NCBI GenBank assembly: GCA_963675595.2
Contig: CAXXLZ010000002.1
Span: forward strand, 384,001-448,000
Length of the DNA: 64,000 nucleotides
Direction: 5' to 3'
Source of the DNA: Thermodesulfobacteriota bacterium
GTDB taxonomy: Bacteria; Desulfobacterota; Desulfarculia; JACQYL01
Below the pieces are notes generated by a model. That model ran no database searches. It was not told the DNA's origin and was given only the letters and a program-made list of their open reading frames with translations. The position numbers were made by a program, and so were the translations under genes. Positions 1-64,000 of the stretch are shown one piece after another; the stretch's first letter is position 1, and every line of letters begins with the position of its first letter.

Positions 1-5
1 GTAAC

Positions 6-728
6 GTGGTTCCCGTCGACCCGTCCAAGATCACCGAGCACGTCAAACATTCCTGGTACGAGGGGGAAGCGGCACTGCATCCTTCAAAAGGTGAAACCAA
101 GCCCGACTTCACCCCCTTGAATACCGAAGATCGCTATTCCTGGCTGAAGGCGCCCAGATACGATGGTCATGCCATGGAGGTCGGTCCTTTGGCTCGTGTG
201 CTCGTTGCTTACGCCAAAGGTCACGAACCGACGAAAAAACTGGTGGACCAAGTGGTCGAAACCCTGGCGATTCCTCCTGCCGCGCTGTTCTCCACTCTCG
301 GTAGGACCGCGGCTCGGGCCATCAACACCAAGGTCATCGCCGACGCCATGATGGACTGGACTACGGAGCTGATCGAACTGATCAAAAAAGGCGACACGCA
401 GACCTATCAGGCCTATGAATGGAAAGACGGCACGGGAATGGGCCTCAACGATGTGCCTCGCGGCGCTTTGGGACACTGGATCCAAGTCGAGGACAAGAAA
501 ATCGGTAATTATCAAATGGTCGTGCCTTCGACCTGGAACCTGGGACCTCGATGTTCGTCGGACATCCTCGGCCCTGTGGAGCAGGCATTGATCGGGACGC
601 CTGTGGCCGATCCCAAGAAGCCTTTGGAGATTCTGCGCACCGTTCATTCCTTCGATCCCTGTATTGCGTGCGCCGTTCATGTGATCGATCCGCACTCCAA
701 CGAGGTATACAAGATCAGGGTCATTTAG
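6..728 (+). CDS. [NiFe] hydrogenase large subunit, C-terminal part (5'-truncated by window edge)
   Basis: YSWLKAPRY, MEVGPLAR, PRGALGHW, VVPSTWN and the L2 motif SFDPCIACAVH followed by a cleavable tail. The motif has Cys, not Sec. Confidence 0.95.
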   Translation: MVPVDPSKITEHVKHSWYEGEAALHPSKGETKPDFTPLNTEDRYSWLKAPRYDGHAMEVGPLARVLVAYAKGHEPTKKLVDQVVETLAIPPAALFSTLGRTAARAINTKVIADAMMDWTTELIELIKKGDTQTYQAYEWKDGTGMGLNDVPRGALGHWIQVEDKKIGNYQMVVPSTWNLGPRCSSDILGPVEQALIGTPVADPKKPLEILRTVHSFDPCIACAVHVIDPHSNEVYKIRVI

Positions 729-803
729 AACCCGAAGGACTCCGACGGGTCGCAACGTGACTGCCGTTTTCGGGCCACGGCGGCCCGACGCGATGGGAAT
801 ACG

Positions 804-1361
804 ATGACGCACTCCGAAGCCGACACCGTGGTTTTGGGCGTGGGGAACGTCCTCCTCCGAGACGAAGGAGTGGGTGTCCACATGATCCATCGACTACGTC
901 GGAAATATGAGTTCCCGGAACACGTGGACCTCGTGGACGGTGGTACCCTGGGACTCAATCTCCTTTCCGTGGTGTGCGGTTGCCGCAGGTTGGTGGTGAT
1001 CGACGCCGTTCGCAATGGTGGTGAACCGGGAGAGGTGTTCGTACTCCGATTCGAAGAACTTCCTTTTCATGTTCGGGCGAAAAATTCCCTCCACCAGGTG
1101 GACCTGGTGGAGGCGATCACCTTGGCCGGATTGATCTCCGATCCTCCCGAAACGATCATTGTGGGAATCGAACCTCTGGACACGGAAGGTTGGGGCACCG
1201 AGCTCACGCCACCCGTGATGAATCAGATAACGCTGCTGGAAGAACGAGTCCTCGAGCAACTTAAATTCCTGGGCGTGTGCCCACAGGAAAGATGCGGAAA
1301 TTTTGAAGAAGACTCCCGGAGTTTTCCCTTCGGAGAGGGAAAGCTCCCCGGGACCCCTTAG
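804..1361 (+). CDS. hydrogenase maturation endopeptidase (HyaD/HybD family)
   Basis: VLGVGNVLLRDEGVG, DGGTLG, VVIDAV and SLHQ motifs. Lies directly downstream of the large subunit. Confidence 0.93.
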   Translation: MTHSEADTVVLGVGNVLLRDEGVGVHMIHRLRRKYEFPEHVDLVDGGTLGLNLLSVVCGCRRLVVIDAVRNGGEPGEVFVLRFEELPFHVRAKNSLHQVDLVEAITLAGLISDPPETIIVGIEPLDTEGWGTELTPPVMNQITLLEERVLEQLKFLGVCPQERCGNFEEDSRSFPFGEGKLPGTP

Positions 1362-1429
1362 TCCAAGCCCTTTAACCCGGACGAGTGCTCAGATCCCCGG
1401 AGCACCGTCGAAACGGTAAGAACCCTATC

Positions 1430-1657
1430 ATGTGTCTAGCCATACCCGCACAGATTATCTCTCTTGAAAACGACTTCGCCCATGTGGACATGGGCGGCAA
1501 TCAACTCAAAATCTCGACTCTGCTGGTTCAGGACCTTCGAGTTGGAGACTTCGTCATCGTGCACGCGGGCTTCGCCATCCACAAGGTGGACGAACGGGAA
1601 GCGCACGAATCCCTCAAACTCCTGCGCCGGATGGCGTCTTCGTTCGTCGGCGATTGA
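1430..1657 (+). CDS. hypC: hydrogenase assembly chaperone HypC/HupF
   Basis: N-terminal MCLAIP (ATG at 1430) and VGDFVIVHAGFAI. Confidence 0.95.
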   Translation: MCLAIPAQIISLENDFAHVDMGGNQLKISTLLVQDLRVGDFVIVHAGFAIHKVDEREAHESLKLLRRMASSFVGD

Positions 1658-1690
1658 AGGCATTATCCCGCAACCGGCCCCAACCCGACA

Positions 1691-2686
1691 CTATCCGGAC
1701 GCCGATTTCATTGAACGATGCGATATGCCTGATTCTTTGAATTCCCCTCGCGTCAGCTCGATGAGTGTTACCTCCGGCGGACACATGAACCGTACCGGAA
1801 CGCAGGACGAGCCCGCTCCCGCACTGGTGTACCCCCACATGGAACGGTGACGCCAAACACCCGCGGAAAAACGACGTGGACATCTCGCGTTGACCATAGG
1901 AGCGCCCACCAAGGGAAGGCGGACCTGCCCCGCGTGCGTGTGTCCGCAGAGGTAGCAGCGTACCCCCATATCCGCCGCCTCCCGGTACAGCTCCGGGGAA
2001 TGAGCCAACAGTATTGTGAACGCGTCTTTGGGTACTCCCCTCATGGCCGAAGCCAAATCGTGGCATCCGTAATAGTGGGGATCGTCCACCCCCAGGAACC
2101 AGAGAGACGCATCCTTCCGCCGAAGCTCCCACGATCGGTTCAACAGCACGGTGACGCCAAACCGCTCCAATTCCTCGGTCAGTCTCAAGGTATCGTGGTT
2201 TCCCGGAACAGCCGTGGAACCATGACGGGTTTCAACGGCCGCCAACACCGTTTTCATGCCCTCCACCGCCCCGTCGACGGCCCCCCCGAGCTCGAAACGA
2301 AAGTCACCGGTGAGCACGCAAAGGTCGACGTCGATGCCGGCGACCCGAGACGCGATCACCCGGGGAAGATCGGGCAAACCATCGATATGCAGGTCTGAAA
2401 GTTGGAGAATTCGAAAACCATGAAATGCAGGGGGAAGATCCGGAAATCGGAACACGATGTTGGTAAGTTGAAGATTCAGGGCGTTCCGCTCACCCCGGAT
2501 CCGGAGACCGGTCCAAACCAGAAACAGCTTGATCAATCCGCGAAGGAGTGGAACATTCTCCCAGTGAAGAAATCCCTTGCCCCGTCCCGAACGTATTCTT
2601 GGGGTTATCCTCTCGAGACGCAGCCTTTCCCGGCGCAGCTCATCGGCCCTTCGGTCCGGTGTTCCGATGTTCATGGTCGGCCCCAC
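1691..2686 (-). CDS. calcineurin-like metallophosphoesterase
   Basis: SDLH, TGDF, PGNHD, LLAHSP and GHTHAGQV motifs. Start could be 2674. Confidence 0.9.
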   Translation of the reverse strand: MGPTMNIGTPDRRADELRRERLRLERITPRIRSGRGKGFLHWENVPLLRGLIKLFLVWTGLRIRGERNALNLQLTNIVFRFPDLPPAFHGFRILQLSDLHIDGLPDLPRVIASRVAGIDVDLCVLTGDFRFELGGAVDGAVEGMKTVLAAVETRHGSTAVPGNHDTLRLTEELERFGVTVLLNRSWELRRKDASLWFLGVDDPHYYGCHDLASAMRGVPKDAFTILLAHSPELYREAADMGVRCYLCGHTHAGQVRLPLVGAPMVNARCPRRFSAGVWRHRSMWGYTSAGAGSSCVPVRFMCPPEVTLIELTRGEFKESGISHRSMKSASG

Positions 2687-2799
2687 CCAAAGAGAGGCGA
2701 AAGCGACGGTCGGCGTCCTTCATTCAGGGAGACTCTGAGTCACTGTGTATCGACGACAAGAGAGAGGAACCACCCTTCTCGAATATTAAGCCTCTCCGT

Positions 2800-3165
2800 T
2801 CAGGAAAGAAGTTCCTTGAGGGCGCCCAGGATCTCGCTCCTTTCAAACGGCTTGGCGAAGGCGTGTTTCACGCCCATGGTCTTGACGATCTGCAAATACT
2901 GGGTGGCCTCGATGAATCCTCCTCCCGATATGGCGATGACTTTGGCATTCGGATACTCTTTCTTGAGTTCCAGAATGGTCTGAATACCTTCTTGCTCCGG
3001 CATGATGATGTCCGTGACCACCACGTCCGCCGGTCGGGTTCGGTACTCCTTCATTCCTTCCTTGCCGTTGGAGGCCTCGACCACCTCATGTCCTTCCCTT
3101 TCAAGCATCTTCCGGAGAAAAGCACGGATGGCCTGTTCGTCGTCAATAATCAAAATGCGAGCCAC
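2800..3165 (-). CDS. stand-alone response regulator receiver (CheY-like)
   Basis: ILIIDDE, VVTDIIMPEQEG, AISGG and AKPF. GTG start at 3165 after an AGGAG RBS. Confidence 0.9.
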   Translation of the reverse strand: MARILIIDDEQAIRAFLRKMLEREGHEVVEASNGKEGMKEYRTRPADVVVTDIIMPEQEGIQTILELKKEYPNAKVIAISGGGFIEATQYLQIVKTMGVKHAFAKPFERSEILGALKELLS

Positions 3166-3753
3166 TTCTTGCTCCTCCCGGTTCTTTCCACGACTTCCCC
3201 AAACGATTCGGAGAGAGCCGTTCAATGCGATGGATTAGCCAATCCGTCGGCCGGTTTCCACATATCCGAAACGCCCGTCCGACTACGGCACGAATATTGT
3301 ATCGCACCAATTGCGCTTTCGGCAACTTCACCTTTTTGGTCGCCGGAAGGGGCGCACAACGCGCCGCCCCCGAAACTCCGTGGATTCTAACACGCCACGA
3401 TCGATCGCGCTATCGTGAAAACCATGAGTCCGACTCATGGTTTTCATGAGAAGAAGAGGAGAATGGGTAGATTTGGGACTCGGTGCTCGTCGGCAAACCC
3501 CGGAGGGTCCGGCGATTGTTGGTCCGATGGACCGAGGCCGCGAACCGGCGACCCATCATAGGCCATGAACGTGGGAACGAACCGAAGGAAGGAAAATATA
3601 GAAAGGGTGATTCCTTCGTCGGGCTGTCGCCAAAGGCAACCCGGGCGTTACGCCGGATCTTTCGGCACTGCGGCCGACTGTGCGTCTTTCCGTATTTTTT
3701 TCAGCGGCTTACATAGCTCGGGTTCCTTTTGGGGGGCACGGAACCACTCGGTA

Positions 3754-4779
3754 TTAAGAGTCTTTCGCTCCGGGACGGTAGCGAATTCCGGTTATCGCTT
3801 CCCGGTCCAGATCGAACAGTGTCACGCTTCGTCCCCCCTGTATCAATCGAACCTTGGAATCTCCGGTAACCCGACCGACTTTGTCGGCCGTCACTCCCTT
3901 CGCCTTGAAGAGATCGAGTACGGTATCCGTGTTTCGAGGAGGCACCGCCAAAACAAACCCGAAACTCTGAAAGCACAGGAGCCAATCGGCAAGAGAAACG
4001 GCATCGGGCCGGGGTATCCGATCGAGATGGATGACGGCCCCTTTTCCGGAATTCTCCATCATCACTGCCGCGGTCCCCAGGATCCCCGCGTTACTCACAT
4101 CTTTGGCCGCCACGGAAAGCTCGCTTTCCGCGATCCGGGGCATGGCGTCAAGCCGGTCCAATATTTGCTCCGAGGTCTTGCCGGAATTGGCATCCCAACT
4201 CACCACGGATCGGCAACCGGGCCGACCGTCCAAATCCACGGCCAGAATCAGATCGTCCCCTTCTTCGGCCAGGTGGCTCCTGAGCACCTTCTTCGCCCAC
4301 CCCAGGATCGCCACACTTAGTGAAGGCTGGTCCTTTGGAGCATCCGGGTGCAGGTGCCCTCCCAACATGGGCACCTTCAACTTCATACATCCCTTGGCGA
4401 TGCCTTCCACAATCCCGGCGAGTTGCTCGTCTTCTCCACAGGCCAAGACATTCACCAGTCCCAAAGGTCGGCCTCCCATGGAATATATGTCGTTCACCGT
4501 CACCATGATCGATGCCTTGCCCGCCGCATAAGGTTCGTGAAGCAGCAGACCGGTCATCATGCCGTCCGCGGCCAGAAGCAAAAACCCGTCCCCCCAAGGG
4601 ATGACCGCAGCGTCGTCCCCGTAGCTCGGGAGTTGCTTTCCATATACCTGTGTACAGGACAATGCCCGCACCACATTTTGAATGGGTCGCTTACGCAGTA
4701 CGCCCTCGTAATTCCTTACCCGCTCAATAATCTCATCGATTTCCGACCGCAACGAATTCTCCTTATTCTTCAGCGGCAA
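3754..4779 (-). CDS. AIR-synthase/PurM-fold protein, sll0787/NitF-like
   Basis: YGDDAAVI, VTVNDIYSMGGRP, LGGHLHP and AAKDVSNAG. Lies directly downstream of the MSMEG_0568-type radical SAM. Confidence 0.85.
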   Translation of the reverse strand: MPLKNKENSLRSEIDEIIERVRNYEGVLRKRPIQNVVRALSCTQVYGKQLPSYGDDAAVIPWGDGFLLLAADGMMTGLLLHEPYAAGKASIMVTVNDIYSMGGRPLGLVNVLACGEDEQLAGIVEGIAKGCMKLKVPMLGGHLHPDAPKDQPSLSVAILGWAKKVLRSHLAEEGDDLILAVDLDGRPGCRSVVSWDANSGKTSEQILDRLDAMPRIAESELSVAAKDVSNAGILGTAAVMMENSGKGAVIHLDRIPRPDAVSLADWLLCFQSFGFVLAVPPRNTDTVLDLFKAKGVTADKVGRVTGDSKVRLIQGGRSVTLFDLDREAITGIRYRPGAKDS

Positions 4780-4848
4780 GAAACAAAGGCGTCCGGAACT
4801 CCGGACCGCCCCTCTCGAGCCTTCTCGAAATCGAAACCTCAGATTGAT

Positions 4849-6426
4849 TCAGGTGAGGTCGGCCGCCATCAACTGGTGACGTTTACCACAAATCCAAACC
4901 GGTTCCCCCACGGGCGTCCACCCGAGTTTTCCGAAGAATCGAATGTTCTGCTCCTGAATGTGGGCGGTAAACCGAGTGCATCCTTTTCCGCGCACGTAAC
5001 GAACGGCCTCACGTACCAGCATTTCACCCACCTGAGAAGATCGGTATTCCCTCAACACGGCGAGCCGTCCGCCCACCCAATGCCCGTCATCTTGATTCGA
5101 CCGAAACACGCGCACCGTGCCCACAATGCCGCCCCCCGTTTCCGCCACGAGGTACGTGCTCGCCGCATCGTGATCGTCCACGTCGGAATCTTCAAAAAGT
5201 CTCTGCTCCTCAACGAAGATCCGGCGTCGAATGTCCAAGGCGTCCCGAATCTCACCCGGGGAACGTACTACATGACACGCCACACGGGAGGGAGCCCCTT
5301 CGTAAAGGGACAAAGCCGAGCAAGCGCCGCACCGGACGCAACCCGCCTTGCATTCCCCGGATGACAGTCCCTTCCTGCGAAGGATTTCCGCCACCGCTTC
5401 ATAGATGTTTTCCATGCGCTCGGGAGCGGGGGGCCTTTTCCCGGCCATGAGTGATCCCGGAACCGGTCTCAACGGAACCACGTACGGAAAAACGCCCAAG
5501 TCGGCAAGCAGTTCTCCGCCCCGAATCACCGATTCGTCCGTTTCGCCCAAACCCACGATGACGAAACTGCTCACCTGGTTGGGTCCGAACAACTCCACGG
5601 CTTTTTTCCAGGCTCGTTCATAGCGTTGCATCCCCAGTTCCGACTTGGCCGGAGCCATACGCGCCAGAACGTCGGGATCGAAACTCTCCGCGTGAATACC
5701 GACGGTAGCCACGCCCGATTCCTTTAGTTTCTCCATTCTCCCAAGATCGCCGGGCGGCATAAACTGAACATGCACCGGGAGTCCCGTGCTTTCGACCACC
5801 GAGCGGGCACATTCTGCGAGGCGATCCAGTTCTTCCCCATCCACAAATGCGGTTCCCGACGTGAGCACCACATGGGAAATCGCGCTGGATGCCAAAGCCG
5901 CCCGGGCGACCTCCGCAAGCTGTTCCGGAGACTTGGTTTCAATTGTGGTTCCGTTGCGAGCAGTAATCTCGACGCCACAGAATCGACATCGGCCACCCGT
6001 CCTCCAGAACCTGCACCGCTGAATCACGGTGCAGGCCAAGCAGTCCGTTCCGTGAAGCAGCGCGATCTTTCGATATCCGACGCCGTTCTCATCCGCAAGC
6101 GAGTAAAATTCGGGTTCCGGGACCACCTCCACGGCAAAGAGCTCTTCTCCGCCGACGGTCAGGAGGAACTCTCCGTCTCTAAGAATCAGGGAATAAGGCG
6201 ATTCGGCGGTATATGCCGCAGCGATGGGTACGTTTTTCGGAATTCCCTCAAACAGAACGGCGCGGCCATCCGCCGGACCCGCACCGCCGCTGCGTCCCTG
6301 CAACGTTCCGGCGACGCGGACGCCCAGGCTCTGCAAGTCCGTAACGACCCTGCGCAGATACCGAGGAAACGATCCGTCGGCGCGAGCAGAGATTTCGGAG
6401 TCCGCAATGGGAGATTGAGAATGCAT
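4849..6426 (-). CDS. MSMEG_0568/NitD-family radical SAM fused to a C-terminal MSMEG_0567/NitE-type GNAT acetyltransferase
   Basis: GRSGGAGPAD, KIALLHGTDCLA, Cx8CxxC (CRFWRTGGRCRFC) and KAGCVRCGACS. These are followed by a GNAT domain (RRRIFVEEQ...VGTVR...GGRLAV...F...GW). ATG 6426 follows a GAGGGAG RBS. Confidence 0.85.
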   Translation of the reverse strand: MHSQSPIADSEISARADGSFPRYLRRVVTDLQSLGVRVAGTLQGRSGGAGPADGRAVLFEGIPKNVPIAAAYTAESPYSLILRDGEFLLTVGGEELFAVEVVPEPEFYSLADENGVGYRKIALLHGTDCLACTVIQRCRFWRTGGRCRFCGVEITARNGTTIETKSPEQLAEVARAALASSAISHVVLTSGTAFVDGEELDRLAECARSVVESTGLPVHVQFMPPGDLGRMEKLKESGVATVGIHAESFDPDVLARMAPAKSELGMQRYERAWKKAVELFGPNQVSSFVIVGLGETDESVIRGGELLADLGVFPYVVPLRPVPGSLMAGKRPPAPERMENIYEAVAEILRRKGLSSGECKAGCVRCGACSALSLYEGAPSRVACHVVRSPGEIRDALDIRRRIFVEEQRLFEDSDVDDHDAASTYLVAETGGGIVGTVRVFRSNQDDGHWVGGRLAVLREYRSSQVGEMLVREAVRYVRGKGCTRFTAHIQEQNIRFFGKLGWTPVGEPVWICGKRHQLMAADLT

Positions 6427-6881
6427 TGGACTACTCCCTCCGCAGCCCGAGAACACACGATATTCCGTGCCGGATCACCCGTTACCACGGCCGGCGGCGG
6501 GATACGCCTATCGGGCGAAATCCGCGGCACGGGTCCGTCGCTGGTCATCGGGAAATCGCCGGAGGATCGGGTTCGGAGCACTCGCTTCGAATGAGACCGG
6601 ATCGGTGCGTCCATGAGGATTGAGTAGGGCGAGTTCCAGCGATCGACTACGGCGAAGGAGTGATCGTCGCATTCCGCCGCCGGTATGGTCGGTGGGCGGT
6701 TCCACCGGATCGGCGCCGCAGGCTGCGTTCTTGGGCGAACCTCCAAGGACGAGTCGCCCTTGGGACAAAAGATCGATTCACGGACAATCCGACCAAGCGG
6801 CTTACCCCTCGGCGAACCATGGGAACACAGACGATCCACTTCGCCCGCCGATCCGTTCTTCCGGCGGTTGGGGCCGGGGAT

Positions 6882-6915
6882 CCCCGTGTTCGCCTCTCCA
6901 AGAGGCAACACGGGG
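6882..6915 (-). terminator. GC-rich stem-loop downstream of the ferritin-like gene
   Basis: CCCCGTGTT(c)GCCTCT-CCA-AGAGGC-AACACGGGG inverted repeat. No clear U-tract. Confidence 0.45.
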
Positions 6916-6949
6916 CCCCCTTTTGCCGGATGGATGGTTGCCGGAGGCT

Positions 6950-7393
6950 CTATTTCAAGCCTTGAACCTTGTTTTTCAGTTTTCCGTTCTCTTTGGCCAT
7001 CTGTTTGTAGACTTTGGAGGCCTCTCTGGAGAGCTCCTTCGCCGTTTCCGTGAGGGCGAGGTAGAACGTCTCGCAACTTTCCTCGACGGCGATGGCCTTA
7101 TCCAGGACCCCGGAATTGTCGGTGATTTCGACGTCGGGCAGATACGCCTCCCGGTCAAGTCCACAAACCGGTTCCAGGATCATCTCATTGAGCTTCTGCT
7201 GGCGTGTTTCCTCAAGAAGCCGGTAGCGTTTCTTGTGAACGTCCGCCAGGGCATTGAGGTCTTCCGCCGCAGAGGGCACGCACTCGGCGGCGCTTCTGTA
7301 GAATTCCTCGACAGCCTCCTCCATGCACAGAGAATACCTGATCACGGAGGAAAACGTCTTCATTTCGGGGAATTTGGAGAAGTCTATAGCCAT
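6950..7393 (-). CDS. rubrerythrin/ferritin-like helical protein
   Basis: Two E-x6-FY helix motifs (MEEAVEEFY, VEESCETFY) with degenerate ExxH sites. Overlaps the upstream ALDH by 10 bp. Confidence 0.7.
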   Translation of the reverse strand: MAIDFSKFPEMKTFSSVIRYSLCMEEAVEEFYRSAAECVPSAAEDLNALADVHKKRYRLLEETRQQKLNEMILEPVCGLDREAYLPDVEITDNSGVLDKAIAVEESCETFYLALTETAKELSREASKVYKQMAKENGKLKNKVQGLK

Positions 7394-8868
7394 CTCGTGA
7401 TCACAACCTTTCTATCCGTGAAGAAGTTGACCGCATCGTAGCCCTGGCCGTGCAGGTCACCGAAGAAGGAATCATTCATTCCGGCGAAGGGGAAATAGGC
7501 CATGGCGGCAACGATGCCGATGTTGATACCGATGTTGCCGGACGTCACTTCGTATCGGAACTTCCGCGCGTCGGGTCCGGAGGAGGTGTAGATCGAGCCC
7601 GCGTTGCCGAAGGGGCAGGCATTCATGAACTCGATGGCCTCGTCCAGGTCCTTGAAACGCATGACCGAAACCACGGGGCCGAAAATTTCTTCCTTGCAGA
7701 TCGTGTGGTCCGGGTTCACTTCCTCAAAGATCGTGGGACCCACAAAGGCGCCATCTTCGTATCCGGGAACCGTGACGTTTCGGCCGTCCACGAGCATCTT
7801 GGCACCTTCTTTAATGCCGACCTCGATGTAATTCAAGACCTTCTGCTGCGCCTTCTTGGAGACCAACGGACCCATGCTGGTGGATTCATCCAGGCCGTAG
7901 CCCAGCTTCAGATTCTTGGCCATGGCCACGAATTGGTCCAGCATCTCATGGTAGAAATCGTCGCCGCCGACGATGGCCAGATTGGCTCCGGCGAGACATC
8001 GCTGACCGGCGCAACCGAAGAAAGAGGAGATCATGTTGGGCACGGTCTTCTTCAGATTGCAGTCGGGCATAACCACGATGGTGTTCTTCGCGCCGCCCTG
8101 CGCCTGCACTCTCTTCTTATACTCGGCGCTGAGCTTGTAGACATGGTGAGCCACCGGAGTGGAACCCACGAAGGAGATTCCCTTGACGTCGGGATGCATC
8201 ATCAGGTGGTCGGCCAACTCGTGGCTGCCGTTCACCAGGTTGATCACACCGGCGGGAAACCCGGCCTCCTCAATGGCCTCAAACATGATCTGCTGCGTCA
8301 TGGGTACCTGGCTGGAGGGCTTGACCACATAGGTGTTGCCCGTAGCCACGGCATACGGCCAGAACCAATAGGGGATCATGGCGGGGAAATTGTAGGGCGA
8401 AAGGCACGCGAACACGCCCAACGGGCAGCGAATGGCTTCTTCGTCGATGCCGGCCGCAGCCCCGTCTTCGAGAGAGTAGCCCATCTGCATGGTGGTAATG
8501 CCGCTGGCGGTCTCCACATTTTCGATGGCTCTCCGCACTTCACCGCGCGATTCGTCGATGGTCTTTCCCATCTCCTGCACCAGGACCCTGGCGAAGTCCT
8601 CGAATCGCTTCTCCATGAGTTCCTTGAGCTTGAACATGTAACGAACGCGGGTCACGGGCGCGGTTTCACGCCAATCCTGATAGGCTTCTTTGGCGGCCGC
8701 CACGGCGTCGTCGATTTCCGACTTGGGGGACATGGGGACCTGCCCGATGACCTCGTTCTTGGCCGGGTTCACAATGTCCTTGCTTTCGCCTTTGGACTCG
8801 ACCCATTCGCCGTCAATGAAGTTTTTCAGGGTACCGTAGTTGGCTTTAACTTCAGGTAAATGCGACAT
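7384..8868 (-). CDS. mmsA: CoA-acylating (methyl)malonate-semialdehyde dehydrogenase
   Basis: PYNFPAMIP, SFVGSTPVA, QAQGGAKN, FGCAGQRC, EEIFGPV and FFGDLHGQG, all typical of MMSDH. Confidence 0.88.
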   Translation of the reverse strand: MSHLPEVKANYGTLKNFIDGEWVESKGESKDIVNPAKNEVIGQVPMSPKSEIDDAVAAAKEAYQDWRETAPVTRVRYMFKLKELMEKRFEDFARVLVQEMGKTIDESRGEVRRAIENVETASGITTMQMGYSLEDGAAAGIDEEAIRCPLGVFACLSPYNFPAMIPYWFWPYAVATGNTYVVKPSSQVPMTQQIMFEAIEEAGFPAGVINLVNGSHELADHLMMHPDVKGISFVGSTPVAHHVYKLSAEYKKRVQAQGGAKNTIVVMPDCNLKKTVPNMISSFFGCAGQRCLAGANLAIVGGDDFYHEMLDQFVAMAKNLKLGYGLDESTSMGPLVSKKAQQKVLNYIEVGIKEGAKMLVDGRNVTVPGYEDGAFVGPTIFEEVNPDHTICKEEIFGPVVSVMRFKDLDEAIEFMNACPFGNAGSIYTSSGPDARKFRYEVTSGNIGINIGIVAAMAYFPFAGMNDSFFGDLHGQGYDAVNFFTDRKVVITRWL

Positions 8869-8991
8869 GTAACCATTTCCTCCTGTTTCTGGTTCTTTCC
8901 TATGCCAATGGCTGGATCTTCTCGTTATGCGATGAACACTCCATCATCCCCTCCGGCTACGGTAGCGACGCCGGAGGAGGATACCAAGCCT

Positions 8992-10083
8992 TCACAGAGG
9001 CGACTCCATTGCAAAGGCCACCTTCTTAATTAAATTGGCGGCGATTCGATACGTTCGATCCGTATCGCCGTCGGCCGTCGGTTCCCCCGCCCTTCTGGGG
9101 TTGAATTCCACCACGTCCATGCCGGCGAGGCGGACACCCTCCTCAAGCAAAGGCATTACGGCGGACGCCGCTGCATAGATCTGGCGTTCTTGAAGGCCCT
9201 GCCAATTGCGAAAACGTACTCCCTCCACTGCGTTGCGCGCCCCGATGTCCATGTCCACGGAGACGTAGACATAGGGAGTTTCCACTTGCCGCAAAATTCG
9301 TTTCAGCTTGGACGGACCAACCAGGCAGTCGCTCTTGGTAATCAGCTGGACTCCCAGTTTCTTCAGATCGGAGTAGATGCCCACGTACGCGGCCACGCGC
9401 GGGTCCTTCACTCGAGTAGCTCTCTTCTGAGGGAAGTCGCTGATTCCCACCACATAGAGGTTCTCGGGAAGCACCACCTCGCTCGACAAAAGGTCGTTCA
9501 AGAAGGAACTGGCGTTGTATGACTCCGGTCTCCCACTCAAAAAAGGATCGTTCGGGTCGTGCAGGGATTTAGGGTTGGTGTCCAAATCGTACTGAATCAG
9601 CCCTGTCATGACGGACATGGGAATCGCATCCGTGTGACTGTCCAGTACAATCAGTGAAAGGTTCTCCGAGCCGTAACGATCGGACACGGCCCGGACCACC
9701 CCGCCGGTCAGAGAGTGGTCCACGGCGATCATGCATGGAATCATCGGAAGCACGCGCTCTCGGACCAGATCTTCGACCTGGGAAGCAAAGGTCCGGCAAC
9801 CGTCGCGATCCAAGAAGGCGACGAATTCGTCCACCACGACCCTTGCGGAATCACCGGGCAACGGCTTGGGCCTCAACCACTCAGGAACATCTATGGAGCC
9901 GCGCTCCTCGAACAGGGATTCCGGGACTTCGTTCCGGATCAATTCCATCACCCGATCGTAAGGATCATCGGTCTCTCCCGCCCGCTTAGATACGGAGAGC
10001 TTTTCCTGAATCGAGTCGTCCTTCTCGTCGCAGTCCAAAGGACATCCGAAGAACACGACCTGTCTGTCATCCGGCGGATTCAT
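8992..10083 (-). CDS. arginase/agmatinase-family ureohydrolase (divergent)
   Basis: VDHSLT, LDSHTD, VSVDMD and MDVVEFNP metal-ligand motifs. Confidence 0.8.
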   Translation of the reverse strand: MNPPDDRQVVFFGCPLDCDEKDDSIQEKLSVSKRAGETDDPYDRVMELIRNEVPESLFEERGSIDVPEWLRPKPLPGDSARVVVDEFVAFLDRDGCRTFASQVEDLVRERVLPMIPCMIAVDHSLTGGVVRAVSDRYGSENLSLIVLDSHTDAIPMSVMTGLIQYDLDTNPKSLHDPNDPFLSGRPESYNASSFLNDLLSSEVVLPENLYVVGISDFPQKRATRVKDPRVAAYVGIYSDLKKLGVQLITKSDCLVGPSKLKRILRQVETPYVYVSVDMDIGARNAVEGVRFRNWQGLQERQIYAAASAVMPLLEEGVRLAGMDVVEFNPRRAGEPTADGDTDRTYRIAANLIKKVAFAMESPL

Positions 10084-10122
10084 GAATTCCTCGATCGGGT
10101 AGCCTTTACGGGTCTCCGGATA

Positions 10123-10154
10123 CGTGACCCCGTCCTCGAAGGGGCGGGGTCACG
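10123..10154 (-). terminator. intergenic stem-loop between the methyltransferase and ureohydrolase genes
   Basis: CGTGACCCCGTCCT...GGGGCGGGGTCACG inverted repeat. Confidence 0.4.
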
Positions 10155-10179
10155 AGGATATCTTACGACGGGGAATGAT

Positions 10180-11208
10180 CTACTTCGCTTTGCTGAAGTA
10201 GTCGTCCCGCGCCTTTCTAAGCTGCATCACGTTCTCAAGGGGAGAAGGCGGCGCAACACCGCAGCCGGGCGTCAAAAAGTCCGTTCCGTTCTCCAACGCC
10301 TGAATCGACTCCTGGTAACACTCTTCAGGCTTCCCCATGAACAGAGTGGTGGCGGTGGCCACGTTCCCGAAGACCCGGACGCCTTTGGCGCGAGCGATTT
10401 CCACGGCGGCCTTCATATCCGCCTTTTCTTCGATGCTGATGCCCGCCACGCCCGAGTCGCACATCAAGGGAATGATCTTGTCCGTGTTGGCGCAAACATG
10501 AAGCACCAGGGGTCCCTTGGACTTGGCGGCGATGTCTTTGATCATGGGAAGCACGAACTTCTCCCAGGTCTTCGGGCTCATGAGGGCCGGCCCGGAAGAA
10601 GGTTCGGCCATGCAGTAGTAATCCGCACCCTGGTCGAAGGACCAGTTGATCACGTCGATCATGGCCTGTTTGGTCACGTCGATCACTTGCTGGACCTTGT
10701 CCTGTTCTTTGAAGGTCCACTTCATGAACTTCTCGGTTCCCACCAGGTTGCAGGCACAGGTCCACGCACCTTCCGATTCGCCGAAGACGACCATGTCGTT
10801 GCCGATCTTATCCTTAATCAGCTTGAAGTGTTCCTTGTAGGCGGGAAAACGCCCCTTTGAAAGAAAGGCCTCGGCTCCGGGGTAGTCCAGTCCATCCAGG
10901 CTTTCGGCGAATGCATGTCCTTTGATGCAATACTGCAGGTCGATCTTGGGCTCTCCCAAAATGCACCCGAAGACCTCGCTCATGGGGGTAATATCCCATC
11001 CCATGGCCTTGACCCACTCCCAACCCAGGTACTTGGGGCCCGCCAGGGCCAGTTCGGTCATGGCGACCGGGTCGGTATCGGCCAAGGGCCGCTCCGCTCC
11101 GCACTTTTTCATGAGCTCCACAATACCGTAGGTGGTAGTACAGCCGACGGGCGTCATATCCACTTCCTTGCCCATCAGGCAGTTCATCACTCGCTCTTTC
11201 AGGTTCAT
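10180..11208 (-). CDS. MtaA/CmuA-type methylcobamide:thiol methyltransferase (uroporphyrinogen decarboxylase fold)
   Basis: Zn-ligand motif HxC (LHVCAN) plus TPGCG, MAEPSSGPALMSP and VFGNV. ATG 11208 follows a GAGGAGG RBS. Confidence 0.8.
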   Translation of the reverse strand: MNLKERVMNCLMGKEVDMTPVGCTTTYGIVELMKKCGAERPLADTDPVAMTELALAGPKYLGWEWVKAMGWDITPMSEVFGCILGEPKIDLQYCIKGHAFAESLDGLDYPGAEAFLSKGRFPAYKEHFKLIKDKIGNDMVVFGESEGAWTCACNLVGTEKFMKWTFKEQDKVQQVIDVTKQAMIDVINWSFDQGADYYCMAEPSSGPALMSPKTWEKFVLPMIKDIAAKSKGPLVLHVCANTDKIIPLMCDSGVAGISIEEKADMKAAVEIARAKGVRVFGNVATATTLFMGKPEECYQESIQALENGTDFLTPGCGVAPPSPLENVMQLRKARDDYFSKAK

Positions 11209-11335
11209 CGATTCCTCCTCAAAGTCCGAAATGGGCCTCGGCCGTTGGAATGCATCAACACCCGCCCGGACGTGCAACTCATTCGGGCGTGGTGCCCATC
11301 AGCGGTCGGAGTGCTTTCGGCCCCGTCGATAGGGT

Positions 11336-11575
11336 CTATTTGGTTTGTTTGAGCTGCTCAGCGACCTTCCGGATTCGTTTTCTGAACAAGGGTTGATAAA
11401 TCAGCCAGAACACCGCAAGCCACAAGAAAAGGATCACGGTGAGATACTCACTCCCGGCCAACACTTCTTTGAGTGCGTACAGTCCCCCAAACACAATGAG
11501 GACGCCGGCGACGGTGTAGGGAAGACCCGCTTTGAGAAAGACGGTCAGATTTCGTTTCGATTCTTGATTCCACAT
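11336..11575 (-). CDS. small two-TM membrane protein
   Basis: 79 aa with two hydrophobic segments and a basic C-terminus. Sits in the operon next to the permease. Confidence 0.7.
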   Translation of the reverse strand: MWNQESKRNLTVFLKAGLPYTVAGVLIVFGGLYALKEVLAGSEYLTVILFLWLAVFWLIYQPLFRKRIRKVAEQLKQTK

Positions 11576-11646
11576 ACCGGCGCCCGATCGCCTCCTGTAC
11601 CGGTTCCCGTGCTCTCGGCCCGGAAACCGGCCAAATGGATTCGTTA

Positions 11647-13101
11647 TTACTTTCCGTTCTCTTCCGGGGGATGCGCTTCCCCGTTTTCAATGGCCTTGAC
11701 CGCAGCTTCTTCCGAGGCGCTCTTGTCGATCTGCTTCGGAGTGTAATGCTCCAGGGCAAAGTACATGATCGCACCGATAATCAGGGCCATGGTGGGGCCG
11801 GACCAGAAGGGGCTTCCCCAAAGTTTCACGTAATTGGCCGTGACCAGAACGGCCCCCATGACGCCGGCGATGCCGCGCTGGAGGTTGTTGGTGCACATGG
11901 CGAACGCGATATAGACGCAGAGGTATCCCTGAATCAGCAGGGTCAGACCGAAACCGATCAGCTTGGCCGGAAGAATGATCTGTACGATGGGATGGAAGAC
12001 CATGGCGATGCTCATGCCCCAGAAGATCGAGGTGGCGCCGCCCCAGTATGAGGGTTCCTGTTCCGCCGTGGAGTTCTTATAGCGGTTCACCACCAAGGCC
12101 TGCCCACCGGTCCACTGGGGTCCGCACAGGGGCAGATAAGGCATGGTCACACCTTCAAGCAGATTTCGGAAAGAGGTGATGAGGTGGTTGCGGGATACCT
12201 GAAAAACGATTTTCTCGTCGGGTCGGGCCTTGTCCGATTCGTCGACCAAAGCCTCCAGTACCAGAATATCGCCGAAAGCGAGAACGTAGGCCACAATGGC
12301 CAAAGAAATGGCGGCTCCCCATGCCGTCGCGGAGGGAAAACCGATGGAGAACGCACTGAACGAGTTGAGCATCTCTCCAAAGGGGATGGCGATGATGAAG
12401 CGATCGAAGACACCGACCGGCATCGGGATTTCCCCGGTAATAAGCCCGGCGAGATACCCGATCACGAAGCCCGGGGCGATCCCAAAGCCCGCCACCCACG
12501 CGAACCAGCCGTATCTTTTGCGGAATTCCATGCCGCGGACCGAAAACAGGATGAAGAAACTGCCAAAAGCCGAAACCAAGAAGGCGATGGGCATCTTCCC
12601 GATAAAGGGCTGTCCGGGGTCGAAAACCCGCATCAGGGCGGCGAACCCGGCGCCGAGCAAAATACCCGCCCGCATGGACACCGGGAAGTGTTTGATTACG
12701 GTTTTCGTAATCCCCGTCACTCCAAGCACGAGAAAAATCAGCCCGACCAGGACCTGAAGTGCGATCAACGCCTGAATGCGCTCGGGCCCGGCTTCAAAAT
12801 CGGTCAGGAAGGATATGTATAGCGGAATACCCGCCGTGATCCAGCCGGCGATGGAAGGATCGCCGAATGATGTGTGCAACAGGTACAGAAAATTGTTGAT
12901 CACCACCATGAGGACCGCAACTTCAATGGGAATTCCCAGGACTTTGACCATGGCTGCGGTAATGCCCAAGGGTACGCAGCTTAGAATGGCGCCCTGGATG
13001 AAATCTTGATACTCGATCCGGTAGTGTACGAAGGGTATCCTCAGTTTGAGCGCGCCACCGGCATATGGCTGCTCTTCTCCATACTTGCGTGCGATTGCCA
13101 T
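11647..13101 (-). CDS. xanthine/uracil/vitamin C permease-like (NCS2-like) transporter
   Basis: About 12-13 hydrophobic segments. RIPFVHYRIEYQDFIQG, GWITAGIPL and GPQWTGG. ATG 13101 follows AGGAGTAGGAG. Confidence 0.7.
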   Translation of the reverse strand: MAIARKYGEEQPYAGGALKLRIPFVHYRIEYQDFIQGAILSCVPLGITAAMVKVLGIPIEVAVLMVVINNFLYLLHTSFGDPSIAGWITAGIPLYISFLTDFEAGPERIQALIALQVLVGLIFLVLGVTGITKTVIKHFPVSMRAGILLGAGFAALMRVFDPGQPFIGKMPIAFLVSAFGSFFILFSVRGMEFRKRYGWFAWVAGFGIAPGFVIGYLAGLITGEIPMPVGVFDRFIIAIPFGEMLNSFSAFSIGFPSATAWGAAISLAIVAYVLAFGDILVLEALVDESDKARPDEKIVFQVSRNHLITSFRNLLEGVTMPYLPLCGPQWTGGQALVVNRYKNSTAEQEPSYWGGATSIFWGMSIAMVFHPIVQIILPAKLIGFGLTLLIQGYLCVYIAFAMCTNNLQRGIAGVMGAVLVTANYVKLWGSPFWSGPTMALIIGAIMYFALEHYTPKQIDKSASEEAAVKAIENGEAHPPEENGK

Positions 13102-13249
13102 TTTTCTCCTACTCCTCCTCCTAAGTGCACTCACTGGATCCTGCCGTACCGTAACTCATACAAACGGCGCGGACAGGATACGTACCTTCGACCTGTCTCC
13201 GATGACCCCTGTTTCCCCCCTCTCCTTATGGACTGTTCCGCCTCAGACC

Positions 13250-13276
13250 AAGGGGAGGGGAATCCCCCTCCCCTTT
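13250..13276 (-). terminator. stem-loop after the HdrD-like gene
   Basis: AAGGGGAGGGG / CCCCTCCCCTT inverted repeat. Confidence 0.5.
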
Positions 13277-13285
13277 GAATCCCGA

Positions 13286-14611
13286 TCAGGCCTGCTCGGG
13301 TAGGACTTGATCCACGAGTTCCACCAAATCCACAACCTGCATGCCGCTGCCGATTCGCTTGGCTCCTTCATTGAGATTGAAGTAGCAGAAGGGGCAAATC
13401 GACACCATTTTCTCGGCCCCCGTTTCCATGCCTTCCTCGATTCGCAGGGAAGCATTCTTGGTGGCCCAGTCGCCGAAACCGGTCATCACGCCTCCGCCGC
13501 CTCCGCAGCAAAACGAGTTGGCCCGAATGCGCTCCATCTCCTCGAGTTGAAGCCCCGGAATCGCTTGAAGCAATTCCCTCGGCTCATCGTACAGGCAGTC
13601 GCTCTCATCCACCTCCACATAAGCGCCTTCCCACAGGTCTTTGCCCTCTTTGTCCACCACGAACTTGTTCAGGTGCCGTCCCGTATGACAAGGATCGTGG
13701 TAAGTGACCTTCATGGGCAGTTCGCCGGCGAACTTGAGCTTGCCTTCCTTATACAACCCGTTCAGTAAGTCGGCTGTGTGAATGACTTCGATCCCATCCA
13801 TCACCTCGTCGTACTCGGACGAGAGCACATAGTCCTTCTTGATGGCCCGGAAGCATCCGGCGCAGGACGTGATAATTCTTTTAACGCCCTTTTCGTCGCG
13901 AAGCTTCTTGAAGGTTTCGAGGTTCAGGGTCGCCACGCGCTTGAATTCCTCCGCGTCACCAACTCTCATAGCCGTGGACCCGCAACAGACTTCGTTTTCA
14001 CCCAAGATCCCGAAATCGAGTCCGAGTTTCTGAAAAATGGAGGCCGTGGCCGTGGGTACGGCACGTGCTCCCGTGTTGAAGGCGCCCGTGCAACCCACAT
14101 AGAACAGGTTGGGAGCGGCTTCCTTGTTGATGTCTTTGATGGGCTTGCCGGCTTTCTTAAAGGGCCGTGTCCAATCGGTGCGCACCCTCCGAGGTCCCTG
14201 GTAGGGGTTGTTGTAGTTGCGCATGGACTGAGTCAGGTTCTTGTGAAGCGGCATGGGGCCTTTGCCGGATTTAACCGCCTCGCGGCGCAAGGCTTCGATC
14301 ACTTCCGGAATGTGCGGCTTGTAGTCCACCTGACACTGATTCTGACAACCGGCGCAGATGGTGCATTTGTATATGGCTTCGAGAAACTCGGGGTCGTCGA
14401 AGCTCAGCACTCCGGCGGTCAGACCGCGGGCATAGGCGGCTTTTCCCTTGGAGGAGTAGTACCCTTCAAAGCCGAACTCGGTACCCGCGGGACAGATGGG
14501 CTTGGCCACCGGGGGCGGACCGTACGTATAGGCCGTGCGGCAGGTTCCGCAGGCGGTGCATCGCCAGAAATACCTTTCCAGATCTTTCAGATCCGGTATG
14601 TTCCATTCCAT
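13286..14611 (-). CDS. Fe-S oxidoreductase with CCG domains (HdrD/GlpC/GlcF-like)
   Basis: CTACGTC...CP, CTICAGCQNQC, VCCGS, SCAGC, YHDPCH, CCGGGGG and CPFC. Confidence 0.9.
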   Translation of the reverse strand: MEWNIPDLKDLERYFWRCTACGTCRTAYTYGPPPVAKPICPAGTEFGFEGYYSSKGKAAYARGLTAGVLSFDDPEFLEAIYKCTICAGCQNQCQVDYKPHIPEVIEALRREAVKSGKGPMPLHKNLTQSMRNYNNPYQGPRRVRTDWTRPFKKAGKPIKDINKEAAPNLFYVGCTGAFNTGARAVPTATASIFQKLGLDFGILGENEVCCGSTAMRVGDAEEFKRVATLNLETFKKLRDEKGVKRIITSCAGCFRAIKKDYVLSSEYDEVMDGIEVIHTADLLNGLYKEGKLKFAGELPMKVTYHDPCHTGRHLNKFVVDKEGKDLWEGAYVEVDESDCLYDEPRELLQAIPGLQLEEMERIRANSFCCGGGGGVMTGFGDWATKNASLRIEEGMETGAEKMVSICPFCYFNLNEGAKRIGSGMQVVDLVELVDQVLPEQA

Positions 14612-14682
14612 TCAAAAACCTCCGTATCCGTTGTCCTACAAACGTTTTCGTTGCGCTTATGGTCCTTGAAACCGTGGGACCG

Positions 14683-16128
14683 TCAGATTCCCAGCTTGCC
14701 CGGATTCATGATGTCGTTGGGATCAAGCATTTGCTTGACCTTTTTCAAAAGCATCAGGTAACCGGGATGCGCCCGTTGGTTGATCTCCTTGGCGAAGTCC
14801 ACGGGGGGCTTGTACGGGATGCCGCCCTCGTCCAGGTCCACCTTGAGGCATTCCACGATGGCCCTGCGGGCATTCTCGATGTCGTCGGGATTCTGTTTGT
14901 TGAAGGGAATCATGGCGCGAAGCATGCCGTAATGAACGCCTCGGTACATGGACATGCGCACGGAAGGGGAGAGGTTGGCGTCGATGAGAATCTCTTTCCA
15001 TCTCGAGTATACGGGCGCCCACTTCTTGGCGGGAGTAAAGGTGCCCGGCCAGGAAATGCCGGCCCCCGCCATCTTACAGTAGTTCTTGGTGGAGCCCACG
15101 ATCTGGCTGGGTAATTGGGTCCTCGCTTTGAGCGCTTCTTCGGGATACTGAGTGACCTTCAGGGAAGTACCTTTCTTCTTCTCCTCCTCAACCACCGTTT
15201 CCCACATCTCTTCTTTGGCTTCCTTCTCTTTTTCCGTGAAGGAAGTGGTGTTGGCGAAACTGAACCATTCCGGAGACTCGTCCGGCTTCGCGCGATAGGG
15301 ATAGGGGATGGGTACCTGAGCCAGCCACCACGAAACCGCGGTGAGGTCGTCGCAGATTTCGTAATTGCTCAGATTCAGCATGTAGGAATACATATCCTGC
15401 ACGTTGTCGCAGGACACGGTGAACACCTTGAGGACCGGGGGAATGGGATGGACGCCGACGCCCAGCTTGGTGATCACGCCGGTGCTTCCCAGCCAGCCTT
15501 TGAACAGGCCGTCCATTTGGGGCATGGGGAGTACGCTGTGCCAAGCGTTTTCCTGAATGGCGCAGGACCCTACGCGCACCAGTTCACCGGTGGGCAACAC
15601 CACTTCCATGCTGGTGATTTCCTGGCTGTTGAGACCGTATCGGGCGTTGAGCCCCCCGATGCCGTGGGAAATGGCGCAGGAAGACACGGAAGCCGAGGGG
15701 GGACCCACCGGCCAACCGAATCTCAAATTGTGTTTGTAGAGCGCTTCGGCGAGTTGGGCGTGACTGACGCCGGGTTCGACGACCGCGTAATGGGATTCCG
15801 CGTCGATATCGAGAATCCGGTTCATGCGTTTGAGGTCCATCAGAATGCCGCCTCTTTCCGGAATCGTGAGGCCTCCGATGTTGGTGCCCGCAGTATAGGG
15901 AGTTACCGGGATTTTCTCCTGGTTGGCGAAGCGCATGATCCCCTGGACCTGCTCGACGTTCTCCACCAGAACCACGTAATCGGGCATTTTGGGCTGCACG
16001 AAAGACAAATCGTAAGAGTAGGCGAATCGTACGTGCTTGGCCGCGGTGGCGTTCTTCGCACCCACGATGGACTGCAATTCCTTCAAGACCCTTTCGTCGA
16101 AACGGCCTTCATCGAACATGTAGTGCAC
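14683..16128 (-). CDS. FAD-binding oxidoreductase (GlcD/D-lactate dehydrogenase, VAO family)
   Basis: PDYVV, AGTNIGG, VVEPGV, EVVLPTGE, GSTGVIT and C-terminal LDPNDIMNPGK. Start is GTG 16128 or ATG 16119. Confidence 0.88.
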   Translation of the reverse strand: MHYMFDEGRFDERVLKELQSIVGAKNATAAKHVRFAYSYDLSFVQPKMPDYVVLVENVEQVQGIMRFANQEKIPVTPYTAGTNIGGLTIPERGGILMDLKRMNRILDIDAESHYAVVEPGVSHAQLAEALYKHNLRFGWPVGPPSASVSSCAISHGIGGLNARYGLNSQEITSMEVVLPTGELVRVGSCAIQENAWHSVLPMPQMDGLFKGWLGSTGVITKLGVGVHPIPPVLKVFTVSCDNVQDMYSYMLNLSNYEICDDLTAVSWWLAQVPIPYPYRAKPDESPEWFSFANTTSFTEKEKEAKEEMWETVVEEEKKKGTSLKVTQYPEEALKARTQLPSQIVGSTKNYCKMAGAGISWPGTFTPAKKWAPVYSRWKEILIDANLSPSVRMSMYRGVHYGMLRAMIPFNKQNPDDIENARRAIVECLKVDLDEGGIPYKPPVDFAKEINQRAHPGYLMLLKKVKQMLDPNDIMNPGKLGI

Positions 16129-16230
16129 CTTAAACCCTCCTATGAATGATGTGACCGGGGTGCACCTCGAAAGTGCACCCAAGGGGGTTGCCTGCGGCCG
16201 GGAATCAACGGCGTCCGGGTCCACCGGAAT

Positions 16231-16968
16231 TCACACGGACCGGAAACTCTTGAAACTCTCCGGACCTTGCAGGGCGAAGTAGCTGATCAAGCCTTCTTCA
16301 ACCTCCTTGATGTGACGGTACATTTCGACGCGGGCCCGCTCGGGGTCACGCATTCGAAGTGCGTCCAGAATCCTTTTGTGCGCCAGAAAAACGGCGACGG
16401 AAAAGTCATGATCGGTGTGGATCAGATCTTTGATGCCCACAAGCATGTCGCGCACCGAATCCATGACCAGACAGATGATGGCATTCCCGGCAATGGTGGC
16501 GATTTTCTGATGAAAATAGATTTCGAGTTCATGAGAAAATCGACCGTTGTCCAGCGTTTCCTTCATGTCCCAGAGATTCTTTTCCAGCTCGTCGACTTCC
16601 TCGTTGGTTGCGATTTGGGCGGTGATCTCGCAAAGCTGAGGTTCGATGATGCATCGGACCTGGGAGAGCTCCGAGATGGACGGGTTGCGGAAAAACAAAT
16701 AGTTGGTGAGGCAATCCCGGGCCTTCTGCGCGTCCACCTCTCGCACGAAAGCCCCGCCTGAGACTCCCTGCCGTACCTCGAGAAGTCCTAGAGCTTCGAG
16801 GGCTCGAAACGCCTCTCTAAGCGAAGCCTTGCTGACCCCGAAATCGTCCGCCAAGTCTTTTTCCGCAGGCAGCCGGTCGCCGGGCTTGAGCCGACCTTCA
16901 AGGATCGCCTGCCTGATCTGCTGCACGATGTTTTCCGAAATTCGATTGAACTTGGCTGATTTGAACAT
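16231..16968 (-). CDS. GntR/FadR-family transcriptional regulator
   Basis: LKPGDRLPAEKDLADDFGVSKASLREA HTH plus an FCD domain (FHQKIA...GN; HKRILDAL). Confidence 0.93.
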   Translation of the reverse strand: MFKSAKFNRISENIVQQIRQAILEGRLKPGDRLPAEKDLADDFGVSKASLREAFRALEALGLLEVRQGVSGGAFVREVDAQKARDCLTNYLFFRNPSISELSQVRCIIEPQLCEITAQIATNEEVDELEKNLWDMKETLDNGRFSHELEIYFHQKIATIAGNAIICLVMDSVRDMLVGIKDLIHTDHDFSVAVFLAHKRILDALRMRDPERARVEMYRHIKEVEEGLISYFALQGPESFKSFRSV

Positions 16969-17272
16969 GAGTATCCGCTGCTCCTTCCTGCCGTGGATAG
17001 CTGTTGCCATAGGCGGTCGAGGTTGTCAAGAAATTTTTATAAAGTTTAAAACATCTGATATTTCGCTATTGATTTCCTCGAGGAGATCCGATATAGGATT
17101 CCTAACATTAGCGGTCTTTTCATGTAACATCCCGGATTTACTAACGATATGTACGAGAAGATTCGCTTTCTCGGTTCCGGATCGCCTCGAAGGCGTATCC
17201 CCCCGCCGGAGGTTTCCGGTTATATAAGAATAAGAATTGTTTCACAAATCCAAACATAAGGGGACGATGAAC

Positions 17273-17635
17273 ATGGGAGTTAAAGTTGACGCACTCAAGT
17301 GCATCGGATGCATGGCTTGCGAAATGGCGTGCGGCTACCACAGGGACGACGGGTTCGCCTTCCTTTCCGCATGCATCGTTCTTTATCGCGGCCGTGAGAA
17401 GAAGAACTACTTCGGCGTGCTCCTCAAGGAAGAGGAAGACCTGGTCGTTTTCCGGCCCGAAGGTATGGAAGTGAAGAAAATCGGCGCCACGGACGACGAA
17501 CCCGGGGAGCAGAAGGAAGGGGATGCCTCCGCCAAGCCCATGCTGCTGAGAGAAGCCTGCGACCTCTGCGAAGAGATGGAACACGGCCCCATGTGCGTTA
17601 AGGTCTGCCCCGTGGACGCCATCATCGTTGAATAA
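17273..17635 (+). CDS. 4Fe-4S dicluster ferredoxin-like subunit (AOR-associated type)
   Basis: CIGCMACEMAC and CDLC...PMCVKVCP. Start is 17267 or 17273. Confidence 0.85.
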   Translation: MGVKVDALKCIGCMACEMACGYHRDDGFAFLSACIVLYRGREKKNYFGVLLKEEEDLVVFRPEGMEVKKIGATDDEPGEQKEGDASAKPMLLREACDLCEEMEHGPMCVKVCPVDAIIVE

Positions 17636-17645
17636 GGAGAATGCC

Positions 17646-18956
17646 ATGGAGTATTTGTCGTCCGATAAGATTCTCATTGTGGACCTGGCCGCCGGGGAAA
17701 TCAGCGAAGACGAGCTGAGTGAAGACCTCGTTGCCGAAAAGATCGGCGGCGCGGCCGTGAACAAGGCACTTTATGAACAACACGCCGACGGAGACCCCAT
17801 CGTCATCGGTACGGGCCTGCTCAGCGGCACCCTGTGCCCCGGCTCGTCCCTCGCCGTCCTTACCGGCAAAAGCCCGATTACGGGAAAACTCGCCCACGCG
17901 CCCATCACTTTTCACGTAGGTATCGAGCTCAAATACGCGGGCTTCGATTATGTCGTACTCAAGGGTAAGGCGGATAAGCCGGTGTTTCTTTGGATTCACG
18001 ACGGCGTAGCCGACGTGAACGACGCTTCCGACGTTTGGGGATCCGACGTTTGGCAGAGCACGGATGCCTGGCGCAAGGCCTTGGGCGACGACCTCATCCA
18101 GACCATGGTGATCGGCCCGGCCGGAGAATCCGGTTCCGATGCGGCCCAGGTCTGTTTGAACTACTGGCCGAGCGGAGATCGCTTCGGCTTCGGCAGGCTT
18201 TTCGGCGAAAAGAACCTGAAAGGAATCGCCCTCCGAGGGATGGGACTCCTGGAAATCGCGGACGCCGAAGGATTCGTCGACAAGTGTCTCGAAATCATTC
18301 CCCAGGTAAAAGACGGAGCGCTCAAAGGCAAGAAAGGCGTGGAAGACATCTGCGCGGCCATGGGGCACGCGGACGTCAAGGAGTGGTTGGCTCCCATCGT
18401 ACACCGCCACACGGCCTCCTACAACAGCCCCTATCCCACCCAAACCTTCGTATTTCTGGATGAAGATCCGGCTCTCAAGACCGAATCCGCCGTTGCGGAA
18501 CCCGGCTTCAGACTGGACGATCCCGATGCCGTTCTCGGCTTCAAGAATCTCGGTCTGGAGGCCAAAGAAGCCTGCCGGTTGATGTGTCTTTGCGCCCGGA
18601 AGGGGCTGAGCGCCGCAGCGGTTGCTCAACTCAGCGAAAAAGCCGGCAAGAAGAGCGCTCAGGAAATCGAAGCTTCTCTGGACTCTCTCACCGGAACCGT
18701 GGAACTCGCCGGTCAAGGCATTTTCAGTCCCTGGTGTCCCCGCAGTCCCTTGTTCGGAGATTTCGGCGCGTCCGACGCAGCTTCCTGGTGGGAACGCAGA
18801 CAAGCCGTGGCTTACGTTTTCGGAATCGACCCCATGTTCGCAGTCATGTCTCCTGAATTGACCGAGGAGTTGCTCCTCGAGCTGGCCGGAATCGGAACCG
18901 AAATCGAATTCACTTCCGATACGTTGGAATCCGTTGTGAGCGATCTTCAAGTCTGA
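17646..18956 (+). CDS. short aldehyde:ferredoxin oxidoreductase (AOR)-like protein
   Basis: AOR N-domain motifs KILIVDL, IGG, KSPITG, ELKYAGFDYVVLKGKADKPVFL, IGPAGE and FGEKNLKGI. About 436 aa versus about 600 for canonical AOR. Confidence 0.8.
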   Translation: MEYLSSDKILIVDLAAGEISEDELSEDLVAEKIGGAAVNKALYEQHADGDPIVIGTGLLSGTLCPGSSLAVLTGKSPITGKLAHAPITFHVGIELKYAGFDYVVLKGKADKPVFLWIHDGVADVNDASDVWGSDVWQSTDAWRKALGDDLIQTMVIGPAGESGSDAAQVCLNYWPSGDRFGFGRLFGEKNLKGIALRGMGLLEIADAEGFVDKCLEIIPQVKDGALKGKKGVEDICAAMGHADVKEWLAPIVHRHTASYNSPYPTQTFVFLDEDPALKTESAVAEPGFRLDDPDAVLGFKNLGLEAKEACRLMCLCARKGLSAAAVAQLSEKAGKKSAQEIEASLDSLTGTVELAGQGIFSPWCPRSPLFGDFGASDAASWWERRQAVAYVFGIDPMFAVMSPELTEELLLELAGIGTEIEFTSDTLESVVSDLQV

Positions 18957-19161
18957 AGCTCTTCGCTTGAATACATCGGTCCTTTGCGGGACCCGATCAA
19001 AACTTGATTAGACAAGAACTGTTCCTACCCCAAACCTCCTCCTCCCCTCTCCCCTTCGGGGGAGAGGGCTTTCACCATTCGGCACGCCGGGGAGGTCCGA
19101 GGTCAAGGTATCGAACGGGAAACCCCGGAAGGACCCACAAGAAAGTCTTCCGAGCCGGCAC

Positions 19162-20478
19162 ATGGGTAATCCGTACGAACCGATCATCGCGTCGAATCGC
19201 GCCCTGGCCGATGGGCAACGCGTTTACCTGAGAGTGGGGAACGACGGCCCCCGGCCGAGCTCCACCAACGGAGACGGCGGCCGTCCCCTATCCTACCCCG
19301 CCATCGGAGTTTACGCCGGTGGAGGTTCTTCCCATTCCTGGCTGTGGTTCGCGGAGATTTTCGATCGATTGGGTTTCCATCGCGTCAGGTTTCTTGACGA
19401 ATACGAGGTGGAAAAAGGGGGGCTGAACGGTCTGGACGTGTTCGCGGTGTCCGGCGGGGATACCTTTGCCGTGGCCCGTGCCTTGGGAGCCGCGGGAGCC
19501 GAACGAATCGAAGCGTTCGTCCGGGAAGGCGGCCTCTACATCGGAACCTGCGCGGGCGCCTATCTTCCCCTCCGCTCTTCCAAGGAACACCTCAGGTTAT
19601 TCAACTTCGTCGAAGCCAAGATTTCCAACCTGTCCAGGAACCTTCCGGAACCCAAACACATGGCTCACAAATTCTGCACCTCATACGGATGCGATTTCGT
19701 GTTCCATCCCGTGAGGGAAGACGTGGCTTTGAAGACCACTGGGAGACTCCCCTTTCCCAAAGGCATGGAGGTTGTCGCCCCCATGTACGGCGGTCCGGGA
19801 ATGACGACTTCCGAAGGCACCGAAATCCTGCTGGAATACGGCGGATTCACCCCGCGGACTCAGTTCCTTGTCGACGAGGCCTTGGCGGAGGAAACCCTTG
19901 TTCAAAAGGCCGCCGTCATCCGCTCCGCATTGGGCAAAGGCAAGTTCCTCCTGTTCGGTCCCCATTTCGAGCACCCGCGATTTTCCGAGGCGAACGCCAT
20001 GCTCGCTCACCTAATTTACTGGGATGCCGAAGCCCGCGCGTTTCCGAAAAAGGGTTCCCAAATGGTCGAAGTGGTCGCGCCGGAGGCCGACCGCAGGAAA
20101 TTCGCCCAAGAGCTACGTCGTGAACTGAGTAATTCCCGCATTGTCGCCGCCGGGATGGAGCTGTTGCCGCTCCGATGGAAGATCGGTGCCAAGCTTTACG
20201 AACCTGAGAAATTGCGCGTCTTCCTCGAAGCGCTTTGGTCCAGGCTTCGCCATTTTGAACGAGGACCGTTTCGAGCGCCCGAAGAGGAAACCCGCGGATT
20301 GACGGAGTCTGCGAAGGAAACCACCAAAGCATTACGCCGATTGAAGTCCGAGGTGGACGCGAAAACCGAAACCACGGAGCTCGCGTCGGAGTGTTTCCGC
20401 CTTCTCCATGTGCTTTCAATCGGCCTCCTGAACCTGTACTTCAGGAACCGGTCGGAACTCGGGGCAATCGACACCTGA
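19162..20478 (+). CDS. BPL-N / class I glutamine-amidotransferase-like domain protein with helical C-terminal domain
   Basis: SGGDT, FVREGGLYIGTCAGAY (nucleophile Cys) and GPHFE (His-x-Glu). Confidence 0.75.
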   Translation: MGNPYEPIIASNRALADGQRVYLRVGNDGPRPSSTNGDGGRPLSYPAIGVYAGGGSSHSWLWFAEIFDRLGFHRVRFLDEYEVEKGGLNGLDVFAVSGGDTFAVARALGAAGAERIEAFVREGGLYIGTCAGAYLPLRSSKEHLRLFNFVEAKISNLSRNLPEPKHMAHKFCTSYGCDFVFHPVREDVALKTTGRLPFPKGMEVVAPMYGGPGMTTSEGTEILLEYGGFTPRTQFLVDEALAEETLVQKAAVIRSALGKGKFLLFGPHFEHPRFSEANAMLAHLIYWDAEARAFPKKGSQMVEVVAPEADRRKFAQELRRELSNSRIVAAGMELLPLRWKIGAKLYEPEKLRVFLEALWSRLRHFERGPFRAPEEETRGLTESAKETTKALRRLKSEVDAKTETTELASECFRLLHVLSIGLLNLYFRNRSELGAIDT

Positions 20479-20562
20479 GCCGATTCCCGCCTCACGGCGG
20501 AATTACACGCCTCCATGCGCCGCCGGACACCGGATCAACTCATTGTTTCAAAGGGGTTCACA

Positions 20563-21456
20563 TTGGACTACAAATCGCACTTTCAAACCCGTATCCCGAA
20601 GCATGGAGCACTCCGCCTCCTGCCGAGATTCCTCATTGTGGTTACGGCCCTCGCCCTGTGCGGGGTCCCCGAGGTATGGGCGGACGCTTCCATCGGCTCC
20701 GATTCTTCATGGTTCGTGGACATGAACCGATATGCGGCTTCGGCCCACGGCGCCCTTGCCTGTGAGAAATGCCACGACAACATCATGGAAGACGGGCCAA
20801 ACCACCCGAAAACGGATAACGCTTCCTTATTGGACGAGGCCACTCGTAATTTCGATTACGGACGCTGTGCGGCGTGTCACGCTTCGGCGGTTCAACGTAC
20901 TCGGGAAGGCGCCCACGCCAAGGCTCTCGCGGAGGAACTCGCCCCCCCGGCTGAAGGCGCTGAGGCCTCTGAAAAGAAGAAGGCTCCCACCTGCGGCGAA
21001 TGCCACTCCGCGCATTACGCGCCCTCCGGGCGATCCAGGCTGGAAACCGGCAAGGAGATGACCGAAACCTGCGGCCGATGCCACCCGGCTCACCGGGCGA
21101 GCTATCTGGCCGACTTCCACGGCAGGGCGGCGGTGAAACTGGGGAATACCCGTTCGGCTTATTGCTCCGATTGCCACGGCGCTCACAACACCGTTTCTCT
21201 TAAGGAAAACGACAAAGCCCTGGCGGCCTGCCTCCGATGCCACCCGGATGCCGACGAAGGCTTCTCCCGGGTGGTGATCCATGCCTCCCTGGACACCATC
21301 GAACAGAAAGAGCAGGAGAAGAAGGAATCCCTGATCCTGGTCCATAGGGTTCGCGTCGTAGCCTTTGCCGTGGTGGCCCTGGTGTTGGTGTTCTTTTTCG
21401 GCCACTCCTTTCTTTGGATCATGAGAGAACTCCACGAAAAGTTGAGGAATCGCTAA
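20563..21456 (+). CDS. membrane-anchored hexaheme cytochrome c
   Basis: Signal peptide, six CxxCH (CEKCH, CAACH, CGECH, CGRCH, CSDCH, CLRCH) and a C-terminal TM helix. Start uncertain (TTG 20563 or ATG 20515). Confidence 0.88.
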   Translation: MDYKSHFQTRIPKHGALRLLPRFLIVVTALALCGVPEVWADASIGSDSSWFVDMNRYAASAHGALACEKCHDNIMEDGPNHPKTDNASLLDEATRNFDYGRCAACHASAVQRTREGAHAKALAEELAPPAEGAEASEKKKAPTCGECHSAHYAPSGRSRLETGKEMTETCGRCHPAHRASYLADFHGRAAVKLGNTRSAYCSDCHGAHNTVSLKENDKALAACLRCHPDADEGFSRVVIHASLDTIEQKEQEKKESLILVHRVRVVAFAVVALVLVFFFGHSFLWIMRELHEKLRNR

Positions 21457-21457
21457 C

Positions 21458-22180
21458 ATGCAAAATAAACAGCCCCAAGTCGAGACGGTTCAGCGGTTCA
21501 GCGTCCTGCACCGATTCCTTCATCTGGTGGTGATGATCGGATTTACGGTTCTGGCGGTCACGGGCCTGAGCCTCGCATTCAGTTCACAGTTCTGGGCCCG
21601 GGCGATCATGTGGATACTGGGCGGCCAAGAAAACGCAGGCGACGTGCATCGCTTCTTCGCCGTGGTGACCTACTCCGCAGTTGTGGCGCACCTGGTCTGG
21701 TTTCTATATTACAAGCTGGTCCTGAAAGGCCGGTGGACCGGTCCCCGGTCCCTCCTGCCGAGCATGCGGGACTTCAAGGATATGTCCGAGCACTTCCGGT
21801 TCTTTTTCGCCCGTAGGTCCCGGCCCCCGAAATTCAACAAGTTCTCCTACCTCGAGAAGTTCGATTATTGGGCGTTTTTCCTCGGTATGAACACCATGGG
21901 ACTCACCGGTCTCTTCCTGTGGTTCCCGGAAGCCTTCAGCCGAGTGTTGCCCGGATTTTTCGTAAATCTCGCCCAGGTGCTTCACCTTTACGAGGCCGTC
22001 ATGGCCATCGCACTGAAGCTGGTCCTTCATACGATCACGGTACATTTCCGCCCGTCGGTATATCCCGGAGACACTTCCATTTTTACGGGTAACACGACCA
22101 TGGAGAAGATGAAGCACGAGCATGCCGGCGAGTGGGAGGCTCGGGTCGCCGAGGATATCAACACCACACCGGGCAAGTAG
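21458..22180 (+). CDS. cytochrome b, formate dehydrogenase gamma/HyaC-like 4-TM subunit
   Basis: RFSVLHRFLH, VHRFFA, KFSYLEKFDYW and LHLYEA...HTITVH. Confidence 0.85.
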   Translation: MQNKQPQVETVQRFSVLHRFLHLVVMIGFTVLAVTGLSLAFSSQFWARAIMWILGGQENAGDVHRFFAVVTYSAVVAHLVWFLYYKLVLKGRWTGPRSLLPSMRDFKDMSEHFRFFFARRSRPPKFNKFSYLEKFDYWAFFLGMNTMGLTGLFLWFPEAFSRVLPGFFVNLAQVLHLYEAVMAIALKLVLHTITVHFRPSVYPGDTSIFTGNTTMEKMKHEHAGEWEARVAEDINTTPGK

Positions 22181-22208
22181 AGTCCAAGCGCAAGGAATTG
22201 GGGTTCTT

Positions 22209-23639
22209 ATGAAAAAGATGCTCTTGATACTACTGATAGGCATAGCGGGATTGGGCTCGTTCGCCTTGTTCTTTCCCTCCGACGACGGCGTCAAGATGGA
22301 AGGAAGCAAGCGCGAGTGCCTGGACTGTCACCGCCAAAGAAACGTCAACACCAACGAAGGCGTGATCGCGTCCAATGCCTTCTGTATGGAATGTCACGCC
22401 CAGCCGTCCTGCAACCGTACCGAGGACGGCACGGCGGTGTCTCTCCAGGTGCCGGCCGACGCATTCGCCGGCACGCAACACAATTACGCCGCCTGTGTTC
22501 ACTGTCACCGGGACGTGGCCAAGTCTCCGCATCGTTCCGAAGCGGGCGTTCAGTGCCTCGAATGCCATACGGTCCACGGCGAAGAGGCGGCCGGAGATCC
22601 ACACTTGAGAGTCCGGTGCGAAGCCTGTCATACGCAATCCCGTTTCGTGGAGCTGGACCGCGCCGCAGATCGGGTACGTCTCGCAAGCATGGATGATCAG
22701 GGCGTTCCGTTGAGTTTCACCAACCATAAAATGACCGAGGTCTACGACAAGGAATTCTGCGCCAAATGCCATTTCGAGGGGAATTCGGTGGGCGCCGCCG
22801 CCATGGTCCTCCCGGGCAAAAGCGTTCTGTGTATCGTGTGCCACAACGCTCCCGCATCCGTCGGCCATTGGATGTTCAAGGGCGCCTTGGCCGTTCTCCT
22901 CCTCGGGCTGTTCGCCATGATATTCCTCTGGTTCCAGGGCAGCGTAGCCGGAGAGCGGACCTCGACCCATCGCAAAGCCGCTCTTGCCGCCGAGTCGGTG
23001 TGGGGCACGATCTTCTCTCGAAAAATCCTGTCCGTGTTGAGCACCCTGTTCTTCGACGTGTTGCTCCAACGGCGAATTCTGAAGGAAAGCGTCAAGCGCT
23101 GGACCATCCACTCGATGATTTATCTGGCCTTCATCGGTCGCCTCATTTTGAGTCTGATCACCATGATCCTTTACGGGCTGAATCCGGATGGTGAAACGAC
23201 TCTGGCATTGCTGGACAAGAATCACTGGTTCACCGCTTCGGTGAACGACTTCCTCGGACTGCTCATCGTCCTGGGGGTGCTCTGGGCCGCAGCTCAAAGA
23301 TTCGTAAGCCGACCGAAACACGTTCTGTCCGAAGAACAGGACAACTTGACGTTGTTGATCATAGGGCTGTTGACTCTCAGCGGCTTCGCTCTCGAGGGAG
23401 CGAGAATCTACGTCACCGGTGTTCCCGGCGAGGTCGCCTGCTATTCCTTCGTGGGATATTCGGTCGCCAAAGCGTGGGGGGCCTTTTCCTCCGACGCCCA
23501 GCGGGCCTACGGGATTCTCTGGTACGTCCACGGCGCCATGTGGGCGGCCTTCCTCGTCTACCTGCCTTTCAGCAAGCTGAGACACATTATTACGGCTCCG
23601 CTGAACCTTATCATTCGCGGCGATGAGAAGAAGGAGTGA
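22209..23639 (+). CDS. heptaheme cytochrome c fused to a NarI/HdrE/DsrM-like cytochrome b domain
   Basis: Seven CxxCH in the N-half. The C-half has RWTIH...SGFALEG...WYVH...YLPFSKLRH, typical of NarI-like domains. Confidence 0.85.
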   Translation: MKKMLLILLIGIAGLGSFALFFPSDDGVKMEGSKRECLDCHRQRNVNTNEGVIASNAFCMECHAQPSCNRTEDGTAVSLQVPADAFAGTQHNYAACVHCHRDVAKSPHRSEAGVQCLECHTVHGEEAAGDPHLRVRCEACHTQSRFVELDRAADRVRLASMDDQGVPLSFTNHKMTEVYDKEFCAKCHFEGNSVGAAAMVLPGKSVLCIVCHNAPASVGHWMFKGALAVLLLGLFAMIFLWFQGSVAGERTSTHRKAALAAESVWGTIFSRKILSVLSTLFFDVLLQRRILKESVKRWTIHSMIYLAFIGRLILSLITMILYGLNPDGETTLALLDKNHWFTASVNDFLGLLIVLGVLWAAAQRFVSRPKHVLSEEQDNLTLLIIGLLTLSGFALEGARIYVTGVPGEVACYSFVGYSVAKAWGAFSSDAQRAYGILWYVHGAMWAAFLVYLPFSKLRHIITAPLNLIIRGDEKKE

Positions 23640-23750
23640 TCCGGATTCGAGTCGAGGGCCGGAAACGCCGCCATTGAGTAGTCACCGGGTTCGGTCGTTG
23701 AACGTCCCCGAGGGATGGACCGAACCCGTCAATCCGAAGAGGAATGGATC

Positions 23751-25268
23751 ATGTCGGAAAACGAAAACGTAAACGTTTCTGAAACCGCCGAAGCACCGGA
23801 GAAGGCCGAGACTCCGCCGGAAGAACGCAACGAAGGGGAGAAGGTTCAGGACGACGCTCCCCGGACGGTTTCCGCGTCCCCGAGCCCAACGCCCGAGTCC
23901 AAGCCTTCCGTCAAAAGCGTGAAGGAGCCGCCTCCGGAAAAGAAGATCGCGCGCAGGATTCCCATCGAACGCCTGAGCGCGCATCGTCTCATGCAGTTAC
24001 AGGCCTGCACCCGGTGCGGTGAATGCCTCAACTGGTGCCCCGTATACGACCAAGATCGCAGTGAAAGCGTCATCCCCAGGACCAAGGCCCGGGAATTCCT
24101 CGAAATCATCCGAGGACAACACGGCCTGGCCGCCCGCATCCTGAACAGCTCGGCGACTCCGCAACCACTGAAGGGAATCATCCGGGGTTTGTTTCGGGTC
24201 CCTGAAGTCACCGACGACATGGTACAAAATTTCGCCGCCCACCTGTATGAATGTTCCACCTGCGGGCAGTGCGAAATTGTGTGCCCGGCCAACCTGGACA
24301 CGGTGAACCTGTGGGAAAACATCAGGGAGCTCATCGTGGAGGCGGGCTACGGCCCGTTGGAGAGTCAAACCCCGTTGGTGAAGAGCGTCAAGGCCTACGA
24401 CAATCCGTGGCAACAGCCTCGTCAGGCAAGAACCAAATGGGCCCGTCGAGCCAAAAAGGAAAAACTCATTGAAGACACGCCGCGGGAGATCAAGAAGACC
24501 AAGGGCAAGGTGCTGCTTTTCCTGGGGTGTACGGCGGTTTACGACGCCAACGTGCGTCAGATCGCCATCAACACCATCAATATTCTCGAGGCCTTGGGCG
24601 TGGACTACGGATGCCTGGGAGGAGACGAGAAATGCTGCGGCAGCGTGATGCTCCGCATGGGTGACTCCGAGTTCGAACGAATCGCCAAGGACAACATCCG
24701 GGTGTTCAACGATCTCGGCATCGATACGCTCATCAGTTCCTGCTCCGGTTGTTTTAAAACCATCAAGGAAGATTATCCCAAGGTGGGGGGCCTGAATTTC
24801 GAGGTTCTCCACATGGTCGAGTTCCTTCACCGCCTGCTCAAACAGGGAGACCTCGAGTTCACCCATCGAGTCGAGCGAAAGGTGACCTATCACGATCCTT
24901 GCCATTTGGGCCGCGCCGCCGGCGTATTCGACGCTCCTCGCGAAGTGATGAATGCGATCCCGGGACTCGAGCTGATCGAGATGGAACGAATCCGAAAATA
25001 TTCGAGGTGTTGCGGAGCCGGTGGGGGCGTCAAGGCGGGGTTCCCGGACATTCAGGGAAAGATGGCACAACGCCGTGTCCGCGAGGCCGAGGCCACGGGA
25101 GCTGAAGACCTGGTTTCCGCATGCCCGTTTTGCTTCGCCGGACTTCAGGTGGGCATCAAGGCCGCCGGTTCGCACCTCGTGATGAAAGACGTCACCAGCT
25201 TGGTGGCGAAAGCGTTGCTGGGAGCCAACGCCGAGGAAGGTGGGAGCGAGGCCAAAAAAACCGCTTGA
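23751..25268 (+). CDS. HdrD/TmcB-like Fe-S protein with two CCG domains
   Basis: CTRCGECLNWCP, CSTCGQCEIVCP, CCGS, SCSGC, YHDPCHLGR, CCGAGGG and ACPFC. Confidence 0.92.
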   Translation: MSENENVNVSETAEAPEKAETPPEERNEGEKVQDDAPRTVSASPSPTPESKPSVKSVKEPPPEKKIARRIPIERLSAHRLMQLQACTRCGECLNWCPVYDQDRSESVIPRTKAREFLEIIRGQHGLAARILNSSATPQPLKGIIRGLFRVPEVTDDMVQNFAAHLYECSTCGQCEIVCPANLDTVNLWENIRELIVEAGYGPLESQTPLVKSVKAYDNPWQQPRQARTKWARRAKKEKLIEDTPREIKKTKGKVLLFLGCTAVYDANVRQIAINTINILEALGVDYGCLGGDEKCCGSVMLRMGDSEFERIAKDNIRVFNDLGIDTLISSCSGCFKTIKEDYPKVGGLNFEVLHMVEFLHRLLKQGDLEFTHRVERKVTYHDPCHLGRAAGVFDAPREVMNAIPGLELIEMERIRKYSRCCGAGGGVKAGFPDIQGKMAQRRVREAEATGAEDLVSACPFCFAGLQVGIKAAGSHLVMKDVTSLVAKALLGANAEEGGSEAKKTA

Positions 25269-26020
25269 GGGGAAAGAAGAAGGGAGACGTCATTTCTCAA
25301 TATATCAAATACGCCTACTGGCTCGACGAATCCCGTCTAAAGGAGTTTCTGCGGAAAGCGGAAAGCGAACAACAGGCGGTGGGCGAAGCCCGAAAAGCGG
25401 TGTGCGTCCCTTTGTCCAAAACTTCGGGCATCACGCTGGTGATGCCCGAAGCCTGGCGAAAGACCGAACTCTGCAAACGCCCGTTGTCCTGGTATTGGGA
25501 CTCGCCGTTGGCCGGACACTACCTCGTGATCAGCCCGTCGGACCTGACGTCTTTGGGCTTGAGTGCCCAGATCATCCTGAGGGCGAGCTCTTTTCGTGCC
25601 GGGCGACTTCCTTCGGAAGAAGAAAAGCGAGTCCTGATCCGGAGAGAAAGTTATCTCTCGGCCAAACCCGATGCATGGGACGATCTTTCTTCCGAGGACC
25701 CCGCCTCCCTGGAACGCTGGATGCGGGTCATGGGCGTTCGTGGAATGCGCTACGAGGACCTGTTTCTCTCTCATTGCGCCAACCACGCGAACTTCATCGA
25801 ACCGGTCTTTTTCGTGGTGGAGAATGAAGAAGAAATGCCCTACTCCATTGCCGGCACCAAATTCATTTGTTCCGCTTGCCTTGAATTTTTCAACGTGATC
25901 GGAGCCGAATTTCACAAGAAGCTTGTGGTGCCGTGTCCCGGGGCGGTGCTCTTCGCGGGACTTCCCGTAAACCGTTACGTCGAGGTGGAGACTTTGGGGC
26001 CGCCGTTGATCGACTCGTGA
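25265..26020 (+). CDS. hypothetical Cys-containing protein with a DUF169-like C-terminal signature
   Basis: TTG start overlaps the upstream TGA. HCANHANF, ICSACLE and VPCPGAVLFAGL. The family call is tentative. Confidence 0.6.
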   Translation: MRGKKKGDVISQYIKYAYWLDESRLKEFLRKAESEQQAVGEARKAVCVPLSKTSGITLVMPEAWRKTELCKRPLSWYWDSPLAGHYLVISPSDLTSLGLSAQIILRASSFRAGRLPSEEEKRVLIRRESYLSAKPDAWDDLSSEDPASLERWMRVMGVRGMRYEDLFLSHCANHANFIEPVFFVVENEEEMPYSIAGTKFICSACLEFFNVIGAEFHKKLVVPCPGAVLFAGLPVNRYVEVETLGPPLIDS

Positions 26021-26232
26021 AATCGTTTCGGTCTGCATTCCCCGAAAGTCCGGCAGGCGCCGATGATGGGTTTCCGTCCTACTTGGGCATGGTTGCCGGA
26101 GACCGCACCGAATCGTTGAGATTCGACGAAACCGCTTGCCTCTCCGGCCCCATTCTTATAGAACTTCCAGGCACGATCCTGTAGGCCCCTCCAACTAAGC
26201 ATTGATCGGGCCGCGGGTGAAAGGGAGGAGCG

Positions 26233-27231
26233 ATGTACCGGGTGATCCGCAAGCTGTTCGTTTTGTCGGTGGCCCTCGTCACGATGTTCGGTACGCCCGC
26301 GGCGAGCAACGCGGGCACCGAAGAGGCCAAACCCGTTCGTATGGCCTATCTTCAGAGCGATATTCATCATCTCGCGTTCTGGGTGGCTCTGGAGCGAGGT
26401 TACTTTGAGAAAGAGGGCGTGGCCGTTGACGTCGCCGGCGTGTTCAAGGCCGGACCCGAAGTGATGACCGCGTTTGCGTCGGGTGCTCTGGATATGGCCT
26501 ATGTGGGAGAAGCCCCGGCCACGACCGCCGTTGCCAATGGAGCGGCGCGGGTGGTGGTGGTGTCCCAGGTGAACACCGAAGGCTCCGCCTTGGTCGTCTC
26601 CAAAGAAGATCACACCCTGACCTCCTTGAAGGACCTCCAGGAGAAAACCGTGGCCGTGCCCGGGCATTCCACCGTGCAGGATTTTCTGCTGCGCAGAGCA
26701 CTCGACAAGGCGTTCGAGCCTGAAGAGCTTTCCGATTACCGGGTAAACATCATCGTGATCAAGCCCCCGGAAATGATCGGTGCTTTGCGGACGGGCCAGA
26801 TCGACGCATTCGTGGCATGGGAACCCTATCCCTCCAAAGCCTTCACCATGGGCGTGGGACGGAACTTGGCCACCTCCCACGACATGTGGCCGGAACATCC
26901 TTGCTGCGTGCTGGCGGCGGACTCGAAATTCGCCGATTCCCACCCGGAACGGGTCCGGGCCGTATTGGCGGCACATCTGGCGGCCACGCGATTCATCCAC
27001 GATCATCCCGACGAAGCGGTTCGTATCGGGGTCAAATATACCGGAATGGACGAGGAAACCGTGAAGTCGGCCTTGAAGAACGTCCATTACACCACGAAGC
27101 TCAACGTCGAGGGTGAAAAAGAGTACGTGCGTTTCCTGACGGAACTCCAATACATTCGAGTGAAAAACCCCGACGCCTTTGTGGACCGTTTCATCAATCC
27201 CAAGTTCCTGAGCGAAATCCAAGCTCAATGA
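26233..27231 (+). CDS. SsuA/TauA/NMT1-type ABC substrate-binding protein
   Basis: Signal peptide, ALERGYF, GALDMAYVG, AFVAWEPY and HPCCVL. Confidence 0.9.
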   Translation: MYRVIRKLFVLSVALVTMFGTPAASNAGTEEAKPVRMAYLQSDIHHLAFWVALERGYFEKEGVAVDVAGVFKAGPEVMTAFASGALDMAYVGEAPATTAVANGAARVVVVSQVNTEGSALVVSKEDHTLTSLKDLQEKTVAVPGHSTVQDFLLRRALDKAFEPEELSDYRVNIIVIKPPEMIGALRTGQIDAFVAWEPYPSKAFTMGVGRNLATSHDMWPEHPCCVLAADSKFADSHPERVRAVLAAHLAATRFIHDHPDEAVRIGVKYTGMDEETVKSALKNVHYTTKLNVEGEKEYVRFLTELQYIRVKNPDAFVDRFINPKFLSEIQAQ

Positions 27232-27983
27232 AATGGAAACGTGCTCTTCCCCCATTGTGCCTGATTGTGATTTGGCAGGGGTTGTCTTCTCTGGGACTCA
27301 TTCCGTCCTTTAAACTCCCCTCCCCGAGAGAAGTATTGTGGGGTCTCTTGGATCTCTCAGTGGTCGGCATGCCGCCTGGACGGCTCTTGCACGACCATAT
27401 CCTCCACAGCCTTTACCGCGTATTTTCGGGTTACGGCGCCGCCGCTGTGATCGCAATTCCTCTGGGCATCGCCATGGGCTGGTCCCGGCGCCTCCGAGAC
27501 GCCTTCGAACCCATCGTCGAGATCATCCGTCCCATTCCACCGCTGGCCTGGATTCCCATAGCCATTCTTTGGTTCGGCATAGGAAACCGCTCGGCGGCAT
27601 TCATCATTTTCCTCGGTGCGTTCTTTCCGATTCTTCTGAACACCATTTCAGGGGTGGTTTCCATCGACCGAATTCTCATTGAAGCCGCGCGCACTTTGAA
27701 CGCTTCAAGCCGTGACATCTTTCTGAAGGTATTGCTTCCCGGCTCCGTACCTTCCATCATGACCGGTCTTCGCATCGGTATCGGCATAGGATGGATGACC
27801 TTGGTGGCCGCGGAATTCACGGGTGTACGCCAAGGATACGGACTGGGATACATGATCATGACCGCCCGAGATATCCAGCGCGCCGATGAAATCCTGGCCG
27901 GCATGCTGGTCATCGGAGCCATTGGACTTGCCATCGACGTCTCACTTCAATTCGTCGAAAGAAGGCTCATACAATGGCGATAA
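27228..27983 (+). CDS. SsuC/TauC-type ABC permease
   Basis: IRPIPPLAWIP, WFGIG, EAARTL and LVAAE...GLGYMI. Confidence 0.92.
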   Translation: MKWKRALPPLCLIVIWQGLSSLGLIPSFKLPSPREVLWGLLDLSVVGMPPGRLLHDHILHSLYRVFSGYGAAAVIAIPLGIAMGWSRRLRDAFEPIVEIIRPIPPLAWIPIAILWFGIGNRSAAFIIFLGAFFPILLNTISGVVSIDRILIEAARTLNASSRDIFLKVLLPGSVPSIMTGLRIGIGIGWMTLVAAEFTGVRQGYGLGYMIMTARDIQRADEILAGMLVIGAIGLAIDVSLQFVERRLIQWR

Positions 27984-27996
27984 GAATGAGAACATC

Positions 27997-28761
27997 ATGG
28001 CGTTAAGCCTTGAACTGGTGGAACTGACCAAGGTCTTCCAGTCCGATCGCGGCGAAGAGTCCGTCGAGGTCATCGCGCCGCTCAATTGTCGGGTGGAGAA
28101 GGGTCGCTTTGTTTCCATCGTAGGGCCCAGCGGGTGCGGCAAGACCACCCTGCTTCGTCTAATCGCCGGGCTCGATAAGGCTTCCGCAGGGAAGATCGTC
28201 CTGGACGGGAAGGTGGTTACACAACGGGATGAACGCGTGGGGCTCGTGTTTCAGGAATTCGCGTTGTTCCCCTGGAGAACGACCATCGAAAACATCGAGA
28301 TGGGCCTTGAGATCAAGCGGGTTCCCGAAAAAAAGCGCAGAGAGGCCGCCCTCGATTACATCCGAGCCTTCGGGCTTTCCGGGTTCGAAAACAAGTACCC
28401 CAAGGAACTCTCCGGCGGCATGAAGCAGCGGGTGGCCATTGCGCGAACGTTGATCATGAATCCCGAGGTGGTATTGATGGACGAACCCTTCGGCGCACTG
28501 GACAGCCAGACACGAAACGATTTACAAAGGTTCCTCCTGGATGTTTGGTCCAGACGTGGGGACACGATCCTGTTCGTGACTCACAACGTGGATGAGGCCG
28601 TGTTCTTAAGTGATCGGATTTTGGTATTGTCCAAACGACCGACCCGAATATTGGCCGGTTTCGAAGTCGACATGCCCAGACCTCGGGACCGGACCGGCAC
28701 CGACTCAAATCGAATTCGAAAGGCAATTCTCCGCCTCTTAGCGGAACCTGGAACCCCCTGA
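27997..28761 (+). CDS. SsuB/TauB-type ABC ATPase
   Basis: GPSGCGKTT, LSGGMKQR, LMDEPFGALD and FVTH. Confidence 0.93.
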   Translation: MALSLELVELTKVFQSDRGEESVEVIAPLNCRVEKGRFVSIVGPSGCGKTTLLRLIAGLDKASAGKIVLDGKVVTQRDERVGLVFQEFALFPWRTTIENIEMGLEIKRVPEKKRREAALDYIRAFGLSGFENKYPKELSGGMKQRVAIARTLIMNPEVVLMDEPFGALDSQTRNDLQRFLLDVWSRRGDTILFVTHNVDEAVFLSDRILVLSKRPTRILAGFEVDMPRPRDRTGTDSNRIRKAILRLLAEPGTP

Positions 28762-28762
28762 T

Positions 28763-30244
28763 ATGGCAAAACGCATCCTGCTGTTCTACCCTTCCCTCAC
28801 CCGGGTTCCACCGGCACGCCCTTTTTGGGAGCCCCTTCAGTTACTTCACCTAGCCAGGATGTTCGACGATGAATCGTTCTCCGTGGAGATCATCGACGGA
28901 CGAATCATTCGACATCCCTCGGACCTGAAACCTGCGTTGGACGCCGGCGACGTGCTTTGTTTCGCGGTGACGGCCATGACCAGTTACCAGGTCCTGCACG
29001 GACTGGAGTGGTCCCAATGGGTCAAGTCCCGAAATCCGGAACTTCCGGTAATCTGGGGGGGCTGGCATCCCACTCTTATGCCCTCACAAACCCTTGAGGA
29101 GCCTTGTATCGATATCGTGGTCAGGGGACAGGGGGAAGTCACCTTTCTCGAACTTTGCCGAGTCTTGGACTCCGGAGGAGAAATAAATCATGTCCGGGGC
29201 ATCATGTACAAAGCGGGCAAGGAGATTCGTGAGACGGCGCCACGCCCGCTGGTGGACCCCAACGACTTGCCTCCCGTGAACTTCGACCTGCTTTCGCCCT
29301 TGGATGCCTACCAACTCCGAAACATGCTGTACTACATGTCCAGCGTGGGATGCCCCTACCGGTGCTCCTACTGCTCCATGAACTCTTTTTCCCATCGAAA
29401 ATGGCTGGCGTTGAGCAGCGACCGCGTTGTGCGGGAGATTTCGGCGTACCGAGAGCGGTACGGCTTCCGCCAACTGATCTTCTGGGACAACGTATTCTTC
29501 ACGCGAAGCAAGAGGGCTGCGGAAATCTGCCGCGGCTTCATCGAGGAGAATTTGAACCTCGAATGGTGCGCCCACGGCCGAGTCAATGAAATCATGTCTT
29601 GGGACGACGAGTTTGTGGCGCTCCTGGCCCGCTCCGGATGCCGTAGCTTGTTTGTGGGAGCGGAGTCCGGGAGCCAGGCGATTCTGGATCGGATACACAA
29701 AGACATCAATGCGGAAGATTTTCCCAGGGCCGTGGAAAGACTCAAAAAACACGGGATTCAGCTTGCCGGCAACTGGATGGTGGGATTTCGCCATGAACGG
29801 GTGTCGGACGTGGCGGCCACCATGCGACAGATTTACCGGGGTCTCGCCCAATACGATTTCAACACGGAAGCTTTGGACGTTCATTTGTACCGATTCGTTC
29901 CCATGCCCGGAACCGATGAATACGAAGCACTTCCGCCCAATGAGAAGAAAGAACTGCCACAATCCATGCGGGAGTGGGGAAACTTTTTCGTGGAGGCCAT
30001 CGAGGACGGCATGAATCCGTGGGACGCGGACAAGAATCCCGGATTAGCCACCTCCTCCACTTTCTATTTGTGGTATGGATTCCTCAAACGGGGCGCACCC
30101 CGCGTGTGGAGAGAACGTCTGCTTCGATGGTGTTCGAGGCTTCGAGTGCGCTTTGGTTTGTTCCGCATCCCTATCGAGTGGTATCTTTGGAAACGAACCC
30201 GCGGTGGAACGGCATCTTCTTCATCATCCAAGCCGCGAACTTGA
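28763..30244 (+). CDS. B12-binding domain radical SAM protein (class B methyltransferase-like)
   Basis: WGGWHPT, VVRGQGE, GCPYRCSYC, DNVF and GAESGS. Confidence 0.88.
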   Translation: MAKRILLFYPSLTRVPPARPFWEPLQLLHLARMFDDESFSVEIIDGRIIRHPSDLKPALDAGDVLCFAVTAMTSYQVLHGLEWSQWVKSRNPELPVIWGGWHPTLMPSQTLEEPCIDIVVRGQGEVTFLELCRVLDSGGEINHVRGIMYKAGKEIRETAPRPLVDPNDLPPVNFDLLSPLDAYQLRNMLYYMSSVGCPYRCSYCSMNSFSHRKWLALSSDRVVREISAYRERYGFRQLIFWDNVFFTRSKRAAEICRGFIEENLNLEWCAHGRVNEIMSWDDEFVALLARSGCRSLFVGAESGSQAILDRIHKDINAEDFPRAVERLKKHGIQLAGNWMVGFRHERVSDVAATMRQIYRGLAQYDFNTEALDVHLYRFVPMPGTDEYEALPPNEKKELPQSMREWGNFFVEAIEDGMNPWDADKNPGLATSSTFYLWYGFLKRGAPRVWRERLLRWCSRLRVRFGLFRIPIEWYLWKRTRGGTASSSSSKPRT

Positions 30245-30358
30245 AGCGCCGCCGGGCCATGCCCGGCGAAAACGCGCCCGACTCGGGCGCCGGACCATCG
30301 TTCCGAAGTCTCACGGTTCGAGAGAGCCGTTTTTTTACATTGTTAAAGGAGGTTCCTT

Positions 30359-30967
30359 ATGCATCGATTGGTTTTTCTTTCCACGGCTTGTTTGCTCCTC
30401 CCTCTCGTTTGCACCCAATGCTTTTCGGGCGACGGGGACAAACAAGCGACGACCACGGAGAAGCCCGTTGTCTTGGTCAAGACTTCCATGGGCGACATCC
30501 GGATCGAGCTGTGGCCCGACAAGGCTCCCGTTACCGTCGCGAATTTCCTCCGTTACGTGGACGAAGGCTTTTTCGACGGCCTGACCTTTCATCGGGTGGT
30601 TCCGGGATTCGTCATTCAAGGGGGGGGCTTTACCCCGGACATGGATCAGAAGTCGACTCACGCGCCCATCAAGAACGAGGCCGCAAGCGACGTGAAGAAT
30701 CTCCGGGGTACCCTGTCCATGGCTAGAACTCCGGTGGTGGACAGCGCCACTTCGCAGTTCTTCATCAATCTCAAAGACAATGATTTTCTGGATCACAAGA
30801 ATGAAACACCGAGCGGTTTCGGATACGCGGTATTCGGCAAGGTGGTCGAAGGAATGGATGTGGTGGACCGAATCGCGGAGGTGAAGACCACGAACAAGGG
30901 TCCGCATCAAAACGTTCCGGCCGAGCCCGTGGTCATGCAGGAGGCCACACTGGTCAAGGCCGAATAG
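30359..30967 (+). CDS. ppiA: periplasmic cyclophilin-type peptidyl-prolyl isomerase
   Basis: KAPVTVANF, FHRVVPGFVIQGGG, SATSQFFIN and GYAVFGKV. Has a signal peptide. Confidence 0.92.
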   Translation: MHRLVFLSTACLLLPLVCTQCFSGDGDKQATTTEKPVVLVKTSMGDIRIELWPDKAPVTVANFLRYVDEGFFDGLTFHRVVPGFVIQGGGFTPDMDQKSTHAPIKNEAASDVKNLRGTLSMARTPVVDSATSQFFINLKDNDFLDHKNETPSGFGYAVFGKVVEGMDVVDRIAEVKTTNKGPHQNVPAEPVVMQEATLVKAE

Positions 30968-31004
30968 TCCCACGGCGCCTTCAACGGAGAGTCTCCGTTT
31001 TTCA

Positions 31005-31030
31005 GCCCCCGCGTCGGCGGGGGCCTTTTC
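31005..31030 (+). terminator. Rho-independent terminator between convergent ppiA and radA
   Basis: GCCCCCGC-GTCG-GCGGGGGC followed by CTTTTCGTTTT. Confidence 0.65.
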
Positions 31031-31034
31031 GTTT

Positions 31035-32396
31035 TCAACCTAGAAGAAGCTTCAATGCCTCCGACAGAGTCCGAACTCCCACCAGGGACATTTCTTTGGA
31101 GCCCGTCCCCCCTCCGAGACTCGAAGCGGGAAGAAAACATTTTCGGAAGCCCATTTTTTCCGCCTCCCTGAGACGGATATCCACCTGGGAAACGCCTCGG
31201 ATTTCCCCACTGAGCCCCACCTCGCCGAAAAGCACCGTATCCGAAGGAATGGTTCGGTCCATGGCGCTTGAAGCAATGGCTCCAACGATCCCCAGATCCA
31301 ATGCGGGTTCGTCCGTCTTGATTCCTCCGGCCACGTTGATGAACAGATCGTGTCCGGCAAGTTGAATCCCCGCCTTTCTCTCCATTACCGCCACCAGGAG
31401 AGACACCCGGGCGGAATCCACCCCGATGGTCACCCGCCTGGGAACTCCCAGGCTGCTGGGAGCCGCCAGCGCCTGAAGCTCCAGCAAAATGGGACGGGTC
31501 CCCTCCATACAGGGGACCACCACGCTGCCTGAAACATCCAGCGGCCGCTCTTCGAGCAGCAGTTGGGAAGGATTGGACACCTCGCTCAATCCCGAGTCCT
31601 TCATCTCGAAGACGCCGATTTCGTTGGTGGAGCCGAATCGGTTCTTTACGGCTCTCAGCACGCGAAATGCGTGTCCTCTGTCTCCCTCGAAATAAAGAAC
31701 GGTGTCCACCATGTGTTCAAGGACCCGTGGTCCCGCAATGGCCCCTTCTTTGGTCACGTGGCCCACCAGGAAGAAGGAAATGCCCGTGCGTTTGGACAGG
31801 TGCACCAGTCGGGCGGCCACCTCCCGCACCTGAGTCAGACTTCCGGGAGCCGACGCCACGCCTTCGGTGTACATGGTCTGAACGGAATCCACCACGACCG
31901 CCGAGGGACGACGTTCCTCCACTGCGCGACGAATTTCCTTGAGATACGTTTCCGTAAGAATGAGAATGGGAAGATCGTGCGCCCCCAGACGCATGCTGCG
32001 CATCTTCAGTTGCTGTGCCGACTCCTCCCCGGAAACGTAGAGTGTGTCCAAACCCTTCTTCTGCAAAGCGGCCAACGCCTGCAGCATGAGTGTGGATTTT
32101 CCGATGCCGGGATCTCCGCCCACCAAAACCACCGACCCGGGAACCAGACCGCCGCCGAGGACCCTGTCGAGTTCCCCGATCCCACTGAGTATCCGATCCT
32201 CCGCACCCACGACCACGTCGTTCAACGACTGAAGCGCGCCGCCCAACGGAGCGTTGACGGATTCCTCCGCCGCCTTCTCCTCCCGGGTTTCTTCCTCGAA
32301 GGTACCGAATTCCCCGCAGCTCGGGCACCGACCCAGCCATTTGGGAGCTCGACTGCCGCAACTCCCGCAGACAAAGACCGTCTCAGTGTTCTTCAT
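31035..32396 (-). CDS. radA: DNA repair protein RadA/Sms
   Basis: CxxC...CPSC zinc finger, GGDPGIGKST, KNRFG and FGEVGLSGE. Confidence 0.97.
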   Translation of the reverse strand: MKNTETVFVCGSCGSRAPKWLGRCPSCGEFGTFEEETREEKAAEESVNAPLGGALQSLNDVVVGAEDRILSGIGELDRVLGGGLVPGSVVLVGGDPGIGKSTLMLQALAALQKKGLDTLYVSGEESAQQLKMRSMRLGAHDLPILILTETYLKEIRRAVEERRPSAVVVDSVQTMYTEGVASAPGSLTQVREVAARLVHLSKRTGISFFLVGHVTKEGAIAGPRVLEHMVDTVLYFEGDRGHAFRVLRAVKNRFGSTNEIGVFEMKDSGLSEVSNPSQLLLEERPLDVSGSVVVPCMEGTRPILLELQALAAPSSLGVPRRVTIGVDSARVSLLVAVMERKAGIQLAGHDLFINVAGGIKTDEPALDLGIVGAIASSAMDRTIPSDTVLFGEVGLSGEIRGVSQVDIRLREAEKMGFRKCFLPASSLGGGTGSKEMSLVGVRTLSEALKLLLG

Positions 32397-32418
32397 AAAT
32401 CGGTCTCATGTGCCGACC

Positions 32419-33165
32419 TTAAAGAGCCGCTTCATTGCGGAACACCTCTTCGACTTTGGCCACATCTCGGGGCGTATCCACTTCCATGGAATCGAACGCG
32501 GTGATGACCACCTGGATGGGCGCGCCGTAGTCCAGGGCACGAAGCTGCTCCAGCTTCTCGGCTTCTTCCATGGCGGAGGTGGGCCACTGGGCGAAGGTTC
32601 TCAAAAAATGCCGGCGGTAGCCGTAGATTCCGTGATGTTTGTAGTAAGGGATTCGGCCCTCGCCCCCCCGGACGTGAGGAATGGTGGCTCGGGAAAAATA
32701 AAGGGCACGACCCCTACGGTCGAAAACCGTCTTCACGATGTTGGGATCGTCGATTTCCGAAGGGTCCGTTATCCGATAGATCAGCGTGGACATGGGCAGT
32801 TCCGGGTCCGTGACCAGTGGAGCCGTTACCTCGGCGATCTGCACCGGATTAAAGCAGGGTTGGTCTCCCTGAATATTCACCACCAGGTCTTCCTCCGGCA
32901 AGCCGAGTTTGTCGGCCGCTTCGGCCACTCGATCGGTCCCGCAACGCACGTTGGAGGAAGTCATAATGGCCTCACCTCCGAAATCGCTCGCAACCTCCAG
33001 AATCCTTTCGTCGTCCGTGGCAAGCACCACGCGATCCACCAGAGGACTTCGGGCCGCGCGTTCGTAGACGTGCCGGATCATGGGCTTGCCGGCGATGAGA
33101 GTCGTCGCCTTGCCTATGAAGCGGGTGGACTCGTACCGGGCGGGAATGACGACCGTAACGCGCAT
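32419..33165 (-). CDS. kdsB: 3-deoxy-manno-octulosonate cytidylyltransferase
   Basis: IPARYESTRFIGK, GTDR, VNIQGDQP, ALYFSR and EKLEQLR. Confidence 0.95.
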   Translation of the reverse strand: MRVTVVIPARYESTRFIGKATTLIAGKPMIRHVYERAARSPLVDRVVLATDDERILEVASDFGGEAIMTSSNVRCGTDRVAEAADKLGLPEEDLVVNIQGDQPCFNPVQIAEVTAPLVTDPELPMSTLIYRITDPSEIDDPNIVKTVFDRRGRALYFSRATIPHVRGGEGRIPYYKHHGIYGYRRHFLRTFAQWPTSAMEEAEKLEQLRALDYGAPIQVVITAFDSMEVDTPRDVAKVEEVFRNEAAL

Positions 33166-33491
33166 AAGTAATTCCCTCCGACGGGATCATAATGTACGAT
33201 TCGAAACGACGAAGACTCGCCGAATCACAGGTGAAACCCGTTCTCCAGACGCTCCGGGCGCTGAAAGAGTCGTTACCATATCACAGGGCATTCGCCTTTG
33301 TGCACTGTTTTCCTCCGGGCGAAAAGGTATGCCCGCAAGAGGGGAATGCCTGCGGACCCGAGTTCCTTTCCAAGCGTCTTTGGTTCGATTTTCAACCGTG
33401 AAGCCGGCCCCCGGAACTGGACCTCCCACACTCTTCCATGCTAATAAACGTGGAACGCTTTTCGGAAAAAACTGCGTGAAGGGAGTCCGTC

Positions 33492-34073
33492 ATGGAAGAT
33501 CTCCTCGTGCGGCTGAAGCAGGCCATCCTGCCTTATCATGACGAAGTGCATCGGTTGCCCATTCTCAGAGACCTGCCGTCGGGAAGGGTTGCGCTGTCGG
33601 AATACCGCCGCCTGCTCGAACGGCTTTACGGATTTTGGGAACCGGTGGAAGCCGCTGTCGAAGCCTTGATCCCCTACCGTCCGGAGGCGGCGGTCTGGAA
33701 CCCGAGAGTTCCCTTGCTCGCCCAAGACTTGGCCTTTCTGGGAGTCGCTCCCTCCGCCCTGGAATCCATCCCCCGATGCCGTCGAACGCCCGAATTCATG
33801 AAGCAGGGTGAGGCTTTGGGGTATCTATACCTGTCCGAAGGATCGAGGCTCGGCGGCAGAATGCTGGGAGACATCGTAGAGAAGGCTTTGGCGCTTACGC
33901 CCTACTCCGGCTTTGCGTATTTCAGCTCCGATGGAGCCGACGTGGAGAAGATGTGGAGCGTGTTTCGAGATTTTCTCCGGTCCCATGCGAAAGTCCATCA
34001 TCTGGACAAAGAAATCATCCATGCTTCACGGAGCGGATTCGCCGCATTGAACCGGTGGCTGACCGAATTGTAA
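33492..34073 (+). CDS. biliverdin-producing heme oxygenase (BphO/HemO-like)
   Basis: Proximal His region LKQAILPYHDEV, YRRLLERLYGF, LLAQDL and distal helix GYLYLSEGSRLGG, then YFS...W..F. Confidence 0.85.
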   Translation: MEDLLVRLKQAILPYHDEVHRLPILRDLPSGRVALSEYRRLLERLYGFWEPVEAAVEALIPYRPEAAVWNPRVPLLAQDLAFLGVAPSALESIPRCRRTPEFMKQGEALGYLYLSEGSRLGGRMLGDIVEKALALTPYSGFAYFSSDGADVEKMWSVFRDFLRSHAKVHHLDKEIIHASRSGFAALNRWLTEL

Positions 34074-34273
34074 TACGGTCCACTCCGAGGTTACGACCGT
34101 TCTCCATTCCGCCCGCCGTCGGTGCGGGCTGCGCTCGGACTTTTCGCCATTCGATTTTCGGCGGCACTTGGGCCGAACATGAGCATTTTTCACGGGATTA
34201 TTGTATGATGAATCCCATTCACATTCGTCCCTCTTCAAGAATCGGATATCCCATCAGGATTGGAGTGCCCTGT

Positions 34274-34888
34274 ATGACTCACGAGGAATTCCAACCCGCC
34301 GAGGACCCCAAGGACTCCCAAGAGTTTTCCGTCATCGGATTGGGAGGATCGGCCGGCGGTTCGGAAGCGTTCGAGGAATTCTTTTCCCAACTCCCGCCGA
34401 AGTCGGGCTGCGCCTTCGTAATGGTTATGCATCTGGATCCTCATCACAAATCCATGCTGCCCGAACTGATCTCCAAAGTCACCGACCTCGACGTCACACA
34501 AGCCGAGGACGCAACGGAGGTGGAGCGGAACAGGATTTACATCATTCCCCCCAAAGCCACCATCACCATATCGGACGGAGTGCTGAACCTTACCGAACCC
34601 GCGCTGGAAAGGGGCGTCAGACGACCCATCGACGATTTCTTCAGATCGCTCGCCCAAGACCGCAAAGAACGTGCGGTGGGAATTCTGTCTTCGGGAACCG
34701 GTACGGACGGCACACAGGAACTTAAAGAAATCAAATTCGCCGGGGGGATGTCCATGGTTCAGGACCCCAGCACGGCGAAATTCGAGAACATGCCCCAGCA
34801 CGCCATCACGAGCGGCGTGGTCGACGTGGTGCTGCCGGCCGGCCAACTCGCCGCGCGTCCGGCCGAATCCCAAGGAGGGGCGAAATGA
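34274..34888 (+). CDS. stand-alone CheB methylesterase domain (N-part of a CheB/CheR-type fusion, possibly truncated)
   Basis: GGSAGG, MHLDP, RRPIDDFFRSLA, SGTGTDG and QDPSTAKFENMP. Ends immediately after the domain with an ATGA overlap to the next gene. Confidence 0.8.
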   Translation: MTHEEFQPAEDPKDSQEFSVIGLGGSAGGSEAFEEFFSQLPPKSGCAFVMVMHLDPHHKSMLPELISKVTDLDVTQAEDATEVERNRIYIIPPKATITISDGVLNLTEPALERGVRRPIDDFFRSLAQDRKERAVGILSSGTGTDGTQELKEIKFAGGMSMVQDPSTAKFENMPQHAITSGVVDVVLPAGQLAARPAESQGGAK

Positions 34889-35949
34889 CGGAAGCGCTCT
34901 TAAGGCATAAGGAACTCCGAAAACAGCTGTCTTCCATCTCAGAAGCGGTGGTCGCCTGCCAGTACGCATTGGAGCCCGAAGTCTGGGAGCCCTACGGACA
35001 GGCCGGATGGGAAAAAAGCCTGAGGGACCAGGAGTTTCATTCCTCCTACCTTGCCGAAGCGGTGATGTTCTCGGACCCGTCGCTGTTCATCGACTACGTT
35101 AACTGGCTGAAGCAGCTTTTCACGGCACTGCGGTTTCCCGAGAAAAGCTTGAGGACCATGCTCGAGTGCACGCGCAAGGTCATAGATGAAGAGCTGCTTT
35201 CGCATGAAGGCGCCGCGGCTTCGGCCTACATCGAAAAAACTCTCGTCGAGCTGCACACCATGCCGGAAATCCCACCGACCTTTCTGCCCGATGGCGCTCC
35301 CTTCGTGGATTTGGCGCGGGAATACCTGGAGCTGCTGCTCCACGGTGATCGGAATCAGGCAGGTCGCCTGATTTTGGACAAGGCGGAAGCCGGCATGCAT
35401 GTCAAAGACATCTATCTACGCGTGTTTCAGCCGACTCAGTACGAAATCGGAAGACTTTGGCAGATCAATCGCATCACCGTGGCCCAAGAACACTTCTGCA
35501 CTGCGGCGGCTCAGACGATCATGTCTCAACTTTATCCGTTTGTTTTCAGCGCCCAAAAGACCGGTCGTCGCTTGGTGGCGGCCTGCGTGGGGGGTGAATT
35601 GCACGAGATCGGCGCCCGCATGCTCGCCGATTTTTTTGAAATGGACGGGTGGGATACGTATTATTTGGGAGCGAACACGCCGACGGATGCGGTGGTTCGC
35701 ACCATTCTGGATCGGGATACTCACTTATTGGGCCTCTCGGTCACCATGACGTTCCACACGCGATTCGTGGAAGAACTGATCCGTAAAGTACGTTCGTCGG
35801 AAGCCGGTCGGATACCCATTCTCGTGGGGGGATACCCTTTCAACGTCGCTCCCCGGCTTTGGCAAACCCTGAGGGCGAACGGCTCCGCCCGGAATGCCGA
35901 GGAAGCATTGAAAATCGCGGATAGGCTGATCGGGGAACCTCTCGTCTGA
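34885..35949 (+). CDS. globin/phycobiliprotein-like domain plus CarH-type cobalamin-binding module (photocobilin-like)
   Basis: N-domain YGQAGWEKSLRDQEFHSSYLAEAV...DPSLFIDYVNWLKQLFTALRFP. Cap domain GRLWQINRITVAQEH. Rossmann domain ELHEIG...LGANTP...GLS...VGG. Confidence 0.8.
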   Translation: MTEALLRHKELRKQLSSISEAVVACQYALEPEVWEPYGQAGWEKSLRDQEFHSSYLAEAVMFSDPSLFIDYVNWLKQLFTALRFPEKSLRTMLECTRKVIDEELLSHEGAAASAYIEKTLVELHTMPEIPPTFLPDGAPFVDLAREYLELLLHGDRNQAGRLILDKAEAGMHVKDIYLRVFQPTQYEIGRLWQINRITVAQEHFCTAAAQTIMSQLYPFVFSAQKTGRRLVAACVGGELHEIGARMLADFFEMDGWDTYYLGANTPTDAVVRTILDRDTHLLGLSVTMTFHTRFVEELIRKVRSSEAGRIPILVGGYPFNVAPRLWQTLRANGSARNAEEALKIADRLIGEPLV

Positions 35950-36023
35950 AATCGAGGGATCTTGGCAGTCCGATTCCCTGTTTGCTTCGATTCTTCTCGA
36001 CAAGATAGGCTTATTGAGGAAAA

Positions 36024-36734
36024 ATGAACGAACGGAATTCTCCATCAGGCTTGGCCCTGCGGTGTACCCCGCACGGAGAGATCATCGAGGTCCTGCGAGA
36101 CGACCTCGGGTTGACCGACGGCATCGAGGTCGGAGTTCCGCTGACCTCACTTGTCGATCGAGCCTCCCTCGGTAAGCTGCTCAACTTCCTGGTCGAGATG
36201 AGAACCCGGGGAAGCACCTCCCTGTGGTCCTTAAACGTCGTCCGGGAGGGCCGCATCGAGTCACTGTCCTTTGCCGGCACGATGCGGGAAGATGAACAGA
36301 TGGTTTTCGCCGCACATACGGGGACGGAGGCAGTCAACCTGTCCCGCCGGTTGCTCGGAGAGCCGTCAGGCAAGGAGGTTCCCACCGTTGTTGCGCCCCC
36401 GTATAAGTCCGATCCGGAGCTTTTCGACGAGCTCAGCCGACTGAATAACGAGCTGGTCAACCTTCATCGAGAATTGGCCAAGAAGAACGCCGAACTGGAA
36501 AAAACAAACCACCGACTCCAGGAAGCGATGGCCGAGATCCGAACGCTCCGAGGATACCTTCCCATCTGCATGTACTGCCACAAGATCCGTGATGACAAGG
36601 AAAACTGGTTACGCCTCGAAAACTACATCGAATCGCATTCCGACGCGCGGTTCAGTCACAGCATTTGCCCGGACTGCACGAAAGAGCATTTCGGGGACCT
36701 CTTCGAAGATGAAGCTGATGGAGAGGAGAAGTAG
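36024..36734 (+). CDS. PAS-like/coiled-coil signal transducer with C-terminal Cys/His (zinc-ribbon-like) domain
   Basis: ELSRLNNELVNLHRELAKKNAELE coiled coil, then LPICMYCHKIRD...W...YIESHS...FSHSICPDC. Confidence 0.75.
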   Translation: MNERNSPSGLALRCTPHGEIIEVLRDDLGLTDGIEVGVPLTSLVDRASLGKLLNFLVEMRTRGSTSLWSLNVVREGRIESLSFAGTMREDEQMVFAAHTGTEAVNLSRRLLGEPSGKEVPTVVAPPYKSDPELFDELSRLNNELVNLHRELAKKNAELEKTNHRLQEAMAEIRTLRGYLPICMYCHKIRDDKENWLRLENYIESHSDARFSHSICPDCTKEHFGDLFEDEADGEEK

Positions 36735-36798
36735 ACGAGGGGAGGAGCCCTTATAAAGAGCGCCTCCCCTGCTGTAGACGATGCAACCTACAGAGGGC

Positions 36799-38001
36799 TT
36801 ATCCGATCGCTTGACCCGCTTTGGCGACGGCTTGCCGGAGCTTGGGCAGATCGTTTTCCATGAGATTGTTGATGGGGATGACCAGGGTCTTCCGCATGAT
36901 CGCGTCGGACTTGGGAAGAGCGTCCGGAGAATAGGCGAGGCGCCCGGAACCGTCTGGGTTTCGGAAGGGCCAAGCGGAACGAAGCACGGATTTCCCCTCC
37001 AGCAGATGTTCCCAGTTGCGGTAATAGTGCCAGGTATTGTCGAAGAAGTTCACGGCGCCGCAACCCTCCCCCGCCAGGGCTTGGTTGAACTTCCTCGCCT
37101 GTTCCTCCGAAGGCAGAGAGAAGGCGAGAAAGGTCGCAGTGTCTCCCGTCGGGTCCGGGAGTCTCCGGAACGAAACACCGGGCACCTTTTCCAGAGCTTC
37201 CTTCAAAGCGGCTTTGTTGGCCCGCTGCATGCGGAGAATGGCGTCCAATTTCGAAAGCTGCGCCAGTCCCAAGGCCCCCTGAAGCTCCATCATACGGTAG
37301 TTCATGCCGATGAATCGCCGTTTCTCGAGCCCACGTCCCACGTTGGGATCATGGTCATGACCGTGGTCATGGTATTCCGACGCGTTCACGTACAGAGCTT
37401 CGTCGTTGGTGATGATCATGCCTCCTTCGCCCGTGGTGATGGTCTTCACGGAGTCGAAAGAGAATGTGCCGCAAGAGCCGAAAGTGCCCAGAGCCTTGCC
37501 GTTCAACGTTCCGCCGCAGGCCTGCGCGGTATCTTCTATCACGGCCACTCCACGATCACGGGCGACCTCCACGATGGGTTCGATGTCCGCCATGCCCCCC
37601 AACATATGCACGGGAATCACGGCCCGGGTCTTGGGCGTGATCTTCTTTGCCAGGTCTGCGGGATCCATGCAAAGGGTTTCGTCCACTTCCGTGAAAACCG
37701 GCTCGGCGCCGCAATCGAGAATGCTTTCCCATGTGGCCACAAAGGTGAAACCTTGGGTGATGACTTCATCTCCGGGACCGATACCCAAAGCGGCCAAGGC
37801 CACCCTGAGAGCCGCCGTACCCGAGGATACGGCCAGGGCGTGAGCGGCGCCCGTTCGGTCGGCGAATGCCTTCTCGAATTCCTCGACTTTGTATACGCCT
37901 TTGCGCTTCTCACCGAACTCATAACGGAACAGTACGCCTCGAGAGAGCACGTCCAGTATCTGGTCCTTCTCTTCCTCACCCAACAGCTCAAAACCGGGCA
38001 T
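36799..38001 (-). CDS. kdnA: DegT/DnrJ PLP aminotransferase, KdnA-like (8-amino-Kdo transaminase)
   Basis: N-terminus MPGFELLGEEEK...FRY, SFDSVKTITTGEGG, DHGHDH, WHYYRNWEH and PKSDAIM, recalled as matching Shewanella KdnA. Confidence 0.75.
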   Translation of the reverse strand: MPGFELLGEEEKDQILDVLSRGVLFRYEFGEKRKGVYKVEEFEKAFADRTGAAHALAVSSGTAALRVALAALGIGPGDEVITQGFTFVATWESILDCGAEPVFTEVDETLCMDPADLAKKITPKTRAVIPVHMLGGMADIEPIVEVARDRGVAVIEDTAQACGGTLNGKALGTFGSCGTFSFDSVKTITTGEGGMIITNDEALYVNASEYHDHGHDHDPNVGRGLEKRRFIGMNYRMMELQGALGLAQLSKLDAILRMQRANKAALKEALEKVPGVSFRRLPDPTGDTATFLAFSLPSEEQARKFNQALAGEGCGAVNFFDNTWHYYRNWEHLLEGKSVLRSAWPFRNPDGSGRLAYSPDALPKSDAIMRKTLVIPINNLMENDLPKLRQAVAKAGQAIG

Positions 38002-38012
38002 GAAAACCTCCG

Positions 38013-39167
38013 TTAGAAAGCGTTCCTGTAAATCTCCAACGCGTCTTCGAATTGAACGGGTTTCGGATTGTTGGCCATGGGCCGAGCCACCTTCAGAGAG
38101 CCTTCAGCCATCTCTTCCAGGGAATCCTCGGGAATATCCAGACTTCCCAGGTTTTCAGGGATTCCGATGTCGGAAGAAAGCTGAAATACGGCATCCACGG
38201 CCTCCAGGGCGCAATCCCTGAGGGAAAGGCCCTCGCAGCACACACCCAAAGCTTCCGCAAGGCGCGCAAAGCGCTCCATGGCCGCAGGCACGTTGTATTC
38301 CATAACATGGGGCAGGAGCACGGCGTTGGCGGTTCCGTGGTTGATCCCGAACAAAGCGCCCAACGGATAGGCCAGCGCATGCGCCGCGCCCACTCCGGCA
38401 TTGGCCAGCGCCATGCCGGCGCAGTAACTCCCGAAAAGCATCCTCGAACGGGTTTCCGCTACCTCTCCCCGATACACGGCGTTGCGGAGATTGGCACCGA
38501 TGAGGCGCACGGCCTCCAGAGCGTAAAGGTCGCTCGCGGGGTTGGCCTGCCGAGACGTAAAGGCCTCGATGGCATGGGTCAACGCGTCCATGCCTGTGAA
38601 CGCGGTGACTTTTGGAGGACACCCCATCGTTAGTTCGGGATCCAGCAAGGCCAGGTCGGGGAACATCTTTTCATCGTTGATGCCGCCCTTGCTTTTGGAT
38701 TCACGCATGGTGAACACCGCGGTAAAGGTGACTTCCGCACCGGTGCCCGCAGTGGTGGGAATCAGGATGGAGGGCAGCCCTTTCTGTTTTACCAGGCCCA
38801 GTCCGATATAATCTTGAGCGGAGCCCTGATTCTTGGCGAGCATGGCCACGGCCTTGGCCACGTCCATGGAACTGCCTCCGCCCACGCCGATGACCGCCTG
38901 TGCTTTGTGCTCGCGTGCCAGAGCCGCACCTTCATCCGCCGACGCCGGAGACGGCTCAGGTTCCAGATTCGTAAACAATTCCGCTTTAACGGAGCCTTGT
39001 TTCAACGGTTCCAAAATACGCGAAGGCATGCCCGTTTCCGCCAGGCCCCGATCCATGACGACCAGAACTCGTCGGGCTCCCAATTTCTTGGCCTCGTCCG
39101 CAAGCCCCGAAACGGCTCCACAGCCGAAGACCGTTTTTCCGGCCCCTTGTATGGCAAACTGGCTCAT
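38013..39167 (-). CDS. iron-containing alcohol dehydrogenase (candidate KdnB-equivalent Kdo 8-oxidase)
   Basis: GGGSSMDVAK, PTTAGTGAEVT, DALTHAIE and AHAL...HG. Lies 11 bp upstream of kdnA. Confidence 0.85.
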   Translation of the reverse strand: MSQFAIQGAGKTVFGCGAVSGLADEAKKLGARRVLVVMDRGLAETGMPSRILEPLKQGSVKAELFTNLEPEPSPASADEGAALAREHKAQAVIGVGGGSSMDVAKAVAMLAKNQGSAQDYIGLGLVKQKGLPSILIPTTAGTGAEVTFTAVFTMRESKSKGGINDEKMFPDLALLDPELTMGCPPKVTAFTGMDALTHAIEAFTSRQANPASDLYALEAVRLIGANLRNAVYRGEVAETRSRMLFGSYCAGMALANAGVGAAHALAYPLGALFGINHGTANAVLLPHVMEYNVPAAMERFARLAEALGVCCEGLSLRDCALEAVDAVFQLSSDIGIPENLGSLDIPEDSLEEMAEGSLKVARPMANNPKPVQFEDALEIYRNAF

Positions 39168-39410
39168 TCTTTTCCTCTTTTCTCCTTGAAATAACGGCTT
39201 GCTCCAATGATCGACGGGGGAAACTCCAATAAGGAGCATACCCCCGTCGGTCCTGTTGTTCGGATATATCCGCCGCGCTCGTGCCGCACAATCCCGGGCC
39301 CTGCCGGAGCGCGCCGGCCCGAGAAAATTCGTCCGCCCGAGTCCTCACCGCGAGACATGCCCATCGAACCCGATGGGTTCGATTACCGTCTCCCGCGGCG
39401 AGGTATAAGG

Positions 39411-39794
39411 TCAATAGTGGGGCGTCTGTTCATAATAGTAGGCACAGGCATCGTCGGATTCCCACGCCGCCACTTTGTCCACACGCACGAGACTGCGGTT
39501 CAGCTTCTTGGATATCTCATCAAAAATGTAGCGGGCGATTCTCTCCGACGACGGATTCTCCGTCTTGAACGGCTCCAAATCGTTGAGGTGCTTGTGATCC
39601 AGCTCCTCCAACACCTGATACGTCGCGTCCTTGACCTCTTTGAAGTCTATCAGAAGTCCATTTTCATCCAGTTCGGACCCCCTGACCCACACTTCCACCT
39701 TCCAGTTATGGCCGTGCAAGGCTTCGCACTTGCCCTTGAAGTTCTTCAGGCTGTGGGCCGCAGAAAAACTCGTAATGATCTTCAGTTCATACAT
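39411..39794 (-). CDS. queD: 6-carboxytetrahydropterin synthase
   Basis: FSAAH, KCEALHGHNWKVEV, LDHKHLN and NPSSE. Confidence 0.93.
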   Translation of the reverse strand: MYELKIITSFSAAHSLKNFKGKCEALHGHNWKVEVWVRGSELDENGLLIDFKEVKDATYQVLEELDHKHLNDLEPFKTENPSSERIARYIFDEISKKLNRSLVRVDKVAAWESDDACAYYYEQTPHY

Positions 39795-39916
39795 ACTTGT
39801 CATTTCCTCGCCAAAGCTTGAATCCCGTCGGTGGAATACGGCTTCCGTCAGGCCGCGGCTCCGCGGAAACCGCACTTCTCGAAACATTCGTTCCGCACGA
39901 GGCCGGCATGAACTTC

Positions 39917-40177
39917 TCAGACGGGATCACCCGTGTAAGGTTTGCCGCAAATCTGGCATTTCCCGTTTTTTCCGATGACTCCGATACAAGATCCGTCGGA
40001 ACAGAGTTTTCGCTTGGAGAAGTCCGTCTCCTCCACTATGACTTCTTTCTCTTTCTCGTCGGGCAACGGTTGACCGCACCGACAACAAAACTTGCTGCCC
40101 GAGGGGGAGTGACCGCTGCAATGGGGACACACCTCGTGAGGAATTTCGTTACCGCAATCCGGACATCTCATATTCAA
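39917..40177 (-). CDS. double zinc-ribbon protein
   Basis: CPDCG, CPHC, FCCRCG and LCSDGSCIG...CQICG. Confidence 0.75.
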   Translation of the reverse strand: MNMRCPDCGNEIPHEVCPHCSGHSPSGSKFCCRCGQPLPDEKEKEVIVEETDFSKRKLCSDGSCIGVIGKNGKCQICGKPYTGDPV

Positions 40178-40471
40178 GCCTCTCTCTGAGCCTGACGGGT
40201 TGTAAGGGAATTACGTCGTTGTACCTGCGGTGATTCGGCTTGTCAACCAAAGGCGAAACAGCGCCGAACAAGTAGTGCATTCTTGTAAACACGTCTTTTT
40301 CAGAGGTGTCATATGAAGTCCGAAACGTGCTCGGACTCAGTAGTCTGTTCACTTCGGGTCCGAAAGCCGGGTCACCTCCCCGTTGAAAAGTCCATATGCC
40401 CGCAAACACGCCGGAACTCGCATGGGTTCGCTTCAAACCGTCCCGGTGTACCCTTGAATCGCCGCCTGTTG

Positions 40472-40500
40472 TTGACATAGGCCCCCTCAAGGAATAGATT
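40472..40500 (+). promoter_or_regulatory. sigma70-type promoter of the His-rich peptide gene
   Basis: TTGACA-17 bp-TAGATT, 55 bp upstream of the ATG. Confidence 0.6.
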
Positions 40501-40555
40501 CAATCAAAACGAGCTCACGAAGGGCTCAACATTCCTAAGAAAGGGAGGACTGCGT

Positions 40556-40816
40556 ATGGAAGGAAAACACGAACACCAGCATCTGCACGCCCACGAGCAC
40601 GAGCATGTTCATCAACACGAGCACAGCCACGGAGACCAGGTGCATTCCCATGAACATGAGCATGTTCACGTTCACGAACATTCCCACGAACACATTCACG
40701 AGCATGTTCACGGCGACGACGCCCACACCCATGACCACGATCACCATGGAGAACATGGTCTCCATCATCACGATCACCCGGGGCACGAGGGGGAAGTCCA
40801 CGGCCACGCCCATTGA
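40556..40816 (+). CDS. His-rich (37 of 86 residues) small metal-binding protein
   Basis: (HX)n alternation. Has a GGGAGG RBS, its own promoter and a downstream terminator. Confidence 0.8.
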   Translation: MEGKHEHQHLHAHEHEHVHQHEHSHGDQVHSHEHEHVHVHEHSHEHIHEHVHGDDAHTHDHDHHGEHGLHHHDHPGHEGEVHGHAH

Positions 40817-40866
40817 TGAAGATCGAGAGAGGCTCTCGAAGCTTCTCTCATAACTTACCGAATATG

Positions 40867-40909
40867 AAAACGGCGGGGAAATCGGATGATCGGTTTCCTC
40901 GCTTTTTTT
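40867..40909 (+). terminator. Rho-independent terminator after the His-rich gene
   Basis: GCGGGGAAATCG...CGGTTTCCTCGC followed by a T-run. Confidence 0.6.
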
Positions 40910-41319
40910 AGACCGGGTTCCCGGTCGACGTCCGGGGTCGGCCGTATCGCCTTACGCCGCTCCGAAGAGGCTGGAAGGACAATTACGGAGTGATTCGGGC
41001 TAAAACCGGCAAAATTTCACACAATCCCACTTGGCGGTCGAATCTCAAAGAAAATTCGATCATCCGGAACCGAATACCGAGCGACCGGGGTTTGCCCGAA
41101 CGCAATCCGATTGCTATCCTGTTATGAAGTCATCTCCCCGTTCCCGTAGCGATAGCTCCTGCAAGCGTTTTCCGATAAGTCCCGTCCCGCCTGCGCATCC
41201 GACTCCTCACACCGCCGACCGGCAGTGCCGGTATTGGAGTGGACGGCGGTCTTAGGATACCGCGCCGGTGACCCTCCCGGCGTCCTGTCCCGTCCCACCC
41301 GAATACAGGAGGCGCCTCA

Positions 41320-43209
41320 GTGAAGACTTTCTTAAGAATCCTTTTGTGCTTTTTCCTGGTTCCCTTCTTTTCGCCCTTGCCCGATGCCGCGGCTCAGTTC
41401 GACCCGCCTTCCATAGGAAGATTCGCGGTGATGTCCGTCAACGGTGAGGGCATGTATCTCTTTTCCATCACAGGACCCGGTCCGTTCGATATTGCATCGG
41501 TAAGTGTCGACGGTCCCTCCGGAATAGTCGAGTTCGGGCCGGACGAATTGCTGATGCGCCTCTCGCAGAACACCCGGACTTTTGACTACCTGATCCAAAC
41601 CACAGCCGCATCGGTCACGGGAACTCACACGATCACCGTGGAAGACGCCTTGGGGAGAACGGACGAAGCTTCGGCGGATTTTACCTTCAGAGACGACGTG
41701 CCCGCACCGCCGATGGAGAGCCTGAGTCCCCAAGATGAGGCATATGCGGGCGGTACCACTCCCACACTGAGCTTCTCGCCCGTAACCGGAGACTATCGTT
41801 ACATCATTCACGCCCGGGCCTTCAACGACCCGCTGACTATTGTCTGGAACTCGGACTTCCTGTTGGAACCTTCCGTGAAAATTCCCGCCGGAATCCTTTG
41901 GGAAGGCGATGCCTACGACTGGTATGCCGCGGTTACCGATGCATCGGATGCCGACAATCCCTCGGGCAACTATCGCCTGTCGGGTCCCTATCGATTCTAC
42001 GCCGGTTCGAAAGGTACACCGCTGGTCGGCAGCGCCGGCGCGGCGGTCATCGATCGCCCCTCGCTCCCCGACCTCTTTCTTTACGGTTTCCGGGTCGAGA
42101 ATGTGGCGCCGTGGGACTTGGTTTCTCTGACGGCGGTCCAGCCCGGAGGGCAGGAAACCGTGTACGATACCTTTACCACTTCCATCCAAATATTCGAACC
42201 TCAGATCACCTATGCTTTCCCATCCGGTTTGGCCGACGGCACACATGATTTGCTTCTCGAGGACGACGAAGGTCGATCGGAGGCGTTCTCCCTCGAGTAC
42301 TCGAAAGGCGAGGCTCCGGCGGTGGACGAGTCGTTGAGGACACCGGCCGACAAGTCTTATGTGAGCACCCTCACGCCTTTGCTCCAATGGACGCCGCCCG
42401 CGGAAGGGCTCTACTATCGAGTCATGGTCTACAAGTACAAATCAAGCACCATCATTTACGAAGGCCGGTTTTCCAATGAGACTTCGGCTAGCGTGCCTGA
42501 AAACCTGCTTGTGAACCATGCATCGTACCAGTGGGAAGTCCACGTATGCCCTTCACTGGACCCCCTCGGGCTCATGGTATACAGTAAACGGGCCGCATTC
42601 ACCGTGAACCTGAACCCGACTCTTCCCGACAACGGTATCTGGAAAAGCGACGACGGATCCCTGAATTTCTACCTTCAGAAGTACGAAGCCGGTTCCGCCA
42701 TTGTGGTCGTCAAGGACACGGGCGGAACATACACGGTGTTTCTCGACCCGGACTATTTCGACGGCATTGATCAGGCTCAAGATTTCGACCAGGGAGGGTA
42801 CTCCCTCTCCCTGAATTTCACGGACACTTCCCACGGCACCTTGTCGGGGACCCTACCGGGCGGCTCCGTGTCAAACATACCCGTGTCCTTGGCTTTCGCC
42901 GACACGCACGCGCCCGAGGGACCGGTCAACGGAATCTGGAAGAGCGACGACGGATTGCTCAATTTCTACCTTCAGAAATACGAAGCCGGATCGGTCATTC
43001 TGGTGGTCAAATATCAGGGAGGCGGCTACGCGGTCTTCTTGGACGGTGATTACCCGGACGGCGTGAGCGCGGAAGACGATTTCGACGGCCGAGGCTACAA
43101 TATGACCTTGAGCCTCACGGACCAGTCTCAGGGCCTCTTTTCAGCTTCGCTGCCGGGGGGCGAGCTTTCTTCCACGGCAGTATCAAGATGGTTCGGAGAT
43201 ATCCGTTAA
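41320..43209 (+). CDS. secreted acidic beta-rich hypothetical protein with two Ig/FnIII-like repeats and two C-terminal ~99-aa GIWK repeats
   Basis: Signal peptide ending AAA-Q. Repeats TTPTLSFSP/TLTPLLQWTP. GIWKSDDG.LNFYLQKYEAGS occurs at 42634 and 42931. Confidence 0.75.
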   Translation: MKTFLRILLCFFLVPFFSPLPDAAAQFDPPSIGRFAVMSVNGEGMYLFSITGPGPFDIASVSVDGPSGIVEFGPDELLMRLSQNTRTFDYLIQTTAASVTGTHTITVEDALGRTDEASADFTFRDDVPAPPMESLSPQDEAYAGGTTPTLSFSPVTGDYRYIIHARAFNDPLTIVWNSDFLLEPSVKIPAGILWEGDAYDWYAAVTDASDADNPSGNYRLSGPYRFYAGSKGTPLVGSAGAAVIDRPSLPDLFLYGFRVENVAPWDLVSLTAVQPGGQETVYDTFTTSIQIFEPQITYAFPSGLADGTHDLLLEDDEGRSEAFSLEYSKGEAPAVDESLRTPADKSYVSTLTPLLQWTPPAEGLYYRVMVYKYKSSTIIYEGRFSNETSASVPENLLVNHASYQWEVHVCPSLDPLGLMVYSKRAAFTVNLNPTLPDNGIWKSDDGSLNFYLQKYEAGSAIVVVKDTGGTYTVFLDPDYFDGIDQAQDFDQGGYSLSLNFTDTSHGTLSGTLPGGSVSNIPVSLAFADTHAPEGPVNGIWKSDDGLLNFYLQKYEAGSVILVVKYQGGGYAVFLDGDYPDGVSAEDDFDGRGYNMTLSLTDQSQGLFSASLPGGELSSTAVSRWFGDIR

Positions 43210-43347
43210 CCCAAGTTCCTTTACTCGAAAAAGGTGCAATGGGGCTCTCCGCGGGAGGCACCCATTCTACGTGCCCGCACGGGGAGCTCCTTTGCAGATT
43301 CAGGAGATGTGAGGAACGTTGGAAATGAGTGAGGAGACCTAGTTCCG

Positions 43348-43374
43348 CCTCAGCCTCTCCGCCGAAGCCGGTGA
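43348..43374 (+). repeat. palindromic intergenic repeat, motif A copy
   Basis: CCTCAGCCTCTCCGCCGAAGCCGGTGA versus CCTCAGCCTCTCCGCCGCAGGCGGTGA at 60126. Confidence 0.65.
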
Positions 43375-43396
43375 TACGCCGACCCCGAGCACCCAC

Positions 43397-45271
43397 TCAG
43401 CGCGTTCTCCTCCCCGACCTCTGGTTTGAGCCTTCCTCTTCGTCGGAACCGGACGCAGAGGCCGACTCCAGAATCAAAGGCCTATACAGGGAGGGTCTAC
43501 GGGACGAAACGGCCTTTTCTTGATTGAACCACCAGTTCTTCGCCAGGGTGGTGAACTCGACCACGAGCACCTCTTCCGAGTCCCCTGAAGCGACAATGGG
43601 CCGATCGTGACTCTCGGACGGCTCCAAACCGTAGAGGGCCGTTCTTCCTAAAAATCCATCACCGCCGACAAAGTTGGCCACCAAGGTATAGGCTTGAGCC
43701 GTCCGAGCGGTGGAATCCCACACGGATAAAGCGCCCTCGGGGTAGAACTTCTCCGAAATCGCCGAACTGCCGAGGACCTCCTTGCCGAACTCCCCTTTCC
43801 AGGCCGATGGTATCGCGATCACATCGGCGCGCTTTACCATAAGGACACCCGCAGCCTCGGGAAAAAGGACGTCTTCACCGATGAGCAATCCCATTCGTCC
43901 CAGACGAGTTTGAAAAACGGGGATGTCGTCGCCGGGCTCCGCCCAGGTCAAATCCGATTCCCCCAGATGAGTCTTTCGGTATGTCCCGACAATGTCGCCG
44001 TCGGGGCCCACCAGCATGGCGGTGTTGTAAAGCCGATCTCCCTCCCGCTCGATGAAGCCGAAAATCAGATACACCTGCTCGCCCCGTGCCAGGTTGATGA
44101 ACCGACGCACCATTTCACCGTCCCGGGTCTGCGACAGCCCCAGCGCTCTTGAACGGTTGTCCACTTCACCCGTAGCTGAGAGCTCGGGGAGTACCACCAA
44201 ATCCAGATTCTGGTTCCAGTTCACCTTCCGGATCAGCCTTCGGATCATTTCCACGTTGGACTCGGGGTCGCCGCCGGTGGGGTCGTATTGGAGCAAGGCC
44301 GCGGTAATCTTTTTGGGCTCCTCGGTCTTCTGCTCATCCCACGGCGACACGTACAGGAGAAGCTCCTTGTAAAGTTCGGGACGACGGCCGGCCAGCCGTC
44401 TTTTACCGGCATTGTCGTATTTCGTCGGATCAATCCGCGCATATAGGATCGTGGTTTCGTCCACGTCGTCTTCCTCTTGGGGGAGCCATTCCGATTCCGC
44501 CAGATTGAGCCCTTCGGGCGACCAGACCGCGCTCGCCCCGATCATGTGGAAACCCTTTTCGGTGTTGGTACGATTCGCAGCCACAATGTACAGCCCGTTT
44601 TGTTCCGCTCTGCCCTGAAGGATCGAGAGGGACGTGGAGCCCGAGTTCGTGGGTATGGCCAGAATATCCGCACCCTGCAAGGCGGCCAGCCGTGCGGGCT
44701 CAAAGTAAAGCGAATCCATACAGATATTGACGGCGACACCTCCCAGGTCCGTGGGAAACACCGGTACACCCAGATCCCCACGCACCGCCCAGTGAGCCTC
44801 CGTTTCCCATTGGTGGGTCTTCCGGTACTTGCCGATGTATCCTTCCGGCCCGACCAGAAAGGCGGAATCGTAATAGAGTTTCGTCTCCGGATCCACCTCC
44901 GGCATGCCTGCCACAATGTAGACCCCGTGCTGTCGCGCGGCTTCTACGAAACGGTCCGTTGTTCGTCCCGGAATGGTATCCACGAAGGGCGCAACGGCTT
45001 TCCGATCGGCGTAATCGTATCCCGTGACGGCCATTTCCGGCGCCACTACGAGTCGCGCTCCCTCTCCGGCGGCCCGCCCCACCGCTTCCAGCAGACGATC
45101 GACGTTCCCCTCCCGCTGATTCAATTCCGGGTTGAACTGGATCGCCGCCACAATAAAGGTCCCATCAGGTACGGTGAACCCCGCCGGCCCCGTGGCACAG
45201 GCCGCGAAAAGCAGCAAGGACAAAAGCGGAAACAACCATGCCGGCCGTAGAAAGCGTGATTTCGAGATCAT
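43397..45271 (-). CDS. two-domain carbon-nitrogen hydrolase (nitrilase superfamily) lipoprotein
   Basis: Lipobox LFAAC. Domain 1 has APE/YRKTH/ICMD. Domain 2 has LPE/YRKTH/IGED. Confidence 0.85.
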   Translation of the reverse strand: MISKSRFLRPAWLFPLLSLLLFAACATGPAGFTVPDGTFIVAAIQFNPELNQREGNVDRLLEAVGRAAGEGARLVVAPEMAVTGYDYADRKAVAPFVDTIPGRTTDRFVEAARQHGVYIVAGMPEVDPETKLYYDSAFLVGPEGYIGKYRKTHQWETEAHWAVRGDLGVPVFPTDLGGVAVNICMDSLYFEPARLAALQGADILAIPTNSGSTSLSILQGRAEQNGLYIVAANRTNTEKGFHMIGASAVWSPEGLNLAESEWLPQEEDDVDETTILYARIDPTKYDNAGKRRLAGRRPELYKELLLYVSPWDEQKTEEPKKITAALLQYDPTGGDPESNVEMIRRLIRKVNWNQNLDLVVLPELSATGEVDNRSRALGLSQTRDGEMVRRFINLARGEQVYLIFGFIEREGDRLYNTAMLVGPDGDIVGTYRKTHLGESDLTWAEPGDDIPVFQTRLGRMGLLIGEDVLFPEAAGVLMVKRADVIAIPSAWKGEFGKEVLGSSAISEKFYPEGALSVWDSTARTAQAYTLVANFVGGDGFLGRTALYGLEPSESHDRPIVASGDSEEVLVVEFTTLAKNWWFNQEKAVSSRRPSLYRPLILESASASGSDEEEGSNQRSGRRTR

Positions 45272-45459
45272 CGTCGCCCCTTCCGATCAACCCGTTGTAG
45301 ACATCCAATCACTGCGGGCCTGTGAAAAACGATGAAATACGTGGCGCGCAAATCCCGGGGAGTCGGACGTACACGGAGTATGTGGCGCCGACGAGGGAAG
45401 AAGTGCAACGCCGCGGATCGCGTTTTTCACCGGCCCGGTTGGCCTCGGCAGCGCGGTCG

Positions 45460-45999
45460 TCAGGCCCCCGACCGCATTCCGAAGTAACCCGACAAGAGAC
45501 ACAAGGACAAGATCGTCTTGCTGTCCGTGATTTTTTCACGTCCCACGAGGTCCCGGACTTCGTCCAGGGTCAGAATCTCTACTTTGGATATTTCGTTCTC
45601 GTCCACGAAATCGTTCTTTTTTTCGAGGTTGCGGGCTTCGAAAATCTCAATCACCTCGTCGGAATAGCCAATAGCCGGGTAATAGGCGAAAATCCGGCGG
45701 AGGAGGCCCGCTTCGTAGCCGGTTTCCTCGAGGAGTTCTCGACGAGCGCACACCTCGACGGTTTCACCCGGGTCCGTCTTACCGGCCGGGATTTCCAGCG
45801 TTTCTCGGCCTATGGCATAGCGATACTGCCGGACCATGAGAATCCGTCCATCATCGAGAAAGGGCGCCACGGCGGCGGCCGTGGGGTGGTTCACCCGGAT
45901 GCGCTCGGTGGTATGACCGGACCGAAGGCGGACTTCATCGAGGTGAGCGGAGAAATGCCTAGCGGAAATGCTTGCCAGAGTCCGTAATCTTTCTTCCAT
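45460..45999 (-). CDS. NUDIX hydrolase (ADP-ribose pyrophosphatase-like)
   Basis: VRQYRY, EIPAGKTDPGETVEVCARRELLEETG and ITDSKT. Confidence 0.92.
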   Translation of the reverse strand: MEERLRTLASISARHFSAHLDEVRLRSGHTTERIRVNHPTAAAVAPFLDDGRILMVRQYRYAIGRETLEIPAGKTDPGETVEVCARRELLEETGYEAGLLRRIFAYYPAIGYSDEVIEIFEARNLEKKNDFVDENEISKVEILTLDEVRDLVGREKITDSKTILSLCLLSGYFGMRSGA

Positions 46000-46007
46000 A
46001 TGTTCAC

Positions 46008-47456
46008 TCAGCCTTTGATAACGCCCCAGGGATTCAATCGCGCCACTTTCCGGGAAATTCCGGATTGATGCGCCACGTTCACCACCTGGTCGATGTTCTT
46101 GTATGCCTCGGGCATTTCTTCAGCCAGGGTCGCTTTGCCCGCGGACTTCACGTAAATGCCCTGATCTTCCAACTCCCTGTAGAGGGCTCTCCCCCGGGCG
46201 CTCTTTTTCGCCGCGGTTCTGGAGAGCACTCTGCCGGCTCCGTGACATGTGGAGCCGAACGTCTGCTCCATGGCTCCCCGGGTTCCCGCCATGATGTAGG
46301 AGTGAGTCCCCATATCCCCGGGAATGAGAACGGGTTGACCCGTGTCTCGAAAGGCGGCGGGCAGATCTGGATGGCCCGGAGGGAACGCCCGCGTGGCCCC
46401 TTTACGGTGAACACACACTTTCATTTTTTTGCCGTCGATGTGGTGCTCCTCCACCTTGGCGATGTTATGACAAACATCGTAAAGCAGACGGATTCCGTGC
46501 TCTCTCGGCGCCAATCCCAACTGCTGTTCGAAAGTCTCGATGGTCCAGTGCATGAGCATCTGGCGGTTGGCCCAGGCGTAGTTGGCCGCGCAGGCCATGG
46601 CGCCGCGGTAGCGTCGAGCGGTTTCCGAACCGAGAGGAGCATAGACCAATTGTCGATCCGGCGGCATCCGGTTGTCCCGCCTGCTTTCCCGCTGCAGGAT
46701 CTCGAGAAAATCCTCGCAGACTTGATGCCCCAAACCCCGTGAGCCCGAGTGGATCAGCACCGTGACGCGCCCTTCCTCCAAACCGAAAGAGGCGGCCGTC
46801 TCCGCATCATAAACCTCGTCCACCCACCCCACTTCCACAAAATGATTGCCGGACCCCAAGGTGCCGAGCTGCGACTTGCCTCGTTGCATGGCCCGGTCTC
46901 CGACCTCTCGAGGGTCCGCCTCTTCCAGTACCCCTCCCTCTTCGGTATGAAGCAGATCGTCCGGTTCGCCGAATCCTTCCTTCACCGCCCAGCCTGCCCC
47001 CTCCTTGAGCACCCGTCGCTCGTCGGCGGAGGACAGCTTGATGGGCCCTTTGCTCCCCATACCCGTGGGAATATGATTGAAAAGACCGATCACCAGGTCC
47101 TTGATCCGGTCCGCGATGTCCTCACGTTTCAGCGCCGTGATCAGAAGCCGACAACCGCAATTGATATCGTACCCCACACCGCCCGGGGAAACCACACCAT
47201 CCTCCATGCGGAAAGCGGCCACGCCGCCGATGGGGAAACCATATCCCGAGTGCGCGTCGGGCATGGCCAAGGCATATTTCAATATGCCCGGGAGCTGCGC
47301 CACCCGGGCCAATTGAACCACACTATCATCGGCCTGAATCGCGGGGATCATCTCTTCCGATGCATAGACAATTCCGGGTACGCGCATATCTCCGGTCTTG
47401 GGAATCTCCCAACGACAGGCGTCGAGTCGCTGCAATTTAATCTTGGAGGCGCTCAC
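46008..47456 (-). CDS. rtcB: RNA-splicing/repair ligase RtcB
   Basis: MPDAHSGYGFPIGG, GYDINCG, GSGNHF, HSGSRG, HRKGATR, STCHGAGR and EEMPEAYK. Confidence 0.96.
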   Translation of the reverse strand: MSASKIKLQRLDACRWEIPKTGDMRVPGIVYASEEMIPAIQADDSVVQLARVAQLPGILKYALAMPDAHSGYGFPIGGVAAFRMEDGVVSPGGVGYDINCGCRLLITALKREDIADRIKDLVIGLFNHIPTGMGSKGPIKLSSADERRVLKEGAGWAVKEGFGEPDDLLHTEEGGVLEEADPREVGDRAMQRGKSQLGTLGSGNHFVEVGWVDEVYDAETAASFGLEEGRVTVLIHSGSRGLGHQVCEDFLEILQRESRRDNRMPPDRQLVYAPLGSETARRYRGAMACAANYAWANRQMLMHWTIETFEQQLGLAPREHGIRLLYDVCHNIAKVEEHHIDGKKMKVCVHRKGATRAFPPGHPDLPAAFRDTGQPVLIPGDMGTHSYIMAGTRGAMEQTFGSTCHGAGRVLSRTAAKKSARGRALYRELEDQGIYVKSAGKATLAEEMPEAYKNIDQVVNVAHQSGISRKVARLNPWGVIKG

Positions 47457-47468
47457 AAAGGTTTCCGT

Positions 47469-48491
47469 CTAATTCGTCTTGGCTTTTTTTCGAGTGCTGG
47501 AATGCCTTCGGATCAAGCCGTAGACCAGCTTCCCCACTTCGCTTTCATCCTTGATCATGCCTTTGAGCTCTTTGAGCGGCACTTCGGCCCGCGCCATGGT
47601 TTTGTGGCCTCCCGCCCGACCCCATTGGCTGAACAGCTTGCTCGCCAGTTTTCCCGCGTTCCTGCGATATCCGTGGGTTCTGAACACCACCACGAGCTTC
47701 TGTCCCACCACCGCGCTGGCAATGCTCCAGGATGTTTCAGCGAGTTTCAGAAAGAGGTCGGCGACCTGCACGCAGATGTCACCGTTGGGCACCTTGCCCA
47801 AATGGGTGAAGGCGAACTGCTTCCAGAGCTTCAGATTGGCCATGGCCTTTCGATAGTACGTCAGGGAGTTCTTGGTGATTTCCGAATTCTCGATGCTCTG
47901 GATGACATTCATATTGGTGAAACCGAAAAGATACCGAAAGGCGACCATGTCGGCCTGAATGCCGCCTCGAACGAAATTCATGGTATCCGTCTTGATCCCG
48001 TAAAACAACGCCGCGGCCAGTTGCGCCGAAGGTTTGATCCTGGCGGTTTTGAGGTATTCGGTGAAGATCGTCGACGTAGCCCCATAGTGCGGACGAATAT
48101 CCACGAAAGGCGCCTTGACGGAGTCTCCCAAAGGGTGGTGGTCCACGATGATATGGAAACTCAATTTCTCGAAAGACGCGTTGTGATGCGGCTGGGAATC
48201 CACGATGGCCAATCGGGTGAATCTGGTCGGGTCGAATTCCTTGATGGGTCTCAACTTCACGCCCGTCAGTCGAACCAGGGCCATGTTGTCGCCGCGTCGA
48301 ATGGGGTGGGTATTGAATATGGCCGTGCTGCGCACCTTTCTCCAACACAGTCGCTTGAGCGCCATGGCGCTCCCGATGGCGTCGGGGTCCGCGCTGATGA
48401 GGATCGCCAACGTATCTTCGTGATCCAGCACGTCGTACAGCCGCTTAAGTCGCTCCTTCATGGGAACGGATCGGGCAAATCCCTGCTCCAT
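47469..48491 (-). CDS. DHH/DHHA1 phosphoesterase (NrnA-like)
   Basis: DPDAIGS, VDSQ, VDHH, YGIKTDT and AGGHKTMA. Start uncertain. Confidence 0.88.
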   Translation of the reverse strand: MEQGFARSVPMKERLKRLYDVLDHEDTLAILISADPDAIGSAMALKRLCWRKVRSTAIFNTHPIRRGDNMALVRLTGVKLRPIKEFDPTRFTRLAIVDSQPHHNASFEKLSFHIIVDHHPLGDSVKAPFVDIRPHYGATSTIFTEYLKTARIKPSAQLAAALFYGIKTDTMNFVRGGIQADMVAFRYLFGFTNMNVIQSIENSEITKNSLTYYRKAMANLKLWKQFAFTHLGKVPNGDICVQVADLFLKLAETSWSIASAVVGQKLVVVFRTHGYRRNAGKLASKLFSQWGRAGGHKTMARAEVPLKELKGMIKDESEVGKLVYGLIRRHSSTRKKAKTN

Positions 48492-48770
48492 CAAAGGACA
48501 TTCAAGCCGCTCCTTTTTCAACCCCGTCATAATCCTCCCATCTACGCAATGCCCGTCTTCATGTTCGGTTTTTCGGGAGGCCCGAGAAATGCGCCCCTTC
48601 CGCAAGACTGCGGACTCACGTATCATTTTATTGTAGGTTCGAAATCCGCCGCCGTCAATGGAAGTCGGCCGGCTCCAAGCCTCTCTGCGTGGGGACGCGC
48701 CAAATCCTGTTGACTCCTTTTCCTATTCCGGTAAGATGCAAAAGCCTAGGATTGTAACCGGTTAGCTCAT

Positions 48771-49880
48771 TTGAAAATAAAGGAAAGTCCTCTGCAACCC
48801 ATCTATCCCTTCACCGCCATTCTAGGCCAGGAGAACATGAAGCTGGCCCTGCTGCTCAACGTGGTTCATCCGTCGTTGGGCGGGGTTTTGATCCGAGGCC
48901 ATCGCGGCACGGCGAAAAGTACGGCCGTGCGAGCCTTGCCGAGCCTCATGCCCTCCGTCAGGGAAGTCCAAGACTGCCCTTTTCACTGCGACCCCGACCG
49001 TCCGCGTCTTTTCTGCGACAACTGCGCCTCGTCGGCGTCCAGGGGGGAGCCCCTCGCGCCCGTGGAACGCCCCAAACGCCTCGTGAACCTCCCCATCGGA
49101 ACCACCGAGGACCGACTCCTGGGCTCTCTGGATCTGGAACAGGCCCTGACTCAAGGAAAACGGAGATTTGAACCGGGGCTTCTGGCTCAGGCCAATGGAG
49201 CCATTCTGTACGTGGACGAAGTGAACCTGCTCAGCGACCACCTGGTGGACCTCCTCCTGGACGTTGCCGGTATGGGAGTCAACTACGTCGAACGGGAAGG
49301 GATTTCCTTTCAGCACCCCAGCCGCTTCATCCTCGTGGGAACCATGAACCCGGAGGAAGGAGACCTGCGCCCGCAGCTGTTGGATCGGTTCGGTCTTTGC
49401 GTGGACGTGGAAGGCAGCCGCGACCCCGCGGAAAGAGCGGAAATCGCTCGACGCCGTCTGGCCTTTGAATCGGACCCCGACGAATTCACGGAGCAATGGG
49501 CGGAACAGGAAGCGGACCTCGCCGCACGGATCGCCGAAGGCATGGAGCGGGTGGGGGACGTCCGAATCCCCGCCGAACTCTGGGAACTGGCGGCGCGATT
49601 CTCCATCAGTTATGAGGCGGAAGGACACCGCAGCGACCTCACCATGATCAAAGCGGCCACGGCCCTTGCCGCGTTTCACGGGCATGCGGAAGCCGATACC
49701 CGCGATCTGGTTCGCGCGGCGGAATTCTCACTCCCCCACCGGGCTAAGAAACACGGTCTGCGCCACGGAAAGGTGGAACGCAAGAAGATCGAGGAACTCG
49801 CGGAACAGCTTTCCCGGGAAATGCAGGAGCAGCAGGCGGCCGCCGGCGGAAGCGTAAAAAAAAAGCTCCAGGCCCTCTGA
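48771..49880 (+). CDS. ChlI/BchI-like AAA+ chelatase ATPase (5' part of a frameshifted chlD)
   Basis: YPFTAILGQ, GHRGTAKST, TEDRLLG, YVDEVNLL and MNPEEGDLRPQLLDRFG. Ends 16 nt after the A9 run. Confidence 0.92.
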   Translation: MKIKESPLQPIYPFTAILGQENMKLALLLNVVHPSLGGVLIRGHRGTAKSTAVRALPSLMPSVREVQDCPFHCDPDRPRLFCDNCASSASRGEPLAPVERPKRLVNLPIGTTEDRLLGSLDLEQALTQGKRRFEPGLLAQANGAILYVDEVNLLSDHLVDLLLDVAGMGVNYVEREGISFQHPSRFILVGTMNPEEGDLRPQLLDRFGLCVDVEGSRDPAERAEIARRRLAFESDPDEFTEQWAEQEADLAARIAEGMERVGDVRIPAELWELAARFSISYEAEGHRSDLTMIKAATALAAFHGHAEADTRDLVRAAEFSLPHRAKKHGLRHGKVERKKIEELAEQLSREMQEQQAAAGGSVKKKLQAL

Positions 49881-50704
49881 CAGACGTTCCCACTACCCTA
49901 CCGCCCTCTGGCGACACCGGTGAGTTCAGGCCCTCCATACCCCTGCGGCAACTCATTTCCGCTTCCCGACCCGGTAGGAGAAAACGTGCGCTTTACCGCA
50001 CTGGAGCTGGTTCCGCCGTGTCCCATGCGTCCGGAGACCCGAAGACCGCTTCCGATTTGGCTCTGTCCGCCACGTTTTCCATGGCGGTCCGCCGTCCCCC
50101 GGAATTCAACGAACAGGGCGTCCTGAAGATTCGTCCTTCGGACTTCAGAATGAAGTTAAAAGAACGAAGAACCGGCTTCTCCATCCTGTTCATTGTGGAC
50201 GCGAGTTCGTCCATGAGAGGAAGGGGTCGCATGGCTCAGGCCAAGGGATTGCTCCGGGCCTACTTCAGAGAGAGCTATCTTCGCCGAGACCGGGTGGGTC
50301 TTCTGGCCTTCCGGCATAACCGATCCAAACTGATTTTGCCGCTTACCGGCAATGTCCGTCGGGCGGAACAGGCCCTGGAGGAGCTGGAAGTGGGGGGCAA
50401 GACGCCTCTCGCCGAAGGCATGGCGTTGGGATTCAGGACCCTTCTCCAGGAGCGCTACCGAAACCCGGATCAGGAAACCATCCTGGTCGTGGTCTCCGAC
50501 GGCAAGCCCAACCTGAGCCTGTACGGGGACGACCCCCTTGAAGAAGCCTTAAGCGTGGCCCGACGCATCGGCCGCAATCGGGCGGCGCTGGTCTTCGTAG
50601 ACACGGAGGACGACCCTTTGGCATTCGGCTACGGACCTCAGGTGGCGCGCGCGGGAGAAGGCATCTACCGAACCATGGCGGACCTGCTCAAAGGGAACGG
50701 TTGA
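49862..50704 (+). CDS. chlD: ChlD/BchD-like linker plus VWA domain, in the -1 frame of the upstream ATPase
   Basis: The -1 frame is open from the A-run (KAPGPLTDVPTTLPP...GRRKRA...DLALSAT). VDASSSM (MIDAS), RDRVGL, GGKTPLA and SDGKPN. Confidence 0.85.
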   Translation, partial: KAPGPLTDVPTTLPPSGDTGEFRPSIPLRQLISASRPGRRKRALYRTGAGSAVSHASGDPKTASDLALSATFSMAVRRPPEFNEQGVLKIRPSDFRMKLKERRTGFSILFIVDASSSMRGRGRMAQAKGLLRAYFRESYLRRDRVGLLAFRHNRSKLILPLTGNVRRAEQALEELEVGGKTPLAEGMALGFRTLLQERYRNPDQETILVVVSDGKPNLSLYGDDPLEEALSVARRIGRNRAALVFVDTEDDPLAFGYGPQVARAGEGIYRTMADLLKGNG

Positions 50705-50872
50705 GGGGAAGGGTTCTTCTTTGTTCAAATTCACGGGACCTGGGACCGCTTGGACACAATTTCCGGGTCATTGATCGGAAGCCGAAGCCGGCAGGCCGAC
50801 GGAAGCTGCGAGTCACCGTATGCATGAAAGACTTACGAGGAATGAAAACCCCGACCTCATGAAGCGCCACGC

Positions 50873-51829
50873 ATGAACAAGGCCCACCCCATCCCCTGGT
50901 ACGGTTTCGCCGGACTCGCGGTTCTCTGCGTGTCCCAGTTTCTCATGTACCGGGGAGTGGAACCTTTCCATTCCTGGTTCTATTCCTTCGCGTGGTGGTC
51001 TTATATCCTGATGGCGGACAGCGCGGTGTTCCGCATCAGGGGAACCTCCCTCATTCGCGGTCGCCTGGAGTTTTTCTTCCTCCTCCTGCCTTGGTCCGTC
51101 ACTTGGTGGTTGGTTTTCGAGCTGTTCAATCTGGCTCTCGTGAACTGGCGATATGTGGACCTGCCTCCCGAAACCGCGCTGCGTTGGCCGGGTTACGCTC
51201 TGGCCTACGCCACCGTGCTGCCCGGCGTTCTGGAAACCCGCGACCTGTTGGACGCCCTGATTCCGGGTGGAGGCAAAGCTCCCTCGCACCGAGTCCCTAA
51301 AGATTTGCGGACTATGCCCTATTTCGCCGCGGGTCTGGTGCTCACCGCCGCCGTGTTGATCTTTCCTTCATACGCTTTTTCGTTGGTGTGGGTCGGCCCC
51401 ACACTCATGATCGAGCCCTGGGCCTATCGCCTGGGAGGCCGCTCTCTGTTGCGAGCCCTGGAAACGGAGGGCCCCCGTGCTTTGTGGGTCTTGGCGGCCG
51501 CCGGCATGGTGTGCGGTTTCCTCTGGGAATTCTGGAATTATTGGGCGGGAGCCAAATGGGTTTACACCGTGCCTTTCGTGGGTTTCTGGAAAATCTTCGA
51601 AATGCCCCTCTTGGGATATTTCGGTTTTGCCGCCTTTGCCTTGGAATGCTACGCCGCCGTGGGCCTGATCGAGCGCATCCACGGCCTCGGTCCGAGAGGC
51701 GAAGCCCCCCATCGTTCCGTCACCGCCTTGCTCGGAAGCCTGTGGGTCGGGTTTCTCATGATTCCTTTCTGGGTGCCGTGTTTCTACCTCATTGACACCC
51801 GTACCGTGATCTATTTCGCCGCGCCATGA
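50873..51829 (+). CDS. polytopic Trp-rich membrane protein of unknown function
   Basis: About 9 TM segments. Repeated FELFN...NWRY / LWEFWNYW...KWVY...FEMP. Overlaps the rimO start. Confidence 0.75.
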   Translation: MNKAHPIPWYGFAGLAVLCVSQFLMYRGVEPFHSWFYSFAWWSYILMADSAVFRIRGTSLIRGRLEFFFLLLPWSVTWWLVFELFNLALVNWRYVDLPPETALRWPGYALAYATVLPGVLETRDLLDALIPGGGKAPSHRVPKDLRTMPYFAAGLVLTAAVLIFPSYAFSLVWVGPTLMIEPWAYRLGGRSLLRALETEGPRALWVLAAAGMVCGFLWEFWNYWAGAKWVYTVPFVGFWKIFEMPLLGYFGFAAFALECYAAVGLIERIHGLGPRGEAPHRSVTALLGSLWVGFLMIPFWVPCFYLIDTRTVIYFAAP

Positions 51830-53151
51830 AAATCAACGCTCCCCATACCGTATACTTCGTTTCCTTGGGATGTCCCAAGAACCGGGTGGACACGGAAAGA
51901 ATGGCGGCCCGCTTGACGGGTCGAGGTTTTCATCCCGTAACCTCGCCCGACGAGGCGAGCCTGATCCTGGTGAACACCTGCGCCTTCATCGAATCCGCCA
52001 CGGAGGAGTCCCTGGACACCATCCTGGAATTGGCTTCCTACAAGGAATCCGGACGCTGTGACAAGCTCGTGGTCACGGGATGCCTGGTGGGCAGATACGG
52101 TTCGGAACTAAGCAAAAGCCTGCCCGAAGTGGATCTATTCCTGGATACCCGGGAGCTGGATCGAGCTTTGAGAGAATTGGACAAGTTGGGAACGCCTCTT
52201 CCCCGGGCCTCCGAGCCGCCCGCGCGGGACCGGCTCCTTTCCACCCCGCCCCATTTCGCCTACCTGAAGATCGCCGAAGGGTGCGACAACCGATGCACCT
52301 ATTGCATCATTCCCAAACTCAAGGGGCCGTTTCGCAGCGTTCCCATCGACCCGCTGGTGCGGGAAGCGGAAGAATTGGCCCGACGGGGTGTCCGGGAACT
52401 CATCCTGGTGGCCCAGGATACCACTCGATACGGCACGGACCTCTCCGAAGCCTCCGGACCGGCCGAACTGACGGCGCGCCTCTCGAACATCCACGATCTA
52501 CGATGGATTCGCATGCTGTACCTCTATCCGGAGAAGATTTCCGGCGAGCTGTTGGACGTAGTGCACGACCGGGAGAACCTGCTCCCCTATTTCGACCTCC
52601 CCATTCAGCATGTTTCCAGGAACGTACTCAAAGGCATGGGAAGATCCGGTATCTCTCGGAGCGCGGAAGAACTCGTGGAAACCATCCGTCGGCGGATTCC
52701 GGAGGCCGTGATCCGTATGACGGTCATGGTGGGCTTCCCCGGTGAGTCGGACAAGGATTTTCAGGAGCTTTTCGACTTCGTGAATAAAGTCAAGCCCCAA
52801 CACCTGGGCGGATTCCGCTTCCATGCCGAGGAGGGTGTGCCTGCTTCCCGGTTTCCCCACCAGGTCCCGCGGGAAGTGCAGGAGCAACGACTCCAGTGGA
52901 TACTGGAGCTCCAAGCGCAAATCTCCCTACAACACAACAAAAGCCGCATCGGCCACAGGGAGACGGTTCTGGTGGAAGGCCCTTCCGAAGACCGGCCCGG
53001 ATGGATGGAAGGACGCACTTGGCGGCATGCACCGGAAATCGACGGGCTGGTTCTGTTCGAAGGAAAAGCGTCTCCTGGAGACTGGGTGACCGTGGAGATC
53101 ACCGACGCCGATGAGTACGACCTCATGGGACGCCGGTTGGAACCGGCCTGA
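51826..53151 (+). CDS. rimO: ribosomal protein S12 methylthiotransferase
   Basis: SLGCPKNRVD, NTCAFI, AYLKIAEGCDNRCTYC, YLYP and APEIDG (TRAM domain). Confidence 0.96.
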   Translation: MKINAPHTVYFVSLGCPKNRVDTERMAARLTGRGFHPVTSPDEASLILVNTCAFIESATEESLDTILELASYKESGRCDKLVVTGCLVGRYGSELSKSLPEVDLFLDTRELDRALRELDKLGTPLPRASEPPARDRLLSTPPHFAYLKIAEGCDNRCTYCIIPKLKGPFRSVPIDPLVREAEELARRGVRELILVAQDTTRYGTDLSEASGPAELTARLSNIHDLRWIRMLYLYPEKISGELLDVVHDRENLLPYFDLPIQHVSRNVLKGMGRSGISRSAEELVETIRRRIPEAVIRMTVMVGFPGESDKDFQELFDFVNKVKPQHLGGFRFHAEEGVPASRFPHQVPREVQEQRLQWILELQAQISLQHNKSRIGHRETVLVEGPSEDRPGWMEGRTWRHAPEIDGLVLFEGKASPGDWVTVEITDADEYDLMGRRLEPA

Positions 53152-53695
53152 GCTCTCCGGTTTTGTTTCCGAGATAGGTCCTTCTTATCGTACCGCCTTC
53201 TTCCCTCGTTTCCGCGCTGTTCCGTCCCGCTTCCATCCATCCCACGTCCGTCGGGGAACGCCATAAAGCCCTTTACGCCCGAGGATGACATGGGAAATCC
53301 ACCATGGACTTTGACTCCTCCGCCCGCCGATCCATCCCCGTCGTGATCCCTTTGTCTTTTTCCTCGCTGTAAGACCTCGAAATCTTGTATTCCGAATTGC
53401 ATTTTGATTGAATTTGACCTATGAAACGGGGGATGGTTTTCCGGACATGATTCGGTGCGCGGACTTGTCCAAAAAATGTGTCCCCTGAAAACGGGGTTGC
53501 CGAAAGGCCGGTGGAAGACAATCAGACGCGAAGCGCGCGAATCTCGAGAACCCTTTCGTATTGGCCATACGTTCCCGATTGCGTTTTCGCCGACCTGACG
53601 AATCAAGGATTGTGGGAGTCGCGTTCAGGGCGGGTTCCGGACTCTCGTCGGCGGCCGGCGGCGCGAACCGTCCCTTCAATGAATGGAACCACCCG

Positions 53696-54670
53696 ATGTC
53701 TCAACAGTCGTTCTTCTCCGCCATTGACAAAGATTCGGAAGAGATCAATCATTTCCTCAAGGCGAACCTGGACTCTCACGTACACCTGATTTCTCAGGTG
53801 GGCCAACATATTCTCCTGGGCGGGGGAAAAAGAATCCGCCCGATGCTGTTCGCACAATGCGCCCGACTGGCCGGGTACCGCGGCGACAAGGCGCTCTATT
53901 TCTCCACCTTGTTCGAGTACCTGCACGCCGCCACGCTGTTGCATGACGACGTCATCGACAACGCGGAAATGCGCAGAGGGTCCACGTCCGCCAATGTGCT
54001 GTGGGGAAATTGCGCCGCGGTATTGGTGGGGGACTTTCTCTTCTCCAAGTCGTTTCACCTCGCCGTGGAGATAGGAAATCTTCGTCTCCTCGAGGCCTTG
54101 TCCACCGCCACCAACCGCATGGCGGAGGGCATGATTCTGGAACTGGTGCACTCCTTCGATTTCGATCTGTCCTTCGAAGACTATCTCGAAATCGTCGTAT
54201 CAAAAACGGCCGTACTCATCTCCGCCGCCTGTCGTACGGGAGGTATGATGGGCGACCTGACGCACGAGCAGGAGGACCTCCTGGGCGAATACGGAATGGA
54301 ACTGGGCATCGCCTTTCAAATGGTGGACGACGCCTTGGACTATTGCGTTTCCGAGGAGGAATTCGGCAAGCCCGTGGGCAAGGACGTCTTGGAAGGCAAG
54401 ATCACCCTGCCCCTCATGTATGCCATGGAACGAGCCACGGACGAGGAGCGGGAGCGTATCCGCTATGTGTGCGCCAAAGAGCGAGTGGATTCCCAAAGCT
54501 TTCAGCAAGTGCGGACCATTGTGAATCGATACGAAGGTGTGGAGCATTGCTTGCGGCAGGCCGCCGAGCACACCGATCGGGCCAAGTCCTTCCTCAATGC
54601 CTTTCCGGACGGCGAGGGAAGGGAAATTCTGACGGCAATCGCGAATTTCGTTGTGGAGCGAAGGTTCTAA
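53696..54670 (+). CDS. ispB: polyprenyl (octaprenyl) diphosphate synthase
   Basis: GGKRIRP, LLHDDVID (FARM), GDFL, KTA and FQMVDDALD (SARM). Confidence 0.9.
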   Translation: MSQQSFFSAIDKDSEEINHFLKANLDSHVHLISQVGQHILLGGGKRIRPMLFAQCARLAGYRGDKALYFSTLFEYLHAATLLHDDVIDNAEMRRGSTSANVLWGNCAAVLVGDFLFSKSFHLAVEIGNLRLLEALSTATNRMAEGMILELVHSFDFDLSFEDYLEIVVSKTAVLISAACRTGGMMGDLTHEQEDLLGEYGMELGIAFQMVDDALDYCVSEEEFGKPVGKDVLEGKITLPLMYAMERATDEERERIRYVCAKERVDSQSFQQVRTIVNRYEGVEHCLRQAAEHTDRAKSFLNAFPDGEGREILTAIANFVVERRF

Positions 54671-54813
54671 AGTCCAATCTAGTGATTACCGTATGCCTTA
54701 GGGTTGCTTTCGAGGCTATACCCTCCGGTCCCCGGTTCTACATTTCGGCGTGACGCCGCCTCATTTGGTGAAACAACCGGGGCAAAACCGAAAAAGGCAT
54801 AAAGGATGGACTC

Positions 54814-55119
54814 ATGAAAACCGACGAAACGCAGGAAAATTGGGTTTGGGTGGCAGTGACGCAATCATCCGACGGGGATTCCCTCCTGGGGTTGGAGGAT
54901 GCCGAAACGGCGGAGCAGTTCATCCCTTACTTTCCTTCCAAGGAAGAAGGGCAGGCCTGCCTTCCGGCCCTGAAGAAAGAACCGGGCAAAACCTACGATG
55001 TGCAGGCCATCCGTTACGAACTGCTCATCGATCAGGCCAAGGATGCGGGCTTCGCCCTGTATCGACTGGACGGTGAGGGACACGTGCTGGAGAAAAATCG
55101 TCCGTCCCACGCTCATTAA
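54814..55119 (+). CDS. small hypothetical protein
   Basis: 101 aa with a plausible RBS and globular composition (FIPYFPSKEEG). Confidence 0.6.
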   Translation: MKTDETQENWVWVAVTQSSDGDSLLGLEDAETAEQFIPYFPSKEEGQACLPALKKEPGKTYDVQAIRYELLIDQAKDAGFALYRLDGEGHVLEKNRPSHAH

Positions 55120-55127
55120 TAGTATGC

Positions 55128-55211
55128 TTTGGGGAAGACTTTCGAGGAAGTTTTCCCCAAACCCCTTTCAAAGCGACCCATGCGTGCCTCACCGCCTTCG
55201 GCGGAGAGGCT
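55128..55211 (-). repeat. composite palindromic intergenic repeat, copy 1 (motif A plus motif B)
   Basis: Reverse complement reads AGCCTCTCCGCCGAAGGCGGTGAGGC-13 nt-TTTGAAAGGGGTTTGGGGAAAACTTCCTCGAAAGTCTTCCCCAAA. Matches 60130-60212. Confidence 0.7.
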
Positions 55212-55342
55212 CCCTTGAAGACGAATTTGGAGAAGGGGGGCCGAGCGGAGAGAGTATTCCGGGCTTCAACGCCCCTTTGAACGGATAGGATTCACCCGCG
55301 TGCCCCGGTTGCGAAGCGCAAGCGAGCAACCCGTTCAAGAAG

Positions 55343-55388
55343 TTTTGGAAGGTGGCCGGGGAAACCCTTTTCAAAGGGTTTCCCCGGC
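55343..55388 (+). repeat. palindromic intergenic repeat, motif B copy
   Basis: TTTTGGAAGGTGGCCGGGGAAACCCTTTTCAAAGGGTTTCCCCGGC, similar to 60168-60212. Confidence 0.7.
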
Positions 55389-55431
55389 TCTTTCCTCAAA
55401 ATAACCGTCAGGAAGATGGACACTGATTTTT

Positions 55432-55803
55432 ATGTGGATCTTCGAAAAGATCGCGGAACAAAGAATCCTCGAGGCCATCGAACGGGGTGAGTTGGACGAC
55501 CTTCCCGGACGCGGCGAGCCCATTGTGTACGAGGACGACTCGCGAATCCCGGAAGAGCTCCGCATGGCCTACAAGATTCTCAAGAACGCCAATTGCGTTC
55601 CTCCCGAAGTGTCGGAACTCAAGGAAATCCGACAAACCGAAGACCTGCTTCAAGGCATTCAGGACGAACACGAAAAATACAAGGCCATCAAACGGCTGAA
55701 CTTCCGCATCATGCAGCTCAACGCCCGCCGCAAAGGCCGCGTGGACATGGAGATTCCTCAGCATTATGTGGAAAAGCTGGTGGATAAGGTTGAAAGGAAG
55801 TAG
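55432..55803 (+). CDS. DUF1992 (DnaJ-homologue subfamily) protein
   Basis: IAEQRILEAIERGELDDLPGRGEP...PEELRMAYKILKNA..VPPE. Confidence 0.88.
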   Translation: MWIFEKIAEQRILEAIERGELDDLPGRGEPIVYEDDSRIPEELRMAYKILKNANCVPPEVSELKEIRQTEDLLQGIQDEHEKYKAIKRLNFRIMQLNARRKGRVDMEIPQHYVEKLVDKVERK

Positions 55804-56054
55804 TCCTTCAGATCAAGCCCCCTATTAAACACACCTTTCGCATGCCTCCTACAAGTAGATCGCTACATCCGTTTCCGACCCTTGACAATAGAGCGGCCGT
55901 ATTTCGCCATGTGCTTAGTCACCCACTGGGCAATTGGCATGAATAGAGTCCCTCCCATCTAATCCCGTCTTGTCTGAACTTACCCGACATAAATACCTTT
56001 TCTATTATCAACGACAACTCCAATAGCCTACATGATAGCATATAAATATTTTAT

Positions 56055-56106
56055 TTAGATAAAATAGTTATATTCTATATATAGAATATAACTATTACTT
56101 ATCTAA
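56055..56106. repeat. AT-rich inverted repeat with a perfect 34-bp palindromic core (56063-56096)
   Basis: AATAGTTATATTCTATA|TATAGAATATAACTATT, extended by TTAGATAA/TTATCTAA across a 2-nt bulge. Confidence 0.9.
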
Positions 56107-56438
56107 GCAGTATATCGCCTGCATACTTTACTAAATCTAACTAATCCAACATCGTAAGCATAATAACCATACCGCCTAATGTATCCTAACATTATAGATA
56201 TTAGTTGACAGAGCCCATAAGACCTGGCAACTATAAGAATATATCTGCTCCACGAGTTTTGAGGAAAAGCGGAGCCTGTCATAATTTCTGTCTGGCATGA
56301 CAGGGTATATACGTAATTATACCCATAACAAAGCGGGCTGCATACGACCGCCTGCCGGAAAATGATTGGGGATTGTCTCCTGGAGTTCAGCCAATAAGAG
56401 CCATTGAACCATACCTGATCTGCATAGGAGGAAGAGAC

Positions 56439-59117
56439 ATGTGCAGAAGATCCTTCTGGGCGGTTTTTTTGGTTTCAAGTTGTTTGTTATTTTCGTTTTC
56501 AGGACTTGCCCACGCCGACTACCATGGGATATGGAAAGACAACGCCACCGGGAACACACACAATTTCTATATACAGAGCTATTCTACGGGCTCCATGGTG
56601 GTGATTTACACTTTGGATGCCGTAAACTTCTACGCATTCCTTGGTGATTTGTCCGGGACTACCTTCGAACAGGACTCCATGGACCCCCTTCACGCTCTAA
56701 GTCTCAGCATTGACTTTTCATCGTCCACGGAAGCCACGGCCCTGATCACGGACAATACCCTTACCTTCCCCGTTTCCACCCAAGTAGCCATCAATAAGGT
56801 TTTTCCCGCAGTACGCACCCAGCACTCAGGCATCTGGAAGAATACTGCCGCCGGTCTAAACTTGTACATCCAGGACTATACCACCGGTTCCACCGTCATC
56901 GTGTACACATACGATGGAGAGCACTTTCAGGCGTTTCTTTCGAACATGACCGGGACTACCTTCGACTGCCACAACATGGCGGATGGAAGCGAGTTCATGC
57001 AGTGTGAATTCACCGACACCGGGACTGCGGATATCACAATGGGTCCGGAGATGTCCTCCGGGGTACGAAATCTCTCCGCCTCCTTTTCCGGCGAGGTCGT
57101 CAAGTTGTTTCATCCGGATCCATTGGACATCGATTTCGAGGCCGATCCCATTTCCGGAGAGGCGCCTCTCGAGGTGGAATTTACGGACCTGTCTTCGGTC
57201 GACAGACCCTCCGTGCTTTGGAGTTTCGGAGACGGTATCACCAGCACGGACTCGGACCCCACCCACACCTATGATACGCCCGGCAGTTACACGGTAAGCC
57301 TGTTCTGTTCCGACGGCACCGCCGAAACCACCACCATGAAATCCGACTATGTCCTCGTCACGGGTCCCGACTATGTGACCGTGAGCGGCTATGTCACCAC
57401 CGCCGTGGGAGTCGGTCTTGATTTGGTCCAAGTTGCTTTCTCGGGCATAGGCGGCGTACTCACCGACTCGAGCGGCTATTATGCCATGCTCGTGCCTTCC
57501 GGCTGGAGCGGCACAGTCGCACCGAGCAGGTCGGGCTACACCTTCAGCCCGACTTCCCATTCCTTCAGCGGAGTAACGGCCAATCTCACGCACCAGGACT
57601 TCACCGGTACGCCTGAGACCATTCCCGCCTCACCGATCATTTCCGGCACCGTGAACGTCGGAGGACTTCCCTTGGCTGGAGTCGTGGTGACTTTCAGCGG
57701 TCTCGGCAGCACGGTAACCAACAGTCTTGGAGTCTATGGCGTGATGGTTCCTTCCGGGTGGTCCGGAACGGTGACTCCGTCCTCCGCAGGCTATACGTTT
57801 ACCCCTGCGTCCAGGTCCTACGTCGCCGCCGCTTCGGACCAAACCAACCAGGACTATACGGCATCCGCCGCATCAGCCTCGGTAACCGTTTCGGGTCGCG
57901 TAAGCTGGGCCGGCTCCGGTATTTCGGACGTCACCATGACCTTCAGCAACGGCGGAGGCTCCACCGTCACCGACGCCGACGGATACTACACTCACACGGT
58001 TGATTACGGCTGGTCCGGCACCCTCACGCCTTCCAAGACCGGCATGGTCTTCGACCCCACTTCCCGATCCTATACCGGCATCACTTCGGATCAGACGGAT
58101 CAGGACTACTATCTCATCTCGCTGCCACGCTCCATTTCGGGCCGCGTCAGCTGGGGCGGCTCCGGTATTTCCGGCGTCACCATGTCCTTCAGCAACGGCG
58201 GAGGCTCCACCGTCACCGACTCGGGCGGTTATTATAGTCACACGCTGGATTACGGATGGTCCGGAACCGTCACACCCTCCAAAACCGGCATGGTCTTCGA
58301 CCCCACTTCCCGATCCTATACCGGCATCACTTCGGATCAGACGGATCAGGACTACTATCTCATCTCGCTGCCACGCTCCATTTCGGGCCGCGTCAGCTGG
58401 GGCGGCTCCGGTATTTCCGGCGTCACCATGTCCTTCAGCAACGGCGGAGGCTCCACCGTCACCGACTCGGGCGGTTATTATAGTCACACGCTGGATTACG
58501 GATGGTCCGGAACCGTCACACCCTCCAAAACCGGCATGGTCTTCGACCCCACTTCCCGATCCTATACCGGCATCACTTCGGATCAAACGAATCAGGACTA
58601 CTATCTCATCTCGCTGCCACGCTCTATTTCGGGCCGCGTCAGCTGGGGCGGCTCAGGTATTTCCGGCGTCACCATGTCCTTCAGCAACGGCGGAGGTTCC
58701 ACCGTCACCGACTCGGGCGGTTATTACAGTCACACGGTGGATTACGGATGGTCCGGAACCGTCACACCCTCCAAGACCGGCATGGTCTTCGACCCCACTT
58801 CCCGATCCTATACCGGCATCACTTCGGATCAAACGAATCAGGACTACTATCTCATCTCCCTGCCACGCTCCATTTCGGGCCGCGTCAGCTGGGGCGGCTC
58901 AGGTATTTCCGGCGTCACCATGTCCTTCAGCAACGGCGGAGGCTCCACCGTCACCGATTCGGACGGTTACTACAGTCACACGGTGGATTACGGATGGTCC
59001 GGAACCGTCACGCCCTCCAAAACCGGCATGGTCTTCGACCCCACTTCCCGATCCTATACCGGCATCACTTCGGATCAAACGAATCAGGACTATATTCTTA
59101 TCGGTTTGGAATCTTGA
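56439..59117 (+). CDS. large secreted surface protein: two GIWK domains, a PKD domain and seven carboxypeptidase-regulatory/Cna-B-like beta repeats
   Basis: Signal peptide ending AHA-D. PKD motif WSFGDG...PTHTYDTPGSYTVSL. Repeats with ISGRV...TD..GYY...GWSGTVTP. AGGAGG RBS. Confidence 0.85.
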   Translation: MCRRSFWAVFLVSSCLLFSFSGLAHADYHGIWKDNATGNTHNFYIQSYSTGSMVVIYTLDAVNFYAFLGDLSGTTFEQDSMDPLHALSLSIDFSSSTEATALITDNTLTFPVSTQVAINKVFPAVRTQHSGIWKNTAAGLNLYIQDYTTGSTVIVYTYDGEHFQAFLSNMTGTTFDCHNMADGSEFMQCEFTDTGTADITMGPEMSSGVRNLSASFSGEVVKLFHPDPLDIDFEADPISGEAPLEVEFTDLSSVDRPSVLWSFGDGITSTDSDPTHTYDTPGSYTVSLFCSDGTAETTTMKSDYVLVTGPDYVTVSGYVTTAVGVGLDLVQVAFSGIGGVLTDSSGYYAMLVPSGWSGTVAPSRSGYTFSPTSHSFSGVTANLTHQDFTGTPETIPASPIISGTVNVGGLPLAGVVVTFSGLGSTVTNSLGVYGVMVPSGWSGTVTPSSAGYTFTPASRSYVAAASDQTNQDYTASAASASVTVSGRVSWAGSGISDVTMTFSNGGGSTVTDADGYYTHTVDYGWSGTLTPSKTGMVFDPTSRSYTGITSDQTDQDYYLISLPRSISGRVSWGGSGISGVTMSFSNGGGSTVTDSGGYYSHTLDYGWSGTVTPSKTGMVFDPTSRSYTGITSDQTDQDYYLISLPRSISGRVSWGGSGISGVTMSFSNGGGSTVTDSGGYYSHTLDYGWSGTVTPSKTGMVFDPTSRSYTGITSDQTNQDYYLISLPRSISGRVSWGGSGISGVTMSFSNGGGSTVTDSGGYYSHTVDYGWSGTVTPSKTGMVFDPTSRSYTGITSDQTNQDYYLISLPRSISGRVSWGGSGISGVTMSFSNGGGSTVTDSDGYYSHTVDYGWSGTVTPSKTGMVFDPTSRSYTGITSDQTNQDYILIGLES
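57891..59100 (+). repeat. five near-identical 246-bp (82-aa) intragenic tandem repeats
   Basis: Units start at 57891, 58137, 58383, 58629 and 58875. Confidence 0.95.
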
Positions 59118-59413
59118 GCCCGATTTGGTCCTTATCCGCCGACGCCTGCTTGCCGGCAACAGGAATGGGAAGCGTGTCTTGAATTCAGCTCTCCACAATC
59201 GACGATACCGATGACGTTTGACGCACCCCCCGATACGCTGCCCGTCGGCACAACAAGCCGCCGGGCAGTCAGACCGCGTATCGTTGCGATGTTTTCCGCA
59301 CGAATCTAGCCGAACACATGATTGGGCCGTTCACGTAAACGCCCGTACCCTCGGCTGCCGGACAAGTCTTCAAGACGGTGTCCGTAAATTTCCAGGCCAT
59401 CGGACCCAAAACG

Positions 59414-59450
59414 CCAAAAGGGGTTGCCCTCATAAGGCATCCCCTTTTGG
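59414..59450 (-). terminator. terminator-like hairpin downstream of the tRNA fragment
   Basis: CCAAAAGGGGTTGCC...GGCATCCCCTTTTGG, which resembles the hairpin at 60815-60844. Confidence 0.65.
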
Positions 59451-59456
59451 CCATCC

Positions 59457-59500
59457 GGCAGTCCCAACGGGACTCGAACCCCTGCCCTTGCCGTGACAGG
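59457..59500 (-). pseudogene. 3'-half copy of tRNA-Glu (att-like direct repeat)
   Basis: 25 nt identical to 60854-60878 (GGCAGTCCCAACGGGACTCGAACCC), then a degenerate match through the anticodon loop. No 5' half. Confidence 0.8.
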
Positions 59501-59767
59501 CTACCATCCCGCCCGTCTTAGAGTGAAGATAGTCTCATAATATTAGTCGGTTAAACAGATTACCAAACCGGAAAGGCGCAATTTCGTTGCAACAAATCCC
59601 GGTTCCGCGTCGGTTTGGAAATGCTGTTCACCATTTCTGTACCGGTCATGAAGTCGGTCAATCGGCCTTTCGCTTTCTTGAGAGTTTGCTTCTTTCCGAA
59701 ATCATGATTTAATTTGAAGGAACACAAACCGTCGCGCGGTGGACTTGGACGGCGGGAAGAAGTGAAC

Positions 59768-59998
59768 ATGAGGAACTATCGCGAGGCAATGAGTCCCGAC
59801 GGTATCAGGTGTAAAGATTGCCCCCGGCGCCGGCAATCACATCCGATGGAGCCATTGGCTCCGCCCCCGGAACTCAAATGCACGTTCGGCATGGATGATC
59901 CGTTGCGAGACCGCGCGTTTCTGCAATGGCCGACCGTTTCCACGACCGGCGCCTGTAGCGCGGCAGGGGCGTTCTTATTCACCAGGCCGCCCGGGTAA
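59768..59998 (+). CDS. small Cys-containing hypothetical protein
   Basis: 76 aa with CKDC...C...WPTV....C. Purine-rich leader. Confidence 0.4.
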   Translation: MRNYREAMSPDGIRCKDCPRRRQSHPMEPLAPPPELKCTFGMDDPLRDRAFLQWPTVSTTGACSAAGAFLFTRPPG

Positions 59999-60125
59999 CA
60001 ATGTCCCCCAGTACCTCTTGTGTCGCCTCCGTTCCCCCGGCACGTGAGGAACCCGAGCTTAGGAAGGTTCTACCGACTCAGGATAGGTAAGAGATCATCG
60101 ATGTTTTGAGGTAACCTGATGTCTT

Positions 60126-60212
60126 CCTCAGCCTCTCCGCCGCAGGCGGTGAGGCCTGTTCGGAACATTTTGGATGGGGCGCGGGGAAACCTTTTTTAAA
60201 AGTTTTCCCCGC
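60126..60212 (+). repeat. composite palindromic intergenic repeat, copy 2 (motif A plus motif B)
   Basis: CCTCAGCCTCTCCGCCGCAGGCGGTGAGGC...TTTTGGATGGGGCGCGGGGAAACCTTTTTTAAAAGTTTTCCCCGC. Confidence 0.7.
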
Positions 60213-60263
60213 TTACCCCGTGAATACACACGCCGGGGCGGATTGACAGGGAGGGAGGAAGAA

Positions 60264-60530
60264 GTGAGCGTCACGGAAGAAGAACGCCTTCTTGAGGCTA
60301 AAATCAGATTTCATGCCGAAAAGATCAATGCCGTCCGCCTGCGACAAGAGCGGGTATTGTGCCGACTCGCCGTGGACATGATCAAGCTCTTCCAGCAATA
60401 TCAGATGGTCACCGGGAAGAACGTGGATGAACAGATCAAGCCCTACAGGGAGTTCGTCGATGGTGTGATTAAACGGCACGCCGCCGAGGCGGGGAAGAGG
60501 TCGGCGCCCCCAGGGGAGATGCTGCACTGA
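60264..60530 (+). CDS. small helical hypothetical protein
   Basis: GTG start after GGAGGGAGG. 88 aa with amphipathic helices. Confidence 0.5.
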   Translation: MSVTEEERLLEAKIRFHAEKINAVRLRQERVLCRLAVDMIKLFQQYQMVTGKNVDEQIKPYREFVDGVIKRHAAEAGKRSAPPGEMLH

Positions 60531-60814
60531 TCCTGCGGTCGGAATGCCATCGCTTCCGTGTAACTCATTGATTTTTCAACCACCGCCGCATGATACCGAA
60601 TAAACTGCTCTACCGGCCTACGCAGGCTTCGTCCCGCTGAAAAGTGACGAGGCCGAACCACGGAATCCCTCCGCCGATTCATGGGATGGGAGGATCGTCG
60701 GAGATACGTGAATGCGTACGAAGTAACGGCAAAGATCAGACCGGAGCAATCGGCAGGACTTCGCGGAGAAAAAATAAAACAGCCTGATCCCTTCTGCATC
60801 ATCGGGTTCAAAAC

Positions 60815-60844
60815 AAAGGGGCTGCCTTCGCAGGCAACCCCTTT
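60815..60844 (-). terminator. tRNA-Glu terminator
   Basis: AAAGGGGCTGCCT-TCGC-AGGCAACCCCTTT with A/T tracts on both sides. Confidence 0.7.
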
Positions 60845-60852
60845 TTCAAATT

Positions 60853-60928
60853 TGGCAGTCCCAACGGGACTCGAACCCGTGTCTTCGCCGTGAGAGGGCG
60901 ATATCCTAGACCGCTAGACGATGGGACC
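60853..60928 (-). tRNA. tRNA-Glu (anticodon CTC)
   Basis: GGTCCCATCGTCTAGCGGTCTAGGATATCGCCCTCTCACGGCGAAGACACGGGTTCGAGTCCCGTTGGGACTGCCA, 76 nt with encoded CCA. Confidence 0.96.
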
Positions 60929-60967
60929 GCGGCGCTTTGCGTAACGCTTTGATGAGCGGAAGGTGCT

Positions 60968-60996
60968 TTAATACTCGAAATGCCCTTCCGTGTCAA
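60968..60996 (-). promoter_or_regulatory. sigma70 promoter of tRNA-Glu
   Basis: TTGACA-17 bp-TATTAA on the minus strand, about 40 bp upstream of the tRNA. Confidence 0.65.
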
Positions 60997-61501
60997 GAAA
61001 TTCGAAGCGGACTCAGGCCATGAACCGGCCAATCCAATCCGACGCGTGCCGCCGCCGGGTCGCTCGGCCTTTTTATGCTCGCCCGAATACGGTTAGGGGC
61101 CCGGCACCAAAGATACGGACAAAAAGTAATCCCCCTTGCTTTCACGCGGTTCTGATCCTGGGGGCGGACACTAGGGACCTCCCCAACAAACACCCATCTT
61201 GAAAGAAGCCATCATCACCAAGGCCTGGATTGTCTCACAAATTCGGATTCAAATCCCCCAACGGACCTCCACTGAAACTGAAAATGAGCCGGCCGCCCAA
61301 GGTCACCCGGATGCGACCTTTCCCCAGTGCTCAGCACCCTAGCGGCAGCGGCACTCATGTGAAATATCAGGAGGTTAGGCAATGCGCTTGACTTTTTTGG
61401 GCATTTTGATATTTTGTTCACAAATATACTTCCGCAGATCCTCCGGAGGGGAGCACCTCCGGTCGCATCGATCCTCTCATGGAAAGGAGGTGAAACGGAG
61501 C

Positions 61502-61918
61502 ATGAAACTGTTCAAATCCATGTCTTTGCTGATCGCGCTGTGTTTCTTATCAGTGGTCTGTATCGCCTATGCCGATTCGGATATCCCTGAGGACATCAAG
61601 ATCGACTACAAGACCAAGTTCGAGAAGTCCATCAAGCCTGCGGTGGAATTCACGCACAAGAAGCACATTGAGGAACACAAGGTCGCTTGCGCGGACTGCC
61701 ACCATGTGTACACAGATGGAAAGAACGTGTGGAAGCAGGGCGACCCCGTGCAGAAGTGTGAGGAATGCCATCCCACGGACCGCAAGGAAGCCAAGGAAAA
61801 GAATGTCTACGACCTGCGCAATGCTTTTCACAAGAACTGCCAGGGATGCCATAAGGACTTGGTAAAGCAGGGAAAGAAGGCCCCGGTTAAGTGTAACGAG
61901 TGCCACAAGGAATCCTGA
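61502..61918 (+). CDS. tetraheme cytochrome c3
   Basis: Signal peptide AYA-D, VEFTHKKH, CADCHH, CEECH, AFHKNCQGCH and CNECH. Confidence 0.93.
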   Translation: MKLFKSMSLLIALCFLSVVCIAYADSDIPEDIKIDYKTKFEKSIKPAVEFTHKKHIEEHKVACADCHHVYTDGKNVWKQGDPVQKCEECHPTDRKEAKEKNVYDLRNAFHKNCQGCHKDLVKQGKKAPVKCNECHKES

Positions 61919-62180
61919 TCCCTCGGGACCTCGCTTTACAAAGTGACTCAACGCGGGAGGCGGTGCCACACCAAGCCCATCTTCCGCGTTTTTCCTTACG
62001 CTCGGCGCCCCTGAATCGGCAAGAGCAGAGCCGACGCCGGCCCCTCGAAACTTCCCGCCCGTTTCATCCCATGGAAGTCCACCACATATCTCGGCAGAGA
62101 TCCGGATGCTTCCATGATCTGTTCCCGCCGCACATGCAATTAATTCGATAGGTCTTTTTGCCTGACCGGCCGACAAACAA

Positions 62181-62217
62181 GAACAGCCCGCAAAGGCGGC
62201 GCCTTTGCGGGCTGTTC
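62181..62217 (-). terminator. stem-loop downstream of the ferredoxin gene
   Basis: GAACAGCCCGCAAAGGCG / CGCCTTTGCGGGCTGTTC near-perfect inverted repeat. Confidence 0.7.
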
Positions 62218-62241
62218 CAAATCCTGCGGCTTAACGCCGGA

Positions 62242-62430
62242 TTACTGCTCGGTCACCGTGATGGCGTCCTGTTCGCAGACTTCCACGCAGCTTTCACAGC
62301 CCAGGCATTCTTCCATGTTCACCGGAACCGCCTTGCCGTCTTGCATCTCGTATACGTCAACGGGACAGACTTCCACACATTCCTCGTCGCCGATGCATTT
62401 GTCCGTGTCTACCTCGACCATGTAACCCAT
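62242..62430 (-). CDS. ferredoxin (62 aa, CxxDxxC plus CxxCxxC, Desulfovibrio type)
   Basis: DKCIGDEECVEVCP and ECLGCESCVEVC. AAGGAGGT RBS. Confidence 0.93.
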   Translation of the reverse strand: MGYMVEVDTDKCIGDEECVEVCPVDVYEMQDGKAVPVNMEECLGCESCVEVCEQDAITVTEQ

Positions 62431-62701
62431 GACCTTACCTCCTTGTCGATTAATCGTTGCTTCCACATATAAAGAACCCAATCCGTTCTTCCGGTTCCAA
62501 CGCGCCGTCGCGGCAAATCTCATAACACAGGCAACGGCTTGTGCCAAGAAGTTACTATGCGGAAATGGACAATTTTTTCGTCCCGCGCGCAGGCAACTAA
62601 AAGGCGCACGGGAAGGGATCCGTGCGAACCCTACCCGTGAAGTCCAGAGGGGAAAGGCCCGTACTCGTTAGGCGTTCCCCCTCAGGCAACTGACAATGTT
62701 A

Positions 62702-63865
62702 CTATTTCAGTTCAACATCTTCCTTGACCGATACGGCGATTCTGAACAGTACCGTAAGGATCAGGAAGCCGGCGGCCCAAACACCTAATGCGAGGAAGAC
62801 TTCCGGAACGGTGGGGATATATTCGTTGATCTCATGCAGCGGATTCGGCGTGAAACCACCGGCGATCATGCCCATTCCCTTGTCGATCCAGGTAGCCACA
62901 AAGACCAGGGCGCAACCGAGCGCCAAAAATTTTTCGTTCTGACGCACCGGTCTACGAATCAATACCGCCACAGAGCACAAACCCAGGATCATGGAAGCCC
63001 ACATCCAGGGCACGTAGGCGCCATGGCCGTGGAGCCCGAAGAAGAGGTACTCGAAATGGCTGAGATGATCCGGAATCTGGCTGTATCCCACGGTGAACAC
63101 TTCCAACGCGAAGAAGAACAGGTTCAGGATGATGGCGTAGGTCACGATCTCGCCCAGGCTCTGGATGGCTTGCTTGCCCGCGTCGAATTTGCTCACTTTG
63201 CGGATCAGCAACGCCAGCAGGATCAGCAGCGCGGGACCGGCGGCAAAGGCGGAGGCCAGGAAGCGTGCGGCCAAAATAGCCGTCAGCCAGTACCCTCTCC
63301 CCGGCAGACCCGCATACAAGAAGGCCGTGACCGTGTGAATGCTGACCGCCCAGGGAATGGAGATGTAAATGAACGGTTTGATCCACTTGGGAGGAGGCAC
63401 TTGTTTCCGCTCCGCCGTGAGCACCACCCAACCGATGAGGATGTTGAGCATGAGATAACCGCTCAACACGGTGGCATCCCAGAACAAGATGGATCCCGGC
63501 GTGGCGTGTAGAAACACGTTGAGGCCTCGATCCGGTCGCCCCAAATCGGCCACGATGTTCATCAGGCACATGCTGACCGCCGCCACCGCCAGGAATTCAC
63601 CCAGGATGGTGATTCGGCCGAAGGCCTTGTAATGGTGCAGGTAGTAGGGCAATACCAGCATGACGCCCGATGCCGCCACACCGACGAGAAAGGTGAACTG
63701 AGAAATATAGAAGCCCCACGACACGTCCCGGCTCATGCCCGTGATGGTCAAGCCGGTGGTGAACTGCCAGATCCACAGGCCGAACGCCAAGCCGCAAAGG
63801 CCCAGCAGGCCTATGACCAGGGCCCAGTACCGTCTGTTCGAAACGAAGATCGCCTTTTCTAACAT
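62702..63865 (-). CDS. dsrP: NrfD/PsrC-family membrane subunit, DsrP-like
   Basis: TGMSRDVSWGFYISQFTFLVGVAAS, DLGRPDR, SIPWAVSIHTVTAFLY and ARFLASAF. Confidence 0.82.
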   Translation of the reverse strand: MLEKAIFVSNRRYWALVIGLLGLCGLAFGLWIWQFTTGLTITGMSRDVSWGFYISQFTFLVGVAASGVMLVLPYYLHHYKAFGRITILGEFLAVAAVSMCLMNIVADLGRPDRGLNVFLHATPGSILFWDATVLSGYLMLNILIGWVVLTAERKQVPPPKWIKPFIYISIPWAVSIHTVTAFLYAGLPGRGYWLTAILAARFLASAFAAGPALLILLALLIRKVSKFDAGKQAIQSLGEIVTYAIILNLFFFALEVFTVGYSQIPDHLSHFEYLFFGLHGHGAYVPWMWASMILGLCSVAVLIRRPVRQNEKFLALGCALVFVATWIDKGMGMIAGGFTPNPLHEINEYIPTVPEVFLALGVWAAGFLILTVLFRIAVSVKEDVELK

Positions 63866-63872
63866 ATCGACC

Positions 63873-64000
63873 TCATATCACATAGAATACCGACGGTTGG
63901 GTCCCCAAGTAGACCTTCCGACGGATCGTGTAGTTTTCTCGGATCACCTGGCGGACTTCCGAGTCGGGGTCCGCAAGATCTCCGAAGATGAGGGCCTTTG
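63873..64000 (-). CDS. dsrO: C-terminus of a DsrO/NrfC-like Fe-S subunit (truncated by window edge)
   Basis: Manual translation gives ALIFGDLADPDSEVRQVIRENYTIRRKVYLGTQPSVFYVI*, directly upstream of dsrP. Confidence 0.72.
   Translation of the reverse strand, partial: KALIFGDLADPDSEVRQVIRENYTIRRKVYLGTQPSVFYVI

Follow-up and report, generated by a model that had tools for sequence, protein, structure and literature searches.

A heme oxygenase-associated photocobilin locus of a sulfate reducer and the conserved helix of its partner protein, a putative docking site

How might a photocobilin without an output domain of its own pass on its signal, and what does an adjoining heme oxygenase (HO) contribute? 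These questions are raised by a locus in the window, which is the whole 64,000-nucleotide stretch of Thermodesulfobacteriota DNA that was analysed. A preliminary description, made from the letters alone, had placed four co-oriented genes at 33492..36734, and four co-oriented ORFs, all judged real, are present there. We consider it fairly probable (about 0.6) that the locus is a mobile two-protein light-sensing module, accompanied by an accessory pigment enzyme, that would work in the six steps given below. The features are as follows:

32419..33165, minus strand: kdsB-like cytidylyltransferase, left flank, host operon
33492..34073, plus strand: gene 1, heme oxygenase, putative biliverdin source (PF01126, E 3e-14)
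34274..34888, plus strand: gene 2, truncated CheB domain (PF01339, E 1.5e-50)
34860..34868, no strand: breakpoint with extra DNA in related strains, left by a deletion here or by an insertion in those strains
34885..35949, plus strand: gene 3, globin-first standalone photocobilin, 354 aa (PF02607 and PF02310)
34906..35259, plus strand: photoglobin domain, predicted to bind bilin, with S45-L-R-D48 at the phycobiliprotein CxRD position
35314..35910, plus strand: CarH-type adenosylcobalamin (AdoCbl) module, with cap G189xxW192 and E202H203, and Rossmann G237xxH240 and G262xxxP266
36024..36734, plus strand: gene 4, partner protein, 236 aa, with PAS, NNEL..RE helix and Cys/His domain, no informative Pfam match
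36045..36341, plus strand: PAS domain associated with photocobilins, not present in every family member (Foldseek PAS matches, E about 1e-4)
36423..36509, plus strand: conserved helix FDELSRLNNELVNLHRELAKKNAEL, putative photocobilin docking site (locus survey, reverse search, co-folding)
36540..36701, plus strand: output domain LPIC182xxC185KIRD..W..Y..H212xxC215xxC218 (recurrence in genomes)
36799..38001, minus strand: DegT-family aminotransferase, right flank

The locus and its genomic setting

The cassette sits on the opposite strand within a queD-adh-degT-kdsB-radA operon, and the kdsB-like gene adjoins degT in genomes G001, G002 and G003. The closest sampled relatives have the same site without the cassette, and in related strains of two other studies the genes for HO, photocobilin and partner have matching sequence at this site. 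A promoter and terminator scan of the locus stayed at chance level. Consistent with the proposal that the host is a sulfate reducer, the genome contains dsrA with dsrD adjoining, and its two full-length cytochrome bd subunit I genes suggest that the host meets O2. Searches of the genome for a photolyase and for a phytoene/squalene synthase found neither, so that there is no obvious light-protection target. The preliminary description had also noted the lack of a phytochrome, and no PHY domain was found genome-wide, nor in any of the 251 genomes of the phylum sample (0/251). Many carriers of related loci have record titles that point to anaerobes (Anaerolineae, Methanobacterium, Desulfomonile).

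Gene 2 had been described as a lone CheB domain; it is not intact. Judging from its homology, it is an N-terminal remnant of a CheB-CheR-PAS fusion and would be a broken passenger in the cassette. The closest longer relatives (55-61% identity) are all CheB-CheR fusions (5/5), in comparison with which the C-terminal helix is absent, and the homology ends between LAAR and the following P. S26, H53 and D145 remain; the last helix is missing, and Glu stands in place of the conserved Gly of DGxxG. A chemotaxis CheB response regulator is ruled out by the missing receiver domain and the incomplete methylesterase; the scores are under the NCBIfam cut-offs. A role as a working cassette component is likewise rejected, given the truncation and the presence of CheB near the sensor in only 1 of 80 GTDB loci, where a stand-alone CheB of 369 aa is encoded about 2.5 kb from the sensor. 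At the breakpoint, records 28 and 29 of run X5 meet at 34863-34868, beyond which their sequence is unlike for about 1.3 kb and 3.1 kb, and in record 11 of run X3 a stretch of 1606 unlike bases precedes 34862.

The photocobilin and its helix-bearing partner

Gene 3 is, by sequence and profile matches and intact motifs, a globin-first photocobilin consisting of a phycobiliprotein-type globin, a B12 cap and a Rossmann domain, which agrees with the earlier reading of a globin/phycobiliprotein-like N-domain joined to a CarH-like B12 module. Its best PDB matches are the photocobilins 8J2X, 8J2W and 8J2Y, and it has 2727 homologues among 8000 scored candidates. The match to PF00502 (Phycobilisome) is under the family cut-off (E 7.5e-4); a profile of the N-domain from 121 homologues matches allophycocyanins (E about 1e-6) and, as a second stretch, the bilin domain of photocobilin 8J2X. 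D48 and W74, present in 121/121 homologues, align with Asp270 and Trp296 of SasPcob (with a +5 numbering offset relative to the paper). The B12 module has the motifs W192-x9-E202H203 and E238-x-H240, with Q193 at the position of CarH His132. A CarH/LitR repressor is ruled out, as the N-domain is a globin, there is no MerR domain, and NF052513 scores 50.6 against 400 bits. The database label MtbC1, a methyltransferase corrinoid protein, is rejected too (TIGR02370, 39.8 against 215 bits; NF041607, 34.4 against 350 bits), and W-x9-EH argues against it because that class has no adenosyl-pocket W-x9-EH.

Given these intact signature residues, gene 3 would bind AdoCbl, plus biliverdin when available. 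Green light would then cleave the Co-C bond and alter the dimer, and red light would do likewise with biliverdin, as shown for SasPcob. An unlikely alternative is that the module is mainly a dark sensor of AdoCbl occupancy, cobalt redox or tetrapyrrole/heme-breakdown status, signalling via the same helix, and that light is incidental. Such a role would suit the many carriers that are anaerobes by record title, the genome without photolyase or carotenoid synthase, the lack of HO in most carriers, and the observation that apo and AdoCbl-bound AbDPcob already differ in activity (PMC10979010). However, the four light-responsive signature elements given in PMC11796333 (GxxW, EH, GxxH and GxxxP) are all intact in gene 3, and the proteins bearing them that are reported there as tested were photoactive.

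In the light-sensing scheme, the sensor, which has no output domain, would dock on the NNEL..RE helix, a polar-core signalling coiled coil, and shift it. The AlphaFold2 model of gene 4, compared by Foldseek, has a PAS fold in its N-part, followed by a helix at residues 131-176. The protein had been described as PAS-like/coiled-coil with a CxxC...HxxCPxC end; the PAS part and the Cys/His end were retained, whereas the coiled coil is not generic and carries a specific conserved motif, NNELxNLxRELAKKN, the main conserved feature of the partner, which had been overlooked. In related loci, which are partly redundant and kin so that the helix and HO counts are not independent, the helix lies at most 900 nt downstream of the photocobilin in 115 of the 141 with room for it, 85 of these 115 having the PAS domain, and is absent from 26, including the Methanobacterium group. 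Four ORFs carry the helix and the photocobilin as a single fusion. When 251 phylum genomes were searched with the helix only, 19 of 23 non-self matches adjoined a photoglobin/B12 gene, as did 19 of 20 at E<=1e-6; in a second phylum, three of seven non-seed matches adjoined B12 genes and the other four were weak (E 6e-6 to 5e-5). Within its own genome, the helix, PAS and globin profiles gave one match each, all at the locus. R149 (100% conserved) and N142 (95%) are at outward heptad positions of the helix. Helix-positive and helix-negative photocobilins differ at seven positions, a comparison confounded by the methanogen clade.

Co-folding of genes 3 and 4 scored 0.50, the best control scoring 0.01, and runs agreed in at least 93% of contacts with a partner pLDDT of at least 69; the verdict of the tool was 'weak support', with no interface given. 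Among 157 solved and 215 mismatched pairs, 116 and 2 respectively attained the tool's mark; of these, only 18 solved pairs and both mismatches did so with scores up to 0.60, a range in which the tool regards a pass as more often wrong than right unless the pair was likely beforehand. Taken together, the co-occurrence, the exposed invariant residues, the natural fusions and the weak co-folding pass point to the NNEL..RE helix of gene 4 as a putative photocobilin docking site. That this helix is a general transplantable adaptor, used with kinases, cyclases and a zinc-finger domain, and that the pathway here is enzyme-free with a red channel gated by O2 through HO, is a tentative extension that we consider possible without favouring it.

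The accessory heme oxygenase and the output domain

Gene 1 had been called a BphO-like heme oxygenase, and by sequence it fits the HO-1/HmuO/BphO fold: the PF01126 match is over the cut-off and both the proximal His and the distal EG-x2-LGG helix are present. In alignment, H16 matches the His of HOs with solved structures and, like the motif Y113-x2-EG-x2-LG, is invariant in 12/12 photocobilin-linked HOs. The gene is single-copy in its genome, and HO was found in 6 of the 251 genomes of the phylum sample, where each of the three strong non-self HOs is fused to a globin and adjoins a B12 gene, which suggests that HO probably supplies bilin to the photocobilin. HO is present, however, in only 9 of 163 related loci, and was found in 2 and not found in 17 of the 19 helix-positive genomes. 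It is thus an accessory and not a fixed part of the module, and an obligatory role is rejected. The earlier claim that the cassette supplies its own bilin stands as regards HO as the likely source, HO being a minority accessory among related loci.

HO would convert heme and O2 to biliverdin, and exposure of the sulfate reducer to O2 would switch on the red-light channel; for the basic light response HO would be dispensable. Since AdoCbl-only photocobilins already respond to green light, O2-dependent bilin would, by analogy, add red sensitivity and not form an AND gate. The joint light-and-oxygen sensor of the preliminary description, in its strict form with HO-made bilin required for signalling, is quite improbable: although HO is rare in the phylum with its strong matches at photocobilin loci, the host meets O2 to judge from cytochrome bd, biliverdin reversed the sign of the SasPcob effect on a cyclase, and completion of the CarH cycle needs O2, the green response of AdoCbl-only photocobilins and the 17 helix-positive genomes in which HO was not found weigh against it, and with Gln at the CarH His132 position an O2-dependent bis-His switch is not expected.

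According to the preferred scheme, the helix would drive the downstream domain, a histidine kinase or GGDEF in most loci. The output after the helix is usually a kinase (histidine kinase in most loci), the Cys domain being found in a minority. Neither HisKA-HATPase nor GGDEF was found in gene 4, which confirms the earlier claim of an output without these domains. Here, the helix would drive the Cys/His zinc-finger-like domain, most likely acting via protein binding, and the residue pattern suggests a probable zinc site. The domain has 18 matches in its own genome and occurs in 53 of 121 phylum genomes (about 44%); it has no Pfam match, its Atlas clusters are 'hypothetical', and Atlas searches returned only 'hypothetical' or generic PAS clusters. 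Its model (pLDDT 84) had no Foldseek match at E<=0.001 and no VIA match at Z>=2, in comparisons that easily miss small domains and that were meant to reveal any relation to known zinc fingers (treble clef, DksA/TraR). In a PDB sequence search with alignment A6, the matches were swamped by the receiver domains contained in A6. The CMYCH stretch of gene 4 was rejected as a heme-c site, the family consensus having Lys there. At least four further genomes (L058, G106, G075 and G409), drawn from two phylum samples and a GTDB scan, also combine the helix with a Cys domain next to a photoglobin/B12 gene.

Gene 4 lacks a first, weaker helix copy found in most homologues, which, with the deletion scar, suggests that the locus may be decaying. 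The fuller version of this reading, a mosaic in which shuffling with a common C-terminal domain cost a kinase operon its kinase and the locus no longer signals, finds some support in the truncated CheB, the scar, the lost helix copy, the empty site of the closest sampled relatives and the promiscuous Cys domain, but it is improbable given that the ORFs of HO, photocobilin and partner are unbroken and have every key residue, that a 63%-identical full-length partner exists (P0121), that the helix-Cys fusion recurs, and that related strains of two other studies match all three genes at the same site.

Comparison with known systems

In bphO-bphP operons, HO lies upstream of a biliverdin photoreceptor tied to two-component output. 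Here, by contrast, the receptor is a globin-B12 protein, in a genome without a PHY domain. With CarH/LitR (Poddar et al. 2023, PMC10442372), gene 3 shares the AdoCbl photoreceptor module, and CarH has already been shown to integrate light and O2 (PMC10442372); gene 3 differs in having no MerR DNA-binding domain, Gln in place of His132, and a CarH NCBIfam score of 50.6 against the cut-off of 400. The BBAG-2, or HO- and B12-associated, globins (Rockwell et al. 2023, PMC10151467) are separate globins often located beside a pre-PcyA reductase, whereas the globin of gene 3 is fused to the B12 module and the cassette has no reductase.

The configuration had been considered undescribed, but globin-first photoglobin-B12 proteins, HO-photoglobin fusions and HO in operons are published (PMC8717448, PMC10151467, PMC10979010). 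According to the text of Schneider et al. 2022 (PMC8717448), photoglobins precede or follow B12 domains, the family has HO fusions and HO in operons, and its neighbours in bacteria and archaea include PAS, S-helix, kinase and GGDEF domains; among transmitters that text gives a generic S-helix only, and it describes neither a dedicated docking motif nor a Cys/His output domain. In the open-access literature searched, which took in the text of Schneider et al. 2022, no description of the NNEL..RE helix or the Cys domain was found. A photocobilin with HO is a known type; the novelty lies in the neighbouring protein with its conserved helix and unnamed output domain. The locus would provide the first controllable input to this Cys/His signalling domain, which has no Pfam family or solved structure, and lends itself to a clean test of the idea that a lineage of strict anaerobes tunes light sensing by O2-dependent pigment synthesis.

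The closest counterparts are SasPcob and AbDPcob (Zhang et al. 2024, PMC10979010; 8J2W/8J2X/8J2Y), which have the same three domains as gene 3 and share W-x9-EH, ExH, the bilin Asp and Trp, and the lack of a covalent Cys. Their globin is C-terminal and that of gene 3 N-terminal, SasPcob His137 is not conserved in gene 3, and gene 3 has an adjoining HO; PMC10979010 lists a globin-first group from predicted models and characterised only globin-last proteins. Standalone photocobilins were proposed to act via protein-protein contact; how they signal was left open, only a non-cognate interaction having been shown (PMC10979010). In that study a non-cognate cyclase was tested and STAS/SpoIIE partners were predicted, whereas a natural partner is identifiable at the gene 3 locus. 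For the natural binding site, the conserved helix of about 30 residues encoded by the neighbouring gene offers a concrete candidate; if this is true, the helix would also be a small red/green-light optogenetic docking tag, naturally grafted onto kinases and cyclases.

The cassette and its photocobilin

Four co-oriented ORFs are present at 33492-36734, as the preliminary description had it, and they lie in the window between degT and kdsB, which are on the opposite strand:

32419-33165, minus strand: kdsB
33492-34073, plus strand: gene 1, heme oxygenase (HO; PF01126)
34274-34888, plus strand: gene 2, CheB methylesterase domain (PF01339)
34885-35949, plus strand: gene 3, 354 aa, B12 cap and Rossmann domains, Phycobilisome match below threshold (Pfam)
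36024-36734, plus strand: gene 4, 236 aa, no informative Pfam family; NNEL..RE helix at 36423-36509, Cys/His output domain (Cys domain) at 36540-36701
36799-38001, minus strand: degT

Because degT and kdsB are adjacent in two genomes of the same family and one of the same order, and the cassette separates them on the opposite strand, it is an insertion into a housekeeping operon; its GC and GC3 are like those of the flanks. The host genome (6.8 Mb, 98% complete) contains dsrA with dsrD adjoining it, one HO, four CobA/BtuR matches, and two full genes plus two weak matches for cytochrome bd subunit I. Searches of this genome found no photolyase, no phytoene/squalene synthase and no PHY domain, the last in agreement with the claimed absence of phytochromes. 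Elsewhere in the window are an 86-aa His/Glu-rich ORF with HEHEH repeats, probably a metal-binding peptide (40556-40816, plus strand), a protein of 629 aa without a Pfam match, whose N-terminus is signal-like and whose C-terminal NGIWKSDDG repeat is duplicated (41320-43209, plus strand), and a lipoprotein-like protein with two carbon-nitrogen hydrolase domains in tandem (43397-45271, minus strand).

The closest PDB matches of gene 3 are the characterised photocobilins SasPcob and AbPcob (8J2X, 8J2W, 8J2Y), from which it differs in its permuted domain order, with the globin first. A profile of 121 gene 3 homologues matched allophycocyanins at E of about 1e-6. In the PDB match alignment, D48 and W74 correspond to SasPcob Asp270 and Trp296 (at a +5 numbering offset to the paper), the key biliverdin contacts according to the available text of PMC10979010, and both are kept in all 121 homologues. 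Position 45, a Cys in phycobiliproteins, is Ser in gene 3; of 172 locus matches, 50 have Cys there. Gln193 occupies the position of CarH His132, as in SasPcob, and all four elements of the light-responsive signature, as given in the accessible part of PMC11796333, are present. The PDB matches, the allophycocyanin profile match and the signature residues bear out the proposed union of a phycobiliprotein-like domain with a CarH-like B12 module, and on each sequence feature tested gene 3 is a photocobilin of the known family. This family (2727 matches among 8000 scored candidates) spans Chloroflexota, Verrucomicrobiota, Bacteroidota, Bacillota, deltaproteobacteria and Methanobacterium. In three photocobilins of one family, from genomes in which no HO was found (L183, L187, L192), Tyr replaces the bilin Asp, perhaps a sign that the bilin site decays where HO is missing; other members of the same family keep the Asp.

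The partner helix and a proposed mechanism

In the AlphaFold2 model of gene 4 (pLDDT 86.6), a helix (131-176) connects a PAS domain to a small domain at the C-terminus; Foldseek confirmed the PAS fold, and the earlier PAS-like assignment stands. Of 141 loci that offer 700 nt or more of room (a partly redundant set), 115 have the helix, with consensus YDELSRLNNELxNLQRELAKKNxEL, no farther than 900 nt downstream of the B12 domain, 85 of them together with the same PAS; in four ORFs helix and photocobilin are fused. Pfam scanning covered 43 of 77 downstream ORFs, 38 of which carry the helix, together with a kinase (32), GGDEF (3), PAS only (1) or no Pfam domain (2); one of the latter, L058, carries the Cys domain. 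When the helix alone was searched against 251 genomes of the phylum, 18 of 23 non-self matches had a W-x9-EH B12 domain no more than 1.5 kb away; of the other five, one lies by a photoglobin-B12 gene truncated where the locus ends, one by a weak B12 fragment and three by no such gene; at E<=1e-6, 19 of 20 were linked. In a second phylum (151 genomes), three of seven non-seed matches were linked, the remaining four being weak generic helices, and the host genome holds one match. The main exception to this linkage is formed by Methanobacterium photocobilins lacking the helix.

These Methanobacterium proteins (L040, L066, L068) keep the bilin Asp and Trp, have no helix partner and are encoded divergently from nucS, and no HO was found in either of the two genomes. 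Most partners have a first, weaker helix copy (INNEQxNxLR) between PAS and main helix (e.g. L005:6083-6610), missing from gene 4 and its homologue P0121.

In our own heptad register (Asn/Gln at a, Leu at d), two residues point outward, R149, which is invariant, and N142, which is 95% conserved; a docking surface would be expected to show this arrangement. Co-folding of two photocobilins with two helices gave 0.50 versus 0.01 for the best control (contact agreement at least 93%, partner pLDDT at least 69). The tool's mark was cleared by 116 of 157 solved pairs and by 2 of 215 mismatched ones, with 18 of these solved pairs and both mismatches at 0.60 or below. The tool rates the result as weak support for the predicted photocobilin-helix binding.

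In the mechanism that we favour (probability of the whole about 0.6), the dark dimer and the light state of the adenosylcobalamin (AdoCbl)-bound photocobilin would bind the partner helix differently, this difference would move the coiled coil and change the state of the Cys domain, and biliverdin made by HO after O2 exposure would extend sensitivity into the red. That the protein might instead work in the dark, as a cofactor or redox sensor, seems to us unlikely.

Heme oxygenase and the CheB gene

The HO retains His16 and the distal EG-x2-LGG motif. Nine of 163 other related loci contain HO, as divergent genes or HO-globin fusions, two of the fusions coming from the same order. Among the 251 evenly sampled phylum genomes, PF01126 occurs in six and PHY in none. 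Since all three strong non-self HOs are globin fusions directly adjoining a B12 gene (the two weak ones are not globin fusions beside such a gene), a role of HO as bilin source where present is supported, and with it the suggestion that the cassette makes its own bilin. An HO alignment search found the enzyme in 2 of 19 helix-positive genomes and in none of three further relatives, and PF01126 occurs in one of five carriers from other phyla; HO is therefore accessory. If SasPcob is a guide, O2 would not control signalling as a whole but would extend the response to red light. The proposed joint light-and-oxygen sensor is improbable as a strict light-and-O2 gate, HO being only accessory. The available text of Poddar 2023 (PMC10442372) demonstrates integration of both cues by CarH.

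In a split variant (L082, L083, L206, L207, L208) an HO-globin fusion is followed first by a separate B12 protein and next by the helix partner. At L013:4151-4784 a photocobilin-linked HO lies in two ORFs (frameshift or assembly error).

All five nearest longer relatives of this CheB are fusions of CheB with CheR, and Glu stands here where a Gly is otherwise conserved. Related strains' contigs from two other studies carry extra DNA, at least 1.6 kb and at least 3 kb, exactly at 34860-34868. Homology stops at LAAR, immediately ahead of the last helix, and CheB lies near the sensor in 1 of 80 GTDB loci; we therefore read the lone CheB domain, previously counted as a cassette member, as a deletion relic. 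That the cassette is a decaying mosaic seems to us as improbable as a strict light-and-O2 gate.

The output domain and published precedent

Gene 4 ends in the Cys domain (C182xxC185 ... H212xxC215xxC218) and, as claimed, the output here lacks a kinase or GGDEF. The domain has 18 matches in the host genome (G000, L165-L181), preceded by receiver, PAS, GAF, solute-binding or CheB-CheR-PAS domains, and judged by sequence it occupies the usual kinase or cyclase place in these paralogues. It is present in 53 of 121 phylum genomes. It belongs to no Pfam family, and neither Foldseek nor VIA gave a match; Atlas returned only 'hypothetical' clusters, and a search of papers for the motif found nothing. 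Helix-Cys-domain fusions beside a photoglobin/B12 gene also occur in L058, G106, G075 (twice) and G409, and P0121 is a full-length homologue of gene 4 (63% identical). We infer that the domain binds zinc and has a protein-binding role.

This domain, with the pattern LPICxxCKKIRDD..W..Y..HxxCPxC, is thus a widespread signalling output at protein C-termini; it lacks a solved structure and merits separate study. In gene 4, CMYCH (36567-36581) resembles a heme-c CxxCH by chance, the family position being Lys. In L220 (G075:C69), the B12 protein and helix-Cys-domain partner are tandemly duplicated, with a standalone globin between the copies.

The accessible text of Schneider 2022 (PMC8717448) describes photoglobins before or after B12 domains, HO fusions, HO within operons, and kinase, GGDEF and S-helix neighbours. 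Zhang 2024 (PMC10979010), in the portion available, lists both N- and C-terminal groups, reports a green response with AdoCbl alone and a red one with biliverdin, and proposes protein-protein contact for standalone photocobilins, whose function is less clear. These papers and PMC10442372 thus provide precedent for the sensor, for its link to HO and for combining light with O2. The literature searches yielded no description of a dedicated docking helix or an enzyme-free output, though Schneider 2022 may depict operons of this kind in its figures under a generic S-helix label. As judged from sequence, the sensor itself belongs to a known family; what appears new, within the literature searched, is the putative docking helix of gene 4 and the output without an enzyme domain that follows it.
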